64,000 bases of DNA from an uncultured Verrucomicrobiota bacterium (GTDB lineage Bacteria; Verrucomicrobiota; Kiritimatiellia; PWTM01). Shown here piece by piece: positions 1 to 64,000 of the stretch (within the stretch, counting starts at the first letter, position 1; each line of letters begins with the position of its first letter). The notes under the pieces are model-generated. The model ran no database searches. It saw nothing but the letters and a program-made list of their open reading frames with translations, and was not told the origin of the DNA. The DNA lies in NCBI GenBank assembly GCA_964402695.1, contig CAYODK010000004.1, positions 7,676 through 71,675 of the forward strand, read 5' to 3'. The position numbers were made by a program, and so were the translations under genes.

Positions 1-1
1 C

Positions 2-787
2 TTCGTCGAGTGGTCCGCCGCGAACAAGTTCGTGCAGGACGTGAACTACCCCTCGAGCATGCTCTACGCCGGCATGCTCGACGCCGCGGCGCGGGTGTAC
101 GGCCTGCCCGACCTGTCCGCCAAGGCGGGGCGGATCCGCGAGACGATCCGCAAGCAGTCGTTCGACGGCGAGTTCTTCGTCGACAACGCGGTTCGCAAGG
201 ACGGCAGGCTGGAGGTCACGCGCAACCGGACCGAGGTCTGCCAGTACTTCGCCTTCTTCTTCGGCGTCGCCACGCCGGAGACGCATCCGAAGCTCTGGGC
301 GACGCTCGCGACCGACTTCGGTCCGCAGCGCAGGGAGACGAAAGCGCACCCGGAGATCCACCCGGCGAACGCGTTCATCGGGAACCAACTCCGGTTCGAG
401 CTGCTCTCCCGCGACGGGCGCAGCCGGCAGATCCTCGACGAGGCGATCGGCTACTGGCTCTACATGGCCGACCGCACCGGCACGCTGTGGGAGCACGACG
501 CGCCGCAGGCGAGCTGCAACCACGGCTTCGCCTCCCACGCCGCGCACGTGCTGCTGCGCGACGTCCTCGGCCTGCGCCGCGTCGACCCGGTGGGCCGGCG
601 GCTGGAGGTCTGCTTCGCCGATGTGACGCTCGAGTCCTGCAAGGGCTCCGTGCCGACGGCGGACGGTCCGGTCGCGCTGGAGTGGCGCAAGGCGGGCGAC
701 AAGCTCCTCTACAAGCTCGCCACCCCCGCCGGCTGGAAGGTCGAGATCGCCAACCGCAGCGGGAGGTCGCTCGCGGCGGCGGACTGA
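2..787 (+). CDS. Alpha-L-rhamnosidase (GH78-like) C-terminal part, truncated by the window start
   Basis: Open frame from position 2 (FVEWSAANKF...). Contains GTLWEH...SCNHGFASH, typical of the GH78 (alpha/alpha)6 C-terminus, followed by a beta-sandwich with a PT.dGP.alEW motif. Confidence 0.75.
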   Translation, partial: FVEWSAANKFVQDVNYPSSMLYAGMLDAAARVYGLPDLSAKAGRIRETIRKQSFDGEFFVDNAVRKDGRLEVTRNRTEVCQYFAFFFGVATPETHPKLWATLATDFGPQRRETKAHPEIHPANAFIGNQLRFELLSRDGRSRQILDEAIGYWLYMADRTGTLWEHDAPQASCNHGFASHAAHVLLRDVLGLRRVDPVGRRLEVCFADVTLESCKGSVPTADGPVALEWRKAGDKLLYKLATPAGWKVEIANRSGRSLAAAD

Positions 788-795
788 CCACCGCA

Positions 796-1038
796 ATGAT
801 CGGACTGGCGGCGGTGCCGCTGCTGTTCATGCCGGGGCTGTACCGCGTGCTGAGCGAATGGGTCGCTGCGGAGGCCGGCCTGGTCTGTCCGGAATGCAAC
901 CGCCCGATCGCCTCCGGGGAAGACTGGAGGATCTGCCTCGATACCCGGATGTGCCCGCACTGCGGTCGGGTCATTGTCGCTGGGACATCTGTGCCTGAGC
1001 CGAAGACGAAGCGGCTGAACCGGCGCGCGCGGGGGTGA
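796..1038 (+). CDS. Small hypothetical protein (hydrophobic N-terminus, CxxC-CxxC zinc ribbon), possibly a gene fragment
   Basis: MIGLAAVPLLFMPGLY...CPEC...CPHC; no clear RBS. Confidence 0.4.
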   Translation: MIGLAAVPLLFMPGLYRVLSEWVAAEAGLVCPECNRPIASGEDWRICLDTRMCPHCGRVIVAGTSVPEPKTKRLNRRARG

Positions 1039-1076
1039 GGATGGGTTCGCGAAGCGGCGTCCCGGTGGCGTGGCGG

Positions 1077-1123
1077 TTCCAAGACTTGGAAGCCCGCTCC
1101 GAAGCGGCTTCCAAGGGTGGGAA
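1077..1123. repeat. Doublet of 15-bp palindromes TTCCAA-N3-TTGGAA with a 17-bp spacer (copy 1)
   Basis: TTCCAAGACTTGGAA at 1077-1091 and TTCCAAGGGTGGGAA at 1109-1123. Confidence 0.8.
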
Positions 1124-1230
1124 CTTGCGGGTGTCTTGGCCGGCGGAGGGTTTGGATGGTCGCGCGGCGCGGTCTTGTTGCGGGGGCGGGTGGTTTTCGG
1201 TCTCCTGATGGCGTGTCCCGATTTGGGCTC

Positions 1231-1253
1231 CCCACCGGGACAAGCCCGGTGGG
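1231..1253. repeat. REP-like hairpin CCCACCGGG-ACAAG-CCCGGTGGG
   Basis: Perfect 9-bp inverted repeat in the intergenic region. Confidence 0.6.
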
Positions 1254-1327
1254 ACCGCCAACAGCAACGGACCGGACAGCCCCGATGCGCTCGCCAAGCG
1301 CAGCGACGTGAACAAGGCCGGCTTGGC

Positions 1328-1352
1328 GGGCAGGCAGGAGTGCCTGTTCCAC
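1328..1352. repeat. REP-like family A (GGGCAGRCAGGAGTGYCTG...CAC), copy 1
   Basis: GGGCAGGCAGGAGTGCCTGTTCCAC; related copies at 4951, 14983 and 16321, plus a half copy at 7598. Confidence 0.75.
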
Positions 1353-1400
1353 AGTCGGACAGGATTGCGCCGCGGCGGGGCGATGGCCTAGCCTGTCGGC

Positions 1401-4400
1401 ATGAACCGGACACTGCGTCGGTGGGTCGTCGCCGCAGGCTGCGCGGCGGCGGCGGGGTGGGGGGGGCGTGCGCCGGGGGCGCCGCCCACGGAGGGCATCA
1501 TCCACGAGGCCGAGGACATCGCCCGCCCGGCGGACGCGTGGCGGCGCGACCAGGGATCGGCCGACCGCTGGATGCTCTGGACGCGCGAGGCCGACATCGA
1601 GAAGAAGCGCTCGCGCGGCGCCGTGATGGCGTCGCCGTCCGTCGCGAAGGACCGCGCCTCTCCCGCCGAGGGCGCACCGCCGCTGCACTGCGTGGTCACC
1701 AATCTCGCGCCGGGCCCGTACCGCGTCGTCCTCAGCGGGCCGGGTCGTCCGCTGGCCTACTCGCCGGACGGCGCGTCGTGGGTGCGCTACCAGGGCGGCG
1801 AACTGACTCTCGGCCCCGTGGACCTGCCCGACGGCCGCTTCGAGATCTGGATCGACGACCGGTACGCCCATCCGCCCGGCAACCCCGGCCCCGGCTACTT
1901 CGACTACATCCGTTTCCTGCCGATGTCGCGCGAGGAGTTCCGCGCCAGCGGGCCGCGTCCGCTGCTGCCGCCGCCGCTGGAGTTCCGCGACTTCGCCGCG
2001 TGGTGCACCCGGAGCGGCGCCGTCAGCCTCTGCTGGACCACGTCGCGCGCGGTCGAGGGGCAGCGGCTGACGTGCACCTCCGGCGATGGCCAGACGCGCG
2101 AATTCGCGGTTGCGGGCGGCCCCGACCGCAACCACCGCGTCCTGCTCGACGGTCTGGCCCCGGTCCGCGAGTACCGGGCGCGAGTCGCGGTCGACGACGC
2201 CGGCCGCCCCGCCGAGTCGGAGCCGTTCGCCTTCCACGCCGCGCCGCCGCGTCCGCCGCCGACCGTTGCGCTGTCGATCCCGCTCGCCGTGCCCGAGCCG
2301 ACGCCCGCGCCACGCGGCCGCGCGCCGGCCGTGGTGGGCATGCCCTTCGCGCGCGGGACGCTGGCGCAGCCCGGCGACCTGCGGCTCCTCGACGCGGGTG
2401 GCGCGGAGACGCCGCTGCAGGCGGAGGCGTTCTCGCGCTGGTCCGACGGTTCCGTGAAGCTCGCGACGCTGTCGTTCCCCGTGGACGCTCCGACCGGCGC
2501 GGCGACGGTCTGCCGGCTCGAGACGCGCCCCGGCGGCGGCACGGGCGCGGCGTCCGGCCGCGACACTGTCCGCATCGAAGAGACCGCCGACGCATGGCTC
2601 GTCCGCGGCGAGGGGCTGCAGTTCGACCTCGGGAAGAAGGTCCCCGCGCTGTTCGACAACGTCGGCTTCGACCGCAACCGCGACAGCACCGTTTCCGCCG
2701 CCGAGCGCGTGGCGGCGGCGCCGCGGCTCGCGAACCTGCGGTTGCAGACGGCGGACGACGCCAACCTCACGTGCGGCGCGCCCGAGCGGTTCGAGGTCGA
2801 GTGCAACGGACCCGTGCGCGCGGTGCTGCGCTGGTCGGGCCCGCTCGTCGACGAGGCGGGCCGGCCCGGCTGGGCCTACGTGATCCGCGCGACGCTCTTC
2901 GCCGGCATCCCGGAGATGCGCTTCGATGTGACGGTCATCAACGACAACCCGGAGCCGAAATACCGCGAGATCAAGTCGCTGGCGCTCCGCGTTCCGGTCG
3001 AGGGGGAGGGCGGGGTCCGCGGCGCGCTGGGCGGACGGGCGCCCGTCCCGGTCGGGCACGCCGACGGCATCTGGGTGCTGCAGCAGGACGAGCGACACGT
3101 GCGCCTGTGGGATGCCGGGGCGCCGGTCGAGCGGGTCGAGCCCGGTGTGGCCGTCGCGGTCGACGCGAAGGCACGGGTCATGGTCGCGATGCGCGACTTC
3201 CGCGAGGCCTATCCCTCCGGCTTCGCCGTAAAGCCCGACGGCCTGCACGTGCGCCTGCTGCCGCCGCTGCCCGGCGACGCCTATGACGATGCGAACGCGC
3301 TGGAGCGGCTGCGGCTCTTCGGCTGGTGCCGCGGCGGGCGTTACGTGGTCAAGGCCGGGCAGGCGATCCGCAAGGAGATCGTCGTCCGCTATGGCGCGGC
3401 CGACGACGCCACCGATCCGGCGGCCTTCGCCGGCTGGGCCGGCGCCGCGCTGGTGCCGCAGGCGCCGCCGGCCCACCTGTGCGGCAGCGGGCTCCTGTCG
3501 CGGCGGATCTTCCCGCGGACGCCCGGGCTCTGGGACGCCTACGAGCGGTCCTTCGAGGCCGGCTTCCGCGCGAGCTTGGAGGACCGCGAGAAGCAGCGGA
3601 CGTGGGGCTGGATGCACTTCGGCGACTGGTTCGGCGAGCGGCTGCTGAACTACGGCAACAACGAGTACGACATGGCGTGGGCGATGGCGCTGCAGTGGGC
3701 GCGCACGGGCGACCGGCGGCTTCTTGACCGCGGCATCGAGATGGCGCGGCACCACAGCACGGTCGACACGGTCCACGGCCGCTTCTCCGACGCCTGGAAC
3801 GGGCTGGTCTACGAGCACAGCTTCAACCACGTCGGCCTCGAGGTCCCGCGCGACGATCCGCGGCTCAAGGAGGGGCTGCTGGCGAAGTACGTGGCGGAAT
3901 ACGGCGCCGGCATGCTCGGCGGCGCGATCGACCGGCAGGGGCATGTGTTCCAGCCCGGCAACTGGATCTGCGCCGCGCTGACCGGCGACGGCTGGTTGCG
4001 CGAGGTGGCGACGCGCGTGTGCGACAACCAGGCCGCGCGCCTGACGCCGGCCTTCGACTTCAGCATCGAGCGCGCCGGCGGCTGGCCCATCATCAACATG
4101 GCGATGGCGTACCACTACAGCGGCGACCCGTACTACCTGAACGCGGCGCGCATCATGGTCGATCGGGCGCTGGAGCGGCAGGATCCCGTCAGTGGCGGCT
4201 GGCTGCACCGGCACGCGGGCGGCGAGTCCGGCGGCGAGACGGGCATGGGCGGCAAGGCCTTCGCCGTGGCGATCCTCTCGCACGGCCTGCTCCGCTACCT
4301 CGAGCAGGAGCCGCGCCCGCACCCGGACGTCGAGCACATGCTCGTGCGCGGCGCCGATTTCCTGCGCGACCACGCGTGGGTTCCCGGCAAGGGCTTCCGC

Positions 4401-4670
4401 TACATCAGCCACCTGAAGTACCACGCGGACAAGCCGCGCCGCGGCGCCACGGAGGGCATGAACGCCGAACTGGTCGCCTTCGCGTACGAGAAGACGCGCG
4501 ATCCGAAGTACCTGGAGTTGCTGACCGACATGCTCGCCGGCCACTTCGACAAGCCGCCCAGCGGGAACGGCAAGTCGTTCAGCCAGTCCGTGCGCCAGAC
4601 GGTCTTCGGCCTGGACCGGATGACCGATGCAACATTCAACAGCCAACCTCCAATCTCCAAGATCCAATGA
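1401..4670 (+). CDS. Large secreted multidomain protein: jelly-roll (EAED) module, FN3-like module, RIFT-barrel and alpha/alpha toroid, YetA/PcRGLX (PL26)-like
   Basis: Signal peptide; VVGMPFARGTL...LRLLD...PLQAEAFSRWSDGSVK is typical of the RIFT barrel; WGWMHFGDW...GNNEYD and HSTVD occur in the toroid region. Confidence 0.65.
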   Translation: MNRTLRRWVVAAGCAAAAGWGGRAPGAPPTEGIIHEAEDIARPADAWRRDQGSADRWMLWTREADIEKKRSRGAVMASPSVAKDRASPAEGAPPLHCVVTNLAPGPYRVVLSGPGRPLAYSPDGASWVRYQGGELTLGPVDLPDGRFEIWIDDRYAHPPGNPGPGYFDYIRFLPMSREEFRASGPRPLLPPPLEFRDFAAWCTRSGAVSLCWTTSRAVEGQRLTCTSGDGQTREFAVAGGPDRNHRVLLDGLAPVREYRARVAVDDAGRPAESEPFAFHAAPPRPPPTVALSIPLAVPEPTPAPRGRAPAVVGMPFARGTLAQPGDLRLLDAGGAETPLQAEAFSRWSDGSVKLATLSFPVDAPTGAATVCRLETRPGGGTGAASGRDTVRIEETADAWLVRGEGLQFDLGKKVPALFDNVGFDRNRDSTVSAAERVAAAPRLANLRLQTADDANLTCGAPERFEVECNGPVRAVLRWSGPLVDEAGRPGWAYVIRATLFAGIPEMRFDVTVINDNPEPKYREIKSLALRVPVEGEGGVRGALGGRAPVPVGHADGIWVLQQDERHVRLWDAGAPVERVEPGVAVAVDAKARVMVAMRDFREAYPSGFAVKPDGLHVRLLPPLPGDAYDDANALERLRLFGWCRGGRYVVKAGQAIRKEIVVRYGAADDATDPAAFAGWAGAALVPQAPPAHLCGSGLLSRRIFPRTPGLWDAYERSFEAGFRASLEDREKQRTWGWMHFGDWFGERLLNYGNNEYDMAWAMALQWARTGDRRLLDRGIEMARHHSTVDTVHGRFSDAWNGLVYEHSFNHVGLEVPRDDPRLKEGLLAKYVAEYGAGMLGGAIDRQGHVFQPGNWICAALTGDGWLREVATRVCDNQAARLTPAFDFSIERAGGWPIINMAMAYHYSGDPYYLNAARIMVDRALERQDPVSGGWLHRHAGGESGGETGMGGKAFAVAILSHGLLRYLEQEPRPHPDVEHMLVRGADFLRDHAWVPGKGFRYISHLKYHADKPRRGATEGMNAELVAFAYEKTRDPKYLELLTDMLAGHFDKPPSGNGKSFSQSVRQTVFGLDRMTDATFNSQPPISKIQ

Positions 4671-4975
4671 TGGAGGGCCGAGCTACGCGAGGCCGGGAGA
4701 GATGATTCTCCGCGGGCGTGGCGTTCGGGCTCGCGGTAGCTCGCCCCTCCAACACGCGACGATCGGACGTGCGTTCCGGCCGGCCTTCGTAGAAGCGGCG
4801 CCCTCGCCGCTTCCTTCGGGGATCCCCCTGCACGCGGCGGGGGCGCCGCGTCTACGGCATTCCGCCGTTGGATGTTCGATGTTGGGTGTTGGTTGTTGGA
4901 TGTTGCTCCTGGCCTTCGCGTCCTTTGCGTCTTTGTGTCGTCCCTCCTTAGGGGCAGACAGAGTGTCTGCCCCAC
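4630..4975. repeat. Mosaic intergenic repeat nest (BIME-like): inverted heptamer tracts, two inverted REP doublets and a family A REP
   Basis: CAANNNN x5 at 4630-4667 versus TTGNNNN x5 at 4868-4905; TGGAGGG-type REP pair at 4671-4695 and 4727-4751; GTAG-type pair at 4789-4813 and 4832-4855; GGGGCAGACAGAGTGTCTGCCCCAC at 4951-4975. Confidence 0.8.
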
Positions 4976-5034
4976 GGGGTCGATGCAGGGCGGCGGCGGT
5001 GCTAAACTGGCGACTTTCGCGGAGGAGACGGATC

Positions 5035-7563
5035 ATGAAGCGGACGTGGATGGGCATCGGGCTGGCGGCGTACGTGGCGGCGGGGGCGGCGCAGGGCGCG
5101 GGGCTGGCGAGGGTCGACCTCGGCGGCGCGTGGGAGGTTTCGGCGGCGGGCAGCAACGACTGGATCGCCGCGACGGTGCCGGGCTGCGTCCACACGGACC
5201 TGCTCGCGGCAAAGCGCATTCCGGATCCGTTCTTTCGCGACAACGAGTCGCGCGTGCAGTGGGTGAGCGATCTGGCGTGGATCTACCGGCGGGTGTTCAC
5301 CGTCGCGCCGGAGTTCCTCGCGAACGAGCACGTCCTGCTCCGGTGCGAAGGGCTCGACACGCTCGCCGCGATCCGCGTCAACGGGGCCGACGTCGCGCGG
5401 ACCGACAACATGTTCCGGACCTGGGAATTCGACGTGAAGAAGCTCCTCAAGGCCGGGGAGAACCGGATCGAGGTCACGTTCGGCTCCGTCCTGCCGCTGA
5501 TCCGCGCGAAGGAGAAGGAGCGTCCGCTGCCGACCTGGGCCTATCCCGGCGCCGCGTACGTCCGCAAGATGCCGTGCAACTTCGGCTGGGACTGGGGTCC
5601 GACGCTGATCACGTGCGGCATCTGGCGCCCGGTCTCGCTCGTCGGCTTCGGCCCGGCGCGCATCGGCGACGTGCTGATCCTGCAGGACCACGCCACGCCC
5701 GGCCGCGTCGGCCTGACCGTGCGCGTCGAGGCGGGCCCCGCGGCCGGCGGCCTCAAGGCCCGCATCGCGGTCACCGGCCCTGGCGGCGCTGCGGGTCCGT
5801 CCGCCGAATGCGCGCTGGCTGGCGGCAAGGGCGAGGCGGCGCTTGCGATCGACAAGGCGGAGCTGTGGTGGCCCGCCGGGATGGGGAAGCAACCGCTCTA
5901 CACCGTCGCGGTCGAACTGCTCGGCGCGGACGGGAAGCCGATCGATGCGACCTCGCGCCGGATCGGCCTGCGCACGATGAAGGCGGTCGAGAAGGCCGGC
6001 GACGAGCCGATGCACTTCGTCGTCAACGGCGTGCCGTTCTTCTCCAAGGGCGGCAACTGGATCCCGGCGGACTCGTTCCTCAACCGCGTGAACAAGGACC
6101 TCTATCGCCGTTTCGTCGAGGATGCCGTCGCGGTGAACATGAACTCGCTGCGATTCTGGGGCGGCGGGGCCTACGAGGACGACGAGCTGTTTGACCTGTG
6201 CGACGAATACGGCATCTGCATCTGGATGGACTTCAAGTTCTCCTGCACGACCTATCCGAGCTTCGACGACGCGTTCCTCGCGAGCGTCCGCGCCGAGGCC
6301 CGCGACAACCTGCGCCGCCTGCGCCACCACCCGTCCATCGCCCTCTGGTGCGGCAACAACGAGATCATGTTCTTCCGCGGCAAGGAGACGTGGACCGACA
6401 AGAAGATGAGCGAGGGCGACTACTACAAGCTCTTCCGCGACGCGCTCGGCACCGAGACGAAGGCCCTCGCGCCGCAGGCCGACTACGTCACCGGCTCGCC
6501 CGACTGCGGCGACGTGCACTTCTGGGAGGTCTGGCACGGCGGCAAGCCGTTCGACGTCTACCGCAACATCCACGGCTTCGTCAGCGAGTTCGGCTTCCAG
6601 GCGTGGCCCGTCCCGCGCACGGTCGAGAGCTTCACCGCGCCCGAGGACCGCGCCGACGTGTATTCGCCGGTCGTGAAGTACCACATGCGGTCGAACCGGA
6701 TGTACATGGATGCGAAGGAGGACGGAAAGATCGGCACCGACAAGATCCTCAACATCGTGCGGATGTACTTCGGCGAGCCGAAGGACTTCGAAAGCGCGCT
6801 GTGGCTCAGCCAGATCACGCAGGCCTACGGCATCGAGTTCGGCGCCCGCGGCTGGCGCGCCGAGATGCCGAAGTCGATGGGCTGCGTCTACTGGCAGTAC
6901 AACGACACGTGGCCCGGCACGTCGTGGTCGTCGGTCGACTACTTCGGCCGCTGGAAGGCGCTGCACTACCGCGCGCGCCATTTCTACGCGCCGGTGATTC
7001 TCTCCGGCATGCCCGACGCGGCGAAAGGGACGGTCGATCTCGTCGCGACCAGCGACCTCGGCGAGCCCTGCGAGGCGGTTCTCTCGTGGCGCGCGACCGA
7101 CGCGGCGGGCCGCGTGGTGCAGGCCGGCCAGAACGCGAAGGTCACAATCCCGGTGCGCCGCGGCGAACGCGTCACGACACTCGATGTGAAGTCCCTGCTC
7201 AAGGAGCACGGGGCGACCAACGTCCTCGTGTGGACATCCCTCAAGATCGACGGCAAGCCGGCCTCCGACGATCTCGTCTGGTTCGCGAAGCCGAAGGAGA
7301 TCCCGCTGGCCGACCCGGAACTCGCCGTGGACGTGACGGGCGGCGGCGCGGACTACACGGTCACGATCAAGGCGGCGAAGCCGGCGCTCTACGCGTGGCT
7401 CGACGTCGCCGGCTGCGAAGCGCGCTTCTCGGACAACTTCATCCACATCGCCCCCGGTGCGCCTGCGACGATCACCGTCCGCCTCGACCGCCCGATGCCG
7501 CGCGACGAGTTCGCCCGCGCGCTGAAGGCGCGGAGCCTGGTCGGCACCCTGAAGCGGCCGTGA
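5035..7563 (+). CDS. Beta-mannosidase (GH2), secreted
   Basis: RBS GGAGGAG at 5021; signal peptide; RKMPCNFGWDWGP, KGGNWIP, LRFWGGG, WCGNNE, FVSEFGFQ and WQYNDTWP motifs. Confidence 0.92.
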   Translation: MKRTWMGIGLAAYVAAGAAQGAGLARVDLGGAWEVSAAGSNDWIAATVPGCVHTDLLAAKRIPDPFFRDNESRVQWVSDLAWIYRRVFTVAPEFLANEHVLLRCEGLDTLAAIRVNGADVARTDNMFRTWEFDVKKLLKAGENRIEVTFGSVLPLIRAKEKERPLPTWAYPGAAYVRKMPCNFGWDWGPTLITCGIWRPVSLVGFGPARIGDVLILQDHATPGRVGLTVRVEAGPAAGGLKARIAVTGPGGAAGPSAECALAGGKGEAALAIDKAELWWPAGMGKQPLYTVAVELLGADGKPIDATSRRIGLRTMKAVEKAGDEPMHFVVNGVPFFSKGGNWIPADSFLNRVNKDLYRRFVEDAVAVNMNSLRFWGGGAYEDDELFDLCDEYGICIWMDFKFSCTTYPSFDDAFLASVRAEARDNLRRLRHHPSIALWCGNNEIMFFRGKETWTDKKMSEGDYYKLFRDALGTETKALAPQADYVTGSPDCGDVHFWEVWHGGKPFDVYRNIHGFVSEFGFQAWPVPRTVESFTAPEDRADVYSPVVKYHMRSNRMYMDAKEDGKIGTDKILNIVRMYFGEPKDFESALWLSQITQAYGIEFGARGWRAEMPKSMGCVYWQYNDTWPGTSWSSVDYFGRWKALHYRARHFYAPVILSGMPDAAKGTVDLVATSDLGEPCEAVLSWRATDAAGRVVQAGQNAKVTIPVRRGERVTTLDVKSLLKEHGATNVLVWTSLKIDGKPASDDLVWFAKPKEIPLADPELAVDVTGGGADYTVTIKAAKPALYAWLDVAGCEARFSDNFIHIAPGAPATITVRLDRPMPRDEFARALKARSLVGTLKRP

Positions 7564-7676
7564 GGAGAATCTCGCCGCCGCCCATTTCGACCTGCTCGTG
7601 GGGGCAGACACGCCGGGGGGTTACTCCCTCTGCTGGGGGCGATCGGGACGGCATCGCGGAGCGCGGGAAGGATGAC

Positions 7677-7712
7677 TTGACGAACGAGTCGTCATTTGTC
7701 ATGAATAATGAC
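7677..7712 (+). promoter_or_regulatory. Possible promoter/operator upstream of the ATPase gene
   Basis: TTGACG -35-like hexamer inside an AT-richer patch with ATGAC/GTCAT inverted repeats; spacing to the best -10 is non-canonical. Confidence 0.25.
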
Positions 7713-7728
7713 GATACGTTCGACGCCG

Positions 7729-8883
7729 ATGGAGCTGACACAGCCACCGTTCGTTTCGCGCCGGTTGGACCTGAAAGGGCTTCTCCGGCAGAAGTCCCAT
7801 TTCCTGCTGGGTCCACGCCAGACGGGGAAGAGCTTCCTGATTCGGCACACCCTTGGCGATGCGCGGGTCTACAACCTCCTCGACACGGAGACCTTCCTTC
7901 TTCTGAGCCAGCGGCCCGCGCGATTGGGCGAGGAACTGGTTTCAGGCGAGACCGAGATCGTCATCGACGAGATCCAGCGGTTGCCGGACCTCCTGAACGA
8001 GGTGCATCGCCTGATCGAGGAGAGGGGCGTCCGCTTCCTGCTGACCGGCTCCAGTGCCCGCAAGCTGCGGAAGGGAGGCGTGAACCTGTTGGGCGGGCGC
8101 GCCCGGACCAGGCACCTGCATCCCTTCGTGTACGCTGAACTGGGCAGGCGATTCGACCTCCATCGGGCGCTCCATGCCGGGCTGCTGCCGGGCATCTACT
8201 TCTCGGACGACGCCGACGCGGACCTCGCCGCCTATGCCGGAACCTACCTGCAGGAGGAGGTCGTCGCCGAGGGTGCCATGAGGAATGTGCCGGCGTTCAG
8301 TCGGTTCCTGCGCATCGCGGCCCTCTGCAACGCGCGGATCGCGAACTTCACGAACATCGGCAGCGATGCGCAGGTCCCGCGCACGACGATCTACGAGTAT
8401 TTCGACATCCTGAAAGATACGCTGCTCGTGCGGGAGCTGCCGGCATGGAAGGCGAGCCGGAAGAGGAAGCCGATTGTGTCGTCCAAGTACTATTTCACCG
8501 ATGTCGGAGTTGCGCGCGTTCTCCAAGGGCGGCGGTATGCCCCGGGGACGGCGGAATACGGGGATGCCGTCGAGACTTATGTCATGCACGAACTGAGCTC
8601 GTGGATCGACTATGGCGCGTCCCAGCCGTTGGCCTTCTGGCGGTCCACGTCGGGTTTCGAGGTCGACTTCGTGATCGGCGACCACACCGCGGTCGAGGTC
8701 AAGGCCCGGACGTCGGTCTCATTGAATGACCTCAAGGGTCTTCACGCCCTGGCCGAGGAGTCCCTGCTGCGCCGGTACATCTGCGTTTCGCTCGAGCCTC
8801 GTCCCCGTCGGGTCGGCGGATGCGACATCCTCCCCCTGACAGAGTTCCTCGATCGCCTTTGGTCGGGCGCGTATCGCGCATGA
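7729..8883 (+). CDS. AAA+ ATPase (AAA_14) with a C-terminal DUF4143 / PD-(D/E)XK-like domain
   Basis: Walker A GPRQTGKS, Walker B IVIDEIQ, LTGSSA, and C-terminal FWRSTSGFEVDFVIG...VEVKA; start could be 7708 or 7729. Confidence 0.9.
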   Translation: MELTQPPFVSRRLDLKGLLRQKSHFLLGPRQTGKSFLIRHTLGDARVYNLLDTETFLLLSQRPARLGEELVSGETEIVIDEIQRLPDLLNEVHRLIEERGVRFLLTGSSARKLRKGGVNLLGGRARTRHLHPFVYAELGRRFDLHRALHAGLLPGIYFSDDADADLAAYAGTYLQEEVVAEGAMRNVPAFSRFLRIAALCNARIANFTNIGSDAQVPRTTIYEYFDILKDTLLVRELPAWKASRKRKPIVSSKYYFTDVGVARVLQGRRYAPGTAEYGDAVETYVMHELSSWIDYGASQPLAFWRSTSGFEVDFVIGDHTAVEVKARTSVSLNDLKGLHALAEESLLRRYICVSLEPRPRRVGGCDILPLTEFLDRLWSGAYRA

Positions 8884-8887
8884 TCGT

Positions 8888-10312
8888 TCAGCTTCCAGTC
8901 ATCGGCCTCGGGGCGGCGGCGGCTTCGCTCCACGGGACCTCGTGCGGCAGGCGCCCGGATCGCGCCGCGAGGGCGGCCACGGTGCCGGCCGCTTCGCCCA
9001 TCGCTACGGCGTTGCCGGTGACGCGGTAGCTGGAGTGGGCGATGAAGTCGCCGCTGATGCAGCGTCCCGCCATCATCAGCCCGTCCACGTCGCGGGCGAT
9101 CAGCGCGCGGAGCGGGATGTCGTACGGCTTCACCTTGATCCCGGCGCCGCCGGCCGGGTCGTTGTGGGGGCGGTCCGCCGCCAGCTGGTGGACATCGACG
9201 CCGAACGTGGCGCGGACGACCGCGTCCTCGTGGCGTACGCCGGCGACCAGATCGTCCTTCGTGACCGTATAGCGCCCGGCGAGGCGGCGGCCGTCGCGCA
9301 CGCCGATCTGCTCCGCCGTGGCGACGATCTGGAGTCCCTCCCACGGCCCGCCGAGTCCGCGCAGTCCGTCGACCATCCTGTGCATCTCCGCTCGGGCCCG
9401 CACCGTGGCGGCGGTGACGCCCGCGGCATCGAAGGGCTTCACCGAATACTCATGGTTCATCATCGCGATCAGCAGGTTGTCCTTCACGTGCCACAGCGTC
9501 GGGCCGCCGTAGGAGGACTCGTGGCCCGTGCTGCGGATGGCCTCCCGGATCGCGGTCTTCTTCGCGGAGTCCGAGTTCTCGCCCGGGCGCGGGTCGGCGA
9601 AGCGCACGAAGCCGCGCAGGGCCTCCGCGTTCTTCACGGCCAGCAGGGCGTTGAGGGACATCGGCTGCCAGGTCCCCGCGGCCTCGTTGCCGAACGCGAA
9701 GGTGCAGCCGGCCTGCGCGCCGAGGTCGCCGTCGCCCGTCGCATCGATGAAGACCGGCGCGCGCCAGGCCTGGCGGCCGGACTTCGACTCCGTGACGATC
9801 GCGGTCAGGCGCCGGCCCTCGCGGTGCGCCGCGGCGACGCGCGTGTGGTACTGGAACGCGACGCCGGCCTCCGCGCACATCTCCTCCAGCACCAGCTTGA
9901 GGATCTCGGGGTGGTAGCTGAAACGCGAGTCGCTCGCGCCCGTGCGTCCGCCGCGCTCGTCCAGCCGCTCGCGGATTTCCCGCGCGAGGCCCGGCTTGGC
10001 GAAATCGAGGAAGTAGCCGACCAGCCCCGCCGTCCAGACGCCGCCGAGGCAGCCACGCCACTCGAACAGGCGGACCTTCGCCCCGGCGCGCGCGGCGGCG
10101 ATCGCGGCGCTGACGCCCGCCGGGCCCGCGCCGCAGACAATCACGCCGGCGCCGCCGGCGAAGGGGATCGCGGTCGCGGGCTCCCGCAACGCCTCGCCGT
10201 CGCAGGCGATGACGCCCGTGTCCGTGGGGTCCGATGTCGAGGTGCCGGCCGCGCCGAGAACGGCGACTCCGAGGAACCGGCGGCGGGAGCAGCGAGAGGA
10301 ATCGGTCTTCAT
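8888..10312 (-). CDS. FAD-dependent oxidoreductase (PF12831-like) with a Tat signal
   Basis: SRRRFLG Tat motif; VIVCGAGPAG, IDATGDGDL, AGRCISGD and GEAAG motifs. Confidence 0.9.
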   Translation of the reverse strand: MKTDSSRCSRRRFLGVAVLGAAGTSTSDPTDTGVIACDGEALREPATAIPFAGGAGVIVCGAGPAGVSAAIAAARAGAKVRLFEWRGCLGGVWTAGLVGYFLDFAKPGLAREIRERLDERGGRTGASDSRFSYHPEILKLVLEEMCAEAGVAFQYHTRVAAAHREGRRLTAIVTESKSGRQAWRAPVFIDATGDGDLGAQAGCTFAFGNEAAGTWQPMSLNALLAVKNAEALRGFVRFADPRPGENSDSAKKTAIREAIRSTGHESSYGGPTLWHVKDNLLIAMMNHEYSVKPFDAAGVTAATVRARAEMHRMVDGLRGLGGPWEGLQIVATAEQIGVRDGRRLAGRYTVTKDDLVAGVRHEDAVVRATFGVDVHQLAADRPHNDPAGGAGIKVKPYDIPLRALIARDVDGLMMAGRCISGDFIAHSSYRVTGNAVAMGEAAGTVAALAARSGRLPHEVPWSEAAAAPRPMTGS

Positions 10313-10367
10313 GGCCTCCGTCTATCATCCCCGGCCGGCTTGGGGAAGACTCAAGGTGCTGCCCCAT

Positions 10368-11648
10368 TCACGCCCCGCGGACCTCCTCGCGGTAGTCCGA
10401 GGGCCAGCGGCCGGCGTGGTGGTGAAAGGCGCGGCTGAAGGACGCCGCCGTGGCGTATCCACAGGCGCGGGCAATGTCGGCGATACGGTGCGCGCGATCG
10501 GCGAGCAGGGAACGCGCGGTCTGCATCCGCACGCGGACCAGTTCCTCGCGGACGGTGCGGCCGAGTGCGCGTTCGAAGCGGCGGTCGAGCGTGCGGCGCG
10601 AGACGCCGAGCCCCTGCGCGATCTGCTCCGAGCCGACCAGGTCGCCTGCCTGCTCGCGGACCCTCTGGACGGCCGACCGCACAAGGTCGTCATCGACGGC
10701 GACCGTGTCGGTCGAACCGCGCGCGGCGATGCCGACGGGCTCGATCCTCACGTGCGGCGTCGCGATGCGGCGTCCCGCCATCGCGGCGTCGAGCATCCGT
10801 GCGGCCTCGAAGCCGATGCGCGGGGTGGGGAGCCGCACGCTGGAGAGTGTCGGCCAGCTCACCTCGCACATCAGTTCATCGTCGCCGATCCCGAGCACGG
10901 CGACCTGCTGCGGCACCGCGATCCTGGCCCAGCGGCACGCGGTGAGCACGCGTTCCCCGAGCTTGTCGTCGAAGACCAGGAGTCCGACGGGTTTCGGGAG
11001 CCCCCGCAGCCAGCGCATCATCGGGCCGAGGCCCGACTCGCCCTCGGCGACGGGGTCGGCGAAGGCCGGTAGAACTGCGCCCGTGACGCCGTCCGGCCGC
11101 CGTCGGACGACACGGAGGTCGTCCCTCCAGCCCCCGGCGGCCGGGGTCGGTGGCGGGCCGGGCTCCGTCCCGGCCGTTCCGCGCGGCGGACGTGACGGAG
11201 CCAGAGCCGCCAGCGCGGCCGCGAAGCCGGCGCGGCGCTCCTCCGAGGCGGTGCGCCCCGCGACGCCGCAGTAGCCGAAGTGGCGCAGGCCCGCCTGGAC
11301 CAGATGCTCCGCGGCGACCCGGGCGACGGCGGCGTTGTCGATGCTGACGGTCAGGCCGATCGGCTGCTCGCCGCGCGCGGTGTCGACCAGCGGGATCCCC
11401 AGACTCCGGGCGGCGGCGACCAGCCACCGGTCGGCGATGTAGGCCAGGATGCCGTCCGGGCTCAATCGCGCGACCTCGCCCGCGGCGCCCTGTCCGCCCC
11501 GCCGGACCAGCATCATCCGCCAGCCGTGGCGGCGGACGTACTGCGCGACGCCGTGCAGGCGGTTGCGCCCGGCGCCGTCGCGGGTGTCGATGCATACGGC
11601 GACCGATCGGGTACGCGGGACGGCTGGTTTCACGCGGCGATGATGCAT
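10368..11648 (-). CDS. XylR-type transcriptional regulator (periplasmic-binding-protein-like domain plus AraC HTH) carrying an internal REP-derived insertion
   Basis: LPKPVGLLVFDD, VPQQVAVLGIGDD, TLSSV, ARGSTD and C-terminal IADIARACGYATAASFSRAF; start is 11648 (ATG) or 11633 (GTG). Confidence 0.9.
   Translation of the reverse strand: MHHRRVKPAVPRTRSVAVCIDTRDGAGRNRLHGVAQYVRRHGWRMMLVRRGGQGAAGEVARLSPDGILAYIADRWLVAAARSLGIPLVDTARGEQPIGLTVSIDNAAVARVAAEHLVQAGLRHFGYCGVAGRTASEERRAGFAAALAALAPSRPPRGTAGTEPGPPPTPAAGGWRDDLRVVRRRPDGVTGAVLPAFADPVAEGESGLGPMMRWLRGLPKPVGLLVFDDKLGERVLTACRWARIAVPQQVAVLGIGDDELMCEVSWPTLSSVRLPTPRIGFEAARMLDAAMAGRRIATPHVRIEPVGIAARGSTDTVAVDDDLVRSAVQRVREQAGDLVGSEQIAQGLGVSRRTLDRRFERALGRTVREELVRVRMQTARSLLADRAHRIADIARACGYATAASFSRAFHHHAGRWPSDYREEVRGA
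11105..11175. repeat. Divergent REP doublet (TGGAGGG family) inside the XylR CDS
   Basis: GGACGACACGGAGGTCGTCCCTCCA (reverse copy, 11105-11129) and TGGCGGGCCGGGCTCCGTCCCGGCC (11151-11175), both with the loop CTCCGT. Confidence 0.75.
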
Positions 11649-11681
11649 GACCAAAACAGGTATGCCAATGACGAAACAAGG
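11648..11681. promoter_or_regulatory. Candidate AraC/XylR tandem operator in the divergent promoter
   Basis: TGACCAAAACAGG (11648-11660) and TGACGAAACAAGG (11669-11681) are direct repeats with a 21-bp period. Confidence 0.55.
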
Positions 11682-11740
11682 CAATTGCCCCGGGCGGCGG
11701 ACCGGCCTAGCCTGACGGGAAAACCGTGGGGGAGACGCCG

Positions 11741-12514
11741 ATGAGATTCGCCGGGAAGACCATCCTTGTCACCGGTGCGGGAAAGAACACCGGGTTGGGC
11801 ATCGCGGCAGGCTTCGCCGCGGCGGGCGCGACCGTCTTTGTCAACGACGCGACGCCGGAGGGGGCCGGCCGCGCGGCGGCGGCGCTGCGACGGAAGGGGT
11901 GGAAACGCGTGCACGCCGCCCCGGCGGACGTCGGCGACGCGAAGGCCGTGGAGGCGATGTTCCGGGCGATCCGGCGTCGCGCGAAGCGGCTGGACATCCT
12001 GGTCAACAACGCGGCGCACCTCGGGGTCGGGCCGGAATTCCTCGACACGGAACCGGCGTTCTTCGAATCCGTCGTGCGGGTGAACCTGCTCGGCACGTTC
12101 CAGGTCTCGCGGCTCGCGGCGCGATGGATGAAGGACACCGGCGGCGGGGCCATCGTGAACATCGGGTCGAACGTCTCCACCCGCGCGATCCACAAGCGCG
12201 CCGCCTACCTCGCCAGCAAGGGCGGGATCGACGCGCTGACCCTGGCGATGGCCGTCGATCTCGCGCCGCACGGCATCCGCGTCAACGAGGTGGCGCCGGG
12301 CTACATTCACAGCGACCGTTGGCTCACGCTGCCGGCGGAGCACGCGAAACGGCGGCGCGCGAACATCCCGCTCGGTCGCGAGGCGATGCCGGAGGATATT
12401 GCCGAGGCCGTGATGTTCCTCGCCTCCGACCGGGCCGGGAACGTGACCGGCTCGCGGCTGGTGGTCGACGGCGGCTGCACGGCCCAGCACATGCCGAAGG
12501 ACGTGGACGTGTGA
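11741..12514 (+). CDS. SDR family oxidoreductase (putative sugar dehydrogenase)
   Basis: TGAGKNTGLG, DILVNNA, YLASK, VNEVAPG and VVDGG motifs. Confidence 0.92.
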   Translation: MRFAGKTILVTGAGKNTGLGIAAGFAAAGATVFVNDATPEGAGRAAAALRRKGWKRVHAAPADVGDAKAVEAMFRAIRRRAKRLDILVNNAAHLGVGPEFLDTEPAFFESVVRVNLLGTFQVSRLAARWMKDTGGGAIVNIGSNVSTRAIHKRAAYLASKGGIDALTLAMAVDLAPHGIRVNEVAPGYIHSDRWLTLPAEHAKRRRANIPLGREAMPEDIAEAVMFLASDRAGNVTGSRLVVDGGCTAQHMPKDVDV

Positions 12515-13965
12515 GCGCGGACGCCCAGGACGACGCCCGGGTCTGCTGTAGCCGCGACGGGTCGTCGCGGCCGGTACGCGCCCCGGAGCCCGCATCGGCC
12601 GCGACCGCCGGTCGCGGCTACAGCGACACATCCACGGGTACGGTCTTCTGTAGCCGCGACGGGTCGTCGCGGCGGGCGGACGCCCCGGAGCCGACCCGTC
12701 CGGGCTACAAGTGGGAGCTGCTCGCGCTGCTCTTTTTCGCGTTCTTCTTCCACCAGGGCGATCGCGCGATCTACGGCGTCGTGCTGCCCGCGATCAAGAC
12801 GGACCTCGGCGTGTCGGACAGCCAGCTCGGCCTCGTCGGCAGCGTGCTCTTCGCGACGCTGGCGCTGATGATGCCGGTTGCCGGCTACGTCGGCGACATC
12901 TGGAACCGCAAGCGGATCATCGTCGGGAGCCTGCTGTTCTGGAGCCTGGCGACGATGCTGACGGGTTTCGCGGGCGGCGTGGGCGGACTGATCGCGTTCC
13001 GCAGCGTTGCGACGGCGGGCGGCGAGTCGTTCTACGCGCCCGCGGCGTACCCGCTGATCGCGGCGCACCACACGCGGACGCGGTCCATCGCGCTGTCCGT
13101 CCACCAGGCCTCGCTCTACATCGGCGTCATGGTCAGCGGGTTCATCGGCGGGTTCATCGCGGACCAGTGGGGCTGGCGGTCCGCCTTCTACGTCTTCGGC
13201 GGCGGGGGCATCGTGCTCGGCCTCGTGCTGGCGGTCCGCCTGCTCGACGCCCCGCCCCCGGCGCGCGCGGAGGGAGGCGGGACCGTCTCCCCGTTGCGGG
13301 CGCTCGGCGTGCTGTTCCGGTCGCCGTCGGCGCTGCTGCTGACGGCCGGCTTCACGGCGATCGTCTTCGTCAACAACGCCTACGTCGTGTGGGCGCCGGT
13401 GTTCCTGAAGGAGCGGTTCGACCTGTCGCTCGCGCAGGCCGGCGGCTACGCGATGTCGTGGCACCACGCGGCCGCTCTCGGGGGCATCCTGCTCGGCGGC
13501 TGGCTGTCGGACCGTCTCGCCGCGGCCCGGCCGGTCTTCCGGCTGCAGCTGATGTCGGGCGCGATGCTGCTCGGCGCGCCGGTGATCGTCCTGCTGGGGC
13601 GGGCGGACGCGATCGCCGCCGCGTGCGCGGCCATGGCGGGCTTCGGCTTCTTCCGCGGGCTCTATGAGGCCAACACCCACGCGGCGCTCTTCGAGGTCAT
13701 CGCGCCGAAGTTCCGCGCCTCGGCGGTCGGGATCATGACGATGCTCGCCTTCCTCGCCGGGTCGGTCTCGCCGTGGCTGCTCGGCCGCATGCGCGAGACC
13801 CACGCCGCCGGACAGGGCCTCGGTCTCGGCTTCTCCGCCCTCGGCGGGGCCTACGTGATCGGCGGCATCGCGGTCCTGTGCGCGGTGCTGTTCACGTTCC
13901 GGAGGGACCGGGTCGAAGAAGAAGGAGAAGTGGAAAACTCCGAACTCCAAGGAAGTGGGAAGTGA
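12511..13965 (+). CDS. MFS transporter (sugar-acid/ACS-like) with a REP-derived N-terminal extension
   Basis: GTG start overlaps the SDR stop (GTGA); QGDRAIYGVVLPAIKTDLG, GDIWNRKR, GESFYAPA and GGWLSDR motifs; about 12 hydrophobic segments. Confidence 0.9.
   Translation: MSADAQDDARVCCSRDGSSRPVRAPEPASAATAGRGYSDTSTGTVFCSRDGSSRRADAPEPTRPGYKWELLALLFFAFFFHQGDRAIYGVVLPAIKTDLGVSDSQLGLVGSVLFATLALMMPVAGYVGDIWNRKRIIVGSLLFWSLATMLTGFAGGVGGLIAFRSVATAGGESFYAPAAYPLIAAHHTRTRSIALSVHQASLYIGVMVSGFIGGFIADQWGWRSAFYVFGGGGIVLGLVLAVRLLDAPPPARAEGGGTVSPLRALGVLFRSPSALLLTAGFTAIVFVNNAYVVWAPVFLKERFDLSLAQAGGYAMSWHHAAALGGILLGGWLSDRLAAARPVFRLQLMSGAMLLGAPVIVLLGRADAIAAACAAMAGFGFFRGLYEANTHAALFEVIAPKFRASAVGIMTMLAFLAGSVSPWLLGRMRETHAAGQGLGLGFSALGGAYVIGGIAVLCAVLFTFRRDRVEEEGEVENSELQGSGK
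12546..12700. repeat. Cluster of three GTAG-type REPs inside the 5' part of the MFS CDS
   Basis: GTAGCCGCGACGGGTCGTCGCGG at 12548-12570 and 12650-12672 (identical); inverted copy CCGCGACCGCCGGTCGCGGCTAC at 12599-12621. Confidence 0.85.
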
Positions 13966-14190
13966 GGAAGAAAGAAGAAGGAAGAAGTCGGCGCATCTCC
14001 GGGTCCGGCTCGCCGCATGGATCGCTCGAACGGCCGGCCCGGTGGTCCGGCCCCACCCACCGACCCCGTGGGATTCGTGGCAGAGCCGGGCCGCTGCCCC
14101 GGCCGAACAGAAGGCCCGTGCGTGCCGCTCCTTCCTTCTTCTTCTCCTTGGTCCTTGTCACTTCCTTGGAGTTTGGAGTTTCTCACTTGC
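13928..14190. mobile_element. MITE-like element with imperfect terminal inverted repeats
   Basis: AAACTCCGAACTCCAAGGAAGTG (13935-13957) versus CACTTCCTTGGAGTTTGGAGTTT (14159-14181), a 22/23 inverted match, extended inward by purine-rich and pyrimidine-rich tracts. Confidence 0.5.
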
Positions 14191-14206
14191 CGTCGCGGGT
14201 GTCCGT

Positions 14207-15118
14207 ATGACGATCACCTGGCTTGGACAATCCGGCTACTTGCTCGAAGGCGCGGGGGTGCGGATCGCGATCGATCCCTACCTGAGCGACGCCGTGGAGC
14301 GGGCGCAGGGGCTGAAGCGCCTCGTCGCGCCGCCGCTGACCGTCGCACAGCTGGCGCCGGACGTTCTGCTGATCACGCACGACCATCTCGACCACTTCGA
14401 TCCGGACACGGTGCCTGCGGTCATGAGATCGTTCCCGGCCTGCCGCCTCGCCGGCCCGGCCAGCGTCAGGGCGCACGGCGCGCGGATCGGTCTGGCGGAC
14501 GCGCGGCTCGTGGCGCTCGATGCCGGCGGCTCTGCGTGCCTCGGCGGCGTTGAAGTCACCGCCACGCCCGCGCGCCACAGCGATCCCGCCGCGGTCGGCC
14601 TGCTGGTCCGCGCCGACGGCGTCCTCCTCTGGTTCAGCGGCGACACCCTCTACGGTCCGGACCTGGCCGGCGATGTGCTCCGTCTTGCGGGCCGGGCGCC
14701 GGATGCGGCGTTCGTCTGCATGAACGGGCGCCTCGGCAACATGGGGGTCGACGACGCCGTCCGCCTCCTCGCGGAGATGCGGCCGGCCCTCGCCGTGCCG
14801 TCGCATTACGGCATGTTCGCCGAGAACACCGCGGCCCCCGCGCCATTCGCCGCCGCGTGCGCGCGCGCCGGGCTGCGGACCCTGGTTCTGGACCCCGGCA
14901 TGCCCGTCGCCTGCTTCTTGGAGGGCCGAGCTACGCGAGGCCGCGACCCGGTTCCACCGCAGCCGTGGACCGGGCCCGAGTCGGGGCAGACAGGAGTGTC
15001 TGCCCCACAACCGATGCATCGGGTTGCGGGAGGGACGGACTTCGGCGAGCTCAGTCGAGCCGCGGCCCCGCCGCCCGCTGGAGTCGATTCCGCAAGGACG
15101 AAAGGGACGCCCGCATGA
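14207..15118 (+). CDS. MBL-fold metallo-hydrolase (UlaG-like, putative lactonase) with a repeat-derived C-terminal tail
   Basis: ITWLGQSG, IDPYLSD, THDHLDHFD, WFSGDT and PSHYGMF motifs; stop overlaps the next ATG (ATGA). Confidence 0.85.
   Translation: MTITWLGQSGYLLEGAGVRIAIDPYLSDAVERAQGLKRLVAPPLTVAQLAPDVLLITHDHLDHFDPDTVPAVMRSFPACRLAGPASVRAHGARIGLADARLVALDAGGSACLGGVEVTATPARHSDPAAVGLLVRADGVLLWFSGDTLYGPDLAGDVLRLAGRAPDAAFVCMNGRLGNMGVDDAVRLLAEMRPALAVPSHYGMFAENTAAPAPFAAACARAGLRTLVLDPGMPVACFLEGRATRGRDPVPPQPWTGPESGQTGVSAPQPMHRVAGGTDFGELSRAAAPPPAGVDSARTKGTPA
14920..15060. repeat. REP cluster within the 3' end of the MBL hydrolase ORF
   Basis: GGAGGGCCGAGCTACGCGAGGCCG at 14920-14943 (identical to 4672-4695) and GGGGCAGACAGGAGTGTCTGCCCCAC at 14983-15008. 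Confidence 0.85.
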
Positions 15119-16302
15119 AGATCACCGCCATCCAGACCCTGATCTGCCACGTGTACCGGACGAACTGGGTGTTCGTGAAGGTGCGGACCGACGAGGGCCT
15201 CCACGGCGTCGGCGAGGTGACGCTCGAGCACCGAGAGCTGACCGTCGAGGCCGCGGTGAAGGAGCTCGAGCGCACCTTCGTCGGACAGGACCCCCACGCG
15301 ATTGAGGCGCTCTGGCACCGCGCGTACCGCGACGCCTACTGGCGGGGCGGGCCGGTGCTGATGAGCGCGCTTTCGGGTGTCGAGATGGCCCTCTGGGACA
15401 TCAAGGGCAAGGCGCTCGGCGTCCCGGTGTGGCAGCTCCTCGGCGGCAAGGTGCGGGACGAGATCCCGTGCTACGCCAACGGCTGGTTCGCGCCGGCGAA
15501 GACGCCCGACGAGTTCGCCGAGAAGGCGCGCGCGGCGGTGAACGCGGGTTTCCGCGGCCTGAAGTGGGATCCGTTCGGCTCGGCCTACCTTGAGATCGGC
15601 AAGAAGGGCCTGCGCGACGCGCTGCGGTGCGTCGAGGCGGTCGTGGAGGCCGTCGGACCGGAGGTCGACATCCTCATCGAGGGTCACGGCCGCTTCAACG
15701 TGGCGACCGCGGTGCGGATCGCGCACGCGCTGGAGGACTACGATATCCACTGGTTCGAGGAGCCGGTGCCGCCGGACAACCTCGAGGCGCTGGCGGAGGT
15801 CAAGCGCCGCTCGCGCGTGCCGATCGCGGCGGGAGAGCGCGTCTACAGCCGCTGGGACTTCCAGCGCTTCTTCGAGCTGCGCTGCGCCGACTTCGTCCAG
15901 CCCGACGTCAGCCACGTCGGCGGCATCATGGAGATGAAGAAGATCGCCGCGCAGGCCGAGGCCCACCACATCGCGATCTGCCCGCACAACCCGAGCGGCT
16001 GCGTCGCCAACGCGGCCGGCCTCCAGCTCGCGGGCTGCGTGCCGAACTTCTCGGTGCTCGAGACCATGAGCACGGATGTCCCGTACCGGCGCGAGATCAG
16101 CACCGAGCGCGTCGTCTTCGAGAACGGCATGATGCGCATCCCCGACGCGCCGGGCCTGGGCATCGATCTCAACGAGGCGGCCATCGCGGCGCATCCGTAC
16201 CAGCCGCGGGATCTCCGGCATTACGTCGGTCGCCTCACCGAGATCCGTCCGCCGGACGCGGTCGGGTACTTTGTGACCGGGACGGCGGGAGGCGGGGCAT
16301 GA
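15115..16302 (+). CDS. dgoD: Galactonate dehydratase-like enzyme (enolase / mandelate racemase superfamily)
   Basis: WVFVKVRTDEGLHGVGE, YWRGGPVLMSALSGVEMALWDIKGK, WFEEP, GER, VQPD and CPHNP motifs; substrate not certain. Confidence 0.8.
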   Translation: MKITAIQTLICHVYRTNWVFVKVRTDEGLHGVGEVTLEHRELTVEAAVKELERTFVGQDPHAIEALWHRAYRDAYWRGGPVLMSALSGVEMALWDIKGKALGVPVWQLLGGKVRDEIPCYANGWFAPAKTPDEFAEKARAAVNAGFRGLKWDPFGSAYLEIGKKGLRDALRCVEAVVEAVGPEVDILIEGHGRFNVATAVRIAHALEDYDIHWFEEPVPPDNLEALAEVKRRSRVPIAAGERVYSRWDFQRFFELRCADFVQPDVSHVGGIMEMKKIAAQAEAHHIAICPHNPSGCVANAAGLQLAGCVPNFSVLETMSTDVPYRREISTERVVFENGMMRIPDAPGLGIDLNEAAIAAHPYQPRDLRHYVGRLTEIRPPDAVGYFVTGTAGGGA

Positions 16303-16320
16303 GGCCCGGTGACGCGGGCG

Positions 16321-16392
16321 GGGCAGGCAGGAGTGCCTGCCTCACGTCCAAGCCTTGGAAGGTTGTCCGTGATGGGTTTCCAACCCTTGGAA
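16321..16392. repeat. Family A REP followed by the TTCCAA-N3-TTGGAA doublet (copy 2)
   Basis: GGGCAGGCAGGAGTGCCTGCCTCAC at 16321-16345; GTCCAAGCCTTGGAA at 16346-16360; 17-bp spacer; TTCCAACCCTTGGAA at 16378-16392. Confidence 0.8.
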
Positions 16393-16406
16393 GCGAGGGA
16401 ACGGCG

Positions 16407-17870
16407 ATGAAGATCTGGATGGCGATGGCGGTGGCCGCCGGGCTGGCCTGCGCGGCGGGCGCGCAGGTGATTGACGACTCCGACACGCGGGTGCAGACCA
16501 CGCTTGACCCGGGGCTCAAGCGGATCGGGACGCTGCGGCCGAAGGGCGTGCACGAGATCGGCACGTCGCGCTGGACGCTCGGCTGCGAGACAATGGACCG
16601 CGAATACACCGACTACGACGCCTTCAAGGAGTACCTGCCCGCGCTCGGGATCAAGCGGATCCGCCTTCAGGGGGGGTGGGCGCGCACCGAAAAGGACCCC
16701 GGCATCTACGACTTCGCGTGGCTCGACCACATCATCGACGACGCGCGCTCGCGCGGCCTCGAGATCTGGCTGGAGACCAGCTACGGCAACCCGGCCTATC
16801 CGGGCGGCGGCGGGCGGACGCTCTCCGGCGGCTTCCCGACCTCGGCGGAGGGGCTCGCGGCGTGGGACAAGTGGGTCGAGCTGATGGCGACGCGCTACAA
16901 GGGGAAGGTCCGCGACTGGTCCGTCTGGAACGAGCCGGAGTTGCGCAACGCCAACAAGCCGGAGCTGATCTTCGACTTCAACATCCGCACCGCCGAGATC
17001 ATCCGGCGGATCATCCCCGACGCCCGCATCGCGTCGCTCTCCATCTGCGCGCCGAAGAAGGAGATCATCGAGCCGTTCGTCCGGACGCTCGTCGAGCGGA
17101 ACAAGCAGGACCTCTTCACGTGGATCGTCTACCATCATTACGTGAAGAACCCGGACGAGAAGTACGAGGCGGTCGTCGAGGCGCGGGAGTTCGTGCGGAA
17201 GCACATCCCGAACCTGAAGCTGTGGCAGGGCGAGAGCGGCACGCAGTCGGAATGGTGCGGCGCCGGGGCGCTGAGCAAGTACCCGTGGACGGAGCTGACG
17301 CAGGCCAAGTGGAACACCCGCCGCATGCTGGGCGACATCGGCCACGGATCGGACTCGTCGGTCTTCTCCGCCGCCGACCTCGACTACCGCACGACCTCCT
17401 TCCACAATGGCCTCGTCCGCTACGGCCTCATCAAGACCGCCGGCGCGGCGCACGGCTACCGCGTGCTCAAGGTCAAGACGGCCTACTACGCGGTGCAGAA
17501 CGTCGTGTCGGTCTTCAACGACTCGCTCGAGTGGATCCCGGACTTCGCGTGCGACGTGAAGTGCGCGAAGCCGCTGGCGGTCTTCGGCCACCGCGACGTC
17601 GCCAGCGGCCGCCCGGTGGTCGTGTTCTGGGACAAGAGCGGCGTGCCGTCGAACTCGAACGAGACGACGGCTGCGACGCTGACGGTGGCGAAGGGGACGT
17701 TCGCCGAGCCGGTGTGGGTCGACGTGATCACCGGAGGCGTGCACGAGATCCCGGCCGACCGGATCGAGCGCGACGGCGGCGGGGTGGTCTTCAGGGACAT
17801 CCCGGTCTACGATGCGCCGGCGTTCATCGCGGACAAGGCCCTGCTCTCGATCCTGCCGGCGAACCACTGA
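16407..17870 (+). CDS. Secreted clan GH-A glycoside hydrolase (GH39-like)
   Basis: Signal peptide; RIRLQGGW, YDFAWLD, WNEPE (acid/base) and LWQGESG (nucleophile). Confidence 0.75.
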   Translation: MKIWMAMAVAAGLACAAGAQVIDDSDTRVQTTLDPGLKRIGTLRPKGVHEIGTSRWTLGCETMDREYTDYDAFKEYLPALGIKRIRLQGGWARTEKDPGIYDFAWLDHIIDDARSRGLEIWLETSYGNPAYPGGGGRTLSGGFPTSAEGLAAWDKWVELMATRYKGKVRDWSVWNEPELRNANKPELIFDFNIRTAEIIRRIIPDARIASLSICAPKKEIIEPFVRTLVERNKQDLFTWIVYHHYVKNPDEKYEAVVEAREFVRKHIPNLKLWQGESGTQSEWCGAGALSKYPWTELTQAKWNTRRMLGDIGHGSDSSVFSAADLDYRTTSFHNGLVRYGLIKTAGAAHGYRVLKVKTAYYAVQNVVSVFNDSLEWIPDFACDVKCAKPLAVFGHRDVASGRPVVVFWDKSGVPSNSNETTAATLTVAKGTFAEPVWVDVITGGVHEIPADRIERDGGGVVFRDIPVYDAPAFIADKALLSILPANH

Positions 17871-17881
17871 CGGAGAGAATC

Positions 17882-19744
17882 ATGATGAAGCGGATGACCG
17901 GGTTCCTTGCGCTCTGTATCGCGGCGTCCGCGGCCGCGGCGGACTTCTACGAGATCCGCGGCGGGATCCCGAACAGCCTGCACTTCCTCAGGAACGACCG
18001 GGTGGGGAACCAGTACCTGTTCTTCATCGGCAACTCGGTGCTGGCGGGGACGGGACTCAAGGACGCGAACCTCCGCTACTCGGCGCAGATGGTGAAGGCG
18101 CTGAAGAAGCACTTCCCGAACGCGGGGATGAACGAGACGCGCCACATGCAGCCGGGCGGGAGCTGGTTCGGGCTCTACCGCTGCAGCCGCGGGCAGGCGG
18201 TCTTCGGCGAGGTGATCTGCAGCGGTCACCTGGCGATCCTCGACTTCGCGGCGGACGACCGGAATGTGCCCGTCGACGAGGCGAAGCTGTCGATCGAGGG
18301 CCTTGTGCGACAGGTCACACTCTACCGCGCGACGCACAGCCGGATCCTCGTCTATACGCTGACGCCGGAGATGCTCGCCGACTACAAGGCCGGCCGGACG
18401 CCGGAGTACATCCGCGTCAGCGAGCAGATCGCCGACCACTACGGCATCCCCAGCCTCAATCTCGCGAGGGCCGCCGCGCGGAGGATCCTCGCCGGCGAGA
18501 TCACCGTCGAGGCGTTCTCGGCCGACGGCGTGAACCCGACCGACGCGGGCGCGAAAATCTACGCCGACGCCGTCGCGGAGTTCATCGACGCGCTGGTGGC
18601 GGCCACGCCGGTTCCCGACAAGCCAGCGCAGGTGAAGCTGCCCCCGCCGCTCTTCCCGGCGACGGACGACAACGGCCGGATCGTCGCCTACGAGGATCCG
18701 CAGGTGAAGTGCGCGGGCGGATGGAAGCCCGGGCGGGCCAGCCCGATCGGCCCCTTCCGCCACGTCCTCGTCGCCGACGGCCCCGGCGCCTCGCTGTCGC
18801 TGAAGTTCAAGGGGTCCGAGATCGGGATCCTCGATGTGGCGGACAAGGGCGGCGCGGACTACGAATACGCCGTCGACGGCGCGCCGTTCCGCCGCCTCGC
18901 GTCGCCCGCGGACGCGACCGGGCCCGTCCTGCGGGCCGTTTCGCTCGCGAAGGGCCTCGACCGCGCCGCGGACCACGAACTCGTGCTCCGGACGGCCTCC
19001 GCCGGCGCCGCGCGGATGGGCGGCCTCCTCCTCAACGGCACGATCGCCGATGCGCACGCAGGCATGGATACGCTTCAGAAGATCGATGCGATCTACGCGG
19101 CGATGGATCCGATCCGCTACACGCCGCCCGCCGGCCGCTTCGCGAACATCCCGAAGACGATGGAGACGCTGCGCAACGGCGGCGAGCTGCGGATGGTGCT
19201 TCTCGGCGACAGCATCATGGGCAACACATCCGGCTCCTCGTTCGAGCTGCTGCTGATGCGCGACTACCCGAAGTGCAAGGTCGTGAAGATCGCGTCGTTG
19301 CGAAGCTCGACCGGATGCAAGTACTACCGCGAGGAGAACCGCGTCGATGACTACGTGCTCCGGCACAACCCCGACCTGCTCGTGATCGGTGGCATCTCGA
19401 ACGGCGGCGACGCGGAGGCCGTGCGGTCGGTCGTGCGTCAGGTCCGCGTGAAGAAGCCGGACACCGAGGTGCTGCTGCTGACGCCGGTCTTCGGGGCGAT
19501 GCGGGACGAACACATCAAGACCTGGACGCGCGAGATCGACACGACGAAGAGCAACTTCCGCTGGAACATGCAGAAGGTCGCGGCGGAGGAGGGATGTGCC
19601 TTCTTCGACATGACGGGGCCGTGGTGGGATTACATCCAGTCGACCGGGATGACCCCCGGCTGGTTCATGGGCGACGCGGTCCATGCCAACGCCCGCGGCT
19701 GCCAGATCATCGGCCGCCTGCTGCAGATGTGGTTCGCGATGTGA
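17882..19744 (+). CDS. Secreted tandem SGNH/GDSL hydrolase (two SGNH domains around a beta-sandwich)
   Basis: Domain 1 has FIGNS...DGVNP; domain 2 has LGDSI...DAVHAN. Confidence 0.8.
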   Translation: MMKRMTGFLALCIAASAAAADFYEIRGGIPNSLHFLRNDRVGNQYLFFIGNSVLAGTGLKDANLRYSAQMVKALKKHFPNAGMNETRHMQPGGSWFGLYRCSRGQAVFGEVICSGHLAILDFAADDRNVPVDEAKLSIEGLVRQVTLYRATHSRILVYTLTPEMLADYKAGRTPEYIRVSEQIADHYGIPSLNLARAAARRILAGEITVEAFSADGVNPTDAGAKIYADAVAEFIDALVAATPVPDKPAQVKLPPPLFPATDDNGRIVAYEDPQVKCAGGWKPGRASPIGPFRHVLVADGPGASLSLKFKGSEIGILDVADKGGADYEYAVDGAPFRRLASPADATGPVLRAVSLAKGLDRAADHELVLRTASAGAARMGGLLLNGTIADAHAGMDTLQKIDAIYAAMDPIRYTPPAGRFANIPKTMETLRNGGELRMVLLGDSIMGNTSGSSFELLLMRDYPKCKVVKIASLRSSTGCKYYREENRVDDYVLRHNPDLLVIGGISNGGDAEAVRSVVRQVRVKKPDTEVLLLTPVFGAMRDEHIKTWTREIDTTKSNFRWNMQKVAAEEGCAFFDMTGPWWDYIQSTGMTPGWFMGDAVHANARGCQIIGRLLQMWFAM

Positions 19745-19770
19745 GCTGACCGCATGGGGAGAACAAAGGG

Positions 19771-21162
19771 ATGAAAACGATCGTCATCGCGCTGTCCGCG
19801 TTTGCGACGGCCGCCGCGTTCGTTCCGCCGCCGGCGCCGGCGGCGGATGAGGTGCCGCTGAACCGGCAGACGGCGCGGCCGTCGCCGGAGTGGATCACGC
19901 ACGGCGTGATCTACCAGATCCACCCGCGCGCGTTCACGCCGGAGGGAACCCTCAAGGCCGCGCAGGCCCGGTTGCCCAGGCTGGCCGAACTGGGCGTGAC
20001 GGTCCTGTACCTCTGCCCGGTCTTCGTCGCGGACGACGACATGGACCCGGCGGGCTGGAGCCCCCGCCAGAAGAAATCCGGCATGAACAACCCGCGGAAT
20101 CCCTACCGGATGAAGGACTACTTCCACGTCGATCCCGAGTACGGGACCGACGACGACCTGCGGGCGTTCGTGAAGCAGGCACACACCCTCGGGATGCGAG
20201 TGCTGCTCGACATGGTCTTCCTGCACTGCGGGCCCAACGCGGTGTTCCTCAAGGACCACCCGGACTACGTGAAGCGCGACAAGGAGGGGAAGATCGTCCT
20301 GCAGAGTTGGAACTTCCCCGCCCTCGACCTGGGCAACCCCGGGCTCAGGGAGTACCTGTGGAAGAACATGGAAACCTGGGTCCGCGACTTCGACGTCGAC
20401 GGGTTCCGCTGCGACGTCGCCGACGGCGTCCCTCTGGATTTCTGGGAGACGGCGCGCGAACGCCTCGAGAAGCTCCGCCCCGATGTCGGCATGCTGGCCG
20501 AGGGGACGAAGAAGGAGAACCAGCTCAAGGCGTTCGACCTGAGTTACGGATGGGGCGACGCGTACAAGACGTGGGACAATGCGGCGGCGATCCGGAAGCT
20601 CTGGGAGACCCAGCGCGCGGAACGGCCCCGGGGCGGCGCGAAGTTCGTCCGGTTCTTCGACAACCACGACATCGCGAACGACTGCTACGACAACCGAATC
20701 GAGAAACAATGGGGCCCCGCGCGGGTCCAGGCCGCCCTGGTCGCGCTGTTCACGCTCGACGGCGTGCCGTTCCTCTACAACGGGCAGGAGGTCGCCGATA
20801 CCGCGCGGCACAGCATCTACGCGCGGCTTCCGATCGACTGGGCGAACGGCGGGACCGAGGCGGGCCGGGCCCGGTTCGCCTTCTGCCAGAGTCTGTGCGG
20901 GCTGCGGCGTTCGGAGGCGGCACTGAAGGCGGGCGAGGTCGTCTGGCTGGACAACGACGCCCCGGCCGCGGTCCTGTCGTTCCAGCGCGTGTCCGGTTCG
21001 GAGAAGATCCTGTCCGTGGTGAACCTGTCGGACGCGCCGGTGACCGTCCGGCTGTCGGGGCTGGCGGAGGCGTTTCGTCCGCTGCTGGCCGCGGACGCGA
21101 AGACCGATGCCCCCGGCTCGTTCACCCTGGGAGCGCACGGCTACTTCGTGGGAAGGAAGTGA
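19771..21162 (+). CDS. Alpha-amylase family (GH13) glycosidase, secreted
   Basis: LDMVFLH, GFRCDVAD, MLAEG and FFDNHD catalytic regions; GVPFLYNGQE. Confidence 0.92.
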   Translation: MKTIVIALSAFATAAAFVPPPAPAADEVPLNRQTARPSPEWITHGVIYQIHPRAFTPEGTLKAAQARLPRLAELGVTVLYLCPVFVADDDMDPAGWSPRQKKSGMNNPRNPYRMKDYFHVDPEYGTDDDLRAFVKQAHTLGMRVLLDMVFLHCGPNAVFLKDHPDYVKRDKEGKIVLQSWNFPALDLGNPGLREYLWKNMETWVRDFDVDGFRCDVADGVPLDFWETARERLEKLRPDVGMLAEGTKKENQLKAFDLSYGWGDAYKTWDNAAAIRKLWETQRAERPRGGAKFVRFFDNHDIANDCYDNRIEKQWGPARVQAALVALFTLDGVPFLYNGQEVADTARHSIYARLPIDWANGGTEAGRARFAFCQSLCGLRRSEAALKAGEVVWLDNDAPAAVLSFQRVSGSEKILSVVNLSDAPVTVRLSGLAEAFRPLLAADAKTDAPGSFTLGAHGYFVGRK

Positions 21163-22742
21163 TCGCAGTCGTCGCCATCGGCCGACGTCCTCCCGCCGCC
21201 CTCCTGGCTGCGGGTCTGCTGGCTGTTGCAGGTGGCGGGCCGGTCGGGGCGGCGAGGGACGTCGTGCGCGTGGTTCCGGAGATCATCCTGCCGGACGAGG
21301 GCGCCATCCAGAATGCAGGCGCCGGAACCGAGATCTGGAACGGCGGCCCGGGCAACGGCGTCACGAATCTCGTCAGGTACGCGGTTCGCGTGAGCGACCA
21401 CGCGGTCAACTCGATGATCCGCGTGAGTTGGGCGGACTACGAGAAGGGCGAGGGGGACTACTGCTTCCACGAGATGGACCGGCACTTCGAGCACTGCATC
21501 CGGTATGGCCAGAAGCTCGACATCGGCTGCTTCGTGACCAGCAACGGAGGCACGAAGCAGACGATCGACGGTGCCTTCTGCTGCTATCCGGCCTACGTGC
21601 ACGAGGCCATGCAGCGGAGCGATCACAAGGACGTTGTGAACACGCTCTGGCTGAACAAGCAGAACCACTGGGAGCCGAACTTCGAAAACCGCTTCTTCTT
21701 CGAACGGTATGACGCCCTTCTCCGGGCCTTCGCCGACTACCTGCGGCGCCCGATCTCGGTCGACGGCCGGTCGGTGGTCCGAAGCAAGCTCGTACGCTGC
21801 ATCGAACTGCGGCATTTCGGTTTCTGGGGCGAAGGCGCCTATCCGAAGAACCTGATGCCATCGACCTCCGCCCCACTCATCCGCTTCGCCGATGCGTTTG
21901 TCCGCCATTTCCCCGGCATCCGGCTGGTGATGCCGACCAACGGCATGCGCTTCTCCCCGGCCTATGACGCGCTTCGCGACTATCACTTTCACCTGTTGAC
22001 CTTGCGAAACCATGCGGGGCTTCTCGGCACGTTCCGGGACAACTGGGGCGACAACGAGGAGCGGTATCGGACGCTGTACTACGCCTCGAACCGGTACGAG
22101 CGGGCCGGCGTCAGAATGTTCGAGCTGATCCGCGACCGGTGGAAGACCGCGCCGCTGGTGGGCGAGCCGGGGCGGTGGGGCCCCACCCCCGACGGCTTCC
22201 ACCCGTATTGGAATCTCCACGAGCAGGTCGCCTACCTGCATCCGGCGGTGATCCGGAACTGCAACGTCAGCACGGGCCGGAGCGTCACGAATCCGACCGA
22301 CTACTCGATCCTGGATGATCCGAAGGCCCTCGATGCATTTCAGCGCATGTACGCGATCATCGGCTTCCGGTATCTCTTCACGTCCGCCAGGGCCTCCCGT
22401 GACGGGGACGGGTTGGCGATCGCGGTCGACTGGCTGAACATCGGTCTGACGCCTACGTACGACGCATGGAAGGTCCGGTTCCTCGTGGAAGATGCCGAAG
22501 GGCGCGAGACGTGGAGCGGGGTCTCGGCGTTGGACCTGCGGTCGCTGCTCCCCGCCGATGGCATTCCGGCAGGCGTGGTCGACGCAGGCAGGGCGAGGAC
22601 GGTCACGGATCGTTTCCCGGATGTCCCGCCGTCGGGACGGCTTCATCTCCAGATCCTCGACCCCGACGGCCTGTCGCCGCCCATGGCGTTGAGCATCCGG
22701 GGCAGGACCGAAACGGGAGCCTATCCACTGGGAGACCTGTGA
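21159..22742 (+). CDS. DUF4832-domain protein (putative GH-like TIM barrel plus C-terminal beta domain)
   Basis: GTG start overlaps the previous stop; FGFWGE, APLVGEP, IIGFRY and WLNIGLTPTYDAW motifs. Confidence 0.65.
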   Translation: MIAVVAIGRRPPAALLAAGLLAVAGGGPVGAARDVVRVVPEIILPDEGAIQNAGAGTEIWNGGPGNGVTNLVRYAVRVSDHAVNSMIRVSWADYEKGEGDYCFHEMDRHFEHCIRYGQKLDIGCFVTSNGGTKQTIDGAFCCYPAYVHEAMQRSDHKDVVNTLWLNKQNHWEPNFENRFFFERYDALLRAFADYLRRPISVDGRSVVRSKLVRCIELRHFGFWGEGAYPKNLMPSTSAPLIRFADAFVRHFPGIRLVMPTNGMRFSPAYDALRDYHFHLLTLRNHAGLLGTFRDNWGDNEERYRTLYYASNRYERAGVRMFELIRDRWKTAPLVGEPGRWGPTPDGFHPYWNLHEQVAYLHPAVIRNCNVSTGRSVTNPTDYSILDDPKALDAFQRMYAIIGFRYLFTSARASRDGDGLAIAVDWLNIGLTPTYDAWKVRFLVEDAEGRETWSGVSALDLRSLLPADGIPAGVVDAGRARTVTDRFPDVPPSGRLHLQILDPDGLSPPMALSIRGRTETGAYPLGDL

Positions 22743-24637
22743 TGACACGGACGACACTCCACCCGAGCCCGGGGACGTTGATGACGAAGTGGACCGGCCT
22801 CCTGGCGGTCTTCGCGGCGGCGACCACGGTCGGCGCCGCGCGCACCACGCCCGCGACGTTCCACGTGGACAGCGAGCGGGGCGACGACGCCGCGGCGGGC
22901 ACCGCCGAGGCAACCGCGTGGAACAGCCTCGAGAAGGTCAACGCCGCGGAACTGATCCCCGGCGACCGGGTGCTCTTCAAGCGCGGCCGCCTGTGGCGCG
23001 GCCAGTTGGTGCCCCAGAGCGGCACGAACGGCGCGCCGATCGTGTACGGTGCGTACGGCGCCGGCGCGAAGCCGGTCCTGCAGGGCTCCATCTCGCGAAG
23101 CGCCCCCGCGGACTGGGCCGAGACCGCGCCCGGCATCTGGGCCACGCGCAAGTCTGAACCACGGGTCCTGCAGCAGGTCGCGGATCTCGCCGGCTCGTCG
23201 TGGAGCATCCACCAGGAGGGCGGCGCGAAGGCGAAGCTGACGCGCGAGCGGGAGGACGGCCGCGGCTTCGTCCGTATCGCCTGCACGGCCGCGGGCAAGG
23301 CCAGCAACCACATCCAGCTCTGGGGTCCCGCGCTGACCAACGCGCCCGCGACGCTCGTGGTCCGCCTGCGCGTCCGCTCGACGGTCCCGTTCCCCCTCGG
23401 CCGGGTTGCGGCCATACTCAACCGTCCGCCCTACAGCACCGCCTACGCCGGCGCCGGCGGGAAGAAGGAGATCGGCACGGCCTGGCAGACGGTCGAAATC
23501 CCGCTGGTCGAAGCCGCGAAGCCGGGGGCGCCCCCGCACCTGCACATCAATCTCGGCGACACCCTGCCCGCCGGCGCGGTCTTCGACCTCGAGCCCGTCG
23601 GCCTCTGGGGGGCGCATATCGACACCGAGGTCGCCCTGCCGCGCGACGTCGGCATCGTGATCCTCGACCACGGCGCGAAGTGGGGCGTGAAGAAATGGAC
23701 GCTCTCGGACGTGAAGGCGCCTCTCGACTACTGGTACGACGAGGACGGCAAGCGCGTCTTCCTGGCCTGCGACGGCAATCCCGCGGCGAGGTTCACGAGC
23801 GTCGAGCTGGCCCTCACGCGGCACATCGTCAGCCAGGGCGGCTGCCACGACGTCGTCTACGACGGCCTCGCCGTGCGATACGGCGCCGCCCACGGGTTCG
23901 GGGGCGGGAGCACGGCGCGCATCGTCATCCGCAACTGCGACGTCTACTGGATCGGCGGAGGCCTGCAATACTGGAAGAAGCGCCCCGACGGCACCGCCTA
24001 TCCCGTGCGCTTCGGGAACGGCATCGAGTTCTGGGGCGACTGCGACAACAACCTCGTCGAGCGCAACCGCCTCTGGCAGATCTACGATGCGGCGCTCACG
24101 AACCAGGGGCGCGACGATGAAGAGACGAACATCATCTACCGCGACAACGTGATCTGGCAGGCCGAGTACAGTTTCGAGTACTGGAATGCGAAGCGCACTG
24201 CGAACATCGTCTTCGAGCACAACACCTGTGTCGACGCGGGCTTCTGCTGGTCGCACGACCAGCGCCCGAACCCCAATGGCGCGCACCTGATGTTCTACCG
24301 GAACCCCGCCGCCACCACGAACTTCGTGATCCGCAACAACATCTTCGCGAGGTCCACCGAGGTCTGCACGCGGATGGAGAACGACTGGCGCGCCGGGCTG
24401 ACGATGCGGAACAACCTCTACCACCAGCCGGAGAAGCCGTTCCTGCGCTGGCTGGGCACGAACCATGTCGCCACCGGCGACTTCGCGCGCTACCAGAAGG
24501 ACCTCGGGCTCGACCAGGGCTCGCTCGTCGCCGAACCGCAGTTCGTCGACCCGGCGGCCCGCGACTACCGGCTCAAGCCCGGTAGCCCCGGCACCTCGCT
24601 CGCCACCGACGGCGGCCCGGTCGGGGCGCGCTGGTGA
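22742..24637 (+). CDS. Right-handed parallel beta-helix protein with an inserted CBM4/9-like module
   Basis: FHVDSERGDD...AWNSLEKVN...PGDRVLFKRG, GNGIEFWG and NNLVERN motifs; start is 22742 or 22781. Confidence 0.8.
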   Translation: MTRTTLHPSPGTLMTKWTGLLAVFAAATTVGAARTTPATFHVDSERGDDAAAGTAEATAWNSLEKVNAAELIPGDRVLFKRGRLWRGQLVPQSGTNGAPIVYGAYGAGAKPVLQGSISRSAPADWAETAPGIWATRKSEPRVLQQVADLAGSSWSIHQEGGAKAKLTREREDGRGFVRIACTAAGKASNHIQLWGPALTNAPATLVVRLRVRSTVPFPLGRVAAILNRPPYSTAYAGAGGKKEIGTAWQTVEIPLVEAAKPGAPPHLHINLGDTLPAGAVFDLEPVGLWGAHIDTEVALPRDVGIVILDHGAKWGVKKWTLSDVKAPLDYWYDEDGKRVFLACDGNPAARFTSVELALTRHIVSQGGCHDVVYDGLAVRYGAAHGFGGGSTARIVIRNCDVYWIGGGLQYWKKRPDGTAYPVRFGNGIEFWGDCDNNLVERNRLWQIYDAALTNQGRDDEETNIIYRDNVIWQAEYSFEYWNAKRTANIVFEHNTCVDAGFCWSHDQRPNPNGAHLMFYRNPAATTNFVIRNNIFARSTEVCTRMENDWRAGLTMRNNLYHQPEKPFLRWLGTNHVATGDFARYQKDLGLDQGSLVAEPQFVDPAARDYRLKPGSPGTSLATDGGPVGARW

Positions 24638-24647
24638 AGGGAAGGAC

Positions 24648-27239
24648 ATGATGCGCAGACGCAGGAAGATCATCCTCGGACTGGCCGTCGCGCTGACGGG
24701 GGCGCTCGCGTCCGCACGGGCGGACGACGCCTTTCCGCCGCTGTTCCCGTTCGTGATCTCCTACGACGCGCCCGACAACGCGACGAGCATGGCGCACCTG
24801 CTCGATGCGCCGGCCGGCCGTCACGGGTTCATCCGCGTGAAGGACGGACGGCTCGCCCACGACGCGGGGCGGATCCGGCTGCACGCGACGAACCTGACCG
24901 GCCCGGCCAATTTCCCGACCCACGACCAGGCGGACAAGCTGGCCGCGCGGCTCGCCCGGTTCGGCATCAACTGCGTCCGCCTGCACTACTTCGACGCCGA
25001 GTACGGGAACTTCATGACGGAGAAGGAAACCGGCATCTTCGGAAAGGGCGGCGACCTGCCGGCGGCCTTCTCGGCGGATCCCGGCGTTTCAATCCCCCTC
25101 GCCCCGGAGATGGTGGACCGCCAGGACTACCTGGTCGCGGCGCTCAAGAAGCGCGGCATCTACGTCGACATCAACCTCCATGTCGCGCGGTTCCCCAAGA
25201 CGATCGGCTTCTTCGATCCGCGCGTGATCGCCGCGGAGAAGGAGTACGCCCGCAACCTGCTGACGCGGGTGAATCCGTACACGAAGCTGGCTTACACGGA
25301 CGACCCGTGCGTGGCGCTGATCGAGATCAACAACGAGAACGCGCTCCTCAACCGGGGCATTGACCGCGCGCACGAGGGCGAGCTGCGCCGCCAGTGGAAC
25401 GCATGGCTGCGGACGAAGTACGCGACCACCGCGGCGATGCTCCAGGCGTGGGCGTGGACGCCGTCGCCGCTGAGCGACGAGCAGATTCCCGAGGGGCGGT
25501 TCGACAAGCCGGTGGCCATGGACGGACGGCGGTGGATCCTCTCGTCCGGCACGGCGGAGGCGGCGTGCAGCGCGAGCGGCGGCGTCATGCGGGTCGTTGT
25601 CACGCGCGACGGCCGCGAGTACTTCCCCAAGCTGTTCCGAAGCCTGTCGGTCCGGAAGGGGCAGCCCTACACGCTGTCGTTCCGGGTGCGCTGCGCGAAG
25701 GGCACCCCCGGCGCGACGCTCGGGCTCGCGATTGCCGATGCGGCCGGCGGATGGCGGCCGCTGGGTTTGCACCGGACGATCGAGGCCGGCGGCGCGTGGC
25801 GGACGGTGTCCGCCGCGTTCATCGCCACTGACGACTCGGACACGGCGCAGTTCCAACTGACGCGGTTCAAGGCGGGGACCTATGAACTGGCGGACCTTTC
25901 GTTCCAGAGCGGCACGAAGTGCGAGTGGGACGCGGCGGCTCGGATCGAGGACGGCACGGTCCCCCTCGTCAAGGCGGAGGGATTCGCGCCGCCGCACATG
26001 AGGCGGGACCACACGGCGTTCCTCGTGGACACCGAGCGCGCCTACTGGAACGGCATGGTCCGCCACATCAAGGAGGAGTTGAAGGCGAAGTCGCCGGTCT
26101 CCGGCACACAGCTCGGCTACAGCCCGCCGTTCGTGCAGGCGGACTTGGACGTCATCGACCACCACGCCTACTGGTGCCACCCGAGTCCGGTGAACAAGAA
26201 CTGGCGGATCCGGAACCTCCCGATGGTCAACTCGATGTCCTGCATCCAGAGCCTGGCCGCGGAGCGCGTCCTCGGCAAGCCCTACACCGTCAGCGAGTAC
26301 AACCACCCGTTCCCGAACCAGTACGGCGCGGAGGGGCAGTTGATGCTGCGCGCGTACGGCGCGTTCCAGGGCTGGGACGGCGTTTTCGAGTACACTTACA
26401 ACCACTCGCCCGACTTCGAGCCGGACCGGAACACCTATTTCTTCAGCATCGTTGCGCGGACCGACGTGCTCGCGCATTTCCCGGCGTGCGCCGCGATGTA
26501 CCTGCGGGGCGACGTGGCGGAGGCGAAGTCGATGGTCGCGGCGGTCGTGGACCATGCGTCGTGGTTCGACCGGCTGGTGGCCGGCCGGGGCGTCGCGGCG
26601 GGCATCGGCGCGGCCGGGTTCGACGCACGGCTGACGCTCGTGCACAAGACCGCGGTGGATCTCTCCGGCGCCCGCGGCACCGATCCTTCGATCCTCGTCA
26701 AGCCCGGGGAGAGGGTGCTCTCGAGCGACACCGGGGAGCTGGCATGGAACACCGGGTCGCCGAAGGCGGCCTTCTGGACGGTGAACACGCCGAACACGAA
26801 GGTCTTCACGGGGTTTCCCCCCGGCGCGGCGGTCCGCCTGGGCGGCGTGTCGCTCGACATCGGCCGCACGCGGCTCGGCTGGGGCACCGTCTCGCTCGTT
26901 TCGCGCGGGGCGACCGGCTTCGGAGAAGCCGGCAGGCCCGCGAGCATCCTTCTCGCCGCGACCGGCCTCGCCGAGAACAAGGGCATGGTCATCGAGCGGG
27001 TGAACGAGCAGGAGATCACCCTTCGCGACGGGTGGGGCGGCGGGCCGGTCTGCGTCGAGGGCATTCCGGCCGCGGTCACGCTGCCGTCGGCCCCCGGCCG
27101 GACACAGTGCTTCGCCCTCGACCCCGGCGGCAACCGGAAACGCGAGGTACCCGTCGAACCCGGCGAGGCCGGGGGCTCGAAGGTCATTCTCAAACCGGAA
27201 TACGAAACGGTCTGGTATGAGATTGCCATCGCCAATTGA
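24648..27239 (+). CDS. Clan GH-A (GH5-like) glycoside hydrolase with an inserted CBM4/9-like domain
   Basis: GINCVRLHY, IEINNEN (acid/base), DHHAYWCHP and YTVSEYN (nucleophile); insert contains YTLSFRVR...W.TVSAAF. Confidence 0.75.
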   Translation: MMRRRRKIILGLAVALTGALASARADDAFPPLFPFVISYDAPDNATSMAHLLDAPAGRHGFIRVKDGRLAHDAGRIRLHATNLTGPANFPTHDQADKLAARLARFGINCVRLHYFDAEYGNFMTEKETGIFGKGGDLPAAFSADPGVSIPLAPEMVDRQDYLVAALKKRGIYVDINLHVARFPKTIGFFDPRVIAAEKEYARNLLTRVNPYTKLAYTDDPCVALIEINNENALLNRGIDRAHEGELRRQWNAWLRTKYATTAAMLQAWAWTPSPLSDEQIPEGRFDKPVAMDGRRWILSSGTAEAACSASGGVMRVVVTRDGREYFPKLFRSLSVRKGQPYTLSFRVRCAKGTPGATLGLAIADAAGGWRPLGLHRTIEAGGAWRTVSAAFIATDDSDTAQFQLTRFKAGTYELADLSFQSGTKCEWDAAARIEDGTVPLVKAEGFAPPHMRRDHTAFLVDTERAYWNGMVRHIKEELKAKSPVSGTQLGYSPPFVQADLDVIDHHAYWCHPSPVNKNWRIRNLPMVNSMSCIQSLAAERVLGKPYTVSEYNHPFPNQYGAEGQLMLRAYGAFQGWDGVFEYTYNHSPDFEPDRNTYFFSIVARTDVLAHFPACAAMYLRGDVAEAKSMVAAVVDHASWFDRLVAGRGVAAGIGAAGFDARLTLVHKTAVDLSGARGTDPSILVKPGERVLSSDTGELAWNTGSPKAAFWTVNTPNTKVFTGFPPGAAVRLGGVSLDIGRTRLGWGTVSLVSRGATGFGEAGRPASILLAATGLAENKGMVIERVNEQEITLRDGWGGGPVCVEGIPAAVTLPSAPGRTQCFALDPGGNRKREVPVEPGEAGGSKVILKPEYETVWYEIAIAN

Positions 27240-29424
27240 ACCGGCCTTCGCGCTCTGCCTGGTCGCGCACGCCCTGGCGGCGGCGGGGGACGGGGCCATC
27301 ACCAACGCCCACCCGGAGGCGCGCTTCGGCAGGCCGATTCCGTATCGGAAGGTCCCGGGGACGGCCGGGACGATGGCGCTGGAAGTCTCCGGCACCCGGC
27401 TCTATGCGCTCGAAGATCGCGGGTTGTCGATCTTCGACATCTCGGACCCCGGAAGTCCGAAGCGCCTTGGACAGGTCGGCGGCATGGGCAATGTCCGCCA
27501 GCTGCGGGTCTCGGGCACGACCGCGTTCCTTTCGTCGCGCCAGTGCGGCCTGTGGGCGGTGGATGTCTCGGATGACAGGAACCCTCGCATCCTGTCGAAC
27601 TTCGATGGCGTCGAGATGGCCACCGGCCTGGATGTCGCAGGGGATGTGGCGTTCCTCGGGCACCGGGTGTTCGGCATCCAGTGCGTGGACGTTTCGGATC
27701 CCGGCAGGATGAAGCATCTCTCGTCGCTGCGCACCGACGAATCGCAGTCGGTGCGCTACCACAACGGCCTTCTCTGGAGCGGAGACTGGGCGGGCGGGGA
27801 GATCACCGCCATCGACGTCTCGAACCTGCTCGCCCCGAAGGCGGTTTCGCGGATCTCCCTGGACGGCTACGGCGACGGGATGTGCATGCGCGGGACCATC
27901 CTCTTCGCCTCCACGGGCCAGCACAGAAAGAGCGGTCCGCCCGAATCGCGCCACGGCGCGGGGCACGGCCTCGACATCTTCGACGTCACCGACCCCCGCA
28001 GGCCCGTCAGATTGTCGCGCGTCTCGTTTCCCGACATCTACTTCGGGCCCTGCGACTACTGGATGCCGCGCCTCTCCGGCGACCACTGCTTCGCCGCCGA
28101 CACCGTCAACGGGCTCTTCCACCTTGACGTCTCCGACCTCCGGAAGCCGAGGATTCTCGGCAATCTGATTCTCCCGAAGCGGGATCCCGAGAGTCCCGGG
28201 CGCGCCGTGCCCTACGCCCAGATCGTCGATCCGGCCATTCCGCAGGGAGATCCCGTCTCGTCGATCGCCGTGGGCGACGGCGTGGTGTACATCGCGGGCA
28301 ACTTCACGGGGATTTACGTCGCGGGCTTCCCCGGGATCGCCAGGATCCAAGCGCGCGACGCCGGCGCGCCGCCCCGGCTCCCGGCTCATCCATTCGACGC
28401 GAAGGAGACAGGCTTCCACACCTCGGGCGCCGAACTCACCAACCCCACGCGGGCCGTCGCCATCCGGGGCGACATCGCCTACACCGCGAACGTCTGGGGC
28501 GGCGTGAGGATCCACAGGCTCTCCGAGACCGGCATCACGTGGATCGGCAGGGCCGCCATCCGGTATGCCGCCGACGTCAAGCGCTCGGGCGACCGGCTCT
28601 ATGTCGCCGAGGGACAAGACGGCATCGGTGTCTACCGGATGGTTGCCGACACCGGGCTCGAGGAGATCGGACGGCTTGCGGTTCTCGACAAGTCGTTCAA
28701 CTTCGTCCAGTTCCTGTGGGCGTTCGACGGGTGCGACGTCGTTCCCGCCAGTTGCGCGACGACGCGGATCCACTTCATCGACTTTTCGAAGCCCTCCCAG
28801 CCGAGGATCCTCGGCAGTGAATCCGGCGGAGGCCTCCTCTACAACAACTACGGAGGCCAGCGCTTGGTGAAGGGACGCTACTTCGGTCTGTCCCGCACGT
28901 TCGGAGGGCTGCAGGTGTTCGATCTCGCGCAGGGCGGGAAGCTGGTGTGGCACGACAGGTTCCCCCTCTGCTCGCAGACGGGGACGATGGCCGCGTTCGG
29001 CGACGAGTTCCTCGTGATGCGCTGCAGCGGATACGCCTTCTTCGACCCCGCGAGCCCCGTGTCCACGCGCGACTTGAGGAGGCATGCGTTTCCCGGTCAG
29101 GAGGAACTGTGCGACGATGTCCCCGACGATTCGGCCATCAGCCGCGCCATGTTCCCGAAGTCGGAATGGGAGGGACAGGTGAACGTCGACCCTGGAAGCG
29201 GCAGGGTTGCCGTCGCCAACCGGATGTTCAAGAACTGCCACATCTACGACTTCTCCGACCGGGCCGCCCCGAAGCTCCTCAAGAGAATCCAGCTCAACGC
29301 CAACCCGAATGTTCCCGCATTCTGGAACGGGCGCGTCGTGCTGCCGTGCGGGTACTCGGGCCTGCTGCTGGAGAGGTCGGTGGCGCAGGAGACCGGACGG
29401 GCGGCGGGAGGGGCCGTGCGATGA
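27217..29424 (+). CDS. LVIVD-repeat beta-propeller protein, secreted
   Basis: Repeated LSIFDISDP, LWAVDVSD, IQCVDVSDP, LDIFDVTDP and LFHLDVSD units. Confidence 0.8.
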   Translation: MRLPSPIEPAFALCLVAHALAAAGDGAITNAHPEARFGRPIPYRKVPGTAGTMALEVSGTRLYALEDRGLSIFDISDPGSPKRLGQVGGMGNVRQLRVSGTTAFLSSRQCGLWAVDVSDDRNPRILSNFDGVEMATGLDVAGDVAFLGHRVFGIQCVDVSDPGRMKHLSSLRTDESQSVRYHNGLLWSGDWAGGEITAIDVSNLLAPKAVSRISLDGYGDGMCMRGTILFASTGQHRKSGPPESRHGAGHGLDIFDVTDPRRPVRLSRVSFPDIYFGPCDYWMPRLSGDHCFAADTVNGLFHLDVSDLRKPRILGNLILPKRDPESPGRAVPYAQIVDPAIPQGDPVSSIAVGDGVVYIAGNFTGIYVAGFPGIARIQARDAGAPPRLPAHPFDAKETGFHTSGAELTNPTRAVAIRGDIAYTANVWGGVRIHRLSETGITWIGRAAIRYAADVKRSGDRLYVAEGQDGIGVYRMVADTGLEEIGRLAVLDKSFNFVQFLWAFDGCDVVPASCATTRIHFIDFSKPSQPRILGSESGGGLLYNNYGGQRLVKGRYFGLSRTFGGLQVFDLAQGGKLVWHDRFPLCSQTGTMAAFGDEFLVMRCSGYAFFDPASPVSTRDLRRHAFPGQEELCDDVPDDSAISRAMFPKSEWEGQVNVDPGSGRVAVANRMFKNCHIYDFSDRAAPKLLKRIQLNANPNVPAFWNGRVVLPCGYSGLLLERSVAQETGRAAGGAVR

Positions 29425-31934
29425 GGTGGGGCGTCACCTCCGCGGTGTTTGCGCTGGCCCTGGCCGGCGCGCCGGGCGCGGCTCTGGCCGGCCCCGCTCC
29501 GGCGATCGTGAACCCGGCGGCGGAGACGCGGTGTCCGCTCATCCCGATGGGGGCGATCACGGGCCGGCCGGACGAAGAGGCCGTGAGACGGACGCTGGAA
29601 GCCTTCAAGGCCGTCGGGATCGACCAGTACCTCATCTACCCGCGGAGCGGGCTGGAACTCGAGTACATGGGCGGGGAGTGGCTTCAGGTGTGCGAGTGGT
29701 TCTGCGAGCACGCCCGGCGGCTGGACATGTCGATCTGGCTCTACGACGAATACAACTGGCCGAGCGGGTCGTGCAAGGGCCGGGTGCCGGCGGAGAACCC
29801 GGAGTTCGAATCGCGGCAGTACGCCGTCTACCGCAACGCCGACGGCACGTTCGACTGGAAGATCGTCCACTCGCCCGGCTGGGTGGACAACTACAGCTTC
29901 CCGGCCATGAAGCGGTTCATGGAGCTGACGCACGCGCGCTACGAGCAGCGGCTCGGGCCGTACCTGGGCTCGACCGTCGCCGGCATCTTCACCGACGAGC
30001 CGGCGCATCCCGTCCCGGTGAAGCCCGACGGCAAACCGGCGCTGACTTTCCGGTTCTTCGACGGCGCGGAGGCGGAGTACCAGGCGAGAACCGGCCGCGG
30101 GCTGCGCGCCGATGTCGAGGCCTGCCTGCGTGATCCGGCGCGCGACGAGGTGTGGGCGGTCTACGCCGAGTTGCTCGGCGAGAGGTTCCGCGCGGCCTTC
30201 TTCGATCCCATCCGCGCGTGGTGCGACCGCACGGGACTGCTCGCCACCGGCCACCTGATCTCGGAGAACGACACGGCCTCCTCGGCGCTCTACAACGGCA
30301 ACCCGCTGCACGCGCTCAAGGGCCTGACCCTGCCGGGCATGGACGAGATCGGAACGCGGTGCGAGCCCGCGACGATCGAGTGGCTCACGCTGGCGCTCGC
30401 GCAGCATGCGATCGCGCGGCGCGGTCGTGGCGGGCTCGCGGAGCTGTTCGCGCTCGGCCCGGCCGACATGTCCCACGCGACGCAGCGCCAGATGATCTGG
30501 CTCTGCGCGATGCACAAGGTGGACCGCTACGTGCTGGCGGTCGCCCCGCTCGACGCCCGCGGCAACGCGGAGAAGTTCGGATACTTCAACCCGATGACCC
30601 CCATGCAGCCCTGGTTTCCCGCCTTCCGCCTGCTGGGCGACGAGGCGCGGATCGCCGCCCGATACGCGGCCAAGCCGGTGCGGTGCGACATCGCCATCCG
30701 CTACCCGCAACGCGAGGCCGCACGGTTGGCCGCCCGGCGACGGTCCCATCCCGCCCTGCTCGCCGCGCTGCGCCGGTTCTCGGCGCACCAGCTCGCCTAC
30801 GATCTCTGCGAGGAGGACGAGCCGGCCGACAGGCCGCTGGTGTTCGCCTTCGAGGGTGCGCGCGTGAAGGAGGAACGAACCGGGCGCGAGTTCGCTTCAC
30901 CGGACGAGGCCGCCGCCTTCGCCATGACGGTCCGGCCGCCGGAGGTCCGGGTCGAGACCGCCGACGGCCGTCCTGCAGAGGGCGTGTTGCTGCGCCACTA
31001 CGAGGACGGCAGCGTGGTCGTGCTGGGCCTCTCCACGAACGCGCACGGCGCCCTGCGCCTGGCACGCCGCGGCGGCGTCACGGTCCCCTTCGAACTCCCG
31101 GCGCGCGGCGTGGTCCGGTTCGAGGGCGGACCGGCCCCGGCAACCGTGGGTCGTCGCACCGTGCCGGCGATGTCCCCGGACGCGCCTCTCGGTCTTCCCC
31201 TGAGCGCCGTCAACACGCTTCGGCTGGTCTTCGACACGAACGGCACGGCGCGGATCCGGGTCGACCGGCCGGTCGCGGGCGCGCGCGTGGTCCTGCGGCA
31301 TCATCCCGCGGCGAGTGCGGTGACGATGGACGGAGTCGCCGTCAGCGCGGCGCGGCCCTGCGACACGTTGCGGCCGGGACTGAACGAGCTCTACCGCCAG
31401 ACGGAGCCGTTCCGGCTCGAGGCGGGCGAGCACGTGTTCGCCATCACCGCCGGCGGAAGCGACACGAACTACTTCCTTCCGGTCGCGTGGGTGACGGGGG
31501 ACTTCGCGGTCGAGGGCGGGGTCATCAAGGGCCCGCCCCGGACCGTGCGGGCGGGCGCGCTGTGGACGCAGGGGATCGCCGGCTTCGCCGGAGCGGCCAC
31601 CTACACGGCGCATGTGGAAGTTCCCTCCCATGCAGGCGCCGTGGGCCTGCGCTTGGACACCGGCGGACTGTACGCCGAGGTGTCGCTCGACGGGGAGGCG
31701 CTGGGCGGGCGTGCTTGGGCGCCTTTCGAATGGACGGTGCCGCGGGGCGCGAAGGGGAAGGCTGTGGAGTTGAAGGTCACGCTTCGGACCTCTGTCGCGC
31801 CGCTGTTCGGCGACTGGAGGGATCCCGCGGCCGCGTGGAGCCGGAAGTTCTGGGTGCCGCCGCCCGAACCCCATCCCGACGTCGGCCTCCTGCGGGTGCC
31901 GGAGTGGGTGCTGCCCGGAAACGGAGATCCATGA
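29421..31934 (+). CDS. GH106-related glycoside hydrolase
   Basis: YLIYPRSGLE.EYMG..W, WLYDEYNWPSG, GIFTDEP and LPGMDEI motifs; C-terminal galactose-binding-like domain (RAWAPFEW). Confidence 0.65.
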   Translation: MRWGVTSAVFALALAGAPGAALAGPAPAIVNPAAETRCPLIPMGAITGRPDEEAVRRTLEAFKAVGIDQYLIYPRSGLELEYMGGEWLQVCEWFCEHARRLDMSIWLYDEYNWPSGSCKGRVPAENPEFESRQYAVYRNADGTFDWKIVHSPGWVDNYSFPAMKRFMELTHARYEQRLGPYLGSTVAGIFTDEPAHPVPVKPDGKPALTFRFFDGAEAEYQARTGRGLRADVEACLRDPARDEVWAVYAELLGERFRAAFFDPIRAWCDRTGLLATGHLISENDTASSALYNGNPLHALKGLTLPGMDEIGTRCEPATIEWLTLALAQHAIARRGRGGLAELFALGPADMSHATQRQMIWLCAMHKVDRYVLAVAPLDARGNAEKFGYFNPMTPMQPWFPAFRLLGDEARIAARYAAKPVRCDIAIRYPQREAARLAARRRSHPALLAALRRFSAHQLAYDLCEEDEPADRPLVFAFEGARVKEERTGREFASPDEAAAFAMTVRPPEVRVETADGRPAEGVLLRHYEDGSVVVLGLSTNAHGALRLARRGGVTVPFELPARGVVRFEGGPAPATVGRRTVPAMSPDAPLGLPLSAVNTLRLVFDTNGTARIRVDRPVAGARVVLRHHPAASAVTMDGVAVSAARPCDTLRPGLNELYRQTEPFRLEAGEHVFAITAGGSDTNYFLPVAWVTGDFAVEGGVIKGPPRTVRAGALWTQGIAGFAGAATYTAHVEVPSHAGAVGLRLDTGGLYAEVSLDGEALGGRAWAPFEWTVPRGAKGKAVELKVTLRTSVAPLFGDWRDPAAAWSRKFWVPPPEPHPDVGLLRVPEWVLPGNGDP

Positions 31935-33066
31935 TGACGACAACGTGCTCGAGACGCGCCTTCCTGGCCGCAACCGGACTCGCCGCCGCGACGGCGACCC
32001 TGCCGGGCGGTCCGACCGCCGCCCGGGCGGTCCCGCCCGTCCCGCGGCGCCCCATCCGGATCGGGCAGATCGGCACCGGCAACCAGCACGCCTACAAGAT
32101 CGGGACGCTGCGGAAGCTGACGGAGCTGTTCGAGGTCGTGGGCGTTGCGGAGGAGAACCCCGCGTTGCGCGCGCAGGCGGGGAAGAGCGACGTCTACAAG
32201 GGGCTGCCCTGGATGACCCCGGACGAATTGCTGTCCGTTCCCGGGCTGCAGGCCGTCGCGGTGGAGACGGAGGAGCACGTGCCGATTCCGACCGCGCTGC
32301 GATGCATCCGGGCGGGGAAGCATATCCATCTGGACAAGCCGTGTGGCGAGTCCCTGCCGCAGTTCCGGCAGCTGCTGGACGAGGCGAGGGCCGGGAAGCT
32401 GACGGTCCAGGTGGGCTACATGTACCGGAACAACCCGGCCGTGCAGTTCTGCATCCGGGCGGTGAAGGACGGTCTGATCGGAAGCGTGTTCGACCTCGAT
32501 GCGGCCATGGGCCGCTTCGACGGGGACGGCTATCGACAGCTCATCAAGACCTACAAGGGCGGGATCCCCTACATCCTCGCCTGCCATCTGGTCGATCTCG
32601 TCGTGACGCTGATGGGGGAGCCCGGGAGCGTGCGTCCCTTCCTCCGCCGCACCCGCGGCGATGGAGTGATCGACAACGGGCTGGCGGTCTTCGAGTTCCC
32701 CCGCGACCGGCTGGCCACGATCCGGACCTCCATCACCGAGGCCCAGGGGTTCCGCCGCCGGCATCTCACGGTGATGGGCGACAAGGGGACGATGGTCATC
32801 CAGCCGCTGGAATCCCGGGGCAACATGTCCGGTGGCGCTCTCACGCTGGCGTTGGAGGAGGACCGCGGCGGCTTCAAGAAGGGCGTGCAGACCGTCGAGA
32901 TGCCGCCCCCGAAGGACCGCTATGAGGATCAGTGGCGGGAGTTCGCGGCCGTGGTGAGCGGCGAAATGACCGCCCCGTACACCTACGAGCACGACTACAT
33001 CGTTCACAAGTGGCATCTGGCGGCCTGCGGTCTGCCGCCCGATGCACAGGCGGGGGAGGAGAAGCC

Positions 33067-33070
<4 letters not shown>
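31931..33070 (+). CDS. Gfo/Idh/MocA oxidoreductase with a Tat signal
   Basis: SRRAFLA; IRIGQIGTG; GKHIHLDKP; VQVGYMYR. Confidence 0.9.
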
Positions 33071-37827
<4,757 letters not shown>

Positions 37828-37831
37828 AGCC

Positions 37832-40516
37832 ATGAGACGATTCTTGTCCGCACATCTCATCGCAACGCTGTCCGCGGGGCTGATCGCCGCCGCGATGGCG
37901 GGGCACTGGCGGTTCGACGGCGACTTCGCGGGCGGCGCCGCGCCCGCGGGAACGGCCGGGGTGTTCGAGAAGGGGACACGGCCGGAGTTCGACGCCGACA
38001 CGCCGGGGACGTCCATCTGGGACGGATCGACGTTCACCTCCGCGAACCCGACGAACCTGTCCTCGCTGCGGTTCGTCAACGAGAGCCCCGACGGCGCGGG
38101 CAGCCCGGTCGGCGGCGAGGTCGTGGTCGCCGGCGCCGATGCACGGCTCAAGACGCGGGGCCTGACCGTCGAGGCCTTCGTGAAGATGGACCGGCAGTCG
38201 CCGCGCCACGCGCTGATCGCCAGCAAGCGCCGCAACGGGCAGACCGGCGCGAGCTGGTCGCTCTCGATCGATCCGACGGGGTGCCTGCGCGTTCGATTCG
38301 ATACGCAGCCGGGCGCCGACTCGAAGAGCGGCGACGGGTTCAATCAGACGATGGGATCAAGCGGTTCCCTCGCGGACGGCGAATGGCACCATGTGGCGCT
38401 GACTCTCGATCCCGCCACCCTCGGGGCAAGCCTGTATGTCGATTACGTGCGCTGCGGCGGCGGGATCGTGAAGGGATCGCTGGTCTACGACGACGGTCCG
38501 CTCGTGATCGGGCGCGGACTCGACGGCCGGCTCGACGAGGTGCGCCTGGGCGGCGAGCCGCTGCACCCCGAGCAGTTCCTGCGCACGGTACGGTTCTACT
38601 CCGACATGAAGCCGTGCGCCCCGGCGGTCGCGCTGCTCGACACGACGCCGACCCGCGTGCAGAGCGCGCTGACGATCGACTGGCCCCGGATCGGCACCCT
38701 GATCCCCAGGCGTGTCGGCGAGATCGGGACGTCGATGTGGTCGCTCGGATGCGAGACGCTCGACCGCGACCTCGCCGATTGGGACGCCTACAAGGCCTAC
38801 CTCGAGCCGCTCGGCATCCGCCGCATCCGGCTGCAGGGAGGCTGGAACCGCACCGAGAAGCAGAAGGGCGTCTACGACTTCGCATGGCTCGACCGCATCG
38901 TCGACGACGCGCACGCGCGCGGCCTGCAGGTGTGCCTGGAGACGTCCTACAACAACCGCCTCTACGAGCCCGGCGGCGCGACGGGCCCCGGCGGCCGGCT
39001 GCCGGAAGGGGAGGAGACGCTCGCGGCGCGGGACCGGTGGGTCGAGGCGATGGCCCGCCGCTACTCCGCGCGCGGCGTCCGCGAATGGATGATGTACAAC
39101 GAGCCGAACCTCAACAAGAGCAACACGCTCGAGAAGATCGTCGCGAACAACATCCGCACGGCGGAGATCATCCGGCGGGTGGATCCGGAGGCGAGGATCG
39201 GCGCCTTCGTGCTCGCCGGGCTGGCCGTCGAGTCCATCGAGAAGATGCTGGAGATGATCAAGGCGCAGGGGAAGCTCGACCTGTTCCACTGGGCGATCTA
39301 CCACGGCTACAGCGGCAACCCCGACCGGCTCAACGAGCGCATGGCGGAATTCAACGCGATGCTCGGGCGCGTCGCTCCGAAGATCCGGCCGTGGCAGGGC
39401 GAGGCCGGCTGCGCGTCGGAGGAGGTGCAGTACGCACTCTCCGGCATCGACTGGACCGAGTACTCCCATGCGAAGTGGAACGCGCGGCGGATGCTGTGCG
39501 ATCTCGGGCACGGGATCGAGTCGTCGGTTTTCACGATCTCCGACCTGGGCTATCACAAGGACTTCATCTCGCGGTACGGGCTGTTGAAGACCAACCCGGA
39601 CAATTCGATCGTCAAGGTGAAGACCGCCTACTACGTCGTGCAGAACGTCGTCTCGATCTTCAATGACACCCTCGATCGCGCGCCGGACTGCGCCGTGACG
39701 GTCACGGGGACGGGGAAGGCTCTGACGGTCTTCGCGTTCCGCGACCGGGCGAGCGGGTTCGGCGTGGTGACGCTGTGGGACGGCACGGAGATCCCCTCCA
39801 ACGGCTCCGATGTCGAGCGGGTGAAGGTCGCGGTCCGCGGCGGGACCTTCAACCAGCCGGTGTGGGTGGATCTCATCACGGGTCAGGCCCACGGGATCCC
39901 GGCGGAGAAGATGACCACCGCCGGCGGAACCGTCACGTTCACGGATGTGCCGGTCTACGACGGCCCCGCGGCGATCGTCGACCGCAGCCTGCTGTCGCTG
40001 GTGCCGGCGCGGGCGAGGAAGGCCTCCGCGCCGGTGCCGGCCGCTCCGTCCGCGCGCAAGCCGGTGGCCGCCGCTTCGCCGCCGATGGACCGGCACCTGC
40101 TGCCCGGGACGCAGCAGCCGGCGCCGGCGGTGCTGGTGTGCGCGGGGGAGGGCGAGGACGTCGGCGACCTCGCGAAGTGGCTGAACGCGCAGGACGTCCA
40201 TGCCTTCGTTGCGCGCATCGACGGGGCGTCCGCGGTCGATGTCGCCGCCGCGATGCGGGAGATCCGCAGCCATGCGGCCGAGTGGCAGGTGAGGGCCGGG
40301 TCCGTCGGCGTGCTGGCGACCGGCAGCCGCAGCGCGGAGGTCGTGAAGGGGGCGATGGGCGGCGCGGACTTCGCAATGCTGCTGGATGCCGGCGACGCGG
40401 GTGTGGCGACGGCGCTGCCGGAGGCGAAGCGCGGGGCCGTGTTCACGGGTCCGCGGGAGGGGTTCGAGGCCACGCTCGGCGCGTGGCTGGAGCGGTTCAA
40501 GGGGACGGTGTTCTGA
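37832..40516 (+). CDS. Secreted LamG + GH39-like glycoside hydrolase + degenerate alpha/beta-hydrolase fusion
   Basis: LTVEAFVK...DGEWHHVALT...LDEVR (LamG); YNEPN and WQGEAG (GH-A); tail PAPAVLVCAG...AKWLN...MREIRSHAAEW. Confidence 0.75.
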   Translation: MRRFLSAHLIATLSAGLIAAAMAGHWRFDGDFAGGAAPAGTAGVFEKGTRPEFDADTPGTSIWDGSTFTSANPTNLSSLRFVNESPDGAGSPVGGEVVVAGADARLKTRGLTVEAFVKMDRQSPRHALIASKRRNGQTGASWSLSIDPTGCLRVRFDTQPGADSKSGDGFNQTMGSSGSLADGEWHHVALTLDPATLGASLYVDYVRCGGGIVKGSLVYDDGPLVIGRGLDGRLDEVRLGGEPLHPEQFLRTVRFYSDMKPCAPAVALLDTTPTRVQSALTIDWPRIGTLIPRRVGEIGTSMWSLGCETLDRDLADWDAYKAYLEPLGIRRIRLQGGWNRTEKQKGVYDFAWLDRIVDDAHARGLQVCLETSYNNRLYEPGGATGPGGRLPEGEETLAARDRWVEAMARRYSARGVREWMMYNEPNLNKSNTLEKIVANNIRTAEIIRRVDPEARIGAFVLAGLAVESIEKMLEMIKAQGKLDLFHWAIYHGYSGNPDRLNERMAEFNAMLGRVAPKIRPWQGEAGCASEEVQYALSGIDWTEYSHAKWNARRMLCDLGHGIESSVFTISDLGYHKDFISRYGLLKTNPDNSIVKVKTAYYVVQNVVSIFNDTLDRAPDCAVTVTGTGKALTVFAFRDRASGFGVVTLWDGTEIPSNGSDVERVKVAVRGGTFNQPVWVDLITGQAHGIPAEKMTTAGGTVTFTDVPVYDGPAAIVDRSLLSLVPARARKASAPVPAAPSARKPVAAASPPMDRHLLPGTQQPAPAVLVCAGEGEDVGDLAKWLNAQDVHAFVARIDGASAVDVAAAMREIRSHAAEWQVRAGSVGVLATGSRSAEVVKGAMGGADFAMLLDAGDAGVATALPEAKRGAVFTGPREGFEATLGAWLERFKGTVF

Positions 40517-40531
40517 TCCGGAGACGATACC

Positions 40532-42775
40532 ATGAGACGCAATCGACTTCGCATGCTTCCGAGGGTTGGAACTCTGGCTCTGCTGGTTGTCCAAGCCTTG
40601 GACGCGCCGGCGGCGGCGGATGGGGCGCTGCGGCTGCGGGGAGGGCGGGGCGAGATGACGGTCGACGGGCGGGGCATCCGTCTGTCGACGTCCGTTGCCG
40701 GATGCCCGGCGGTCGAGGGGCACGACGGTCCGCACTGGGCGGTGCTCGTCCAGCGCGACGTCCCGCCGCCGGTGCCCGGCGAACCGGTCGTGCTGACCGA
40801 TGCGGGGCAGGCCGTGATGCGCACGGCGGAGGACGGCGTGATCCGCCTGTCGTGCGACGCGCTGACGGACGGGAAGCGGACGTGGAAGATCGGCGTCGTG
40901 TTCGTCATCCGTACCGCGGGCGACGGATTCGAGATCGCCGGCGAGGTCCGCAACCACGAGCCGGGCTGGGTCGTGTGCGGCATCACCGGGCCGGTGATCG
41001 GCGGGATCCGTGCCGACCTCGCGACGCAGCCCGCGCTGCTGCCCGAGGGCTTTGGCCGGCGGATCGACCGCGCGCCGGACGCGGCGAAGCCCGCGCCGTG
41101 GAAGCCGTGGGGGCGCCAGTTCGAGATCGAGGCCGACTTCCCGGGGCGCCGCGGCACGATGTCGTGGTGCGCGTTCGCGGGGGCGGCGGGCGGCCTCTAC
41201 CTCGCGTCGCACGATGCGTCGCACGGCGCGAAAACGATCTGCCTCCGCCACGATCCGGCCACGAAGGCGTTCGGCTTCGCGATCAAGCACCGCATGTTTG
41301 TTGCGGCCGGCGGGCGGTGGACGATGCCGCCGACCGTCGTCGCGCCCTACGAGGGAACGTGGCACGCGGCCGCGCGGCGCTACCGCGCGTGGGCCGACAC
41401 GGTGGCGAAGCCGATGGAGCCTCCGGCGTGGGCCGCCGATGCGTCCGGGTGGCTGTTGGCGATCCTGAAGCAGCAGAACGGCGAGGTGATGTGGAACTAC
41501 GCCTCGCTCGGGGCGCTCTGCGACATCGCCGACGCGCGCGGGCTCGACATCCTCGGCCTCTTCGGCTGGGCGCACGGCGGGCACGACCACCTCTATCCCG
41601 AGTACCGGCCCGACCCGCTCATGGGCGGCGAGGCGGCGCTCCGCGCGGGGCTCGCCGAGGCGCGGCGGCGGGGCAAGCGGACCATCCTCTACGCGAACGG
41701 CCAGCTCCAGGAGATTGGCACGGAGTTCTGGGAAAGGCGGGGACGGGCGCTGGCGGTGACCGGCCGCGATGGACAACCGGTGGTGCAGACCTACCACAAG
41801 TACCGCACGACGCCGCCGTTCCGGTTCGGCCTGGGCTGCCTGCGGACGCCGGAATGGTACGACCTCATGCTCGGCCTCGCGATCCAGGCCAACGAGCTCG
41901 GCGCGGACGGCATCCTCTACGACCAGCTCGGCATCTTCGAGCCGATGCCGTGCTACGCGACGGGGCACGGCCACCCGGTTCCGGCGATGGTCTACGCGGA
42001 GGACCGCGTCCGATTCCTGCGCCGCATCGCGGAGCACATGCGCCGGGTGAACCCGGAGTTCATCGTGATGACCGAGGGGCTGCACGACACGGTCCTCGAC
42101 TCGACCGCGATGTTCCACGGCTGCACGCTCGGCACGTTCGAAGTCACCGGGGACGACGTCCTCGGCTGGATCGGCCGCAAGGGCGCCTCGGCCGTCTTCC
42201 CCGAGATGTTCCGCGCCACCTATCCCGAGGTCGCGAGCACGGTCCGCATGCCGACGCCGATGATGGACCGTGCGATGGCGAACTACACCTGCGCGTACGG
42301 CTTCCGCTTCGAGATCGAGTCGCGCTACGCGCCCGACGTCCGGTACCTGCGCGAGGGACGCGTGCCGGAGGCCGCCGACTACGGCGAGGTCATCAACAAG
42401 CCCAACCTCCCGCTGATGAAGTCCGTCCCGCCCGCGGACGCCACGCGGTACCTGCGGCAGGTGGTCGACTTCATGCGCGCCAACGCGGACCTCTTCTGGC
42501 GCGGTCGCCATGTCGACACCGAGGGCTTCGCGTTCCGGGGCGAGGGGCTCGTTGCCAAGGGCTTCGCCGCCGGCGACCGCCTCGGCGTGCTGGTGTGGAA
42601 CCCGGGTGCGAAGGAGGCGCCGTTCACGCTCGACGTGCCGTGCGCCGCGCTGGTGTCGGCGTCGGACCCGGAGCACGGCAAGGCCGATGCGTTCGCCGCG
42701 CTGCCGCCGCAGTCGGTGCGGCTGCTGGTGTGGCGGCGCACGGGGGATGCCGAAACGGGGGGAGGACGGCGATGA
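40532..42775 (+). CDS. DUF6259-domain putative glycoside hydrolase
   Basis: YEGTWHAAARRYRAW, LFGWAHGGHDHLYPEY, ILYANG, GILYDQLG and MTEG motifs. Confidence 0.7.
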   Translation: MRRNRLRMLPRVGTLALLVVQALDAPAAADGALRLRGGRGEMTVDGRGIRLSTSVAGCPAVEGHDGPHWAVLVQRDVPPPVPGEPVVLTDAGQAVMRTAEDGVIRLSCDALTDGKRTWKIGVVFVIRTAGDGFEIAGEVRNHEPGWVVCGITGPVIGGIRADLATQPALLPEGFGRRIDRAPDAAKPAPWKPWGRQFEIEADFPGRRGTMSWCAFAGAAGGLYLASHDASHGAKTICLRHDPATKAFGFAIKHRMFVAAGGRWTMPPTVVAPYEGTWHAAARRYRAWADTVAKPMEPPAWAADASGWLLAILKQQNGEVMWNYASLGALCDIADARGLDILGLFGWAHGGHDHLYPEYRPDPLMGGEAALRAGLAEARRRGKRTILYANGQLQEIGTEFWERRGRALAVTGRDGQPVVQTYHKYRTTPPFRFGLGCLRTPEWYDLMLGLAIQANELGADGILYDQLGIFEPMPCYATGHGHPVPAMVYAEDRVRFLRRIAEHMRRVNPEFIVMTEGLHDTVLDSTAMFHGCTLGTFEVTGDDVLGWIGRKGASAVFPEMFRATYPEVASTVRMPTPMMDRAMANYTCAYGFRFEIESRYAPDVRYLREGRVPEAADYGEVINKPNLPLMKSVPPADATRYLRQVVDFMRANADLFWRGRHVDTEGFAFRGEGLVAKGFAAGDRLGVLVWNPGAKEAPFTLDVPCAALVSASDPEHGKADAFAALPPQSVRLLVWRRTGDAETGGGRR
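40557..40603. repeat. TTCCAA-N3-TTGGAA doublet (copy 3), inside the signal-peptide codons
   Basis: TTCCGAGGGTTGGAA at 40557-40571; 17-bp spacer; GTCCAAGCCTTGGAC at 40589-40603. Confidence 0.7.
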
Positions 42776-44898
42776 GGGCGATGGGCGTGGGGCTGGTGCT
42801 GCTGGCGTTCGCTGCGTCCGTGCGGGCGGAGACCTGCTCGCTGTCGGACGGGGATGTCGAGGTGGCCGTCGATGCGAAGGGCTGCCTGGCATCGCTCAAG
42901 AACCTCCGGACCGGCCAGGACTACGCCGGCGGGGAACCGCTCTGGCGGCTCTACTTCGACCGGCGCGACGGCCGCAAGGAGATCGAAGTCTCGGGGCGCG
43001 ACAATGCGCCCGCGATCCGGCGGGTCGGCGACCGGATCGAATTGCGCTACGCGGGGCTCAAGGCCGCGGGCGGCAGGCTCGACATGCACCTCGTGCTGAC
43101 GGTCCGGCTCGACGGCGGCCTCGTGCGGTTCGGGTGCGCGGTATCCAATGCCGAGCCGGACACGATCATCCGCGAACTGCACTACCCGCTGGTCGGCGCC
43201 TGTCCGATGCCCGCGGACCACCGCCTGCTGACCACGGCGCAGGGCGGTAAGCTCTACCCCGATCCGCGGCGGCAGATCCTCGCCACGGGCAACAACCCGC
43301 CGTATCGGGCGCCGGCGCAGTTCTACCGGCAGATGGACCTGAAGTATCCCGGCGGGACATCGGCGAACTGCTTCGCGCTGGTCGGCGCGACGCAGGGGCT
43401 CTACCTGGCGAGCCACGACGTCACCTTCCAGGACACGTGGCACGGACTGCGGCTCCATCCGGACGCCGCGGGCCGCTTCGAGCGTCTCGAGGTGGGGCTC
43501 TACAAGTACCCGAACTGCCTTGCCGGACGCGCGTGGGCCTGCGACGCGAACGTGATCGCGCCGTACTCCGGCACGTGGCATCAGACATCGCGGATCTACC
43601 GTCAATGGGCCGACACGTGGTGGCGGCAGCGCGAGGTGCCGGAGTGGGTGCAACGGATGAAAGGCTGGCAGCGCGTGATCTTCACGCACCAGTACGGCGA
43701 GCCGTTCTTCCGCTTCGACGATCTCAACGGCCGGATGCGGCGCGCGGGCGAAAGCGTCGGCGAGAACACCGTGCTCGCCTTCGGCTGGTGGAAGTCCGGC
43801 ATGGACAACGGCTATCCCGATTCCTACTGGGTCACCGACCCGGCCCAGGGCGGCGACGCGGCCTGGGCGCGTGCCATCGCGGAGTTCCGCCGCCAGGGCG
43901 GTCGGTTCATGCTCTACTTCAACGGCAAGCTGATCGACGTCGAGAGCCCCTTCTTCCGCGAGGGCGCGGGCAAGGACGTCTGCTACCGCGACAACGCGGG
44001 CATGCCGTACACCGAGCAGTACCGCTTCAAGGGGCTCGGCACCTTCACCGGCCATTACAACGCGCGCACCTTCGTCGTCGCGGACACCCGCGCCCCGGAG
44101 TGGCGCCGACGACTCATCGCGATGGCCGATCGCGCGATCGGGCTCGGCGTCGACAGCGTCTTCTATGACCAGCTCGGCTACGGCGAGGCGGAGTCCAACT
44201 GGGAGACGATCGACGGGTTCGCCGTGCCCAATACGCGCCTGATCGCGGACAAGGCCGCGGCGCTGAAGATGATCCACGACCACCTCGACGCGCGCGGCAA
44301 CCCCGATCTCGCGCTCGGCACGGAACATTTCACCGACGTCTGCGCGCAGCATGTCGATTACATCCACAACATCACCGGCGCGACGGGGCCGACGGACTTC
44401 ACCGAGTGGATCCGCTACACGTTCCCCGAGGTGATCCTGTCCGACCGCGAGATCCGCGACGACACCGATGTTCCCCGCCGCGTGAATCATGCACTGCTCA
44501 AGGGCCTCCGGAACGACATCGAGATCTACCGGTGCCGTGACCTGATCGACCGCACGCCGGGGTACCAGCGGTATCTCGCGCAGATCAACCGGCTCAAGGA
44601 CAAGTACGCCGATCCCCTGCTGCTCGGCCTCTATCGCGACACCGACGGCTTCGCGAACGAGGACGCCGCCGTCGACGCGCGGTGCTTCGTCCACGGCGCG
44701 CGTCTCGCGGTGGTTGCGACGCAGAGCACGCGCGCGTCCGCGGAGACGCGCATCCGTGTCCCGGGCCACGTCTTCCGCGGGGCCGACGTTGTCGGCGCAG
44801 CCGAGGTCGCCAACGCGGATGGCGGCGGGCAGCGCGTGACGGTGGGCCGCGACGGCGTGGCGGTGCTGCTGTACGAGAAGGAGCCGGCGAGGCCATGA
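42772..44898 (+). CDS. DUF6259-domain putative glycoside hydrolase (paralogue)
   Basis: YSGTWHQTSRIYRQW, AFGWWKSGMDNGYPD, MLYFNG, SVFYDQLG and GTEH motifs. Confidence 0.7.
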   Translation: MRAMGVGLVLLAFAASVRAETCSLSDGDVEVAVDAKGCLASLKNLRTGQDYAGGEPLWRLYFDRRDGRKEIEVSGRDNAPAIRRVGDRIELRYAGLKAAGGRLDMHLVLTVRLDGGLVRFGCAVSNAEPDTIIRELHYPLVGACPMPADHRLLTTAQGGKLYPDPRRQILATGNNPPYRAPAQFYRQMDLKYPGGTSANCFALVGATQGLYLASHDVTFQDTWHGLRLHPDAAGRFERLEVGLYKYPNCLAGRAWACDANVIAPYSGTWHQTSRIYRQWADTWWRQREVPEWVQRMKGWQRVIFTHQYGEPFFRFDDLNGRMRRAGESVGENTVLAFGWWKSGMDNGYPDSYWVTDPAQGGDAAWARAIAEFRRQGGRFMLYFNGKLIDVESPFFREGAGKDVCYRDNAGMPYTEQYRFKGLGTFTGHYNARTFVVADTRAPEWRRRLIAMADRAIGLGVDSVFYDQLGYGEAESNWETIDGFAVPNTRLIADKAAALKMIHDHLDARGNPDLALGTEHFTDVCAQHVDYIHNITGATGPTDFTEWIRYTFPEVILSDREIRDDTDVPRRVNHALLKGLRNDIEIYRCRDLIDRTPGYQRYLAQINRLKDKYADPLLLGLYRDTDGFANEDAAVDARCFVHGARLAVVATQSTRASAETRIRVPGHVFRGADVVGAAEVANADGGGQRVTVGRDGVAVLLYEKEPARP

Positions 44899-45824
44899 GC
44901 GGGACGGACGTCCTCGAGTACTTCGGCTATCCCGGGTGTGTGCGGCTCGACAACGGCGCCGGGACGCGCGTGGTTCTGTGCCCGCAAGCTGGCGGCCGGG
45001 TCCTGGAGTACTCGCTCGACGGGGTCAACGCGCTCCACCTCGATCCCGGGCAGAGCGGGTGGCGCCGCGCGCCCGGCGCGCCGGCGGTCGACCCCTGCGG
45101 CGGGCGGTTTGATGTCGGCCCCGAGCGCGTCATCGTGCCGCACCCGGACCTGTGGTTGGGCGACTGGACCGTCGAGGCCGCCGGTCCCCTCCGGGCCCGG
45201 ATGGTCAGTCCGCGCGACAGGGCAACGGGTCTGCGGCTCGTGCGCGAGTTCGCGCTCGACGCGTCGTCGTCGCGGCTCGTCTGCCGGCAGGACATCACGA
45301 ACGAATCGGACCGCACGGTCATGGTCTGCCACTGGAGCCGGACGCTTGCGGTCGGCGGCGGCATCGTCCTCGTCCCCCTGACCGCGCACAGCCGGTTCCC
45401 GATGAACTACGTCATGTACGGCCCCGGCCCCGTGATCGACTTCCGGCCTGAGGACCCGGCCATCCGGGTTCGTGGTGGATTCCTCGAGGTCCTCGGCACA
45501 CCGCAGCGCCCGAAGCTCGGCATGGACTCCACCGCGGGCTGGTTCGCCTACCTGATGCGGAGCGGGCTGTTGTTCGCCAAGCGGTATCCCGTCTTCCCGG
45601 AACGGGTGTACGGCGAGGTGGCGGGCCTGACGATCTCGATCTGGTACTTCAAGGATCAGATGTGCGAGCTGGAACCGATCGGCCCGCGCGAGATGCTGGC
45701 GCCCGGTGCGATGGCATCGTTCTCGGAGGAATGGAGATTGCTGCCACACCGGTTCCCGGACGGGCCGGGCGCGGTGGACCTGGACGGGATCCAGCGCGCC
45801 GTGGATGCGGGGGGGGCGACATGA
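44895..45824 (+). CDS. Hypothetical protein, DUF4380 / galactose-mutarotase-like beta-supersandwich
   Basis: YFGYPGCVRLDN...GGRVLEYSL...GGRFDVGPE; ATGA overlaps at both ends. Confidence 0.55.
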   Translation: MSGTDVLEYFGYPGCVRLDNGAGTRVVLCPQAGGRVLEYSLDGVNALHLDPGQSGWRRAPGAPAVDPCGGRFDVGPERVIVPHPDLWLGDWTVEAAGPLRARMVSPRDRATGLRLVREFALDASSSRLVCRQDITNESDRTVMVCHWSRTLAVGGGIVLVPLTAHSRFPMNYVMYGPGPVIDFRPEDPAIRVRGGFLEVLGTPQRPKLGMDSTAGWFAYLMRSGLLFAKRYPVFPERVYGEVAGLTISIWYFKDQMCELEPIGPREMLAPGAMASFSEEWRLLPHRFPDGPGAVDLDGIQRAVDAGGAT

Positions 45825-48205
45825 CCGGGACCACAGTCGGCGGATGGACGGCGATCGTGGCGGCGCTGGGTGTTTCGGGCCTGGCGATGGCCGCCGGGGA
45901 GGCAGCGCCCCCGGGTCCGGCGCCGGACGCCTTGCTGATCGGCGGCGCGGGCGGCGTCTACTTCCTCGCCGAGCCGGGCGAACTGACGGTCGAGGTCGTG
46001 AAGCGCGATCGCAATCGTCGCGACACGCGGGCGGACCTTCGCGCCATCCTTGCCGGGCCCGACCGACGGGTGGTCGGCGAGGCCACGATCCCCGACGACC
46101 AGCAGCCGGTCGGGCGTGGAATGGGACCGGAACAGCGATGCCGCCTGTCCGCGCAGGTGGCTCGCCGCGGCGTCTATGTCCTGAATGTCACGATTTCCGG
46201 GGACCGGTATGGCGGCGACGTCGTGTGGGGATTCCGCGCGAACTGTCCGAAGTACATGATCGAGACGGCACGGGGCCACCGGGATGCGCGCCACGAGGAG
46301 CCGATCGTCCTGGCGAGCCCGGATCGCGCGGCCAGCGTGTGCTTCATGCCGAGGGCGGGCGCGTTCTCCGTCGAGGTGTCCGGTCTGCCCAAACGCGCCG
46401 CCGGGCCGAAGGTTCTTGACGCGCGCGGAATGATCGTCGCGGCGTTGACCGCCGGGGCGGACGGACACGCATCCAATTCCTTCGCGGCGGCCCGTTCGCG
46501 CGACGCGGTCCCGTGGCGGCTTCAGTTCGATTCGGCGCAGGCGACGATCAACATGGATGGTCTCACACGGTGGGACCGGGCCGATCCCCATCCGAACATG
46601 GCGTGCTGGACGCCGGATCCCGCGTCGTGGTTCGCCTTCCCCGAGAACCGGTGGATGCTGACGCCCTACAGCCGCACGGTGTACGGCGGTCCGGGGCGAA
46701 AGCAGGGGGTCGTGCTCCAGGTTCGCAACGACGCGGCCCGCGAGAGGGTGATCGATCTGGCGGTCGAATTCCCCGGCGAGGCGTGGCCCGTCCAGCTTTC
46801 GACGAATCGGGTGAAGCTCGGCGCGCGAAAGGCGGCCACGGTTGCCGTGACGGTCGAAGCGCCTCCGGACGACGGGGCCCGCGAGTGCCACGTCCGGGTT
46901 GCGCCGGCGGACGGATCCGGATTCTCAACGTACTCGACCATCACGGTACGGCATGGCCAGGCGCCCGCCGAGCGGACGCTTGCGCTGCCGGTTGTGCTTC
47001 AGCCCTACCGGCACGAGAACGAGCTGTTCGGCCATGCGGCCGACATCCCGGCGGAGAGCCAGGTCTACTTCGATCTTCAGAATCGTCCCTTCACCCTGAC
47101 GAGCAAAGGGGTGGCCACGCGGCGCGAGGGGCGGTGGACCGCGTCCAAGCCCGGCGAGGTCACGGGGCAGCTCTGTTCCAAGATCGCGTTCGACCGGGAC
47201 AACAGCCTCTACGTGCTTGCCGCGCGCCGTTCGGGGCCCGCGCTGCTGCGGTCCGCAGACGGCGGCCGGACCTTCGACGCATGCGCGATCCCGGGCAAGC
47301 CCGGCGCATTCGACCTGGAGGAGTTCACGGGGCACAACGTCCCGGACGGGCCGCCGCCGATCCTGCGCTACACGCGGACGGCCAGGGACGCGAAGCTCTT
47401 CTGGCGCGCCCTGCACGACCTGGAGCTGTTCCTGCCGCGGGTGGAGGACGGACGGCTCGTGATGGGCGACCCGATCCTGGTGTCCAGCAATTGCATCGGC
47501 CTGGCCTCGCATTCCGGCATCCCCTCGTCGGTCGTCTCGCGAGGCGGCAAGGTCCACGTGGTGTGGGGCGAGGCCACCGATCCGGAGAACCCCGGCCCCG
47601 GGGTCCCCGCGTTCGTGGCCACCGTCGACCGTGCGACGCGGCGGCTCGGCGCGCCCGCGCTCGTGGGCTGCGGAGCGCCGCCCAACGACATCCACAACTC
47701 GCCGAGCATCACGATGGACGGGGACGGGCGCCTGCATGCGCTCGCCGGCACGCACGGCCGGCCGTTTCCCTACGCGATGTCCCTCGAGCCGGACGCCGAG
47801 GGGGGTCGATGGACGCCGCCCGCGGCGATGGGCGAGGGGTCGGACCAGACCTACGCCGGCATGGTCTGTGGTCCGGACGGCACCCTGCACGCGGTCTTCC
47901 GCATGTGGCGGCGCGGTGTCGAGCCGTTCCCGGCCGCGAGCCACGCGACGCTGGCCTACCAGCGGAAGCGCCCCGGGCAGCCCTGGGAGCCGCCGCGCAT
48001 CCTGGTCGTGCCGCCGTTCTCCGAGTACAGCGTGTTCTATCACCGGCTCACGACGGATCGGAAGGGACGCCTGTTCCTGTCCTATGACTGCTGGTCCACG
48101 CACTGGTTCTACCGGAACGATCTCCCCGCCCGCCGCCGCACGATGATGATGTCCCCCGACGGCGGGGAGACCTGGAAGCTGGCACAACTCGGGGACGTGG
48201 AATGA
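45821..48205 (+). CDS. Secreted protein with a C-terminal BNR-4-like (sialidase-type) beta-propeller
   Basis: Signal peptide; LLRSADGGRTF, NDIHNSPSITMDGDGRLH, QTY, YSVFYH and SPDGGETW motifs. Confidence 0.7.
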   Translation: MTGTTVGGWTAIVAALGVSGLAMAAGEAAPPGPAPDALLIGGAGGVYFLAEPGELTVEVVKRDRNRRDTRADLRAILAGPDRRVVGEATIPDDQQPVGRGMGPEQRCRLSAQVARRGVYVLNVTISGDRYGGDVVWGFRANCPKYMIETARGHRDARHEEPIVLASPDRAASVCFMPRAGAFSVEVSGLPKRAAGPKVLDARGMIVAALTAGADGHASNSFAAARSRDAVPWRLQFDSAQATINMDGLTRWDRADPHPNMACWTPDPASWFAFPENRWMLTPYSRTVYGGPGRKQGVVLQVRNDAARERVIDLAVEFPGEAWPVQLSTNRVKLGARKAATVAVTVEAPPDDGARECHVRVAPADGSGFSTYSTITVRHGQAPAERTLALPVVLQPYRHENELFGHAADIPAESQVYFDLQNRPFTLTSKGVATRREGRWTASKPGEVTGQLCSKIAFDRDNSLYVLAARRSGPALLRSADGGRTFDACAIPGKPGAFDLEEFTGHNVPDGPPPILRYTRTARDAKLFWRALHDLELFLPRVEDGRLVMGDPILVSSNCIGLASHSGIPSSVVSRGGKVHVVWGEATDPENPGPGVPAFVATVDRATRRLGAPALVGCGAPPNDIHNSPSITMDGDGRLHALAGTHGRPFPYAMSLEPDAEGGRWTPPAAMGEGSDQTYAGMVCGPDGTLHAVFRMWRRGVEPFPAASHATLAYQRKRPGQPWEPPRILVVPPFSEYSVFYHRLTTDRKGRLFLSYDCWSTHWFYRNDLPARRRTMMMSPDGGETWKLAQLGDVE

Positions 48206-48225
48206 CGGCTGGAGGGAGTGACACC

Positions 48226-50352
48226 ATGAAACGCATGCAATCCATGATCGCAACTCCTGTGAGGAAGACCCTCGGGGCAGGATTCGCCGTTCTGCTGGCC
48301 GCCGGGGCGACGACCGCCGGCGAGATCGTCCTGTTCGATGCGGCGGCGACGCCCGTGTCGGCGGTCGCGTCGCAGAACCAGGGGACGTTCGAGATCAAGG
48401 ATGGCCTGCTTCAGGTCGCGACGAAGGGAGGGACCGGCTTCCCCGGCGTGCTGATCAAGGGGGCGTGGGACCTGTCCGGCTGCAACCGCGTCACGTTCGA
48501 GCTGGTCAACCGCGACGCGAAATCGGAGCTGCCGCTGACGGTCCGGCTCGACAACCCCGGCGCGGATGCCGGGGCGTCGCGCGGCGTCTTCATCGACCGC
48601 ATCAAGCTGACCGGCCGCGGCGCCGCGACGTGCGACGTCGCCCTGCCGCCCTGGCTGCCCAACCTGCGCGAGATCAACGCCAAGCTCGACGGCATGCGGC
48701 GCGGGCCGCTGGCGACGGTGGGCGTGGTCGCCGATCTCGATCCGTCGAAGGTCGTCGGCGTTGCCATCTACCTCAAGGAACCGAGGCTCGATTGGACGTG
48801 GGCCGTGAAGCGGATCATCGCGCACGCCGGGCCGATCGCCGCCGCACCCGACTGGATGCGGATGCCGGCGGACCGCTTCTTCCCGTTCATCGACGTCTAC
48901 GGCCAGTTCAAGTACCGCGACTGGCCCGGAAAGACGCACAGCGATGGCGACCTGAAGGCGGCGATCGAGACGGAACGTGCCGATATCGACGCCCACCCGG
49001 GGCCGGAGGGCTGGAACAAGTTCGGCGGCTGGGCCGCGGGGCCGAAGCGCGAGGCGACGGGGCAGTTCCGGGTCGAGACGATCGACGGCAGGTGGTGGTT
49101 CGTCGATCCCGAGGGCTGCCTCTGGTGGTCGCACGGGCCGGTGCGCGTGACGTCGTCCTCCGCCGTCACCCCGCTCGACAACCGCGAGTTCTACTTCACC
49201 GATCTGCCGGCGGCGGACTCGCCTTTCGCGCTCTTCTACACGACCCGCGACGAGCTCCTGTGGCCCTACTACGAGGCGCGGGGCATCCGGCGCACCTATG
49301 ACTTCTCGTCCGCCAACGCCTTCCGCAAGTACGGCGCGGACTGGGTCGCTCAGTACGCCGACATGGCCCACCGCCGCCTGCGAAGCTGGGGCATGAACAC
49401 GATCGCCAACAGCTCCGACCGCCGCATCTGCCGGATGGGGCGCACGCCCTACTGCGACCGCTTCGAGCTGAAGTCGCCCGACATCGCCGGCAGCAAGCTC
49501 GGCTGGTGGAAGTTCAAGGACCCGTTCCATCCCGAGTTCCGCGCGAACTTCCACCGGCAGCTTCTCGCGCGCAAGGCGGAGCTGGACGATCCGTGGTGCT
49601 TCGGCTTCTTCGTCGACAACGAGATCGCGTGGGGCGGTCCGACGGACCTTGCCGAGTGGACGCTCCAGTCCCCCGCCGGCCAGCCGGCGAAGGTCGAGAT
49701 GGTCGCGCGGCTCAAGGCGAAGCACGGCGACATCGCGAAGCTCAACGCCGCGTGGGGGAGCGCGTTCGCGGGCTGGGACGCGCTGCTCGCCTCGCAGGAC
49801 AAGCCGCCGGCCGGCGCAGCGGAGGACTGCCGCGAATTCACGGCGGTTCTGACCGAGGCCTATTTCAGGGGCGTCCGCGAGACGTTCAAGTCCGTCGCGC
49901 CGGACAAGCTCTACTTCGGCTGCCGGTTCGCCGGCTCCACCGAGGCGGCGGTCCGCATGGCAGCGAAGTACTGCGACGTGATCAGCTACAACATCTACCG
50001 GCACACGCTCGACGCCTTCAAGCTGCCCGAGGGCGTCGACAAGCCGGTCCTCGTCGGCGAGTTCCACTTCGGCGCGCTCGACCGCGGGCTCTTCCACTCC
50101 ACGCTGATCGGCGTGGAGAACCAGGAGGCGCGCGGCCGGGCCTACACGGCGTACGTGACCTCCGCTCTGCGCCATCCGAACTTCGTCGGCGTCCATTGGC
50201 ACCAGTACGGCGACCAGCCGACGACCGGCCGGTTCGACGGCGAGAACTTCCAGAACGGCTTCGTCGACGTCTGCGACACGCCGTACCCCGAGACCATCGC
50301 CGGCATCCGCGAGGTCGGCTATCGCATGTACGAGATCCGCGCGGGACGGTGA
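48226..50352 (+). CDS. GH50 (beta-agarase-like) glycoside hydrolase
   Basis: RBS GGAGGGAG at 48211; FIDVYGQF...WPGK, WWFVDPEG, RLRSWGMNTIAN, FFVDNE, VLVGEFHFGA and VGVHWHQY.DQP..GR.DGEN motifs. Confidence 0.85.
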   Translation: MKRMQSMIATPVRKTLGAGFAVLLAAGATTAGEIVLFDAAATPVSAVASQNQGTFEIKDGLLQVATKGGTGFPGVLIKGAWDLSGCNRVTFELVNRDAKSELPLTVRLDNPGADAGASRGVFIDRIKLTGRGAATCDVALPPWLPNLREINAKLDGMRRGPLATVGVVADLDPSKVVGVAIYLKEPRLDWTWAVKRIIAHAGPIAAAPDWMRMPADRFFPFIDVYGQFKYRDWPGKTHSDGDLKAAIETERADIDAHPGPEGWNKFGGWAAGPKREATGQFRVETIDGRWWFVDPEGCLWWSHGPVRVTSSSAVTPLDNREFYFTDLPAADSPFALFYTTRDELLWPYYEARGIRRTYDFSSANAFRKYGADWVAQYADMAHRRLRSWGMNTIANSSDRRICRMGRTPYCDRFELKSPDIAGSKLGWWKFKDPFHPEFRANFHRQLLARKAELDDPWCFGFFVDNEIAWGGPTDLAEWTLQSPAGQPAKVEMVARLKAKHGDIAKLNAAWGSAFAGWDALLASQDKPPAGAAEDCREFTAVLTEAYFRGVRETFKSVAPDKLYFGCRFAGSTEAAVRMAAKYCDVISYNIYRHTLDAFKLPEGVDKPVLVGEFHFGALDRGLFHSTLIGVENQEARGRAYTAYVTSALRHPNFVGVHWHQYGDQPTTGRFDGENFQNGFVDVCDTPYPETIAGIREVGYRMYEIRAGR

Positions 50353-50416
50353 GGCGACGGGCGGCCGGGCGGATTACGGCCGGCGCCCGCTTGAAACACG
50401 CCGTCGTTGGTGCATT

Positions 50417-51355
50417 GTGCGTGCCATGCGTGATTCCTCACCCGTGGCCCCGGATCGCCCACGCCTCGGGCTCTGCTGCCAGTTCGTCCGGCAGCCGATC
50501 CGGTTCCGAACGACCACGGCGGCGGCGCTGGGCAGGCTGCCGCGTCGCCGGCAGCTCGCCCGGCTGGCCGAGATCTGCGAGCACAACGCGGCGGCCCTCC
50601 TCGCTGCGCTGGAGTTCTGCCGGGCCGAGGGGATCGGATCGTTCCGCATCGGCAGCTCGCTGCTGCCGGTCCGCACCCATCCGGTGGTGGGGTACGACAT
50701 CCGCGACCTGCCCGGCGGCGATGCTCTCGTCGAGCGGTTCAGGCGATGCGGAGCATTCGCCCGTGCGCATGGCATCCGGACCGGCTTCCATCCGGATCAG
50801 TTCATCGTGATGAACTCGCCCGATCGCGAGGTGGTGGCCCGGTCGGTTGCCGATCTGGTCGCGCATGCCGGGATGGCGCAATGGACCCACGCGGACACGA
50901 TCAACATCCACGCGGGGGGCGCCTACGGCGACAAGCGCTCCGCCCTGGACCGCTTGGAACGCAACCTGGACCGGCTGCCGGCCGCGGTCCGGTCCCGACT
51001 CACCCTCGAGAACGACGACCGCACCTTCACGCCCTCCGACCTGATTCCGCTTTGCAGGCGGAGCGGAATCCCGATGGTCTATGACGTTCACCACCACCGG
51101 TGCAACCCCGACGGGATGGACGTGAGGGCGGCGACCCGCGCCGCGCGGGCGACATGGGATCGCGAGCCGCTCTTCCACGTCTCCAGTCCGATCGAGGGGT
51201 GGACGGGGGCGCGGCCGGAACGGCACCACGACTACATCGACATCGCAGACTTCCCCCCGGAGTGGATCGGGCTGCCCGTCACCGTCGAGGTGGAAGCCAA
51301 GGCCAAGGAACTGGCCGTGGCGAAGCTCCGCGACGACCTCCAGCGCCGGCGTTGA
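50417..51355 (+). CDS. uvsE: UV DNA damage repair endonuclease
   Basis: RLGLCC, FRIGS, HPDQFIVMNS, INIHAGGAYGDK, LTLENDD, VYDVHHH and VEAKAKE motifs. Confidence 0.95.
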   Translation: MRAMRDSSPVAPDRPRLGLCCQFVRQPIRFRTTTAAALGRLPRRRQLARLAEICEHNAAALLAALEFCRAEGIGSFRIGSSLLPVRTHPVVGYDIRDLPGGDALVERFRRCGAFARAHGIRTGFHPDQFIVMNSPDREVVARSVADLVAHAGMAQWTHADTINIHAGGAYGDKRSALDRLERNLDRLPAAVRSRLTLENDDRTFTPSDLIPLCRRSGIPMVYDVHHHRCNPDGMDVRAATRAARATWDREPLFHVSSPIEGWTGARPERHHDYIDIADFPPEWIGLPVTVEVEAKAKELAVAKLRDDLQRRR

Positions 51356-51384
51356 CACCGTACCGGCAGCGCGCAAACTGAGGC

Positions 51385-51849
51385 ATGGACGTGACTTCCT
51401 GGCAGCGCGTGGAGTCCCTGCTGAACATCCAGCGGTTCGCCGCGCTGGCCACGCAGGGCGGGGGGGCTCCCTACACGAGCCTCGTGGCGTTCGCCGCAAC
51501 GCCGGATCTGCGTCAGATCGTCTTTCCGACACGGGCGGGGACGCAGAAGTTCGCGAACCTCGAATCCGAGCCGCGGGTGGCGCTGCTCGTGGACAACCGG
51601 TCCAACACGACGGGCGACTACAGCAACGCGATCGCGGTCACGGCGATCGGCAGGGTCCATATCGCGGACGGCCCCGGGGCAGAGGACGGGCGGGGCCTCC
51701 TCCTCGCCCGGCATCCGATGCTGGCGGAGTTCCTGGCCTTGGCCGATTGCCGCATCGCCGCCATCACGGTCTCCCACTACCTGCTCGTGACGCGGTTCGA
51801 ATCCGTCACGCGCCTCGACCCGTCCGACCGCGGCTTCGCCGCGGGGTGA
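51385..51849 (+). CDS. Pyridoxamine 5'-phosphate oxidase-like (split-barrel FMN-binding) protein
   Basis: FAALATQGGGAPYTSLVAF...T..GTQKFANLESEPRVALLVDNR. Confidence 0.85.
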   Translation: MDVTSWQRVESLLNIQRFAALATQGGGAPYTSLVAFAATPDLRQIVFPTRAGTQKFANLESEPRVALLVDNRSNTTGDYSNAIAVTAIGRVHIADGPGAEDGRGLLLARHPMLAEFLALADCRIAAITVSHYLLVTRFESVTRLDPSDRGFAAG

Positions 51850-52137
51850 CGGCTCTCCTCGTCGCGGTGATCTTCCCGGGGCGGGACCGATCGTGCCGCC
51901 GGGGAAGAACGGGCGTGGATCGAGGACTGGCGTGCGTCCCGCCGGCGGAGGAGGGGAGCCGCAACCGTGCCGTGCTGCGAACCTGCCCGGGAAGAGGATG
52001 GCTATCGAGCAGGATTCTCTTGCACCAGCATGGCGGAGCATCGGACAATGACAACCATGGAACAGGCGAGCATCGGTTGCGGTTCCGCCGGCGGAGAACG
52101 CACGACGACTCCGACGCCTGGACGAATAGGCAGTCCC

Positions 52138-52986
52138 ATGAAGAAAGCCGCGCTGGCCACGGTGTCCTCCACCCTCCTCGCGGCCGGCGCGCTCGCCGCC
52201 GATCCGCTCTACACGCAAGAGGGCAGCGATCCATCCTTCGCCGACGTTCTGAAGGGCGGCGGCGTCGAAGCCGGCGAGCGGTTCTCCAAGGGCCCCGTCA
52301 CCGGCTCGCGGATCGATGTGAGCAACGATCTGCTGGAGAAGCAGGCGGGGACGTGCGGCCCGATACCCAAGGACATCGGCCTTCACACGCAGGGCAGCGG
52401 CGGGATCAGCCGGAAGGACTTCGGCAAGTGGACCCGATGGTACCAGGAGGACGGCAATGTCCAGGTGTTCCGCCTCTTCAAGGGCGAACAGAACATTCGC
52501 GGCGGCACGGGGAAGGATGGCAGTCCCGGCCGCGTGGAAGCCTATTCGCGCCCCCTCATCGTCGCTCCCGGAACCTGGCGCGAGTGGGAAGGCACCTACA
52601 CGGTCGTCCAGCCGATCGATGCGTGCATCTTCCAGTTGATGCACGAGGGCAGCCTGTGGCCCTTCCACATCGAGATGTCCGCGAAGGGCGACCTCTCCTT
52701 CCTCCGCCGCCGGCCCGTGCCCGGGATGGAGCGGGAGATCACGATGGCCACGAACATGGTGGGCAAATCCCTCTGCGTCAGGGTGCGGGCGAACGGAGAG
52801 GCCTACGAGGTCTTCCAGAAAGCGCCGCTCGATGCCGGTCCCTGGAAGCTTGTGACCACGGGCGCGTTCACCCAGGCGAAGAACAACGAGATCAGCTTCC
52901 GCTGGGGCATGTACTGTGGTTCGAAGAAAGGCCGGACCGTCCCGGATGACGCCTTGCTTTTCGTCACCGGAGTCGTGATCCGGTGA
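52138..52986 (+). CDS. Secreted jelly-roll protein, divergent PL7-like polysaccharide lyase
   Basis: Signal peptide; RVEAY, CIFQLMH and FRWGMY echo the PL7 RxELR / QIH / YFKxGxY strands. Confidence 0.5.
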   Translation: MKKAALATVSSTLLAAGALAADPLYTQEGSDPSFADVLKGGGVEAGERFSKGPVTGSRIDVSNDLLEKQAGTCGPIPKDIGLHTQGSGGISRKDFGKWTRWYQEDGNVQVFRLFKGEQNIRGGTGKDGSPGRVEAYSRPLIVAPGTWREWEGTYTVVQPIDACIFQLMHEGSLWPFHIEMSAKGDLSFLRRRPVPGMEREITMATNMVGKSLCVRVRANGEAYEVFQKAPLDAGPWKLVTTGAFTQAKNNEISFRWGMYCGSKKGRTVPDDALLFVTGVVIR

Positions 52987-53015
52987 TCCAGGGCGGGGAT
53001 TCGATGAGGTAGGGC

Positions 53016-55838
53016 ATGAGATACTCGTTGGGAAGGCTGATCCTCGCGGGGCTCTCGCCCCTGTGGATCCGGGCCGTGCCGGCCGACGACCCGGGCGTCC
53101 GCCTGCGGAACGAGTTCGCCGACCCGCCGCCCGCCGCCCGGCCGGGGGCCTACTGGTGCTGGCTCAACGGCAACGTCAGCCCCGCCCAGATCACCCGCGA
53201 CTTGGAGGAAATGAAGGCCAAGGGCATGGGCGGAGCCGAGATCTGGGACGTGCAGGCCATGCGCAATCCCGGCGACTTCATCCCGGCCGGCCCGGCCTTC
53301 ATGAGCGACGAGTCGGTCGGCTGCATCGTCCATGCCATCCGCGAAGCCACGCGGTTGGACCTGCGCCTTGGCCTCGTGGCCTCCAGCGGCTGGAACGCCG
53401 GGGGCTCGTGGGTCCCGCCCCACTTCGCCGGCAAGGGGCTCTTCTGGTCGCAGACCCCTGTGGCCGGACCGGCCAAGGTCGACCAAGTGCTGCCGTTTCC
53501 CGTCTGCGAACGTGCGCCAAAGGCCCCCGACGGCCTGCCGGTCTTCCGCAAGGAAATCGCGGTTCTCGCCGTGCCGGCCGGGAAGTCGCTGGCGAGCCCG
53601 GATGCGGTGGTCGACCTCACGGCCCGCATGGAGGCCTCCGGCCGACTGGTCTGGGACGCGCCGGCGGGCGAGTGGGTTGTCGTCCGCTTCGTCTGCAGCA
53701 ATCATGGCCAGCACCTGATCGTGCCGAGCCCGAACTCCAACGGCCCGATGATTGATTTCGTCGATCCGGCGGCGACCGAGTTCCACCTGCGGCACATGGC
53801 CGACCGGATCCTTGCAAAACTGGGGCGGGAGGATTTCCGCGGAACCGCGTTCAAGTTCATGGAGTTCGACAGCATGGAACTGGAGCAGGGCGTGCTGTGG
53901 TCGGACCGTTTCGACCAGGATTTCGAGCGGTGGCGCGGGTACAGTCCCATCCGGTACCTGCCGCTGATGGCGGGCTGGAAGCTGGCGGACGAGGACATGG
54001 ACCAGCGTTTTCGCTACGATTTCAAGCTGGCCGTCAGCGACCAGCTGATCTTCAGCCACTACGTCACCGGCAGCCGGTTGCTGCGCGACGTCGGACTGGA
54101 ACTGGTCGCGGAGGCCGGCGGGCCCGGGCCGCCTGTCTGGAACACCTGCCCCGTGGATGCGATCAAGGCGACCGGCGCGGTGGACGTGCCGCGCGGCGAG
54201 TTCTGGATCGCCCCGCCCAACATCTGGCTGGTCAAGGAAATCGCATCGGCGTCGCACGTCTACGGCAAGACGCTGGTGGATGCCGAATCGTTCACCACCT
54301 GGCAGCGCTGGAGCCACGGACCGCACGACTTCAAACGACTGGCCGACCGGGCGTTCTGTGACGGTCTGAATCACCTGACCTTCCACACCTTCGCCATGAC
54401 GCCTCCGGAGGCGGGCCTCCCCGGCCGGGCCTATCATGCCGGCTCGGACATCAACCCGGCCGCGCCGTGGTGGCCCATGGCGAAGCCGTGGATCGATTAC
54501 CTTGCGCGTTGTTCGCACGTGCTGCGCCAGGGCCTCTTCGTCGGCGATGTCTGCTACTTCTACGGCGAGCAGGCCCCCAACTTCCATCCCCCGCGGCAGA
54601 GGACCGAGACCCGGCGGACGGCGCCGGCGCCGCTCGGTCCCGGATATGACTACGACGTGTGCGATGCTCAGTCGATCCTCACCCGCATGCGCGTCGAAGG
54701 CGGGCGGTTGGTCCTGCCGGACGGCATGAGCTACGCGATCCTGGCGCTGCCCGACCAGGACTTCATGTCGCTGCCGGTGTTGGAGAAGATCGCCGAACTC
54801 GTCGCCGCGGGCGCGACGGCGGTCGGTCCCAAGCCGCGGCGTTCGGTCGGAGTCCGGGGAGCCGCGGCGCATGACGAAGCCGTCCGGCGGCTGGCTGACA
54901 AGCTGTGGGGCGCCTGTGACGGCACGACGATCACCAGCCACCCCTACGGCAGGGGCCTGATCCTCTGGGGGCCGACCTGGCGCGACGTGCTGAACGGCAA
55001 GGGCATCGGCCCCGATTTCCATGTCGTCGACGAGGCCGAACGCGACAACCTGGACTACATCCACCGGCGCGCAGATTCGCGGGACATCTACTTCGTGAGC
55101 AACAAGACGATGGACTGGAAGACCCTCGACTGCGTCTTCCGCGTCGCCGACGGGCGGCCGGAGTACTGGAATCCCGTCAACGGCCGGATCGAGTCGTGCG
55201 GCGCATTTGCCGCGGCCAAAGGCGGAACGCAGGTGACGCTGACGCTGCCGCCGGCCGGCTCCGTGTTCGTGGTCTTCGGTCCGCCCACGGAAGGCACGCA
55301 CGAGGGCATTACCTATGCGGACAAGACCGGTGCCGCGCCGACCCTCGCCATCGAGGGCCCCTGGAAGCTCGTGTTCCCCGGGACCTTCGGCGCCCCGGCG
55401 GCCGTCCAGCTCGACCGGTTGAAGAGCTGGACGGACTCGGACCTGCCGGCGGTGAAATACTTCTCCGGTGTCGTGGTCTACGAGAAGACGTTCGAGGTTC
55501 CCGCTGAGACGGTCACCGGCGCGCGCCGGCTCACGCTCGATCTGGGCGACGTGAAGGAAGCGGCCTCGGTCCGCGTCAACGGCCGCGAGGTCGGAACCGT
55601 GTGGACGCCGCCCTATCGTTTGGACGTCACCGGCGTCGTCGCTCCTGGAGCCAACACCCTGCGGATCGAGGTGGCCAACCTGCTGGCCAACCGGATCATC
55701 GGCGACCTTGCACATCCCGACGGCGGCGTGTTCACCACGTCCAACGTGATCGACGGCCCGAAGGCGCCCCTCACGGCCGCGAGCCCGTTGCATCCGTCCG
55801 GCCTGCTCGGGCCGGTGCTCATCAAGGCCGAGAAATAG
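53016..55838 (+). CDS. Alpha-L-rhamnosidase (GH106)
   Basis: AYWCWLNGNVS...ITRDLEEMKAKGMGG, FDSME, VPRGEFW, KEIASASHVYGK, AESFT and DYLARCSHVLRQG motifs. Confidence 0.9.
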   Translation: MRYSLGRLILAGLSPLWIRAVPADDPGVRLRNEFADPPPAARPGAYWCWLNGNVSPAQITRDLEEMKAKGMGGAEIWDVQAMRNPGDFIPAGPAFMSDESVGCIVHAIREATRLDLRLGLVASSGWNAGGSWVPPHFAGKGLFWSQTPVAGPAKVDQVLPFPVCERAPKAPDGLPVFRKEIAVLAVPAGKSLASPDAVVDLTARMEASGRLVWDAPAGEWVVVRFVCSNHGQHLIVPSPNSNGPMIDFVDPAATEFHLRHMADRILAKLGREDFRGTAFKFMEFDSMELEQGVLWSDRFDQDFERWRGYSPIRYLPLMAGWKLADEDMDQRFRYDFKLAVSDQLIFSHYVTGSRLLRDVGLELVAEAGGPGPPVWNTCPVDAIKATGAVDVPRGEFWIAPPNIWLVKEIASASHVYGKTLVDAESFTTWQRWSHGPHDFKRLADRAFCDGLNHLTFHTFAMTPPEAGLPGRAYHAGSDINPAAPWWPMAKPWIDYLARCSHVLRQGLFVGDVCYFYGEQAPNFHPPRQRTETRRTAPAPLGPGYDYDVCDAQSILTRMRVEGGRLVLPDGMSYAILALPDQDFMSLPVLEKIAELVAAGATAVGPKPRRSVGVRGAAAHDEAVRRLADKLWGACDGTTITSHPYGRGLILWGPTWRDVLNGKGIGPDFHVVDEAERDNLDYIHRRADSRDIYFVSNKTMDWKTLDCVFRVADGRPEYWNPVNGRIESCGAFAAAKGGTQVTLTLPPAGSVFVVFGPPTEGTHEGITYADKTGAAPTLAIEGPWKLVFPGTFGAPAAVQLDRLKSWTDSDLPAVKYFSGVVVYEKTFEVPAETVTGARRLTLDLGDVKEAASVRVNGREVGTVWTPPYRLDVTGVVAPGANTLRIEVANLLANRIIGDLAHPDGGVFTTSNVIDGPKAPLTAASPLHPSGLLGPVLIKAEK

Positions 55839-55863
55839 AAACCTCACCAGGAGTTCGATCGCC

Positions 55864-56190
55864 ATGCGCAGCCTGTCCCTGCTCCTTGTCGTCGGTCTCC
55901 TGTCCGCCATCCCGCCGGCCCGCGCGGCGGAGCCCGCTGCACGAAGGCCCAACGTCGTCGTCATCCTTGTGGACGACATGGGCGGATGAGCACAAGAAGA
56001 AGGTGCCAGCCAGCACCGCGTTCTTCCTCGCGGCGATCGAGAAGATCGACGGACTGATCGGGGGGCTGCGCGGAGCGCTGGCCGGGGAGAATCTGGAGCG
56101 CGACACGATCCTGATCTTCATGACCGACAATGGCGGCCCCCGCGCCGCGGGAGTCATGCCCCCGCGCGTGCCGTTCCCCGGGCCGTGCCG
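55864..56190 (+). pseudogene. Sulfatase relic with internal deletions and a frameshift
   Basis: Signal peptide plus RPNVVVILVDDMG then a stop at 55987-55989; continues in another frame as FLAAIEKIDGLIG...LERDTILIFMTDNGG, then RVPF. Confidence 0.7.
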
Positions 56191-56316
56191 CGGCGTGGCC
56201 GCGTTTCGGTTGACGAGCGGGAGCCCGTGCACTATCCATGCCTCAATTGCTCTGTGCGCGGGACGGACGCCCGTCGACGGGAGCGTCGGAAGGCAGGACC
56301 CAACGGAGAGCGACCC

Positions 56317-58026
56317 ATGAAACACCAAGGATGGACCCTCCTTCTCCCCCTCTTGACCGCGACCGCGTCGGCGCTCAGCGCGGAGGCGACGGGGCCGTTC
56401 TACTACCGGCCCGTGCAAGCGGGCAGGGCGGGGGCGATCGAGTGCGAGGTGGCGGTCTATGGCGGCACGCCGGCGGGGGTGACCGCCGCGATCCAGGCGG
56501 CGCGCATGGGCCGCAGGACGGTCCTGCTCTCGTTCAACGGGCATGTGGGCGGGCTGACCTCCGGCGGGTTGACCGCCACCGACATCGGCAACAAGGCTGC
56601 GATCGGCGGACTGGCGCTCGAGTTCTACAAGCGGATCGGCCGGACGACCGGGTTCAGCCCGGCGGAGGCCGAGAAGACGTTCCGCGCGATGCTCGACGAG
56701 GCCGGCGTGACGGTCCTTCCCGGCCGCCCGCTCGGGTCCGCGCGGGTGGAGGACGGGCGCATCCGGGCGATCGAGATGCTGACCGGGGAGACGGTGACGG
56801 CAGCGATGTTCGTCGACGCCACCTACGAGGGGGACTTGCTCGCCGCGGCGGGCGTGTCGTACCGCGTCGGCCGCGAGCCGCGGAGCGCGTTCGGCGAATC
56901 GCTGGCCGGATACGGGCAAACCGCGTCGTGGGCCGATGTCTATCAGTTCTGCCGGCTGCCGGTCAGCCCCTACGTCGAACCGGACAAGCCCGCCTCGGGC
57001 CTGCTGCCCGAGATCTCCGCCGAACCCCCGGGCAAGCCGGGCCAGGGCGATTGCAAGGTTCAGGCCTACAACTTCCGCATGCAGCTCACCAGCAAGCCGG
57101 ACCGGATTCCGTTTCCCAAGCCCGCGGGCTACAACCCCGGCCGCTACGCTCTGCTCGCCCGGTTCCTCAACTTCAGTCCGGACGTCCAATGGACGCTCAA
57201 CTACACCACCAAGCCGATGACCGACGGGCCGGTCCAGTTGCGCGAGGGCGACTGCAACAACGCCGGCAGCTTCTCCACCGACTACGTCGGCGGCTGCCAC
57301 CGCTGGCCGGACGGAACCTATCAGCCGGGGGCGTTCGACGACCTGCCGCCGCCGCGCCGTGGCCTGCCGGTTCCGTTGAAGGAGCTTTACGAACTGCGCG
57401 AGCGGATCTTCCAGGACCATGTCAACTACCAGATGGGCCTGATGTACTTCCTCGCCAACGACCCGGCCGTGCCCGGCGCGCTGCAGGAGCGGGTCAACCG
57501 ATTCGGCCTGAAGCCGGATGAGTTCAAGGAGACCGGCCACTGGCCGCACCAGCTCTACGTCCGCGAGGCCCGACGCATGGTCGCGGACTACATCATGACC
57601 CAGGCGAACGGCGAATCGAAGCGGGTGGCGGAGGATCCCGTCGGCCTGGCGTCCTACCCGATGGACTCGCACTTCTGCCATCGCACGGTCGTCGTGGAGA
57701 ACGGGAAGACCACCGTCCGCAACGACGGCGGCTTCGGCCTGGGATGCCCGAAGCCCTACCCGGTTTCCTACCGCGCGCTCGTTCCGAAAGGGGACGAGTG
57801 CGCCAACCTGTTTGTCCCCGTCTGCCTGTCCGCCACGCACGCGGCCTACGGGTCGATCCGCATGGAGCCGGACTTCATGATCCTCGGCCAGAGCGCCGGC
57901 ACCGCCGCCTCCCTCGCGATCGAGGACAAGGTGCCCGTCCAGAAGGTGGACTATCCCAGACTAAGGAACCGGCTGCTCGCCGACGGCCAGAAGCTGGAAT
58001 TCAGCGCAAGTCCCGCCAAGCCATGA
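56317..58026 (+). CDS. Secreted FAD-dependent oxidoreductase (PF12831-like)
   Basis: VAVYGGTPAGV, GGLTSGGL, FVDATYEGDL, VQAYNFR, QLYVREARRM and YGSIRMEP motifs. Confidence 0.9.
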   Translation: MKHQGWTLLLPLLTATASALSAEATGPFYYRPVQAGRAGAIECEVAVYGGTPAGVTAAIQAARMGRRTVLLSFNGHVGGLTSGGLTATDIGNKAAIGGLALEFYKRIGRTTGFSPAEAEKTFRAMLDEAGVTVLPGRPLGSARVEDGRIRAIEMLTGETVTAAMFVDATYEGDLLAAAGVSYRVGREPRSAFGESLAGYGQTASWADVYQFCRLPVSPYVEPDKPASGLLPEISAEPPGKPGQGDCKVQAYNFRMQLTSKPDRIPFPKPAGYNPGRYALLARFLNFSPDVQWTLNYTTKPMTDGPVQLREGDCNNAGSFSTDYVGGCHRWPDGTYQPGAFDDLPPPRRGLPVPLKELYELRERIFQDHVNYQMGLMYFLANDPAVPGALQERVNRFGLKPDEFKETGHWPHQLYVREARRMVADYIMTQANGESKRVAEDPVGLASYPMDSHFCHRTVVVENGKTTVRNDGGFGLGCPKPYPVSYRALVPKGDECANLFVPVCLSATHAAYGSIRMEPDFMILGQSAGTAASLAIEDKVPVQKVDYPRLRNRLLADGQKLEFSASPAKP

Positions 58027-59999
58027 ACCGCCTCCGCGCAGCAGGATCCATCGTTCTGGCCCTGGGCACCGCGGCGATGCCGGCGCCTCCGCCGGGGGAA
58101 CCCAATCCTGCGGCGAGTCCGGCCGGGGCGCGGTCTTCCGAAACGGAAAGACTCGTCGCCGAAACCCACGCAGCCTCGCTCAAACTGCGGGAGGCCGCCT
58201 TGCGCAGGACCATCGCCAACGACACCGCGTGGCCGAAGGGCACGTGGGGCGACAACCTGTGGACCCTCGCCGCGCTCCGCCTCAATGAGAAGACCGGCCC
58301 GGCGAACGCCCGCCTGCTCAATGCCGCGAACGAATACATCGAAGGCCACCGGGCCGGCGGCGAACTCGTCTCGCCCACTCCGGAGAAGCCGGACGGCGCG
58401 CCCTGGACGTTCTTCTCCATCACCGACTACGTTCGCACGCTCTGCCTGTTCCATTCCAAGAGCGCCCGTTTCCCGGGACGGATGACAACCGAAACCGAAG
58501 CCGCGATGAAGGAAGCGTTGTGGCTCTGGGCCAGCCGGTCAAGCCGACTCGACGACTATGGTCCCGACGACTTCTTTCTGCTCCTGGGCACCGAGAACCA
58601 CGATCTCAACATTCGCCCCGTCCACCACCTCCTGACCTCGCTGCTGAAGGACGATCCGGCCTACCGCGACCGCAGGCTGGCCGATGGCCATACCACGGCG
58701 GAACACGCGGCCGCCCACACCGCCTTCTTCCGCGAATGGCCGCGCCGCCGCGCGAAGACCGGCCTCTGGGCCGAGGTCGGCTCGACCACGTATCAGAAGT
58801 ACTCCTGGCCCGCCCTGTTCAACCTCCATGAACTCTCGCCCGATCCCGTCGTCCGCCACCGCTTCGGCCTGCTGCTCGATCTTGCGCTCATCGAGGAAGC
58901 CCAGATCTCCGTGAAGGGCCGGCGCGGCGGCGGGCGAAGCCGGGCCGGCCACGAACCGGGCGGTTTCGAGGCCATGAAGGCCCTGCTCTATGGCGAGGGC
59001 GGAGGTTCCAGCCACTCGCGAGTGCTGGAGTCCAGTCTTTACCAGGCGCCGCCCGAGGCGATCCTGCTCCGCAAGCGGGCCTTTCCCGCGGAGGGGCCTT
59101 TCTTCATCCGCAATCGTGTCCTGGGGGAACTCGAAACGGCCGGATCGGAAGGAGAGACGGGGCAACGGCTCACCGCCGACTCCGCCCTGGTCAACTACGC
59201 CTACCGGACGCCTCACTACATACTCGGCAGCACGCTGCAGAACCCTGCGCTCTCGATGATGGATCCGGTGGCCGGAAGCCCCGTCCTCAAGTACTCCGGG
59301 ATCTCCCGCCAGAAGCGCGCCTGCGGACTGCTCTTCGACGAGCCCACCTCGCCGACGGTCAGCGAGGTTCACCCGGTCGTCGAGGACACGGCCGGCGGGC
59401 GCCCGCAGCATTCGTTCTGGAGCGTCCAGCACGAGAACGTCCTGCTCGTCCAGCGCATCGCCAGCCACCGGAAGAGCAGCTTCGGTTCCTACAGCACAGG
59501 CAAGCTGGGCATGCGGTTCGAGGGGGCCGGCCTCGAGAAGATCGAGGAGGGCGGCTGGATCTTCGCCGGCAACGGGAAGGCCTTCGTCGGCGTGAAGTTC
59601 CTCGATGGCGCGCACCGATGGGATGAGAAACGGGTACAGGCCGACCCCGCGGACTTCAAGGGCGCCGGCGACACCACCCGCATCCTGCTTCACGCCGGGG
59701 ATGTCGCCAGCCACGGCTCGTTCGACCGCTTCCGCGAGGCGGTGCGCGCCCATCCGCTCGTGGTGACCGCGGACACGGTCGACTACCGCTTCGGCGCGCA
59801 GCGCATCGAGATGAACCGCTACGACGCGACGGTGCCGCAGGCCTTTGTCCTCCCGCGCATCAACGGCGCCCCCGTCGAACTCCGCCCCGCGGCCACGTAT
59901 CAAAGCCCCTACCTCAACGGGGCCTTCGGCGGCGACCGGATCACGGTGACCGTCGGCCCCATCACGCGGGTGCTCGATTTTGCAGGGGAGGGCGGATAA
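58023..59999 (+). CDS. Secreted hypothetical protein (helical N-terminal half, beta-rich C-terminal half)
   Basis: Signal peptide; ATGA coupling to the upstream gene; GTENHDL and WAEVGSTTYQKY motifs; coding-like codon usage. Confidence 0.7.
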   Translation: MNRLRAAGSIVLALGTAAMPAPPPGEPNPAASPAGARSSETERLVAETHAASLKLREAALRRTIANDTAWPKGTWGDNLWTLAALRLNEKTGPANARLLNAANEYIEGHRAGGELVSPTPEKPDGAPWTFFSITDYVRTLCLFHSKSARFPGRMTTETEAAMKEALWLWASRSSRLDDYGPDDFFLLLGTENHDLNIRPVHHLLTSLLKDDPAYRDRRLADGHTTAEHAAAHTAFFREWPRRRAKTGLWAEVGSTTYQKYSWPALFNLHELSPDPVVRHRFGLLLDLALIEEAQISVKGRRGGGRSRAGHEPGGFEAMKALLYGEGGGSSHSRVLESSLYQAPPEAILLRKRAFPAEGPFFIRNRVLGELETAGSEGETGQRLTADSALVNYAYRTPHYILGSTLQNPALSMMDPVAGSPVLKYSGISRQKRACGLLFDEPTSPTVSEVHPVVEDTAGGRPQHSFWSVQHENVLLVQRIASHRKSSFGSYSTGKLGMRFEGAGLEKIEEGGWIFAGNGKAFVGVKFLDGAHRWDEKRVQADPADFKGAGDTTRILLHAGDVASHGSFDRFREAVRAHPLVVTADTVDYRFGAQRIEMNRYDATVPQAFVLPRINGAPVELRPAATYQSPYLNGAFGGDRITVTVGPITRVLDFAGEGG

Positions 60000-60089
60000 C
60001 GCCGGAGCATTGCGCCGGCCGGCCGTGCCGCGCATGGACCCGGGAGGGGCGGCGGCCCACCCGCCCGGAACCGCGGTGTGGCTGAGCCG

Positions 60090-60335
60090 AGGGTACGGGT
60101 TCAGTTCGTACGCCGCGATTCGCCCGTCGAAGGTCCGGCCCGTCGCGTGGATCACCTCGCAACGCTCCGTGCGGTCCGCCATCTGCGCCCACACCCCGGG
60201 ATCGATCCTCACCCGGTCCTCTGGAAGGACGCGAAGTGCTCGCTCAACCAATCCGGCTCGATGGAGACCCCGCCCTCCAGCGACTCGGCGATCCTGTTCG
60301 GGACCGCGGGCATGTCCAGGCACAGGGGGGTGACG
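60090..60335 (-). pseudogene. WYL-domain transcriptional regulator relic
   Basis: Minus strand reads TPLCLDMPAVPNRIAESLEGGVSIEPDWLSEHF, then after a frameshift VLPEDRVRIDPGVWAQMADRTERCEVIHATGRTFDGRIAAYELNPY, recalling the linker and start of PVC WYL (PafB-like) proteins. Confidence 0.55.
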
Positions 60336-60481
60336 CCATCCACCGCAAACAGCCATCGAACCCGGGCTCTTGCCTTCCCGACCACGTTCTGACAGTGTCT
60401 CCACCGCGAAATCGCGCATTCAGGCTGGCGAAGTCGGGCGGGTGCCCGGACCAGCCGAAGAGTGATTTCTCATCCAGAACG

Positions 60482-62503
60482 ATGACGCGCGTTTTGCTGG
60501 CACTTCTTGCCTCGGTCCTGCCCTTGCCCGCACAAGAAGCGGGAAGGCCTGACTCCGGCCCGCCCATCGTCGTGTTGCTTGCCGACGACCTCGGGCGGGG
60601 CGACGTGGGTTCTCGGGGCAGCGGGATCCAGACCCCGCATCTCGACGCGCTGGCGCGGGATGGCGTGCGCCGGGAGCCGTTTTGCGTCCAGCCGGTTTGT
60701 TCATCCACCCTCGAGCAAGAGCGCCCGCTCGACGGACGCGACGCTTGGCCGGCCATCGCCCATGACCAACCCCCACCGCACGAGGTCCTCGTCCACAACG
60801 TGACCCCGTGGTCCGGCGCGATGCGCATGGAAAAATGGGAGCCTGTGCACAACGGCGGATTCGAAGCCAACGCGACCGGAGCGTCGGAACAAGACACCAT
60901 CAAACTCTTCGACATCGCCGCCGACCCGAACGAACGGACCGACCTCGAGCGCGCGCATCCCGGAACCGTCGCCCAACTCCGCGCCCGGCTGGAGACTTCG
61001 CCTGGCGAGGCCGTGCCTCCGAATCTTCCTCCGAACCAGGCGCCGGAAGGCTCCATCGTGCCGCGCGTTCGGAGCGTGCCCCGGCCGAACATCATCCTCA
61101 TCCATGCCGACGATCTCGGCTACGGTGGACTCGGTTGCTACGGTCAGAAGCTCATCCAGACGCCGCGTATCGATCGAATGGCGGCCGAAGGCATGCGCTT
61201 CACCGATTTCTACGCCGCCAGCGCCGCGTGTGTCCCTTCCCGCTGCGGACTGCTAACCGGTCTGCATTCCGGTCATGCCGCCATCCGCGACAATCTCCTC
61301 CCGCATGTCGATATCACGAAGGGGAATGGCGGGGGCTACATGGAGCAGTATCCCCGGGGCGTCTGGCCGCCCGTGGTTCCCACCCTCGGCCAGGTGATCA
61401 AGAGCGCGGGCTACCGCTCCGCCCAATTCGGAAAGCTGGAAGCCGGCATCCCCATGCCACCCGGGAAAATGACCGACCATGGCTGGGACGTCTGGTTCGG
61501 ATTCCGCGGAACCGGCGAAGCCTTCCAATACTACCCGCTGGAGCTGTGGAAGAACGACGTGCGGATCCCCTTCGACGCGAACCGGGCCGAGGACGTGCGC
61601 CGCCCGGGCATTGTCGGCGACAAGGGCGTCTATTCCCAAGACCTGTTTGTTGAAGAGATTCTGCGCTTCATCGGCGAGAACAAGGAGCAGCCGTTCTTCA
61701 TCTACTTTCCCACCCAGGTGCCCCACGGGCGTTCGCCCCGCGACGGCGACCAGATCCAGGTGCCCGACATCGGCCCCTACGCGGACCGCCCGTGGACCCA
61801 TCTTGAGAAGCTCTATGCCGCCATGCTCTCGCGTTTCGACAGCCATGTCGGTCGCATCCTCGACGAGCTGGGGAAACGGGGGCTCGATGCTAACACCATC
61901 GTCCTGCTGACCAGCGACAATGGCGACGAGAACAGCTACTACGAATTCACCGACCGTTTCAACGGCACCGGTCCCCTGCGCGGCAAGAAGCGGTTCCTCT
62001 ACGAAGGCGGCATCCGCGTGCCCATGATCGCGCGCTGGCCCGGGCGTATCCAGGCCGGTCAAACCAGCGATCTGCCGTGGGCGGCGTGGGATCTCATGGC
62101 CACCCTCGCCGATCTGGCCTCCACCGGGACTCCTCCGCACAGCGATGGCATCTCGGTGGCGCCCACGCTGGTGGGCCGCCCGGAACTCCAGCAATCTCGC
62201 CCGTATCTCTACTGGGAGTTCCACCAGGGCAAACAGCAGGCGGTCCGCATGGGCCGATGGAAAGGCGTGCGCTTCGGCGGCACCAAGGAACCGCTCGAAC
62301 TCTACGATCTCGAGAACGACATCGGAGAAAGAACCAACATCGCCAGCGACCACCCGGGGATCGTCGCCCGCATCCTCGGCATCATGGAATCCGCCCGCGA
62401 GGGATCCGAATTCACCAAGCTCTGGCCGATCCCGGAACACCGCCGCCCCGACATCCGCATGGACCAGTTCATCTACGATCAACTCCGGAACGGGATCCGA
62501 TAA
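60482..62503 (+). CDS. Arylsulfatase (family S1) fused behind an internally deleted sulfatase relic
   Basis: Relic IVVLLADDLG...TPHLD...VCSST jumps to PLDGRDAW...LFDIAADPNE; intact domain has PNIILIHADDLGYG, CVPSRCGLLTG, SDNG, GKKRFLYEGGIRVP and ELYDLENDIGE. Confidence 0.85.
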   Translation: MTRVLLALLASVLPLPAQEAGRPDSGPPIVVLLADDLGRGDVGSRGSGIQTPHLDALARDGVRREPFCVQPVCSSTLEQERPLDGRDAWPAIAHDQPPPHEVLVHNVTPWSGAMRMEKWEPVHNGGFEANATGASEQDTIKLFDIAADPNERTDLERAHPGTVAQLRARLETSPGEAVPPNLPPNQAPEGSIVPRVRSVPRPNIILIHADDLGYGGLGCYGQKLIQTPRIDRMAAEGMRFTDFYAASAACVPSRCGLLTGLHSGHAAIRDNLLPHVDITKGNGGGYMEQYPRGVWPPVVPTLGQVIKSAGYRSAQFGKLEAGIPMPPGKMTDHGWDVWFGFRGTGEAFQYYPLELWKNDVRIPFDANRAEDVRRPGIVGDKGVYSQDLFVEEILRFIGENKEQPFFIYFPTQVPHGRSPRDGDQIQVPDIGPYADRPWTHLEKLYAAMLSRFDSHVGRILDELGKRGLDANTIVLLTSDNGDENSYYEFTDRFNGTGPLRGKKRFLYEGGIRVPMIARWPGRIQAGQTSDLPWAAWDLMATLADLASTGTPPHSDGISVAPTLVGRPELQQSRPYLYWEFHQGKQQAVRMGRWKGVRFGGTKEPLELYDLENDIGERTNIASDHPGIVARILGIMESAREGSEFTKLWPIPEHRRPDIRMDQFIYDQLRNGIR

Positions 62504-62598
62504 CCCGCGCCATGGCGCAGGAAGCGGAAACCCCTCCATCGGCGGTGTCGGTGCGATGGAAACGAGCAATGATGGACGAAGTGGAAAGGGGCGCGGGG

Positions 62599-64000
62599 AT
62601 GTCGATCGGGATGCGATGGCGTGCGAGCGTGCTGACGCTGGTGATCGGGGCGGTCGGTCGGGGCGCGACCGTCGCGGCGGCGTTCGTGCTGGCGGGGCCG
62701 GAGGGTGCGGCGCCGGTGTTCGTCGCGCCGGGCGAGCCCGAATGCGTGCGGCTCGCGGCGGGGGACCTCGTGCGCGATGTCGCGCGGGTCACGGGCCGGA
62801 CGGCCGCGCATGCGAAGGACGCCGAGGCCGCGGGCGTCGTGCTCGCCTCCGTCAACCGGCCGGAGTCGGCCGCGCTGCTCGACCGCCTGGCCCCGGGATT
62901 CGCCGGCGGGCTGGCGGGGAAGTGGGAGGCGTACCGGGTGGAGACCGTCGGACCGCGGCTGATCGTCGCCGGCAGCGACGAGCGCGGGACGATGTTCGGG
63001 CTGTACGCGTTCATCGAAGAGCAGCTCGGTGTCGACCCGCTCCACTTCTGGACCTCGCGCGAGCCGCGCAAGAGGGCGACGCTCGAATGGGACCGCGTCC
63101 GCATCGCGTCCGACGGGCCGTCCTTCAAATTCCGCGGCGGGTTCATCAACGACGAGGACCTGCTGACCGAGTGGAAGGAAAGCGGCGGCACGCGCCGGAT
63201 CGACTACCCGTACTACGCGCAGGTCGTGCCCCGCGAGGTCATGCGAGCGGTCGCCGAGTCGCTCGTGCGCAGCCGCTGCAACCTGATCATCCCGGCGAGC
63301 TTCGTCGACATCCTCAACCCGCCCGAGGCGGCGCTGCTGGAGGAATGCGCGCGCCGCGGCGTGTTCCTCTCCCAGCACCACGTCGAGCCGATGGGCGTGA
63401 GCGCCTTCGCATACTTCAACTACTGGAAGGCGCGTGGGAAGGATCTCAAGTACTCGTACTTCAGCCACCCGGACGAGGTGCGCGAGGTGTGGCGCGTCTA
63501 CGCGGAGAAGTGGGCGGCCCACCCGAACGTGATCTGGCAGCTCGGCCTGCGCGGCATCGCGGACCGGCCGATGTGGATGGCCGATCCCTCGACGCCGCAG
63601 TCGGACGCCGACCGCGGGCGGCTGATCTCGGCTGCGATGGCGGAGCAGGTCCGGATCCTCGACGAGGTGGCCCCGGGCCGGCCGCGGATCATGTCCACGA
63701 CCCTCTGGGCCGAGGGCTCCGCGCTCAACCGGCAGGGGCTTCTGTCGATCCCGACGAACACGATCGTCGTCTTCGCCGACAACTCGCCGGGCTGGAAATG
63801 GCAGGAGGACTTCCACTCCACGCCGCGAGATTCGCGCAACGCCTACGGTGTCTACTACCACCACGGCCTGATCGGCTCCGGGCCGCACCTCGCGCAGGTG
63901 CCGTCGCCGCGGAAGACGCACGAGTGCCTGCGGATGGCAATGGACAAGGGCGCCGGGACCTATGCGATCTGCAACGTCGGCAACATCCGCGAGTTCGTGC
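62599..64000 (+). CDS. GH115 alpha-glucuronidase-like glycoside hydrolase, truncated by the window end
   Basis: Open frame to the end of the window; IVAGSDERGTMFGLY...LGVDPLHFW and FRGGFINDEDL motifs; in-frame ATGs at 62512, 62569, 62599 and 62611, so the start is uncertain. Confidence 0.8.
   Translation, partial: MSIGMRWRASVLTLVIGAVGRGATVAAAFVLAGPEGAAPVFVAPGEPECVRLAAGDLVRDVARVTGRTAAHAKDAEAAGVVLASVNRPESAALLDRLAPGFAGGLAGKWEAYRVETVGPRLIVAGSDERGTMFGLYAFIEEQLGVDPLHFWTSREPRKRATLEWDRVRIASDGPSFKFRGGFINDEDLLTEWKESGGTRRIDYPYYAQVVPREVMRAVAESLVRSRCNLIIPASFVDILNPPEAALLEECARRGVFLSQHHVEPMGVSAFAYFNYWKARGKDLKYSYFSHPDEVREVWRVYAEKWAAHPNVIWQLGLRGIADRPMWMADPSTPQSDADRGRLISAAMAEQVRILDEVAPGRPRIMSTTLWAEGSALNRQGLLSIPTNTIVVFADNSPGWKWQEDFHSTPRDSRNAYGVYYHHGLIGSGPHLAQVPSPRKTHECLRMAMDKGAGTYAICNVGNIREFV

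Follow-up and report, generated by a model that had tools for sequence, protein, structure and literature searches.

What are the paired palindromes that recur in this DNA, and why do the two members of each pair keep so constant a distance? The first-pass annotation noticed three doublets of TTCCAA-N3-TTGGAA in the window (here, the whole stretch of 64,000 nucleotides that was analysed) and described them as two boxes separated by an invariant 17-bp spacer. It offered two explanations: a tandem operator for a pair of dimers at genes for secreted glycan enzymes, or a lineage-specific dispersed repeat.

Palindrome pairs in the window and in related genomes

The exact sequence TTCCAA-N3-TTGGAA is seen twice in the 64-kb window, at 1077 and 16378, and is absent from every shuffled sequence. 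If up to two mismatches are allowed, the window contains six matches, while 0.45 are expected from dinucleotide shuffles and the maximum in any shuffle is three. These six matches are exactly the six boxes found earlier, and the three doublets are confirmed. All six boxes are paired with a start-to-start distance of 32 bp (1077/1109, 16346/16378, and 40557/40589). The sequences of the three 17-nt spacers are unrelated to one another, as had also been described. The palindrome pairs are genuine and greatly exceed what chance would give. Only two of the six boxes are perfect dyads; the other four are off by one or two bases. A degenerate third box in phase was looked for beside each of the window pairs, and none was found. 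The boxes and spacers are the following (forward-strand coordinates of the window).

1077–1091, box 1a, TTCCAAGACTTGGAA, perfect dyad
1092–1108, spacer of doublet 1, GCCCGCTCCGAAGCGGC, 17 nt, not conserved
1109–1123, box 1b, TTCCAAGGGTGGGAA, one mismatch, starts 32 bp after box 1a
16346–16360, box 2a, GTCCAAGCCTTGGAA, one mismatch
16361–16377, spacer of doublet 2, GGTTGTCCGTGATGGGT, 17 nt, 5 of 17 and 4 of 17 positions changed in relatives
16378–16392, box 2b, TTCCAACCCTTGGAA, perfect dyad
40557–40571, box 3a, TTCCGAGGGTTGGAA, one mismatch
40572–40588, spacer of doublet 3, CTCTGGCTCTGCTGGTT, 17 nt
40589–40603, box 3b, GTCCAAGCCTTGGAC, two mismatches, mirror-symmetric G1/C15

The G+C content of the window is 69.5%. 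Nearly all of its genes are on the plus strand, and the majority encode glycan-active enzymes or proteins of sugar-acid metabolism. Pfam assigns PcRGLX-like, GH2 mannosidase, GH39/42-like, GDSL esterase, GH13, GH65/95-like, DUF6259 (twice), GH106, GH115, and sulfatase domains. Other genes encode an enolase-superfamily dehydratase, an SDR, an MFS transporter, and a PBP+AraC-type regulator (10368–11684). A canonical GTAG-headed REP cluster is also present, at 12548–12673, separate from the boxes. An Rfam scan of the whole window gave no match at the gathering threshold. For a 2-kb stretch of the window that was searched against sequencing runs, a metagenome run contains 99% of the sampled words, and no RNA runs are on record. 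For one metatranscriptome containing a related MAG, only contigs are stored, and these behave like DNA.

Doublet 1 is located in a 613-nt gap, bounded by the end of one gene at 787 and the start of the PcRGLX-like gene at 1401. It begins 290 nt past the stop codon, and 277 nt separate the end of box 1b from the ATG at 1401. Doublet 2 begins 43 nt past the stop (16302) of the enolase-superfamily gene. Its box 2b ends 14 nt ahead of the ATG (16407) of a GH39/GH42-like secreted enzyme, with the ribosome-binding-site-like sequence GAGGGAA in between. Doublet 3 begins 40 nt past the stop (40516) of a GH39-like/LamG gene. The start of the following DUF6259 gene is probably at 40532, judging from the length offset against a signal-peptide-bearing paralogue, and with this start box 3a corresponds to codons 9–13. 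Box 3b is inside the likely signal-peptide coding part of the same gene (MRRNRLRMLPRVGTLALLVVQALDA), and GC3 read from the sequence is low around it. It is true that all three doublets are found by genes for secreted glycan enzymes, but this adjacency carries no information, because most genes of the window are such enzymes.

The doublets are not restricted to the window. The pattern TCCRANNNTKGGA-N19-TCCRANNNTKGGA was scanned against one representative genome per species in a 596-Gb collection, and at least 118 loci were found in at least 37 assemblies, whose G+C contents range from 49 to 75%. All the matches listed are from MAGs labelled Kiritimatiellae/Kiritimatiellia, with the older names Lentisphaerae/Verrucomicrobia, or as "uncultured", and the family is present in 37 of the 37 Kiritimatiellia-type assemblies among the matches listed. 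By our own calculation with uniform base composition, a few tens of matches are expected by chance in the 596-Gb collection. As a control, 2.9 million viral contigs were scanned with the same pattern, and seven matches were obtained; two of them are plain tandem repeats, and four or five resemble true doublets. Thus the genome-wide motif scan that the first-pass annotation had proposed as a check reveals many further doublets, with a spacing that is not random. A literature search for the motif and for palindromes of Kiritimatiellia found no description, and this family of short phased palindromes is apparently undescribed.

In 935 kb, 464 boxes with at most two mismatches were identified, 324 of which are perfect. 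They form 66 single boxes, 148 doublets, and 20, 8, and 2 arrays of three, four, and five boxes. The scan selects 32-bp pairs, so that the density in the retrieved loci is biased upward; the spacing statistics were corrected for this. The window has about 3 doublets per 64 kb, and loci chosen by protein homology, irrespective of the motif, have 2 in 154 kb. The richest genome, CAIVKH, contains 147 boxes in 232 kb, or one per 1.6 kb, and some of its stretches have an array at almost every gene boundary. Many genomes are of low density, with about one doublet per 20–75 kb. Extrapolation from these fragment densities suggests that tens to hundreds of arrays appear to be present per genome.

The weight matrix of the boxes is tTTCCAA-K-S-M-TTGGAAa. 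This is a mirror-symmetric dyad of 15–17 bp with one G/C base at its centre. The G+C content of the stem is 33%, in genomes of 60–70% G+C, and the flanks revert to ordinary G+C-rich sequence within about 4 nt. To keep the spacing free of ascertainment, only pairs unable to have triggered the scan were counted. Their start-to-start distances are 30 bp (4 pairs), 31 bp (35), 32 bp (30), and 33 bp (13), with a mean of 31.63 bp. Second neighbours peak at 62–65 bp (mean 63.34 bp) and third neighbours at 93–97 bp (mean 94.88 bp). The step corresponds to 3 × 10.54 bp, that is, three turns at the helical repeat of B-DNA. Spacers in related genomes are 15–18 nt long, and this distribution indicates that successive boxes stay on one face of the helix. 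The 17-bp spacer of the window is a local sample of the same distribution; it is invariant within the 64 kb, but not in related genomes. The geometry suggested for tandem sites of dimers holds well: the period of 31.6 bp is kept over second and third neighbours, and the boxes are dyad-symmetric.

The sequence of the boxes differs between lineages. The centre triplet is T-S-A in 135 of the 147 CAIVKH boxes and G-S-C in SCQF and CAISWQ, and is variable in low-copy genomes. Mirror-symmetric double substitutions (GTCCAA..TTGGAC, TTCCAG..CTGGAA) are seen in 10 of the 45 boxes with two mismatches. G1/C15 is found only in high-G+C assemblies, and G6/C10 in a few others. Most of the excess of mirror substitutions is gone once lineage is considered, because the within-lineage expectation accounts for most of it. 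Variants are seen in both half-sites and group according to lineage, as co-evolution of the box with a putative cognate protein would predict. The spacers of CAIVKH show a weak consensus, RTTTGCGCnnCCGnnTT (8.7 bits). Doublets of this genome oriented by the spacer consensus show no relation to gene direction or to the flanks, and boxes oriented by their central base show no flank asymmetry.

Genomic positions and conservation of the arrays

Genes in the related loci were called with our own codon log-odds caller, which reproduces the gene map of the window, and key cases were checked with Pfam. Among the 178 multi-box arrays, 126 are located entirely between genes, 25 extend across a gene end, and 27 are inside a gene call. 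Non-coding DNA makes up 12.7% of the sequence; the intergenic excess of multi-box arrays has p = 4e-71, and the enrichment of arrays in non-coding DNA is about 30-fold. Where two confidently called genes are separated by 45 nt or more, the gap contains an array in 74 of 187 tandem, 24 of 58 divergent, and 20 of 42 convergent cases. The three gap types do not differ in array frequency (chi-square p = 0.63), and the density of arrays per non-coding nucleotide is uniform across all gap types. In tandem gaps, the arrays are nearer to the upstream stop (median 30 nt) than to the next start (75 nt; p = 2e-4), and a quarter of arrays are at most 10 nt from the upstream stop.

Many convergent gaps contain little besides the doublet. 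Some doublets fill the space between the stops of convergent housekeeping genes. Five convergent pairs were verified by Pfam, and in these the domains extend to the end of the proteins: ETF-QO and GlgC, isocitrate/isopropylmalate dehydrogenase and a PATR-repeat protein, a Wzy-like ligase and MurJ, UxaE and an FAD oxidoreductase, and a GYF-domain protein and an SDR. The neighbours of the 4–5-box arrays, together with 50 small genes flanking doublets, represent about 80 unrelated families. Among them are QueF, FolE, ribosomal protein L13, SecG, shikimate kinase, MlaE, and riboflavin synthase. Among DNA-binding families, none is recurrent beside arrays; MarR, IclR, TetR, and AsnC are seen once each among the 50 small flanking genes. 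Y1 transposase is found neither among these 50 genes nor in the window, both of which come from genome fragments. A glycan regulon and a promoter-specific operator are ruled out by these facts, because the neighbours are unrelated and convergent gaps are equally occupied.

Close relatives allow the arms and spacers of doublet 2 to be compared. In a 92%-identical relative (L119), 24 of the 24 arm positions are kept, and 5 of the 17 spacer positions and one centre base are changed. There, the 40 nt upstream of the doublet are unalignable, with a 28-nt indel. In a related contig from a soil metagenome, four spacer positions and one arm position are changed. In the pooled comparison, 1 of 48 arm positions is changed vs 9 of 34 spacer positions (Fisher p = 0.0012). 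The arms are conserved, and this contrast suggests that they are under purifying selection while the spacers drift. Another metagenome contig (X5) has a symmetric ..GGAC variant of box 2a. At two loci whose flanking proteins are about 80% identical (L093 and L106), a 3-box array is present 14–15 nt before the downstream ATG in both, and the spacers are unrelated, with lengths of 16/17 and 17/16.

Among metagenomic orthologues of the GH39-like gene (G11), the doublet is found only in the 92%-identical relative. Orthologues of 48–79% identity, located in other neighbourhoods, have no doublet, and several of them have a different conserved upstream motif in common. The conservation of a regulon in relatives, another check proposed in the first-pass annotation, is thus not observed for this gene.

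The doublets inside genes are read through in frame, and give the peptides FQxLE, SKxWK, or FPxLG. In one related locus (L062), the gene for MnmE contains two doublets and a single box. Its product aligns end to end with MnmE in the PDB, with no insertion. Two RecD-like orthologues contain a doublet at the same codons in both. Since the length of MnmE is not changed, the boxes in genes were written by substitution, and not by insertion of a mobile segment. Tandem duplication was rejected as the origin of the arrays, as adjacent spacers are no more alike than the other spacers of the genome.

Proposed double-stranded DNA sites and competing explanations

The palindromes could be recognised either as DNA or as transcribed hairpins. 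The 193 boxes in tandem gaps were oriented by the direction of transcription. Their stem mismatches include 10 G.U vs 15 A.C, and the central base is G in 95 vs C in 93. No downstream T-run is seen in these oriented boxes, and the flanks remain mirror-symmetric. Outside the box, the flanks covary weakly at the first two pairs (z = 2.0 and 3.8) and not at greater distances. Self-complementarity of the spacers is below that of same-genome shuffles (z = −3 to −4.1). ViennaRNA predicts more favourable folds for the doublets than for shuffled sequences (z = −2.5 to −5.5). The long predicted hairpins are a by-product, because the boxes are palindromes and the spacers are not self-complementary. In high-copy genomes, the symmetry reaches positions 7/9 about the single central base, which are unpairable in a hairpin loop. 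This symmetry, the helical phasing, and the lack of RNA asymmetry together favour recognition as double-stranded DNA by a two-fold symmetric putative protein, whose half-site preference would drift with the lineage.

Three conventional elements were considered, and none of them fits well. If TTGGAA-N17-TTCCAA is read as the −35 and −10 boxes of a promoter, the −10 match is poor, and arrays are common in convergent gaps; nor is there an excess of sigma-70-like sites in the first 20 kb of the window. An intrinsic terminator is discordant with the lack of a G+C-rich stem and of T-run asymmetry by transcription. A CRISPR array does not fit repeats of 15–17 bp and spacers of 15–18 bp in dispersed sets of 1–5 units, and no cas genes are seen in the window.

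The explanation we prefer, to which we give roughly even credence, is that the boxes are phased double-stranded DNA sites for a putative dimeric protein that would be conserved and whose role would be architectural or very global. Each box would be the site of one homodimer. Dimers on neighbouring boxes would share a face of the helix and bind cooperatively, with two to five dimers per array. The complex would probably be a tetramer or a larger oligomer, and may bend or wrap DNA. According to this proposal, the sequence of the spacer is free because it would not be contacted, and its length is constrained because of the helix. The sites could be selected or driven wherever the sequence is free to change, occasionally in tolerant coding stretches. 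Because they are scattered in all kinds of non-coding DNA, the role would be architectural or global and not that of a glycan regulon; a nucleoid-associated, boundary or roadblock, insulating, or topological function can be speculated. Some observations count against protein sites. No DNA-binding gene recurs next to the arrays, and the number of copies varies greatly from genome to genome. The homogeneous centre and weak spacer consensus in CAIVKH look like repeat amplification, the uniform density is also expected of a tolerated selfish element, and the mirror double substitutions could mean selection for a hairpin or cruciform. In a narrower version, which we consider doubtful, the putative dimeric protein polymerises on the arrays and forms a bidirectional boundary (a roadblock terminator or insulator, or a topological barrier) that would delimit transcription units. 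Arrays may then evolve in place under selection, even in coding sequence.

The main rival of the phased protein sites is a selfish repeat similar to REP or REPIN, in which a domesticated transposase of the RAYT kind, or a similar one, would recognise the boxes as hairpins and disperse them into tolerant, largely non-coding sequence, with no function for the host. It is kept as the main rival because the uniform density in non-coding DNA, seen across all intergenic classes, fits a tolerated element; we judge it unlikely, but worth serious consideration. The copy number is high and very uneven, as the 147 boxes in 232 kb of CAIVKH and the 2 doublets in 154 kb illustrate. The homogeneous centre triplet within a genome, the weak spacer consensus of CAIVKH, the array orientation unrelated to gene direction, and the REP-like preference for upstream stops over downstream starts also fit it. 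REP families are normally species-specific, whereas the same 12-nt core is found here across assemblies of 49–75% GC. Spacers are unrelated between genomes, adjacent ones are no more alike than others, and there is no potential for a long hairpin. Exact phasing at three turns is not a property of transposition, doublets inside genes leave the length unchanged, the 50 small flanking genes include no Y1 transposase, and the canonical REP cluster of the window is a separate entity. The dispersed repeat proposed in the first-pass annotation matches the distribution, but leaves the helical phasing, the single core at 49–75% GC, and the origin in genes without insertion unexplained. An RNA element, whose transcript hairpins would terminate transcription in both directions, stabilise 3' ends, or modulate translation, seems improbable to us. 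The short distance to upstream stops (median 30 nt, a quarter within 10 nt) and the several doublets that fill convergent gaps, leaving no space for another terminator, would suit it. So would the canonical intrinsic terminators of the first 20 kb of the window, which show no excess (6 found vs 7.3 in shuffles), and the arrays that end 14–15 nt ahead of a start codon, beside a ribosome-binding site. The favourable folding (z = −2.5 to −5.5) would be expected as well, but good folds follow trivially from palindromes. There is no sense-strand U-tract or flank asymmetry and no preference of G.U over A.C. Spacers avoid self-complementarity, flank covariation is weak and then absent further out, and the symmetry at 7/9 in high-copy genomes cannot pair in a hairpin loop. 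A spacing tied to the helical repeat of DNA is meaningless for RNA, and divergent gaps carry arrays as often as the others.

Two further explanations are less probable again than either of these. The boxes might be marks of the genome spread by molecular drive, serving in DNA uptake or in the recognition of self during recombination or defence; we regard this as very unlikely. Such a motif would agree with boxes that arise in place by substitution, even in genes, where they occupy tolerant protein segments, and with the lineage "dialects". Uptake sequences of Neisseria are paired, orientation-independent, and enriched in intergenic regions, and the palindromes here resemble them in being orientation-independent and intergenic-enriched; a few viral or proviral contigs also have typical doublets. 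Yet about one doublet per 20–75 kb in many genomes is far below the density of known uptake sequences, and the requirement for a phased pair is left unexplained. The tandem operator of a specific transcription factor for secreted glycan-degrading enzymes, proposed in the first-pass annotation, is hardly credible now. The geometry suits two dimers, all three window doublets adjoin glycan-enzyme genes, and the PBP+AraC-type regulator at 10368–11684 would be a candidate, but in a window where most genes are glycan enzymes this association is expected by chance. Arrays are found between convergent genes such as ETF-QO/GlgC, IDH, MurJ/Wzy, and SDR, and adjoin QueF, ribosomal protein L13, SecG, shikimate kinase, and others. 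With neighbours of about 80 families, convergent gaps occupied as often as those containing promoters, and orthologues of the GH39-like gene elsewhere that lack the doublet and are preceded by another conserved motif, the operator is not upheld.

Significance of the arrays and resemblance to known systems

If the boxes are the sites of one conserved protein, they would provide a sequence handle on the organisation of the chromosome or of transcription units in a class of polysaccharide degraders that has been little studied and is largely uncultured. Because of its simplicity, the motif could serve directly as bait for identification of the protein, and the lineage "dialects" are a natural covariation experiment for its recognition code. 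If the boundary function is true, the arrays would delimit transcription units where canonical intrinsic terminators show no excess. In annotation, the arrays should not be labelled as CAZyme operators. They mark gene boundaries here and can help to correct start and stop calls. Phasing kept under spacer drift, and the writing of boxes into coding sequence without indels, are an unusual case, which bears on the origin of dispersed binding-site families by selection or drive rather than by transposition. What sets the family apart is the unusual combination of the phasing, the one core in 37 assemblies of widely differing G+C, and the insertion-free origin.

The closest systems in geometry are NrdR box pairs and Lrp/AsnC arrays, and the closest in distribution is REP/BIME. 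The family is one of dispersed palindromic arrays of putative binding sites. It lacks defining features of REP elements (GTAG head, conserved linkers, hairpin covariation), of operators (restriction to promoters, a coherent regulon), of intrinsic terminators (G+C-rich stem with U-tract), and of CRISPR arrays, for which it is far too short and dispersed. NrdR, the ribonucleotide reductase repressor, binds two partially palindromic boxes of about 16 bp with a linker of 15–16 bp and free sequence (PMC13584703, PMC12051234). Binding depends on the helix phase (PMC13584703, PMC12051234). The protein binds as a tetramer, and the centre-to-centre distance of the boxes is 31–32 bp. The dyads described here share this architecture, with integral helical turns (31.63, 63.3, and 94.9 bp) and a free linker. 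NrdR boxes have another sequence and are a handful per genome, only upstream of nrd operons. The arrays here, unlike those of NrdR, reach five boxes, occupy all gap types, and apparently number tens to hundreds per genome by extrapolation, and a coherent set of promoters conserved with their genes is not seen for these boxes.

Lrp-type proteins bind as dimers that line up along one side of the helix at intervals of two or three turns, and the DNA wraps around higher oligomers (PMC2995911). Sites of the Lrp/AsnC (feast/famine) family, like the boxes, are dyads (13–15 bp) placed 2–3 turns apart with several per array. Lrp is a global, nucleoid-associated factor that binds cooperatively, and in this respect is similar to the role proposed here. 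Lrp-type boxes have AT-rich centres and are found in promoter regions, whereas the present boxes have a G/C centre and are not promoter-specific. The one AsnC-family gene among the 50 neighbours is not recurrent.

The REP/BIME elements (repetitive extragenic palindromes) of Enterobacteria and Pseudomonas are short palindromes in many copies, almost only extragenic, and occur singly, in pairs, or in small clusters. They are often just past stops and between convergent genes, with orientation independent of the genes and variable copy number. The boxes are likewise extragenic and numerous (126 of 178 multi-box arrays intergenic; 147 boxes in 232 kb). REPs are imperfect palindromes of 20–40 nt with a GTAG/CTAC head, whereas the boxes are perfectly symmetric dyads of 15–17 bp, relatively AT-rich, with no GTAG. 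The linkers of BIMEs contain conserved motifs; those of the boxes are of fixed length (three turns) and free sequence. A REP family normally belongs to one species, and the core of the boxes extends across assemblies of 49–75% GC and arises in genes without insertion. Hairpin covariation of the REP kind is not seen: spacer complementarity is below that of shuffles, there is no G.U bias, and lineage accounts for most of the mirror changes. As for a cognate RAYT, no Y1_Tnp is present among the 50 small flanking genes or in the window, which are fragments only.

The DUS of Neisseria and the USS of Pasteurellaceae resemble the boxes in being abundant, in accumulating by substitution, including in tolerant coding sequence, and in having dialects; they are also often found as inverted pairs after genes. 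They differ in a density of about 1 per kb, in not being dyads themselves, and in not forming helically phased arrays. CRISPR repeats are no shorter than about 23 bp and their spacers no shorter than about 21 bp; the arrays are long, accompanied by cas genes, and present at few loci per genome. The boxes differ in the length of repeats and spacers and in the size of the arrays, the window shows no cas genes, and the arrays apparently number tens or hundreds per genome by extrapolation. Rickettsia palindromic elements (RPE), similar to the boxes inside genes, are palindromes in frame within protein-coding genes. RPE are insertions of 100–150 bp that lengthen the protein, whereas the MnmE with boxes keeps its normal length.

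TTCCAA doublets inside housekeeping genes and in large arrays

TTCCAA boxes (tTTCCAA-N3-TTGGAAa) are also found as doublets within conserved housekeeping genes. These doublets are translated in frame and the length of the protein is unchanged; the peptides they encode are FQxLE, SKxWK, and FPxLG.

Doublets inside housekeeping genes of related loci
L062, 389-1762: doublets in the MnmE gene
L088, 2984-3030: doublet in a RecD-like gene
L117, 1933-1979: doublet in a RecD-like gene
L080, 2333-2379: doublet in a ThiD-like gene

In CAIVKH, the genome with the densest boxes, five consecutive gene boundaries in a same-strand run of genes (L014, 1003-7200) each have an array, and single genes are therefore bracketed by arrays. 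The largest arrays seen contain five boxes, and there are two of them. One is at L074 (1705-2430), directly 3' of a MarR-family gene and 5' of a DegT aminotransferase gene. This arrangement is seen in L074 alone and does not recur elsewhere.

Typical doublets are present on a few IMG/VR contigs classed as viral (L146, L148, L151, and L152). These contigs could be prophages of Kiritimatiellia, or else flanking host DNA.

GH39-like genes and their upstream sequences

The GH39/42-like enzyme gene (G11, 16407-17870) is paralogous to the region of the LamG-domain enzyme gene (37799-40516) that encodes the C-terminal part of its product, with 72-80% nucleotide identity across several hundred bases (16521-17548 and 38687-39693). 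Each paralogue is adjoined by one doublet: doublet 2 is directly 5' of the former gene, and doublet 3 begins 40 nt 3' of the latter.

Orthologues of G11 on five metagenome contigs (L122, L124, L125, L126, and L130) share an upstream motif, TTCGCAaAAt-aGAGGGT-cAGTTCGCATAAT-GAGATTGCG, which is conserved over about 40 nt and located about 60-110 nt 5' of the gene. As a candidate, this motif could serve the GH39-like gene family as promoter or operator, and it is unrelated to the TTCCAA boxes.

Other palindromes and hairpins in the window

A regulator gene encoding a periplasmic-binding domain and an AraC-type HTH is located at 10368-11684 (-). Divergent from it, a cluster starting at 11726 (+) encodes an SDR, an MFS transporter, a metallo-beta-lactamase-fold protein, and an enolase-superfamily dehydratase. 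The arrangement resembles an operon for sugar-acid utilisation that has a dedicated regulator. The divergent promoter region between them contains no TTCCAA box.

In the gap ahead of the MFS transporter gene, a palindrome with a GTAG head, GTAGCCGCGACGGGTCGTCGCGGC, is present three times, the copies being spaced by about 50 nt in alternating orientation.

Copies of the GTAG-headed palindrome
12548-12571 (+): copy 1
12598-12621 (-): copy 2
12650-12673 (+): copy 3

This trio is a canonical REP/BIME-like cluster, separate from the TTCCAA boxes. Since it occupies 12548-12673, the long-ORF start of the transporter at 12511 is probably too far upstream.

Another hairpin, GGCAGGCA-GGAG-TGCCTGCC followed by yCAC, is seen three times in the window, always in the sense orientation and 70-130 nt 5' of a gene start.

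Copies of the GGAG-loop hairpin
1329-1348 (+): hairpin copy
14985-15004 (+): hairpin copy, with a compensatory change from G-C to A-T
16322-16341 (+): hairpin copy, within a 28-nt insertion relative to L119, a 92%-identical relative

The loop resembles a Shine-Dalgarno sequence, and this small hairpin may be either mobile or regulatory. Besides, a G+C-rich hairpin, CCACCGGG-ACAAG-CCCGGTGG (1232-1252), shares a long gap with doublet 1, and a sequence resembling it is present once in the related locus L011.

Follow-up and report, generated by a model that had tools for sequence, protein, structure and literature searches.

A REP-type doublet lying in frame within the effector-binding domain of a XylR-type regulator gene

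The window, by which we mean the whole 64,000-nucleotide stretch of DNA analysed, contains a gene for a XylR-type transcriptional regulator that is interrupted, within its effector-binding domain, by a G+C-rich segment with two hairpins (X and Y; Table 1). The protein has the layout of XylR, an N-terminal periplasmic-binding-protein/LacI-like domain (Peripla_BP_3, 2.6e-31) followed by a C-terminal AraC-type double HTH, and, as an earlier note on this DNA had read from the sequence, the frame is open and the downstream HTH intact (HTH_18, E = 2.6e-21). Residues are numbered from the GTG at 11651; the ATG at 11648 is the likely start. The top PDB match by sequence is E. coli XylR (4FE7/4FE4, 1.5e-30), and 4FE4 is also the top fold match (7.7e-20, over 425 columns). 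The two regulators share the two-domain layout and fold, effector domain first and AraC-type DNA-binding domain after it, but they are only ~20% identical in the fold alignment and the gene found here does not lie beside a xylose operon. Its neighbours code for a short-chain dehydrogenase (SDR), a major-facilitator transporter (MFS), a Lactamase_B protein and an FAD oxidoreductase; the first three form a divergent operon (SDR-MFS-Lactamase_B, with MR_MLE added in orthologous loci), and the FAD oxidoreductase lies downstream of the regulator. No NCBIfam equivalog matched the regulator at or above its cut-off. The name XylR is right for the architecture and fold, and it should not be taken to imply xylose specificity.

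Table 1. Features of the regulator gene and of the REP-type doublet within it (positions are those of the window)
Feature	Position	Strand	Description
XylR-type transcriptional regulator gene	10368..11648	-	LacI/periplasmic-binding-protein-like effector domain and C-terminal AraC-type HTH
AraC-type HTH_18 DNA-binding domain	10386..10622	-	Intact; residues 355-433 of the 438-aa ORF
Peripla_BP_3 (effector-binding domain) match	10710..11312	-	Encloses the insert; residues 125-325 of the 438-aa ORF
Inserted segment	11073..11201	-	Residues 151-193 (APSRPPRGTAGTEPGPPPTPAAGGWRDDLRVVRRRPDGVTGAV), 81% G+C, ~43 aa
REP unit Y	11105..11129	-	Head TGGAG, stem GGACGAC, loop CTCCGT, stem GTCGTCC
Spacer between the heads of X and Y, 21 nt	11130..11150	.	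Codes for part of PPTPAAGG
REP unit X	11151..11175	+	Degenerate head TGGCG (consensus TGGAG), stem GGCCGGG, loop CTCCGT, stem CCCGGCC

The earlier note had described a REP doublet in frame inside the ligand-binding domain, in a stretch between GFAAAL and LPKPVG that seemed roughly twice as long as usual. Sequence inspection finds the hairpins at the positions it gave, inside the XylR-type gene, and its translation (...GTEPGPPPTPAAGGWRDDLRVVRRR...) is correct. The segment that holds them falls within the Peripla_BP_3 match and has no stop in the coding frame, and insert-free orthologues exist: GFAAAL and LPKPVG delimit 70 aa here versus 28 to 31 aa in them, so that alignment with XylR orthologues reveals shorter loops, not equal ones, where the insert is absent. 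The homologues recovered at E <= 1e-20 (n = 173) typically measure 379 to 381 aa; most orthologues lack the insert (379 to 382 aa, against 427 aa here), and residues 164-194 of E. coli XylR correspond to 67 aa of our regulator because of the insert. The ends of the insert are uncertain within a few codons, and neither its boundaries nor a target-site signature could be defined.

The AlphaFold model (mean pLDDT 89.9) is confident outside the insert (~90) and falls to 44-59 over it (10-residue block means), with values below 50 at residues 158-174, 182-186 and 188-190. Modelling, which the earlier note had proposed as a check, places the insert in a low-confidence loop between a confidently modelled helix (134-150) and a strand (196-199) of the effector-binding domain. 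In the model, the insert is thus predicted to be a surface loop compatible with the fold, and it is probably a disordered stretch of 43 residues rich in Pro, Gly and Arg. An exhaustive HMMER search of representatives with the insert peptide returned one match, P0121, an ORF that consists of a REP array, and so, at the low sensitivity of such a search for a 43-aa query, gives no sign of the doublet often being translated in the frame of the insert. A word-indexed protein search with the same 43-aa peptide returned no candidates, yet P0001 shares the peptide.

X and Y are perfect hairpins with 7-bp stems and 6-nt loops, arranged head to head 21 nt apart, and both are palindromes of the size of REPs (20-40 nt) able to form a stem-loop. 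The plus strand reads GGACGAC-ACGGAG-GTCGTCC for Y (11105-11124) and GGCCGGG-CTCCGT-CCCGGCC for X (11156-11175); X codes for AGTEPGPP on the opposite (coding) strand, and Y codes for WRDDLRVV. The shared CTCCGT loop reported earlier is real if the units are read on opposite strands, but not if they are taken as direct repeats; the units are therefore inverted. Perfect 7-bp hairpins are commonplace in the window (84, against 71 +/- 10 in Markov simulations), and X and Y are the only ones among them with an ACGGAG/CTCCGT loop. Their folding energies are unremarkable compared with shuffled sequences (z = -1.15 and -1.28), so energy alone gives no support for their being REPs. No further copy of either unit was found in the 64-kb window (up to 3 mismatches) or in ~66 kb of orthologous loci, which leaves the activity or abundance of the family in the source genome unsupported. 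A whole-window repeat search and a low-stringency BLAST of the insert found no related copy, just internal inverted self-matches, and neither the insert nor ten doublet-bearing loci nor the entire window matched anything in Rfam.

Despite this, the term REP doublet is apt: X and Y are members of a structured family of repeats found in other PVC (Planctomycetes-Verrucomicrobia-Chlamydiae superphylum) genomes, in which the GGAG head and the CTCCGT loop are conserved and the 7-bp stems covary. Among GGAG-N7-CTCCGT-N7 instances other than X, for which head and loop were the sole criteria, stems pair perfectly (7/7) in 39 of 46, in at least seven stem versions, while none of 167 control loops has six or more pairs. 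Five of the seven stem pairs covary, with changes on both sides, and the covariation score (0.516, against 0.16 in shuffles) was reached by none of 500 shuffles; alternative complementary stems around one conserved loop are a feature of REP sub-families. The fully compensated stems of the earlier note are found between paralogous members of the family but not within the locus, where the 5' arm of Y has decayed by uncompensated mutation in three orthologue lineages (P0002, P0003 and P0004). Its assignment of both units to a TGGAGGG family suits Y (11123-11129, minus strand) but not X, which has TGGCGGG in the window; in the orthologues the X head has the consensus (CTCCA on the coding strand) in three of four lineages and ATCCA in P0001. 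TGGAGGG was also discarded as a marker of the family, since it occurs in the window at about the frequency expected by chance (10 found, 8.8 expected), and the other copies (4671, 4745 and 14919) are part of a different repeat, TGGAGGGSCGAGCTAC.

The doublet as such, X(GGCCGGG)-CTCCA-spacer-TGGAG-Y(GGACGAC) with a spacer of 9 to 52 nt, occurs at 18 non-xylR loci of other PVC genomes, all of Verrucomicrobia/Lentisphaerae type. This joint recurrence of the exact 20-mer and 25-mer at unrelated loci rules out chance. We had also asked whether the insert derived from the neighbouring ancestral sequence that codes for APS, duplicated in inverted orientation (11148-11215 form an imperfect palindrome of 68 nt), an idea dropped because the doublet is found elsewhere and P0004 has X without that flank. 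The exact 20-mer of X has more than 119 matches in genome contigs, and the Y 24-mer GGAG-GGACGAC-CTCCGT-GTCGTCC has 14 copies, two of them in xylR carriers, in a collection of loci chosen via X and not via Y. Both Lentisphaerae ADurb.BinA184 and Verrucomicrobiia VER2 have copies dispersed over several contigs, as many as 8 units lying within 8 kb, and the inverted pairing typical of REPIN dimers is seen both in the head-to-head X/Y of our locus and in alternating arrays at three others (L041, L063 and L084). The three extragenic doublets with context checked by eye (L086, L010 and L046) each precede an obvious start codon; frames free of stops across extragenic doublets proved uninformative as a test in G+C-rich DNA. 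Among the 197 hairpins recovered with a C[TG]CCGT loop, 72 have a GGAG head, and X of the window has GGCG; the published REP superfamily is defined by a GTAG tag instead. GTAG-headed relatives do occur (GTAG-GGACGAC once, at L063:2968, and the X hairpin with GTAG(G/C) heads in Planctomycetes and other MAGs), which makes the family a relative with a variant tag and not a canonical GTAG REP.

A possible link to a transposase comes from a close relative. Locus L026, which shares its MAG with a 93%-identical, insert-bearing xylR (L073/L130), codes for a REP-associated tyrosine transposase (RAYT; NCBIfam NF047646, 92 bits against a cut-off of 80, scored on a read-through composite of a frameshifted ORF) that is flanked and interrupted by GGAG-headed REPs; the frameshift explains why the raw ORF has no Pfam match. 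The REPs flanking this RAYT have the loop TGCCAC, not CTCCGT, so no transposase is tied to the exact CTCCGT subfamily, and searches of the window and of the other collected loci found no RAYT. In the reading given below, the doublet would have been mobilized by a RAYT. A GGAG-headed, CTCCGT-looped REP family, RAYT-linked and spread over several PVC lineages, appears to be undescribed in the literature searched.

The insert is present in eight independent assemblies (the window, P0001-P0004 and L128-L130) and absent from the close orthologues P0005-P0007 and from all more distant homologues. Synteny with the divergent SDR-MFS-Lactamase_B operon is common to carriers and non-carriers, so these loci are orthologues. 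The rest of the gene is under purifying selection, the 281 columns that are identical in amino acid across five carriers being identical in codon in just 35% of cases; empty orthologous sites, a preserved frame and a selected host gene thus come together, as expected of an in-frame palindromic insertion. In the gene tree, the carrier P0002 groups with the non-carriers P0006 and P0007 (100% bootstrap) and the non-carrier P0005 groups with carriers, an interleaving that requires the insert to have been lost at least twice, or alleles to have been exchanged.

In our opinion, a head-to-head pair of REP-type units (a REPIN-like doublet) was most likely inserted in frame, once, in an ancestral XylR-type gene and has since been a dispensable translated passenger. 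The doublet would have entered the coding sequence long ago, in the common ancestor of a small clade, at a site coding for the loop between helix 134-150 and strand 196-199. It may have been tolerated owing to an added length divisible by three, to REP cores without stops (such G+C-rich cores are stop-free in all six frames) and to a surface-loop site, so that it could be translated as a 43-residue loop while the regulator kept working. Sister lineages would then have deleted it or swapped it out through recombination, at least two times, and the loop itself would be neutral; Y is decaying in three lineages, and X has stayed nucleotide-perfect. That single gain followed by losses could be replaced by a different history, in which the doublet entered repeatedly at one hot spot or spread between lineages by recombination. 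The interleaved alleles would fit it, and so would the three empty sites, which are unlike one another, and a lake metagenome contig that lacks the insert and joins 11065 to 11209. We nevertheless regard it as unlikely, given that site, orientation and frame are common to all carriers, that their non-REP flanks are homologous (upstream ...PP[RH]G[TA]A, downstream GA.L), that the divergence of the spacer fits the age of the lineages, and that P0005 keeps ACC GCC GGC GGC CCG, which resembles the scar of a deletion between GCCGG repeats in a P0004-type sequence.

The passenger reading has also to be weighed against a function of the repeat, either as nucleic acid or as peptide. X could be an exapted or domesticated intragenic REP whose nucleotides are maintained by selection, either forming an mRNA structure that tunes translation or stability of xylR or serving as a site bound or cleaved by a RAYT or another REP-binding protein; in that case the coding strand would hold two overlapping layers of information. 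The 21-nt core of X is identical in all five carrier lineages, with genes differing by up to 20% in nucleotides and the adjacent spacer by about a third (7/21 between the window and P0002, counted by eye from codons), and it is the second-longest perfectly conserved run of the gene, within the least conserved region of the protein. The same codon is used in 12 of the 14 amino acid-identical columns of the insert, against the gene-wide 35%, and the lineage seemingly holds few other copies to act as donors for gene conversion. On the other hand, the whole insert is lost in three close relatives, so any function of X must be dispensable, hairpin Y is not maintained, folding energy is unexceptional, the sample amounts to only ~four independent lineages, and gene conversion from unseen genomic copies may account for the conservation; on balance we find such selection improbable. 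Still less probable is an exapted protein loop, a REP-encoded peptide with a role in oligomerization, partner binding or tuning of the effector response. AGTEPGP and LRVVR are indeed conserved as amino acids in all five carrier lineages, but conservation reaches the synonymous sites too, which points to nucleic acid and not to peptide, the segment is modelled as disordered, and the remaining insert is highly variable and missing from nested relatives. By analogy with the LacI family, the loop presumably lies at the end of the C-subdomain that is remote from the effector pocket, and this also counts against such a role. That no repeat element is involved at all, with chance hairpins in a low-complexity G+C-rich loop expanded by slippage, or an assembly artefact, is hardly credible: the frequency of perfect 7-bp hairpins, the ordinary folding energy and the single copy in the window would suit this reading, but it is refuted by the recurrence of the exact doublet at 18 unrelated loci and by stem covariation across the family, and the insert is found in eight assemblies.

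In-frame intragenic REPs are already documented, Verrucomicrobia included, so the type of event is known and what we add is a well-documented case. Of the reported intragenic REP dimers, which encode 20-30 aa, the largest number is found in the verrucomicrobium Opitutus terrae, in which the AraC-family regulator Oter_3470 also holds an intragenic REP (PMC3733652). Our units resemble the GTAG/CGTC REPs (Di Nocera, De Gregorio & Rocco 2013, PMC3733652) in being short G+C-rich palindromes with a conserved 5' tag, in having sub-families with alternative complementary stems, and in forming head-to-head or tail-to-tail dimers with spacers of 20-100 nt, many units of that group lying wholly inside ORFs. 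The tag, however, is GTAG or GTGG there and GGAG here, the CTCCGT loop and the stems of X and Y are absent from that paper, its supplements and the rest of the literature searched, and the history can be followed here through orthologues that have or lack the insert. Rickettsia palindromic elements (RPE; PMC10969869) are likewise palindromic repeats translated in frame within unrelated functional genes, and their insertions are thought to be compatible with the fold (review PMC10969869), but they are ~150 bp long, alphaproteobacterial and without sequence kinship to the 71-nt REP doublet core of our PVC bacterium. With the REPIN/RAYT system (Bertels & Rainey 2011, PMC3116915; Nunvar et al. 2010, PMC2817692) the doublet shares two inverted REPs with a short spacer and, through the close relative, a single-copy HUH tyrosine transposase flanked by REPs, GGAG-headed in this case; it differs in the lack of a RAYT in the window and the other loci and in the TGCCAC loop next to that of the relative, and its mobility is deduced.

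The locus offers a natural experiment on how selfish palindromic DNA turns into protein sequence. Filled, decaying and emptied sites coexist among close orthologues, so the pace at which a REP-encoded loop is tolerated, eroded and deleted becomes measurable, and the same set of orthologues allows a direct test of the effect of the loop on the behaviour of the regulator. For annotation, the insert accounts for a 45-residue length anomaly in this regulator clade, and AGTEPGPP, WRDDLRVV, GRDGARPS and MEGRPPCR can serve as peptide signatures of the repeat family in predicted PVC proteins. The perfect nucleotide conservation of X is the only element of the case that could lead to something new, a perfect core being at odds with a purely neutral passenger.

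The regulator gene that carries the doublet codes for a Peripla_BP_3 domain (E = 2.6e-31) and an AraC-type HTH_18 domain (E = 2.6e-21), and its coding strand across the two REP hairpins, X and Y, reads ...GTAGTEPGPPPTPAAGGWRDDLRVVRRR..., in agreement with the translation in the earlier note. Nearly all of its 173 homologues (E <= 1e-20) are 379 to 382 aa long. The only long ones are the window protein (427 aa) and the orthologues P0001 to P0004 (415 to 426 aa, 79 to 92% identical), which have, by the alignment, about 42 additional residues between the end of the conserved FAAAL helix and the LPAF/EGE strand; this bears out the unusual length suspected in the earlier note. Carriers share a divergent SDR-MFS-Lactamase_B(-MR_MLE) neighbourhood with the insert-free proteins P0005 to P0007, which are therefore orthologues. 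The insert is also found on three more lake-metagenome contigs, L128 to L130 (91 to 93% identical), and is spanned unbroken by contigs of the sequencing run that fully holds this sequence. An insert-free lake-metagenome contig joins 11065 to 11209. Since it occurs in eight independent assemblies, the insert is not an assembly artefact; it is genuine and specific to a small clade.

Coordinates of the regulator gene, its hairpins and other repeats (window positions unless a locus is named)
Feature	Position	Strand	Remark
Regulator ORF	10368-11684	-	likely start ATG 11648
Hairpin Y	11105-11124	+ (as read)	GGACGAC-ACGGAG-GTCGTCC, perfect hairpin
Hairpin X	11156-11175	+ (as read)	GGCCGGG-CTCCGT-CCCGGCC, perfect hairpin
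RAYT gene	L026 1197-2354	-	Lentisphaerae-labelled MAG
X loci, alphaproteobacterial	L013, L017, L023, L027-L029, L036 and others
X loci, GTAG-headed	L011, L019, L033, L080 and others
Three GTAG-headed REPs	12545-12691		GTAG-CCGCGAC[GC]-loop-GTCGCGG
Second TGGAGGG-headed repeat	4671-4751, 14919-14943; L001 6988-7111; L002 8154-8169		TGGAGGG[CG]CGAGCTAC...
G+C-poor segment	13905-14190		35-nt inverted repeats 13928-13962, 14154-14188
Other GTAG- or GTGG-headed perfect palindromes	4789/4855, 4975, 15008, 19890/19914
300-nt direct repeat	16521-16820/38687-38986 (also 17467-17548/39612-39693)

An AlphaFold model built with 106 homologues was confident (mean pLDDT 89.9, pTM 0.85) except at residues about 151 to 193, where the means of 10-residue blocks fell to 44 to 59 and values lay below 50 at 158 to 174, 182 to 186 and 188 to 190. 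In the model this segment, the insert, sits between helix 134-150 and strand 196-199. By analogy with LacI-family structures, the loop would presumably lie at the end of the C-subdomain remote from the effector pocket. The best structural match to the model was apo E. coli XylR (4FE4), and the alignment with the best sequence match (4FE7) is interrupted exactly at the insert. No stop codons were found in the REP cores in any of the six frames; hence, an insertion whose length is a multiple of three always reads through.

Read on their own strands, X and Y consist of (T)GG[AC]G, a 7-bp stem, the loop CTCCGT and a 7-bp stem, and lie head to head, their heads 21 nt apart. Statistics of the window alone would not, taken singly, have supported the finding: perfect 7-bp hairpins are not rare (84 versus 71 ± 10 simulated), TGGAGGG occurs at chance level, folding is not more stable than that of shuffled sequences (z about -1.2), and no further copies of X or Y were found in the window, even allowing 3 mismatches. 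The observation in the earlier note is nonetheless confirmed, and its interpretation as a REP doublet within a XylR-type gene is supported by the doublets elsewhere and by the insert-free orthologues.

A search with the exact X 20-mer in one genome per species found it at more than 119 places among the matches listed. What identifies the repeat decisively is its flanks: in MAGs with the labels Lentisphaerae, Verrucomicrobiota/Verrucomicrobiia or Kiritimatiellae, CTCCA comes after X, and then a spacer and TGGAGGGACGACCTCCGTGTCGTCC, which is hairpin Y with a TGGAGGG head. At least 18 such doublets among the matches listed lie outside xylR, with spacers of 9 to 52 nt, and 11 of the 18 have the exact Y stem GGACGAC. 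When units were selected by the head GGAG and the loop CTCCGT only, pairing not being required, 39 of 46 non-X instances had 7/7 complementary stems, in at least seven versions (GGACGAC, GGACGCC, GGCCGTG, GGCGGAC, GGACGCG, GGCCGCG, and GGACGGC), compared with 0 of 167 with six or more pairs for all other loop permutations. Both sides vary in five of the seven pairs of the aligned distinct units, and the covariation score of 0.516 (0.16 in shuffles) was reached in none of 500 shuffles. The units form arrays that alternate head-to-head and tail-to-tail (up to eight units in 8 kb), and in L086, L010 and L046, loci whose context was read, a doublet closely precedes an obvious start codon and is therefore extragenic. 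REPs, BIMEs and REPINs have this anatomy, and the earlier note, in speaking of TGGAGGG-family hairpins that share a loop and have compensated stems, accurately described a real family.

The identical X hairpin (GGCCGGG-ACGGAG-CCCGGCC) belongs to different repeat families in distant phyla. In Alphaproteobacteria (Rhodopseudomonas, Bradyrhizobium, and others) its tail is ATGAC and a partner palindrome lies about 40 nt away; in Planctomycetes and in MAGs labelled Bacillota or Acidobacteriota its head is GTAG(G/C). P0121, a predicted "protein" of 150 aa in the representative library, consists simply of REP doublets from a sister subfamily, four in tandem, (VGVEPDPPVSRNWRDDFHVVR)x4, and illustrates how the repeat family contaminates protein databases.

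No RAYT (REP-associated tyrosine transposase) was found in the window. The MAG VGWF01, source of a contig with a 93% identical, insert-bearing xylR (L130/L073), encodes one on another contig, L026, which scored 92 bits against NCBIfam NF047646 (cut-off 80) after reading through one frameshift. GGAG-headed palindromes (GGAG-GGCCGGC-TGCCAC-GCCGGCC and GGAG-GGCGCGG-TGCCAC-CCGCGCC) flank this gene, as doublets, and interrupt it once, in frame, encoding PPGGPAATPAG; such palindromes are thus RAYT-associated REPs in this lineage. However, their loop is TGCCAC and that of the X/Y subfamily CTCCGT, so this RAYT is not assigned to X/Y. Its frameshift lies near the C-terminal Y-motif, and its 3' end is partly duplicated in tandem.

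When trees were built from the regulator gene minus the insert region, carriers did not separate from non-carriers but were interleaved with them: P0002 groups with the insert-free P0006 and P0007 (100% bootstrap support), and the insert-free P0005 with the window protein, P0001 and P0004. In all carriers the insert has the same position, orientation and reading frame and homologous non-REP flanks, and the 21-nt spacer differs between the window and P0002 at about one third of its positions (hand count; 20% for the whole gene), which gives the insertion the same age as the clade. Most simply, the insert was gained once and deleted at least twice; the alternative is that recombination interleaved the carriers by allele exchange. 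The empty sites of the three non-carriers differ from each other, and that of P0005 retains ACC GCC GGC GGC CCG, which resembles the scar that a deletion between GCCGG repeats would leave in a sequence of the P0004 type. Whether lost by deletion or by allele exchange, the insert is dispensable.

In 281 columns the five carrier lineages have the same amino acid, but in only 35% of these the same codon; hence, the gene has been under purifying selection ever since the insertion. Against this gene-wide figure, the codon is kept in 12 of 14 amino-acid-identical columns of the insert. Unexpectedly, the 21-nt X core (CGGCCGGGACGGAGCCCGGCC) is identical in all five lineages and ranks second among the longest perfectly conserved runs in the gene. 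Y is not preserved as a hairpin: its loop and 3' arm (CT[CG]CGTGTCGTCCG) are retained and its 5' arm has DD, NN, VD or HG codons, uncompensated. With four or five lineages sampled, the X pattern fits nucleotide-level constraint or homogenisation better than pure neutrality.

In-frame intragenic REPs have been documented in many species and are most numerous in the verrucomicrobium Opitutus terrae, where dimers encode 20 to 30 aa and an AraC-family regulator contains one single REP (PMC3733652); the Rickettsia RPEs are the classic in-frame palindromic insertions (PMC10969869). Our case is a new, well-resolved instance of this known phenomenon. The X/Y sequences are absent from PMC3733652, its supplements, and all other literature searched, no matching family was found in Rfam, and the GGAG/CTCCGT family is apparently undescribed. 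Since its head is GGAG and GTAG REPs are defined by GTAG, it is best named a GGAG-tagged relative of the latter. This family and the conserved hairpin X are what merit follow-up.

The window also holds several canonical GTAG/GTGG-headed REPs, its genome having several REP families, as does O. terrae (PMC3733652). Three GTAG-headed units in alternating orientation occupy the SDR-MFS intergenic gap; these two genes overlap, leaving no gap, at the orthologous L001, L002 and L005. Other palindromes represent at least three more stem families. The second TGGAGGG-headed repeat forms a long imperfect palindrome at 4671-4751, and a single copy at 14919 falls at the 3' end of Lactamase_B, in frame with that gene, whose ORF (303 aa, versus 247 to 253 aa in orthologues) it appears to have extended at the C-terminus. 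Between the MFS and Lactamase_B genes there is a G+C-poor, purine-rich segment (GAAGAAGAAGGAGAAG...) that is bordered by inverted repeats and resembles a MITE or a long hairpin; L005 lacks it, and its two genes abut. The 300-nt direct repeat (72% identity, 22 kb apart) probably represents two paralogous genes.

Follow-up and report, generated by a model that had tools for sequence, protein, structure and literature searches.

The palindromic element RPE-1 of Rickettsia is 100-150 bp long. According to PMC3733652 and PMC3184786, the Rickettsia palindromic elements (RPE; Ogata et al. 2000) are mobile palindromic repeats that lie in frame in protein genes, where the host protein stays functional and the inserted peptides fall outside the conserved fold, traits in which the locus described here resembles them. 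GTAG-headed REPs are likewise known from in-frame intragenic positions in a number of species, Opitutus terrae having the most (PMC3733652), and the same survey (Di Nocera, De Gregorio & Rocco 2013) holds that many REPs at annotated N-termini really lie upstream of the true start. In the REPIN/RAYT systems (Bertels & Rainey 2011; Nunvar et al. 2010; PMC3733652), dispersed repeats with a GTAG head form inverted doublets that can fold into a long hairpin, as is predicted at the present locus.

The window, by which we mean the whole 64-kb stretch of DNA analysed here, comes from an uncultured Verrucomicrobiota bacterium and contains such repeats at the junction of two overlapping genes. We think it likely that a cluster of three REPs has settled in the 5' end of an MFS transporter gene at this junction, that the reading frame was kept, and that translation runs from the GTG at 12511 through the REPs.

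The SDR-MFS Locus

The upstream cistron (11741-12514, forward strand) encodes a short-chain dehydrogenase (SDR) of 257 aa (Pfam adh_short_C2, E=2e-57), and 257-aa SDR orthologues occupy the same position in all of the loci compared. Its stop codon, TGA at 12512-12514, overlaps as GTGA the GTG start (12511-12513) of the MFS transporter gene (12511-13965, forward strand; 484 aa including the stop), whose residues 74-421 (12730-13773) match Pfam MFS_1 (E=1e-49) and for which 1064 homologues were found at E<=1e-20. The transporter is described as sugar-type. A Shine-Dalgarno-like purine run, AAGGA (12497-12501, forward strand), lies within the SDR coding sequence 9 nt 5' of the GTG and is a candidate Shine-Dalgarno element for the MFS gene; it is also seen in the closest orthologues, where it is constrained by the SDR coding as well. 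Just 5' of TM1, the codons at 12697-12717 (forward strand) specify the conserved motif RPGYKWE, and in 45 homologues Y66, W68 and E69 do not vary, so that a ribosome has to be in the correct frame by this point. Exactly 65 codons separate the GTG at 12511 from YKWELL, the Tyr of which is Tyr66, in agreement with the figure of about 65 aa given in an earlier note on this DNA.

The REP Array

Three GTAG-headed REP palindromes lie in 12540-12692, between the GTG and the RPGYKWE codons. The element is 24 nt long and consists of GTAG followed by a stem-loop with a G+C-rich stem of 9-10 bp and a loop of 1-3 nt, and is thus an imperfect palindrome in the 20-40-nt range with GTAG at one end, which is what defines GTAG REPs. 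The pattern GTAGCCGCGACGGGTCGTCGCGGC is matched exactly on the forward strand at 12548-12571 and 12650-12673 and, with three mismatches that all fall within the loop, on the reverse strand at 12598-12621; 100 dinucleotide-preserving shuffles contained no occurrence, and no copy besides the three at the SDR-MFS junction is present in the 64-kb window. These positions agree with the two GTAG REPs flanking an inverted third copy that the earlier note had recognised, and the peptide CSRDGSSR...APEP that it had read twice is indeed encoded by REPs, the REP1 unit (12540-12590, forward strand; hairpin 12548-12571, GTAG head at 12548) encoding VCCSRDGSSRPVRAPEP and the REP3 unit (12642-12692, forward strand; hairpin 12650-12673) encoding VFCSRDGSSRRADAPEP. 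The two direct units, 51 nt each, share 88% identity, and their first positions lie 102 nt from each other. REP2, the inverted copy (12598-12621, reverse strand; GTAG head at 12621), encodes ASAATAGRGYSD (ATAGRGYS in the MFS frame), and together with REP1 it makes up a tail-to-tail doublet (12545-12624, forward strand) whose 40-nt arms (12545-12584 and 12585-12624) are 83% complementary and form one long hairpin in the minimum free energy fold, so that the pair has the characteristic spacing and the folding of a REPIN. The REP-encoded tail amounts to MFS residues 11-61 (51 residues), and the reading frame used avoids the TAG within GTAG. Ser, Ala, Arg and Asp are abundant in this tail. A search of a 5.8-billion protein set with the 57-aa REP-encoded peptide, a query too short and too low in complexity for such a search, gave nothing at E<=10. 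Downstream, a stretch at 12683-12709 (forward strand) is 78% complementary to REP3, with which the predicted fold pairs it; it overlaps the RPGY codons, and its last letters, GCTACA, look like the head of an inverted REP.

The array is a typical cluster of a dispersed REP family, in which a tail-to-tail doublet is joined by a third copy that makes a head-to-head pair. The exact REP core was found in at least 87 matching stretches, mostly from a small number of Verrucomicrobiota MAGs; the matches listed include about 30 loci from MAG CAYXFW01 and some 10 from CAYRFK01. Both tail-to-tail doublets (with spacers of 23-26 nt) and head-to-head doublets recur in the Verrucomicrobiota MAG loci. The apical pair of the hairpin, which alone is informative on covariation because the search pattern fixes the rest of the stem, reads C:G in 47 of 56 copies from Verrucomicrobiota loci and G:C in the other 9, and is never unpaired, a compensatory change that speaks for the hairpin. 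Depth spikes at REP positions in the source metagenome run (X1) point to further copies in that metagenome, which are not assignable to the genome of the window. A crude test of open frames and GC3 phase in both flanks, which is not gene prediction and is too coarse for a reliable intragenic fraction, turned up no other clear intragenic case among some 40 other REP clusters. A tblastn search with 10 RAYT/TIRYT sequences from PMC3733652 found no RAYT gene in the window or in the Verrucomicrobiota loci examined. Two loci from other phyla that share the REP core do have RAYT homologues, one directly beside the REP (L069, a Chloroflexia MAG) and the other about 3 kb from the REP core (L021, Roseiarcus). 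It is the empty and filled sites described below, and these only, that suggest mobility of the family.

Empty and Filled Sites at Orthologous Junctions

All ten orthologous junctions compared have a GTGA or ATGA overlap of the MFS start with the SDR stop, and a by-eye comparison of the closer orthologues shows that their first ~10 residues are alike (VSADAQDDAR, VSVNGQGDAN, VSVNDHGDAR, VSDGADHAGG). The comparison of orthologue N-termini that had been proposed as a check on the start thus returned an overlapping start and a similar short leader at every junction. The site between leader and RPxYKWE is empty in the orthologous loci L097/L098 (core 95% identical) and L005-L009, holds one REP in L001, L004 and L055 and two in L002/L003, and holds three in the window, where the tail exceeds the leader of L097, the closest empty-site allele (17 residues), by ~48 residues. 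The codon position of REP1 is also occupied by a REP in L002, L004 and L055, and L002 likewise has the inverted copy REP2; the REP3 unit stands alone in L001, which shows a gap of 51 nt (17 codons) when aligned to the empty site of L097. To judge from these alleles, the window array looks like an L002-type doublet plus an L001-type single copy, and a local duplication would likewise account for the 102 nt by which the direct units are offset. Of the origin that the earlier note had proposed for the tail, a duplicated REP unit, the derivation from REPs stands and the simple duplication gives way to a doublet plus a third copy.

The distance from the start codon to the conserved Tyr takes seven values (41, 59, 62, 92, 113, 149 and 206 nt), all of them in phase. 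To produce these seven length classes takes no fewer than six indels with lengths divisible by 3, for which the chance would be ~(1/3)^6 = 0.0014 given independence and no selection. The events are not fully independent: REP1 seems to be orthologous among the window, L002, L004 and L055, and some alleles were retrieved via gene calls. The repeats are found, then, between a conserved start and a conserved protein body, with the frame kept and with empty-site orthologues in existence, as in other repeat-decorated proteins, and the comparison supports a REP origin for the stretch between the leader and the near-invariant RPxYKWE.

Since the REP array can be read without a stop in two of its three frames, the lack of stop codons is by itself weak evidence of translation. 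A scan for ATG, GTG, TTG, CTG, ATT, ATC and ATA found none in frame between 12514 and 12717, where the near-cognates are limited to two ACG codons (12634 and 12640), both upstream of REP3; the first in-frame CTG, at 12718, would as a start drop the invariant Y66, W68 and E69. The view that the GTG coupled to the SDR stop is the sole plausible start is borne out in that no other in-frame start precedes Tyr66, and the sequence supports GTG 12511 as the only usable start, at which translation would have to begin. Given that the start and leader are conserved, that no downstream start exists and that the series of 0-3 REPs keeps the frame, the REPs would have to be read by ribosomes if the transporter is made at all.

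Protein, Transcript and Proposed History

The MFS core is under purifying selection, with dN/dS values of 0.109 between the window and L001, 0.10 against L097 and 0.12 against L002, and a dN/dS of ~0.1 implies that the MFS gene is functional in the REP-bearing lineages. AlphaFold2 (AF2) gives a confident MFS fold (pTM 0.81; pLDDT mostly 85-98 from residue 66 onward), and the N-terminal tail, residues 1 to ~60, is predicted to be disordered (pLDDT 35-55, no secondary structure). For the RNA of 12495-12725 the predicted fold has an energy of -140.7 kcal/mol (z = -4.1 against shuffles), and its hairpins begin 35 nt past the start codon. A fold of this stability near the start could strongly depress translation. 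Among the sequencing runs searched, none of RNA contained the locus.

Three REPs of a dispersed Verrucomicrobiota GTAG-REP family have probably come to lie within the first part of the MFS gene, in codons of a non-conserved cytoplasmic N-terminal tail between the start and RPxYKWE, where each insertion, duplication or deletion has preserved the reading frame. That the frame was kept at every indel, and that the frame used avoids the TAG of GTAG, argues that ribosomes would start at GTG 12511, probably via coupling to termination of the SDR, and would then read through the REPs, and it is from the sequence comparison that we infer their actual translation. The product would be a normal transporter except for its longer, predicted-disordered tail, which is presumably tolerated rather than useful, and the stable hairpins may modulate, and most likely lower, the output of transporter relative to SDR.

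Alternative Explanations

Because the REPs are short and differ little in sequence, and because the metagenome contains other copies, as the depth spikes show, a triple REP could in principle have arisen as an assembly artefact from repeat collapse or expansion. We give this almost no credence and have rejected it: Logan contigs of run X1 cover 12300-12673 and 12644-13000 with 0 mismatches, the former spanning REP1, REP2 and REP3 and the latter continuing from there, and this independent assembly supports the order REP1-REP2-REP3. Moreover, the identical run, at 26 nt, falls short of the word length of the Logan run index, 31 letters (taken as the assembly word size), and the related alleles with one and two copies stem from independent assemblies. 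The finding of PMC3733652 that many N-terminal REPs are probably extragenic, with the true start lying downstream, raises the different prospect that translation begins 3' of the REPs at a non-canonical codon, in which case the REPs would form a spacer between the cistrons that is not translated, and the 65-aa tail would be an error of annotation, and most homologues do have merely 10-20 residues ahead of YKWELL. That is very improbable here, where 12514-12717 has no in-frame ATG, GTG, TTG, CTG or ATH, the ACG codons at 12634 and 12640 precede REP3, a start at CTG 12718 would remove Y66, W68 and E69, the upstream start and leader are conserved, and all seven length classes are in frame, for which an untranslated spacer would have no need. 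To escape through a start downstream of the REPs, as that survey warns, would take a non-canonical start at the SDR-MFS junction. It is extremely improbable that invasion by REPs has silenced the transporter, leaving a gene on its way to becoming a pseudogene whose open frame is a leftover. The very strong structure beside the start would suit such a decay, as would the lack of further copies of the family in the 64-kb window, since the three present could then be relics; we have rejected it on the core, an intact ORF of 419 codons with a dN/dS of ~0.1 to relatives at dS 0.21-0.36, and REP-bearing alleles persist in several diverged lineages and AF2 confidently models a complete MFS fold.

It is unlikely that the array is a selected regulatory device of the SDR-MFS operon, in which REP copy number (0-3) would set the SDR:transporter ratio by means of hairpins that slow or uncouple ribosomes, keep 3' exonucleases off the SDR message or serve for processing by RNases. 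The earlier note had suggested that the hairpins might pause ribosomes or be processing sites. The very stable predicted structure (MFE -140.7 kcal/mol, z -4.1) 35 nt after the start would fit such a device, as would the recurrence of REPs at exactly the SDR-MFS junction in lineages at dS 0.2-0.6 and the covariation of the apical pair across the family. This covariation shows a constraint to keep the hairpin as such, one that DNA recognition by a transposase explains equally well. Intercistronic REPs, or BIMEs, of E. coli malE-malF, reportedly studied by Newbury et al. 1987, are said to stabilise the upstream mRNA, and REPs near stop codons were reportedly the subject of Liang et al. 2015. In the view of PMC3733652, REPs are for the most part transcribed, and a post-transcriptional action is possible. 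However, L097/L098, L008 and L006 are without any REP and have unchanged synteny and coupling; a promoter/terminator scan found no terminator-like T run at the REP hairpins, its sole terminator-like hit (12711-12725) being within the number expected from shuffles, and a permissive Rfam scan of 12200-14300 gave one chance match far below threshold and no family. Regulation of this kind is compatible with in-frame settlement and translation of the REPs, since it would add a function to the same anatomy. As for the site itself, REP landing may be helped by the native RP(G/R)Y codons (..CCGSGCTACA..), since these look like the head of an inverted REP and are paired with REP3 in the predicted fold, and one might conjecture a role in nucleation or as a target site for the 12683-12709 stretch. 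It is quite unlikely that the junction from SDR stop to TM1 is a preferred site of REP landing and expansion and that REP copy number is a selected, heritable dial for translational coupling; were this so, REP number would set the amount of transporter made per SDR in different lineages.

Comparison with Known REP Systems

The closest likeness to the three in-frame REPs is with the intragenic REPs of O. terrae (PMC3733652), which are also GTAG-headed short palindromes lying in frame in real genes as singles, dimers and groups, a share of them N-terminal, in a host that also belongs to the phylum Verrucomicrobiota. Dimers and groups in that survey encode 20-30 aa and clusters 43-82 aa, as compared to the 51 residues of the window array. 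The REP sequence of the window differs from those of the O. terrae families, whose listed peptides (GTGVPPV, VGPALAAG, VAGV...) do not match CSRDGSSR or AGRGYS, and identity with the families listed in PMC3733652 was rejected on that ground. RPE-1 is a longer palindromic insertion and was the first family found in frame within Rickettsia genes (PMC3733652); RPEs are unrelated in sequence and reside in an obligate intracellular alphaproteobacterium, and expression has been shown for RPE-bearing proteins (PMC3733652), whereas the transporter of the window is a predicted protein. A difference from the REPIN/RAYT systems is that no RAYT gene was found in the window or the Verrucomicrobiota loci examined. 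E. coli malE-malF offers REP hairpins between the conserved parts of two co-transcribed genes, which makes differential expression within the operon a plausible effect here as well, but its REPs follow the upstream stop and are untranslated, whereas those of the window follow the downstream start and would have to be translated.

The window array is a further case of the known intragenic GTAG REPs, and no new element or mechanism is revealed by it. Compared with the cases in PMC3733652, the doubt that attaches to N-terminal REPs is answered at this locus by the start-codon scan together with empty- and filled-site orthologues, a comparative answer to the question, usually left open, of whether such REPs are really translated. 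For annotation, it means that the long, GTG-initiated gene call should be kept and not trimmed. The locus is also a documented example of mobile palindromes lengthening a disordered protein tail, and the copy-number series of 0, 1, 2 and 3 at one site in the window's orthologues, a further difference from the cases in PMC3733652, provides an allelic series that can be used to measure the effect of REP hairpins in a coding region on translation.

The SDR-MFS junction

The window has a G+C content of ~70%, and among named proteins its nearest relatives belong to Opitutaceae and Verrucomicrobiota MAGs. The SDR gene (short-chain dehydrogenase, 257 aa, 11741-12514, plus strand; Pfam adh_short_C2, E=2e-57) is followed directly on its 3' side by an MFS transporter gene; in the longest reading of the latter, Pfam MFS_1 matches only from residue 74 on. 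The MFS start, GTG (12511-12513, plus strand), overlaps the SDR stop TGA (12512-12514) as GTGA, and an AAGGA run lies 9 nt 5' of it. A 4-nt overlap of this kind exists in every orthologous contig that carries both genes, and the order AraC-type regulator (minus strand), SDR (plus), MFS (plus) and metallo-beta-lactamase-fold gene is kept in all sufficiently long orthologous contigs fetched.

Between GTG 12511 and Tyr66 of YKWELL, the conserved motif before the first membrane helix, lie three GTAG-headed palindromes. REP1 (12548-12571, plus strand) and REP3 (12650-12673, plus strand) match GTAGCCGCGACGGGTCGTCGCGGC exactly, and REP2 (12598-12621, minus strand) has three mismatches, all in the loop; the pattern had no match in 100 shuffles. 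The direct copies REP1 and REP3 belong to 51-nt units (12540-12590 and 12642-12692) with 88% identity and a start-to-start distance of 102 nt, and REP1 and REP2 have 40-nt arms that are 83% complementary. In the MFS frame the array reads VCCSRDGSSRPVRAPEP - ASAATAGRGYSD - TSTGT - VFCSRDGSSRRADAPEP, so that the earlier note, which had proposed two GTAG REPs with an inverted third copy between them encoding the MFS N-terminus, described the arrangement exactly. Assembly artefact as the source of the triple-REP order is ruled out, because independent contigs of X1, a sequencing run of the source metagenome, match 12300-12673 and 12644-13000 with no mismatches.

Probable translation of the REPs

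A non-canonical MFS start downstream of the REPs would be an alternative to their translation. The in-frame scan found no ATG, GTG, TTG, CTG, ATT, ATC or ATA between 12514 and 12717, and the sole near-cognate in-frame codons, ACG at 12634 and 12640, are both 5' of REP3. The first in-frame CTG is at 12718, and a start there would remove Y66, W68 and E69, which do not vary across 45 aligned homologues. The downstream start is therefore rejected, and both the scan and the conserved junction agree with the proposal that the GTG coupled to the SDR stop is the only plausible MFS start. The TAG within GTAG closes one of the array's three reading frames; the other two are open, and MFS is read in one of them. 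Since the gene is functional and needs a start upstream of 12706, and since the only start, the conserved one at 12511, and the MFS core are both in phase with the REPs, the case for translation of the REPs as part of the MFS protein is indirect but strong.

The comparison of orthologue N-termini for which the earlier note had asked points the same way: the start overlap and leader are kept and the REP segment varies. In ten junctions read at the DNA level the overlap is GTGA in nine and ATGA in one, the first ~10 codons of MFS are alike among closer orthologues, and the variable part is the segment between this leader and RPxYKWE. The site is empty in L005, L006/L007, L008 and L009, and also in L097/L098, from a lake metagenome, whose core (MFS without the variable N-terminal tail) is 95% identical to that of the window. 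One REP is present in L001 (94% identical), as a REP3-type unit of 51 nt (17 codons) that is gapped in L097 when the two are aligned, and a different single REP occupies the REP1 codon position in L004 and L055; L002/L003 have two (REP1 and inverted REP2) and the window has three. Gene calls played no part in the retrieval of L055, which was found through a DNA pattern, or of L097/L098, which came from a tblastn search with the MFS core.

Seven different distances separate the start codon from the Tyr codon (41, 59, 62, 92, 113, 149 and 206 nt), all in one phase. These seven length classes call for at least six indel events; for independent events in an untranslated segment, p that all six are multiples of three would be ~0.0014, a figure that is indicative only, as the events are partly dependent. 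Purifying selection acts on the MFS core in the REP-bearing lineages (dN/dS of window vs L001 0.109, vs L097 0.10, vs L002 0.12; dS 0.21-0.36).

REPs at one orthologous position (L004 1397 vs L055 4170; window 12548 vs L002 6038) diverge chiefly in loop and apical pair (GGAGC vs CGCCG in the first comparison, GGGTC vs CGCCG in the second); the L002 head is GTGG, not GTAG. Because loops and apical pairs differ while flanks are almost identical, the differences suggest conversion among members of the family, or a renewed insertion at that position.

Predicted protein and RNA structure

The REPs sit in the only part of the gene able to absorb them, a non-conserved cytoplasmic tail. The AlphaFold2 model (45 aligned homologues; pTM 0.81) has pLDDT mostly 85-98 from residue 66 on and 35-55, without secondary structure, for residues 1 to ~60; the tail has nine basic and nine acidic residues. 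Because the tail is non-conserved, disordered in the model and charge-balanced, its effect on the protein is probably close to neutral.

The predicted RNA fold of 12495-12725 (-140.7 kcal/mol, z = -4.1) joins REP1 and REP2 into one long hairpin beginning 35 nt past the GTG and pairs REP3 with 12683-12709. The REP hairpins have no T run and no Rfam family match. It is plausible that they affect translation rate, coupling to SDR or mRNA decay, which would be similar to the action of intercistronic REPs in enterobacterial operons.

At 12683-12709 the native PEPTRPGYK codons (…CCGACCCGTCCGGGCTACA) show 78-89% complementarity to the REP's 5' portion, and their final GCTACA resembles an inverted REP head; …CCGCGCTACAAG likewise stands there in orthologues that lack REPs. 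These codons could be attractive for REP insertion.

The REP family and other repeats

An exact scan for GTAGCCGCGACNNNNNGTCGCGGC, with one genome per species, gave at least 87 matching stretches, which among the matches listed are concentrated in a few Verrucomicrobiota MAGs (CAYXFW01, ~30 loci; CAYRFK01, ~10), with others in VGWF01, CALKUH01 and JAHJJH01. The copies share the upstream consensus gGtCt(g/t)CT and are frequently paired, as tail-to-tail doublets with 23-26-nt spacers or as head-to-head doublets; the head-to-head spacer of L058, ctacagcggacatcctgggttcacggtcttctGTAG, is much like the REP2-REP3 spacer of the window. The apical stem pair is complementary in all 56 of 56 copies (C:G in 47, G:C in 9), and the hairpin is thus maintained. 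By a crude frame test, the ~40 other REP clusters seem to be intergenic. In the window and in L001 and L002, two loci of 13 kb, the family has no members besides the junction copies.

The REP core is also found in some Alphaproteobacteria and other MAGs. In L069, a Chloroflexia MAG, it forms a double-headed palindrome (892-918) ~140 nt from a RAYT-like (Y1 transposase) gene (1059-1478), and L021 (Roseiarcus; 123-571 and 3608-3961) has a RAYT homologue and, ~3 kb from it, two core copies. The window and the Verrucomicrobiota loci fetched gave no RAYT hit.

Repeats of other types were also observed. The ~190-240-nt spacer between MFS and the beta-lactamase-fold gene contains two G+C-rich palindromes, GGCCGGCCCGGTGGTCCGGCC and GCCGGGCCGCTGCCCCGGC (14020-14110 in the window; past the MFS stop in L001, L002 and L097). 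It is common to the closest relatives and absent from more distant orthologues, with zero spacer in L004, L005 and L008, and is probably a further repeat insertion, located at the opposite end of the MFS gene. The arms of a long imperfect inverted repeat (13905-13987/14128-14188) are rich in purines (GAAGAAGGAG... type); the repeat has a 35-nt core that is 86% complementary, with additional arms flanking it. The left arm codes for the final ~20 MFS residues (…EEEGEVENSELQGSGK); the right arm, just 5' of the next gene (ATG 14208), is confined to the window, other sequence being present at that place in L001, L002 and L097.

An intergenic cluster at 4660-4900, bracketed as a whole by A/T-richer inverted arms (caacctccaatctccaag... 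/ ...gttggatgttcgatgttgg), holds two tail-to-tail copies of another GTAG REP (4789-4813, plus; 4831-4855, minus) and an inverted pair around GAGCTAC/GTAGCTC (4673-4687, 4737-4752). A 28-nt repeat, TGGAGGGCCGAGCTACGCGAGGCCG(G/C)GA, occurs at 4671-4698 and 14919-14946 in copies 96% identical, the latter near the 3' end of the beta-lactamase-fold gene. The open frame there continues to 15118, ~60 codons beyond the 240-aa L001 orthologue, and this lengthening may be another repeat-made extension.

Comparison with known in-frame REPs

In-frame REPs inside genes are already known, and the window locus is a further example. Di Nocera et al. catalogued GTAG and CGTC REPs and reported intragenic in-frame copies in several species, GTAG cases being most numerous in the verrucomicrobium Opitutus terrae (PMC3733652). 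The peptides listed for O. terrae are unlike those of the window, so membership of those families is rejected and the window REP belongs to another family. The classic example of in-frame insertion is that of the Rickettsia palindromic elements, as cited in PMC3733652 and PMC3184786. The catalogue cautions that many N-terminal REP cases may precede the true start (PMC3733652); the value of the present locus is that comparison can settle such N-terminal doubt, and that it offers a series of 0, 1, 2 and 3 REP copies at a single site.
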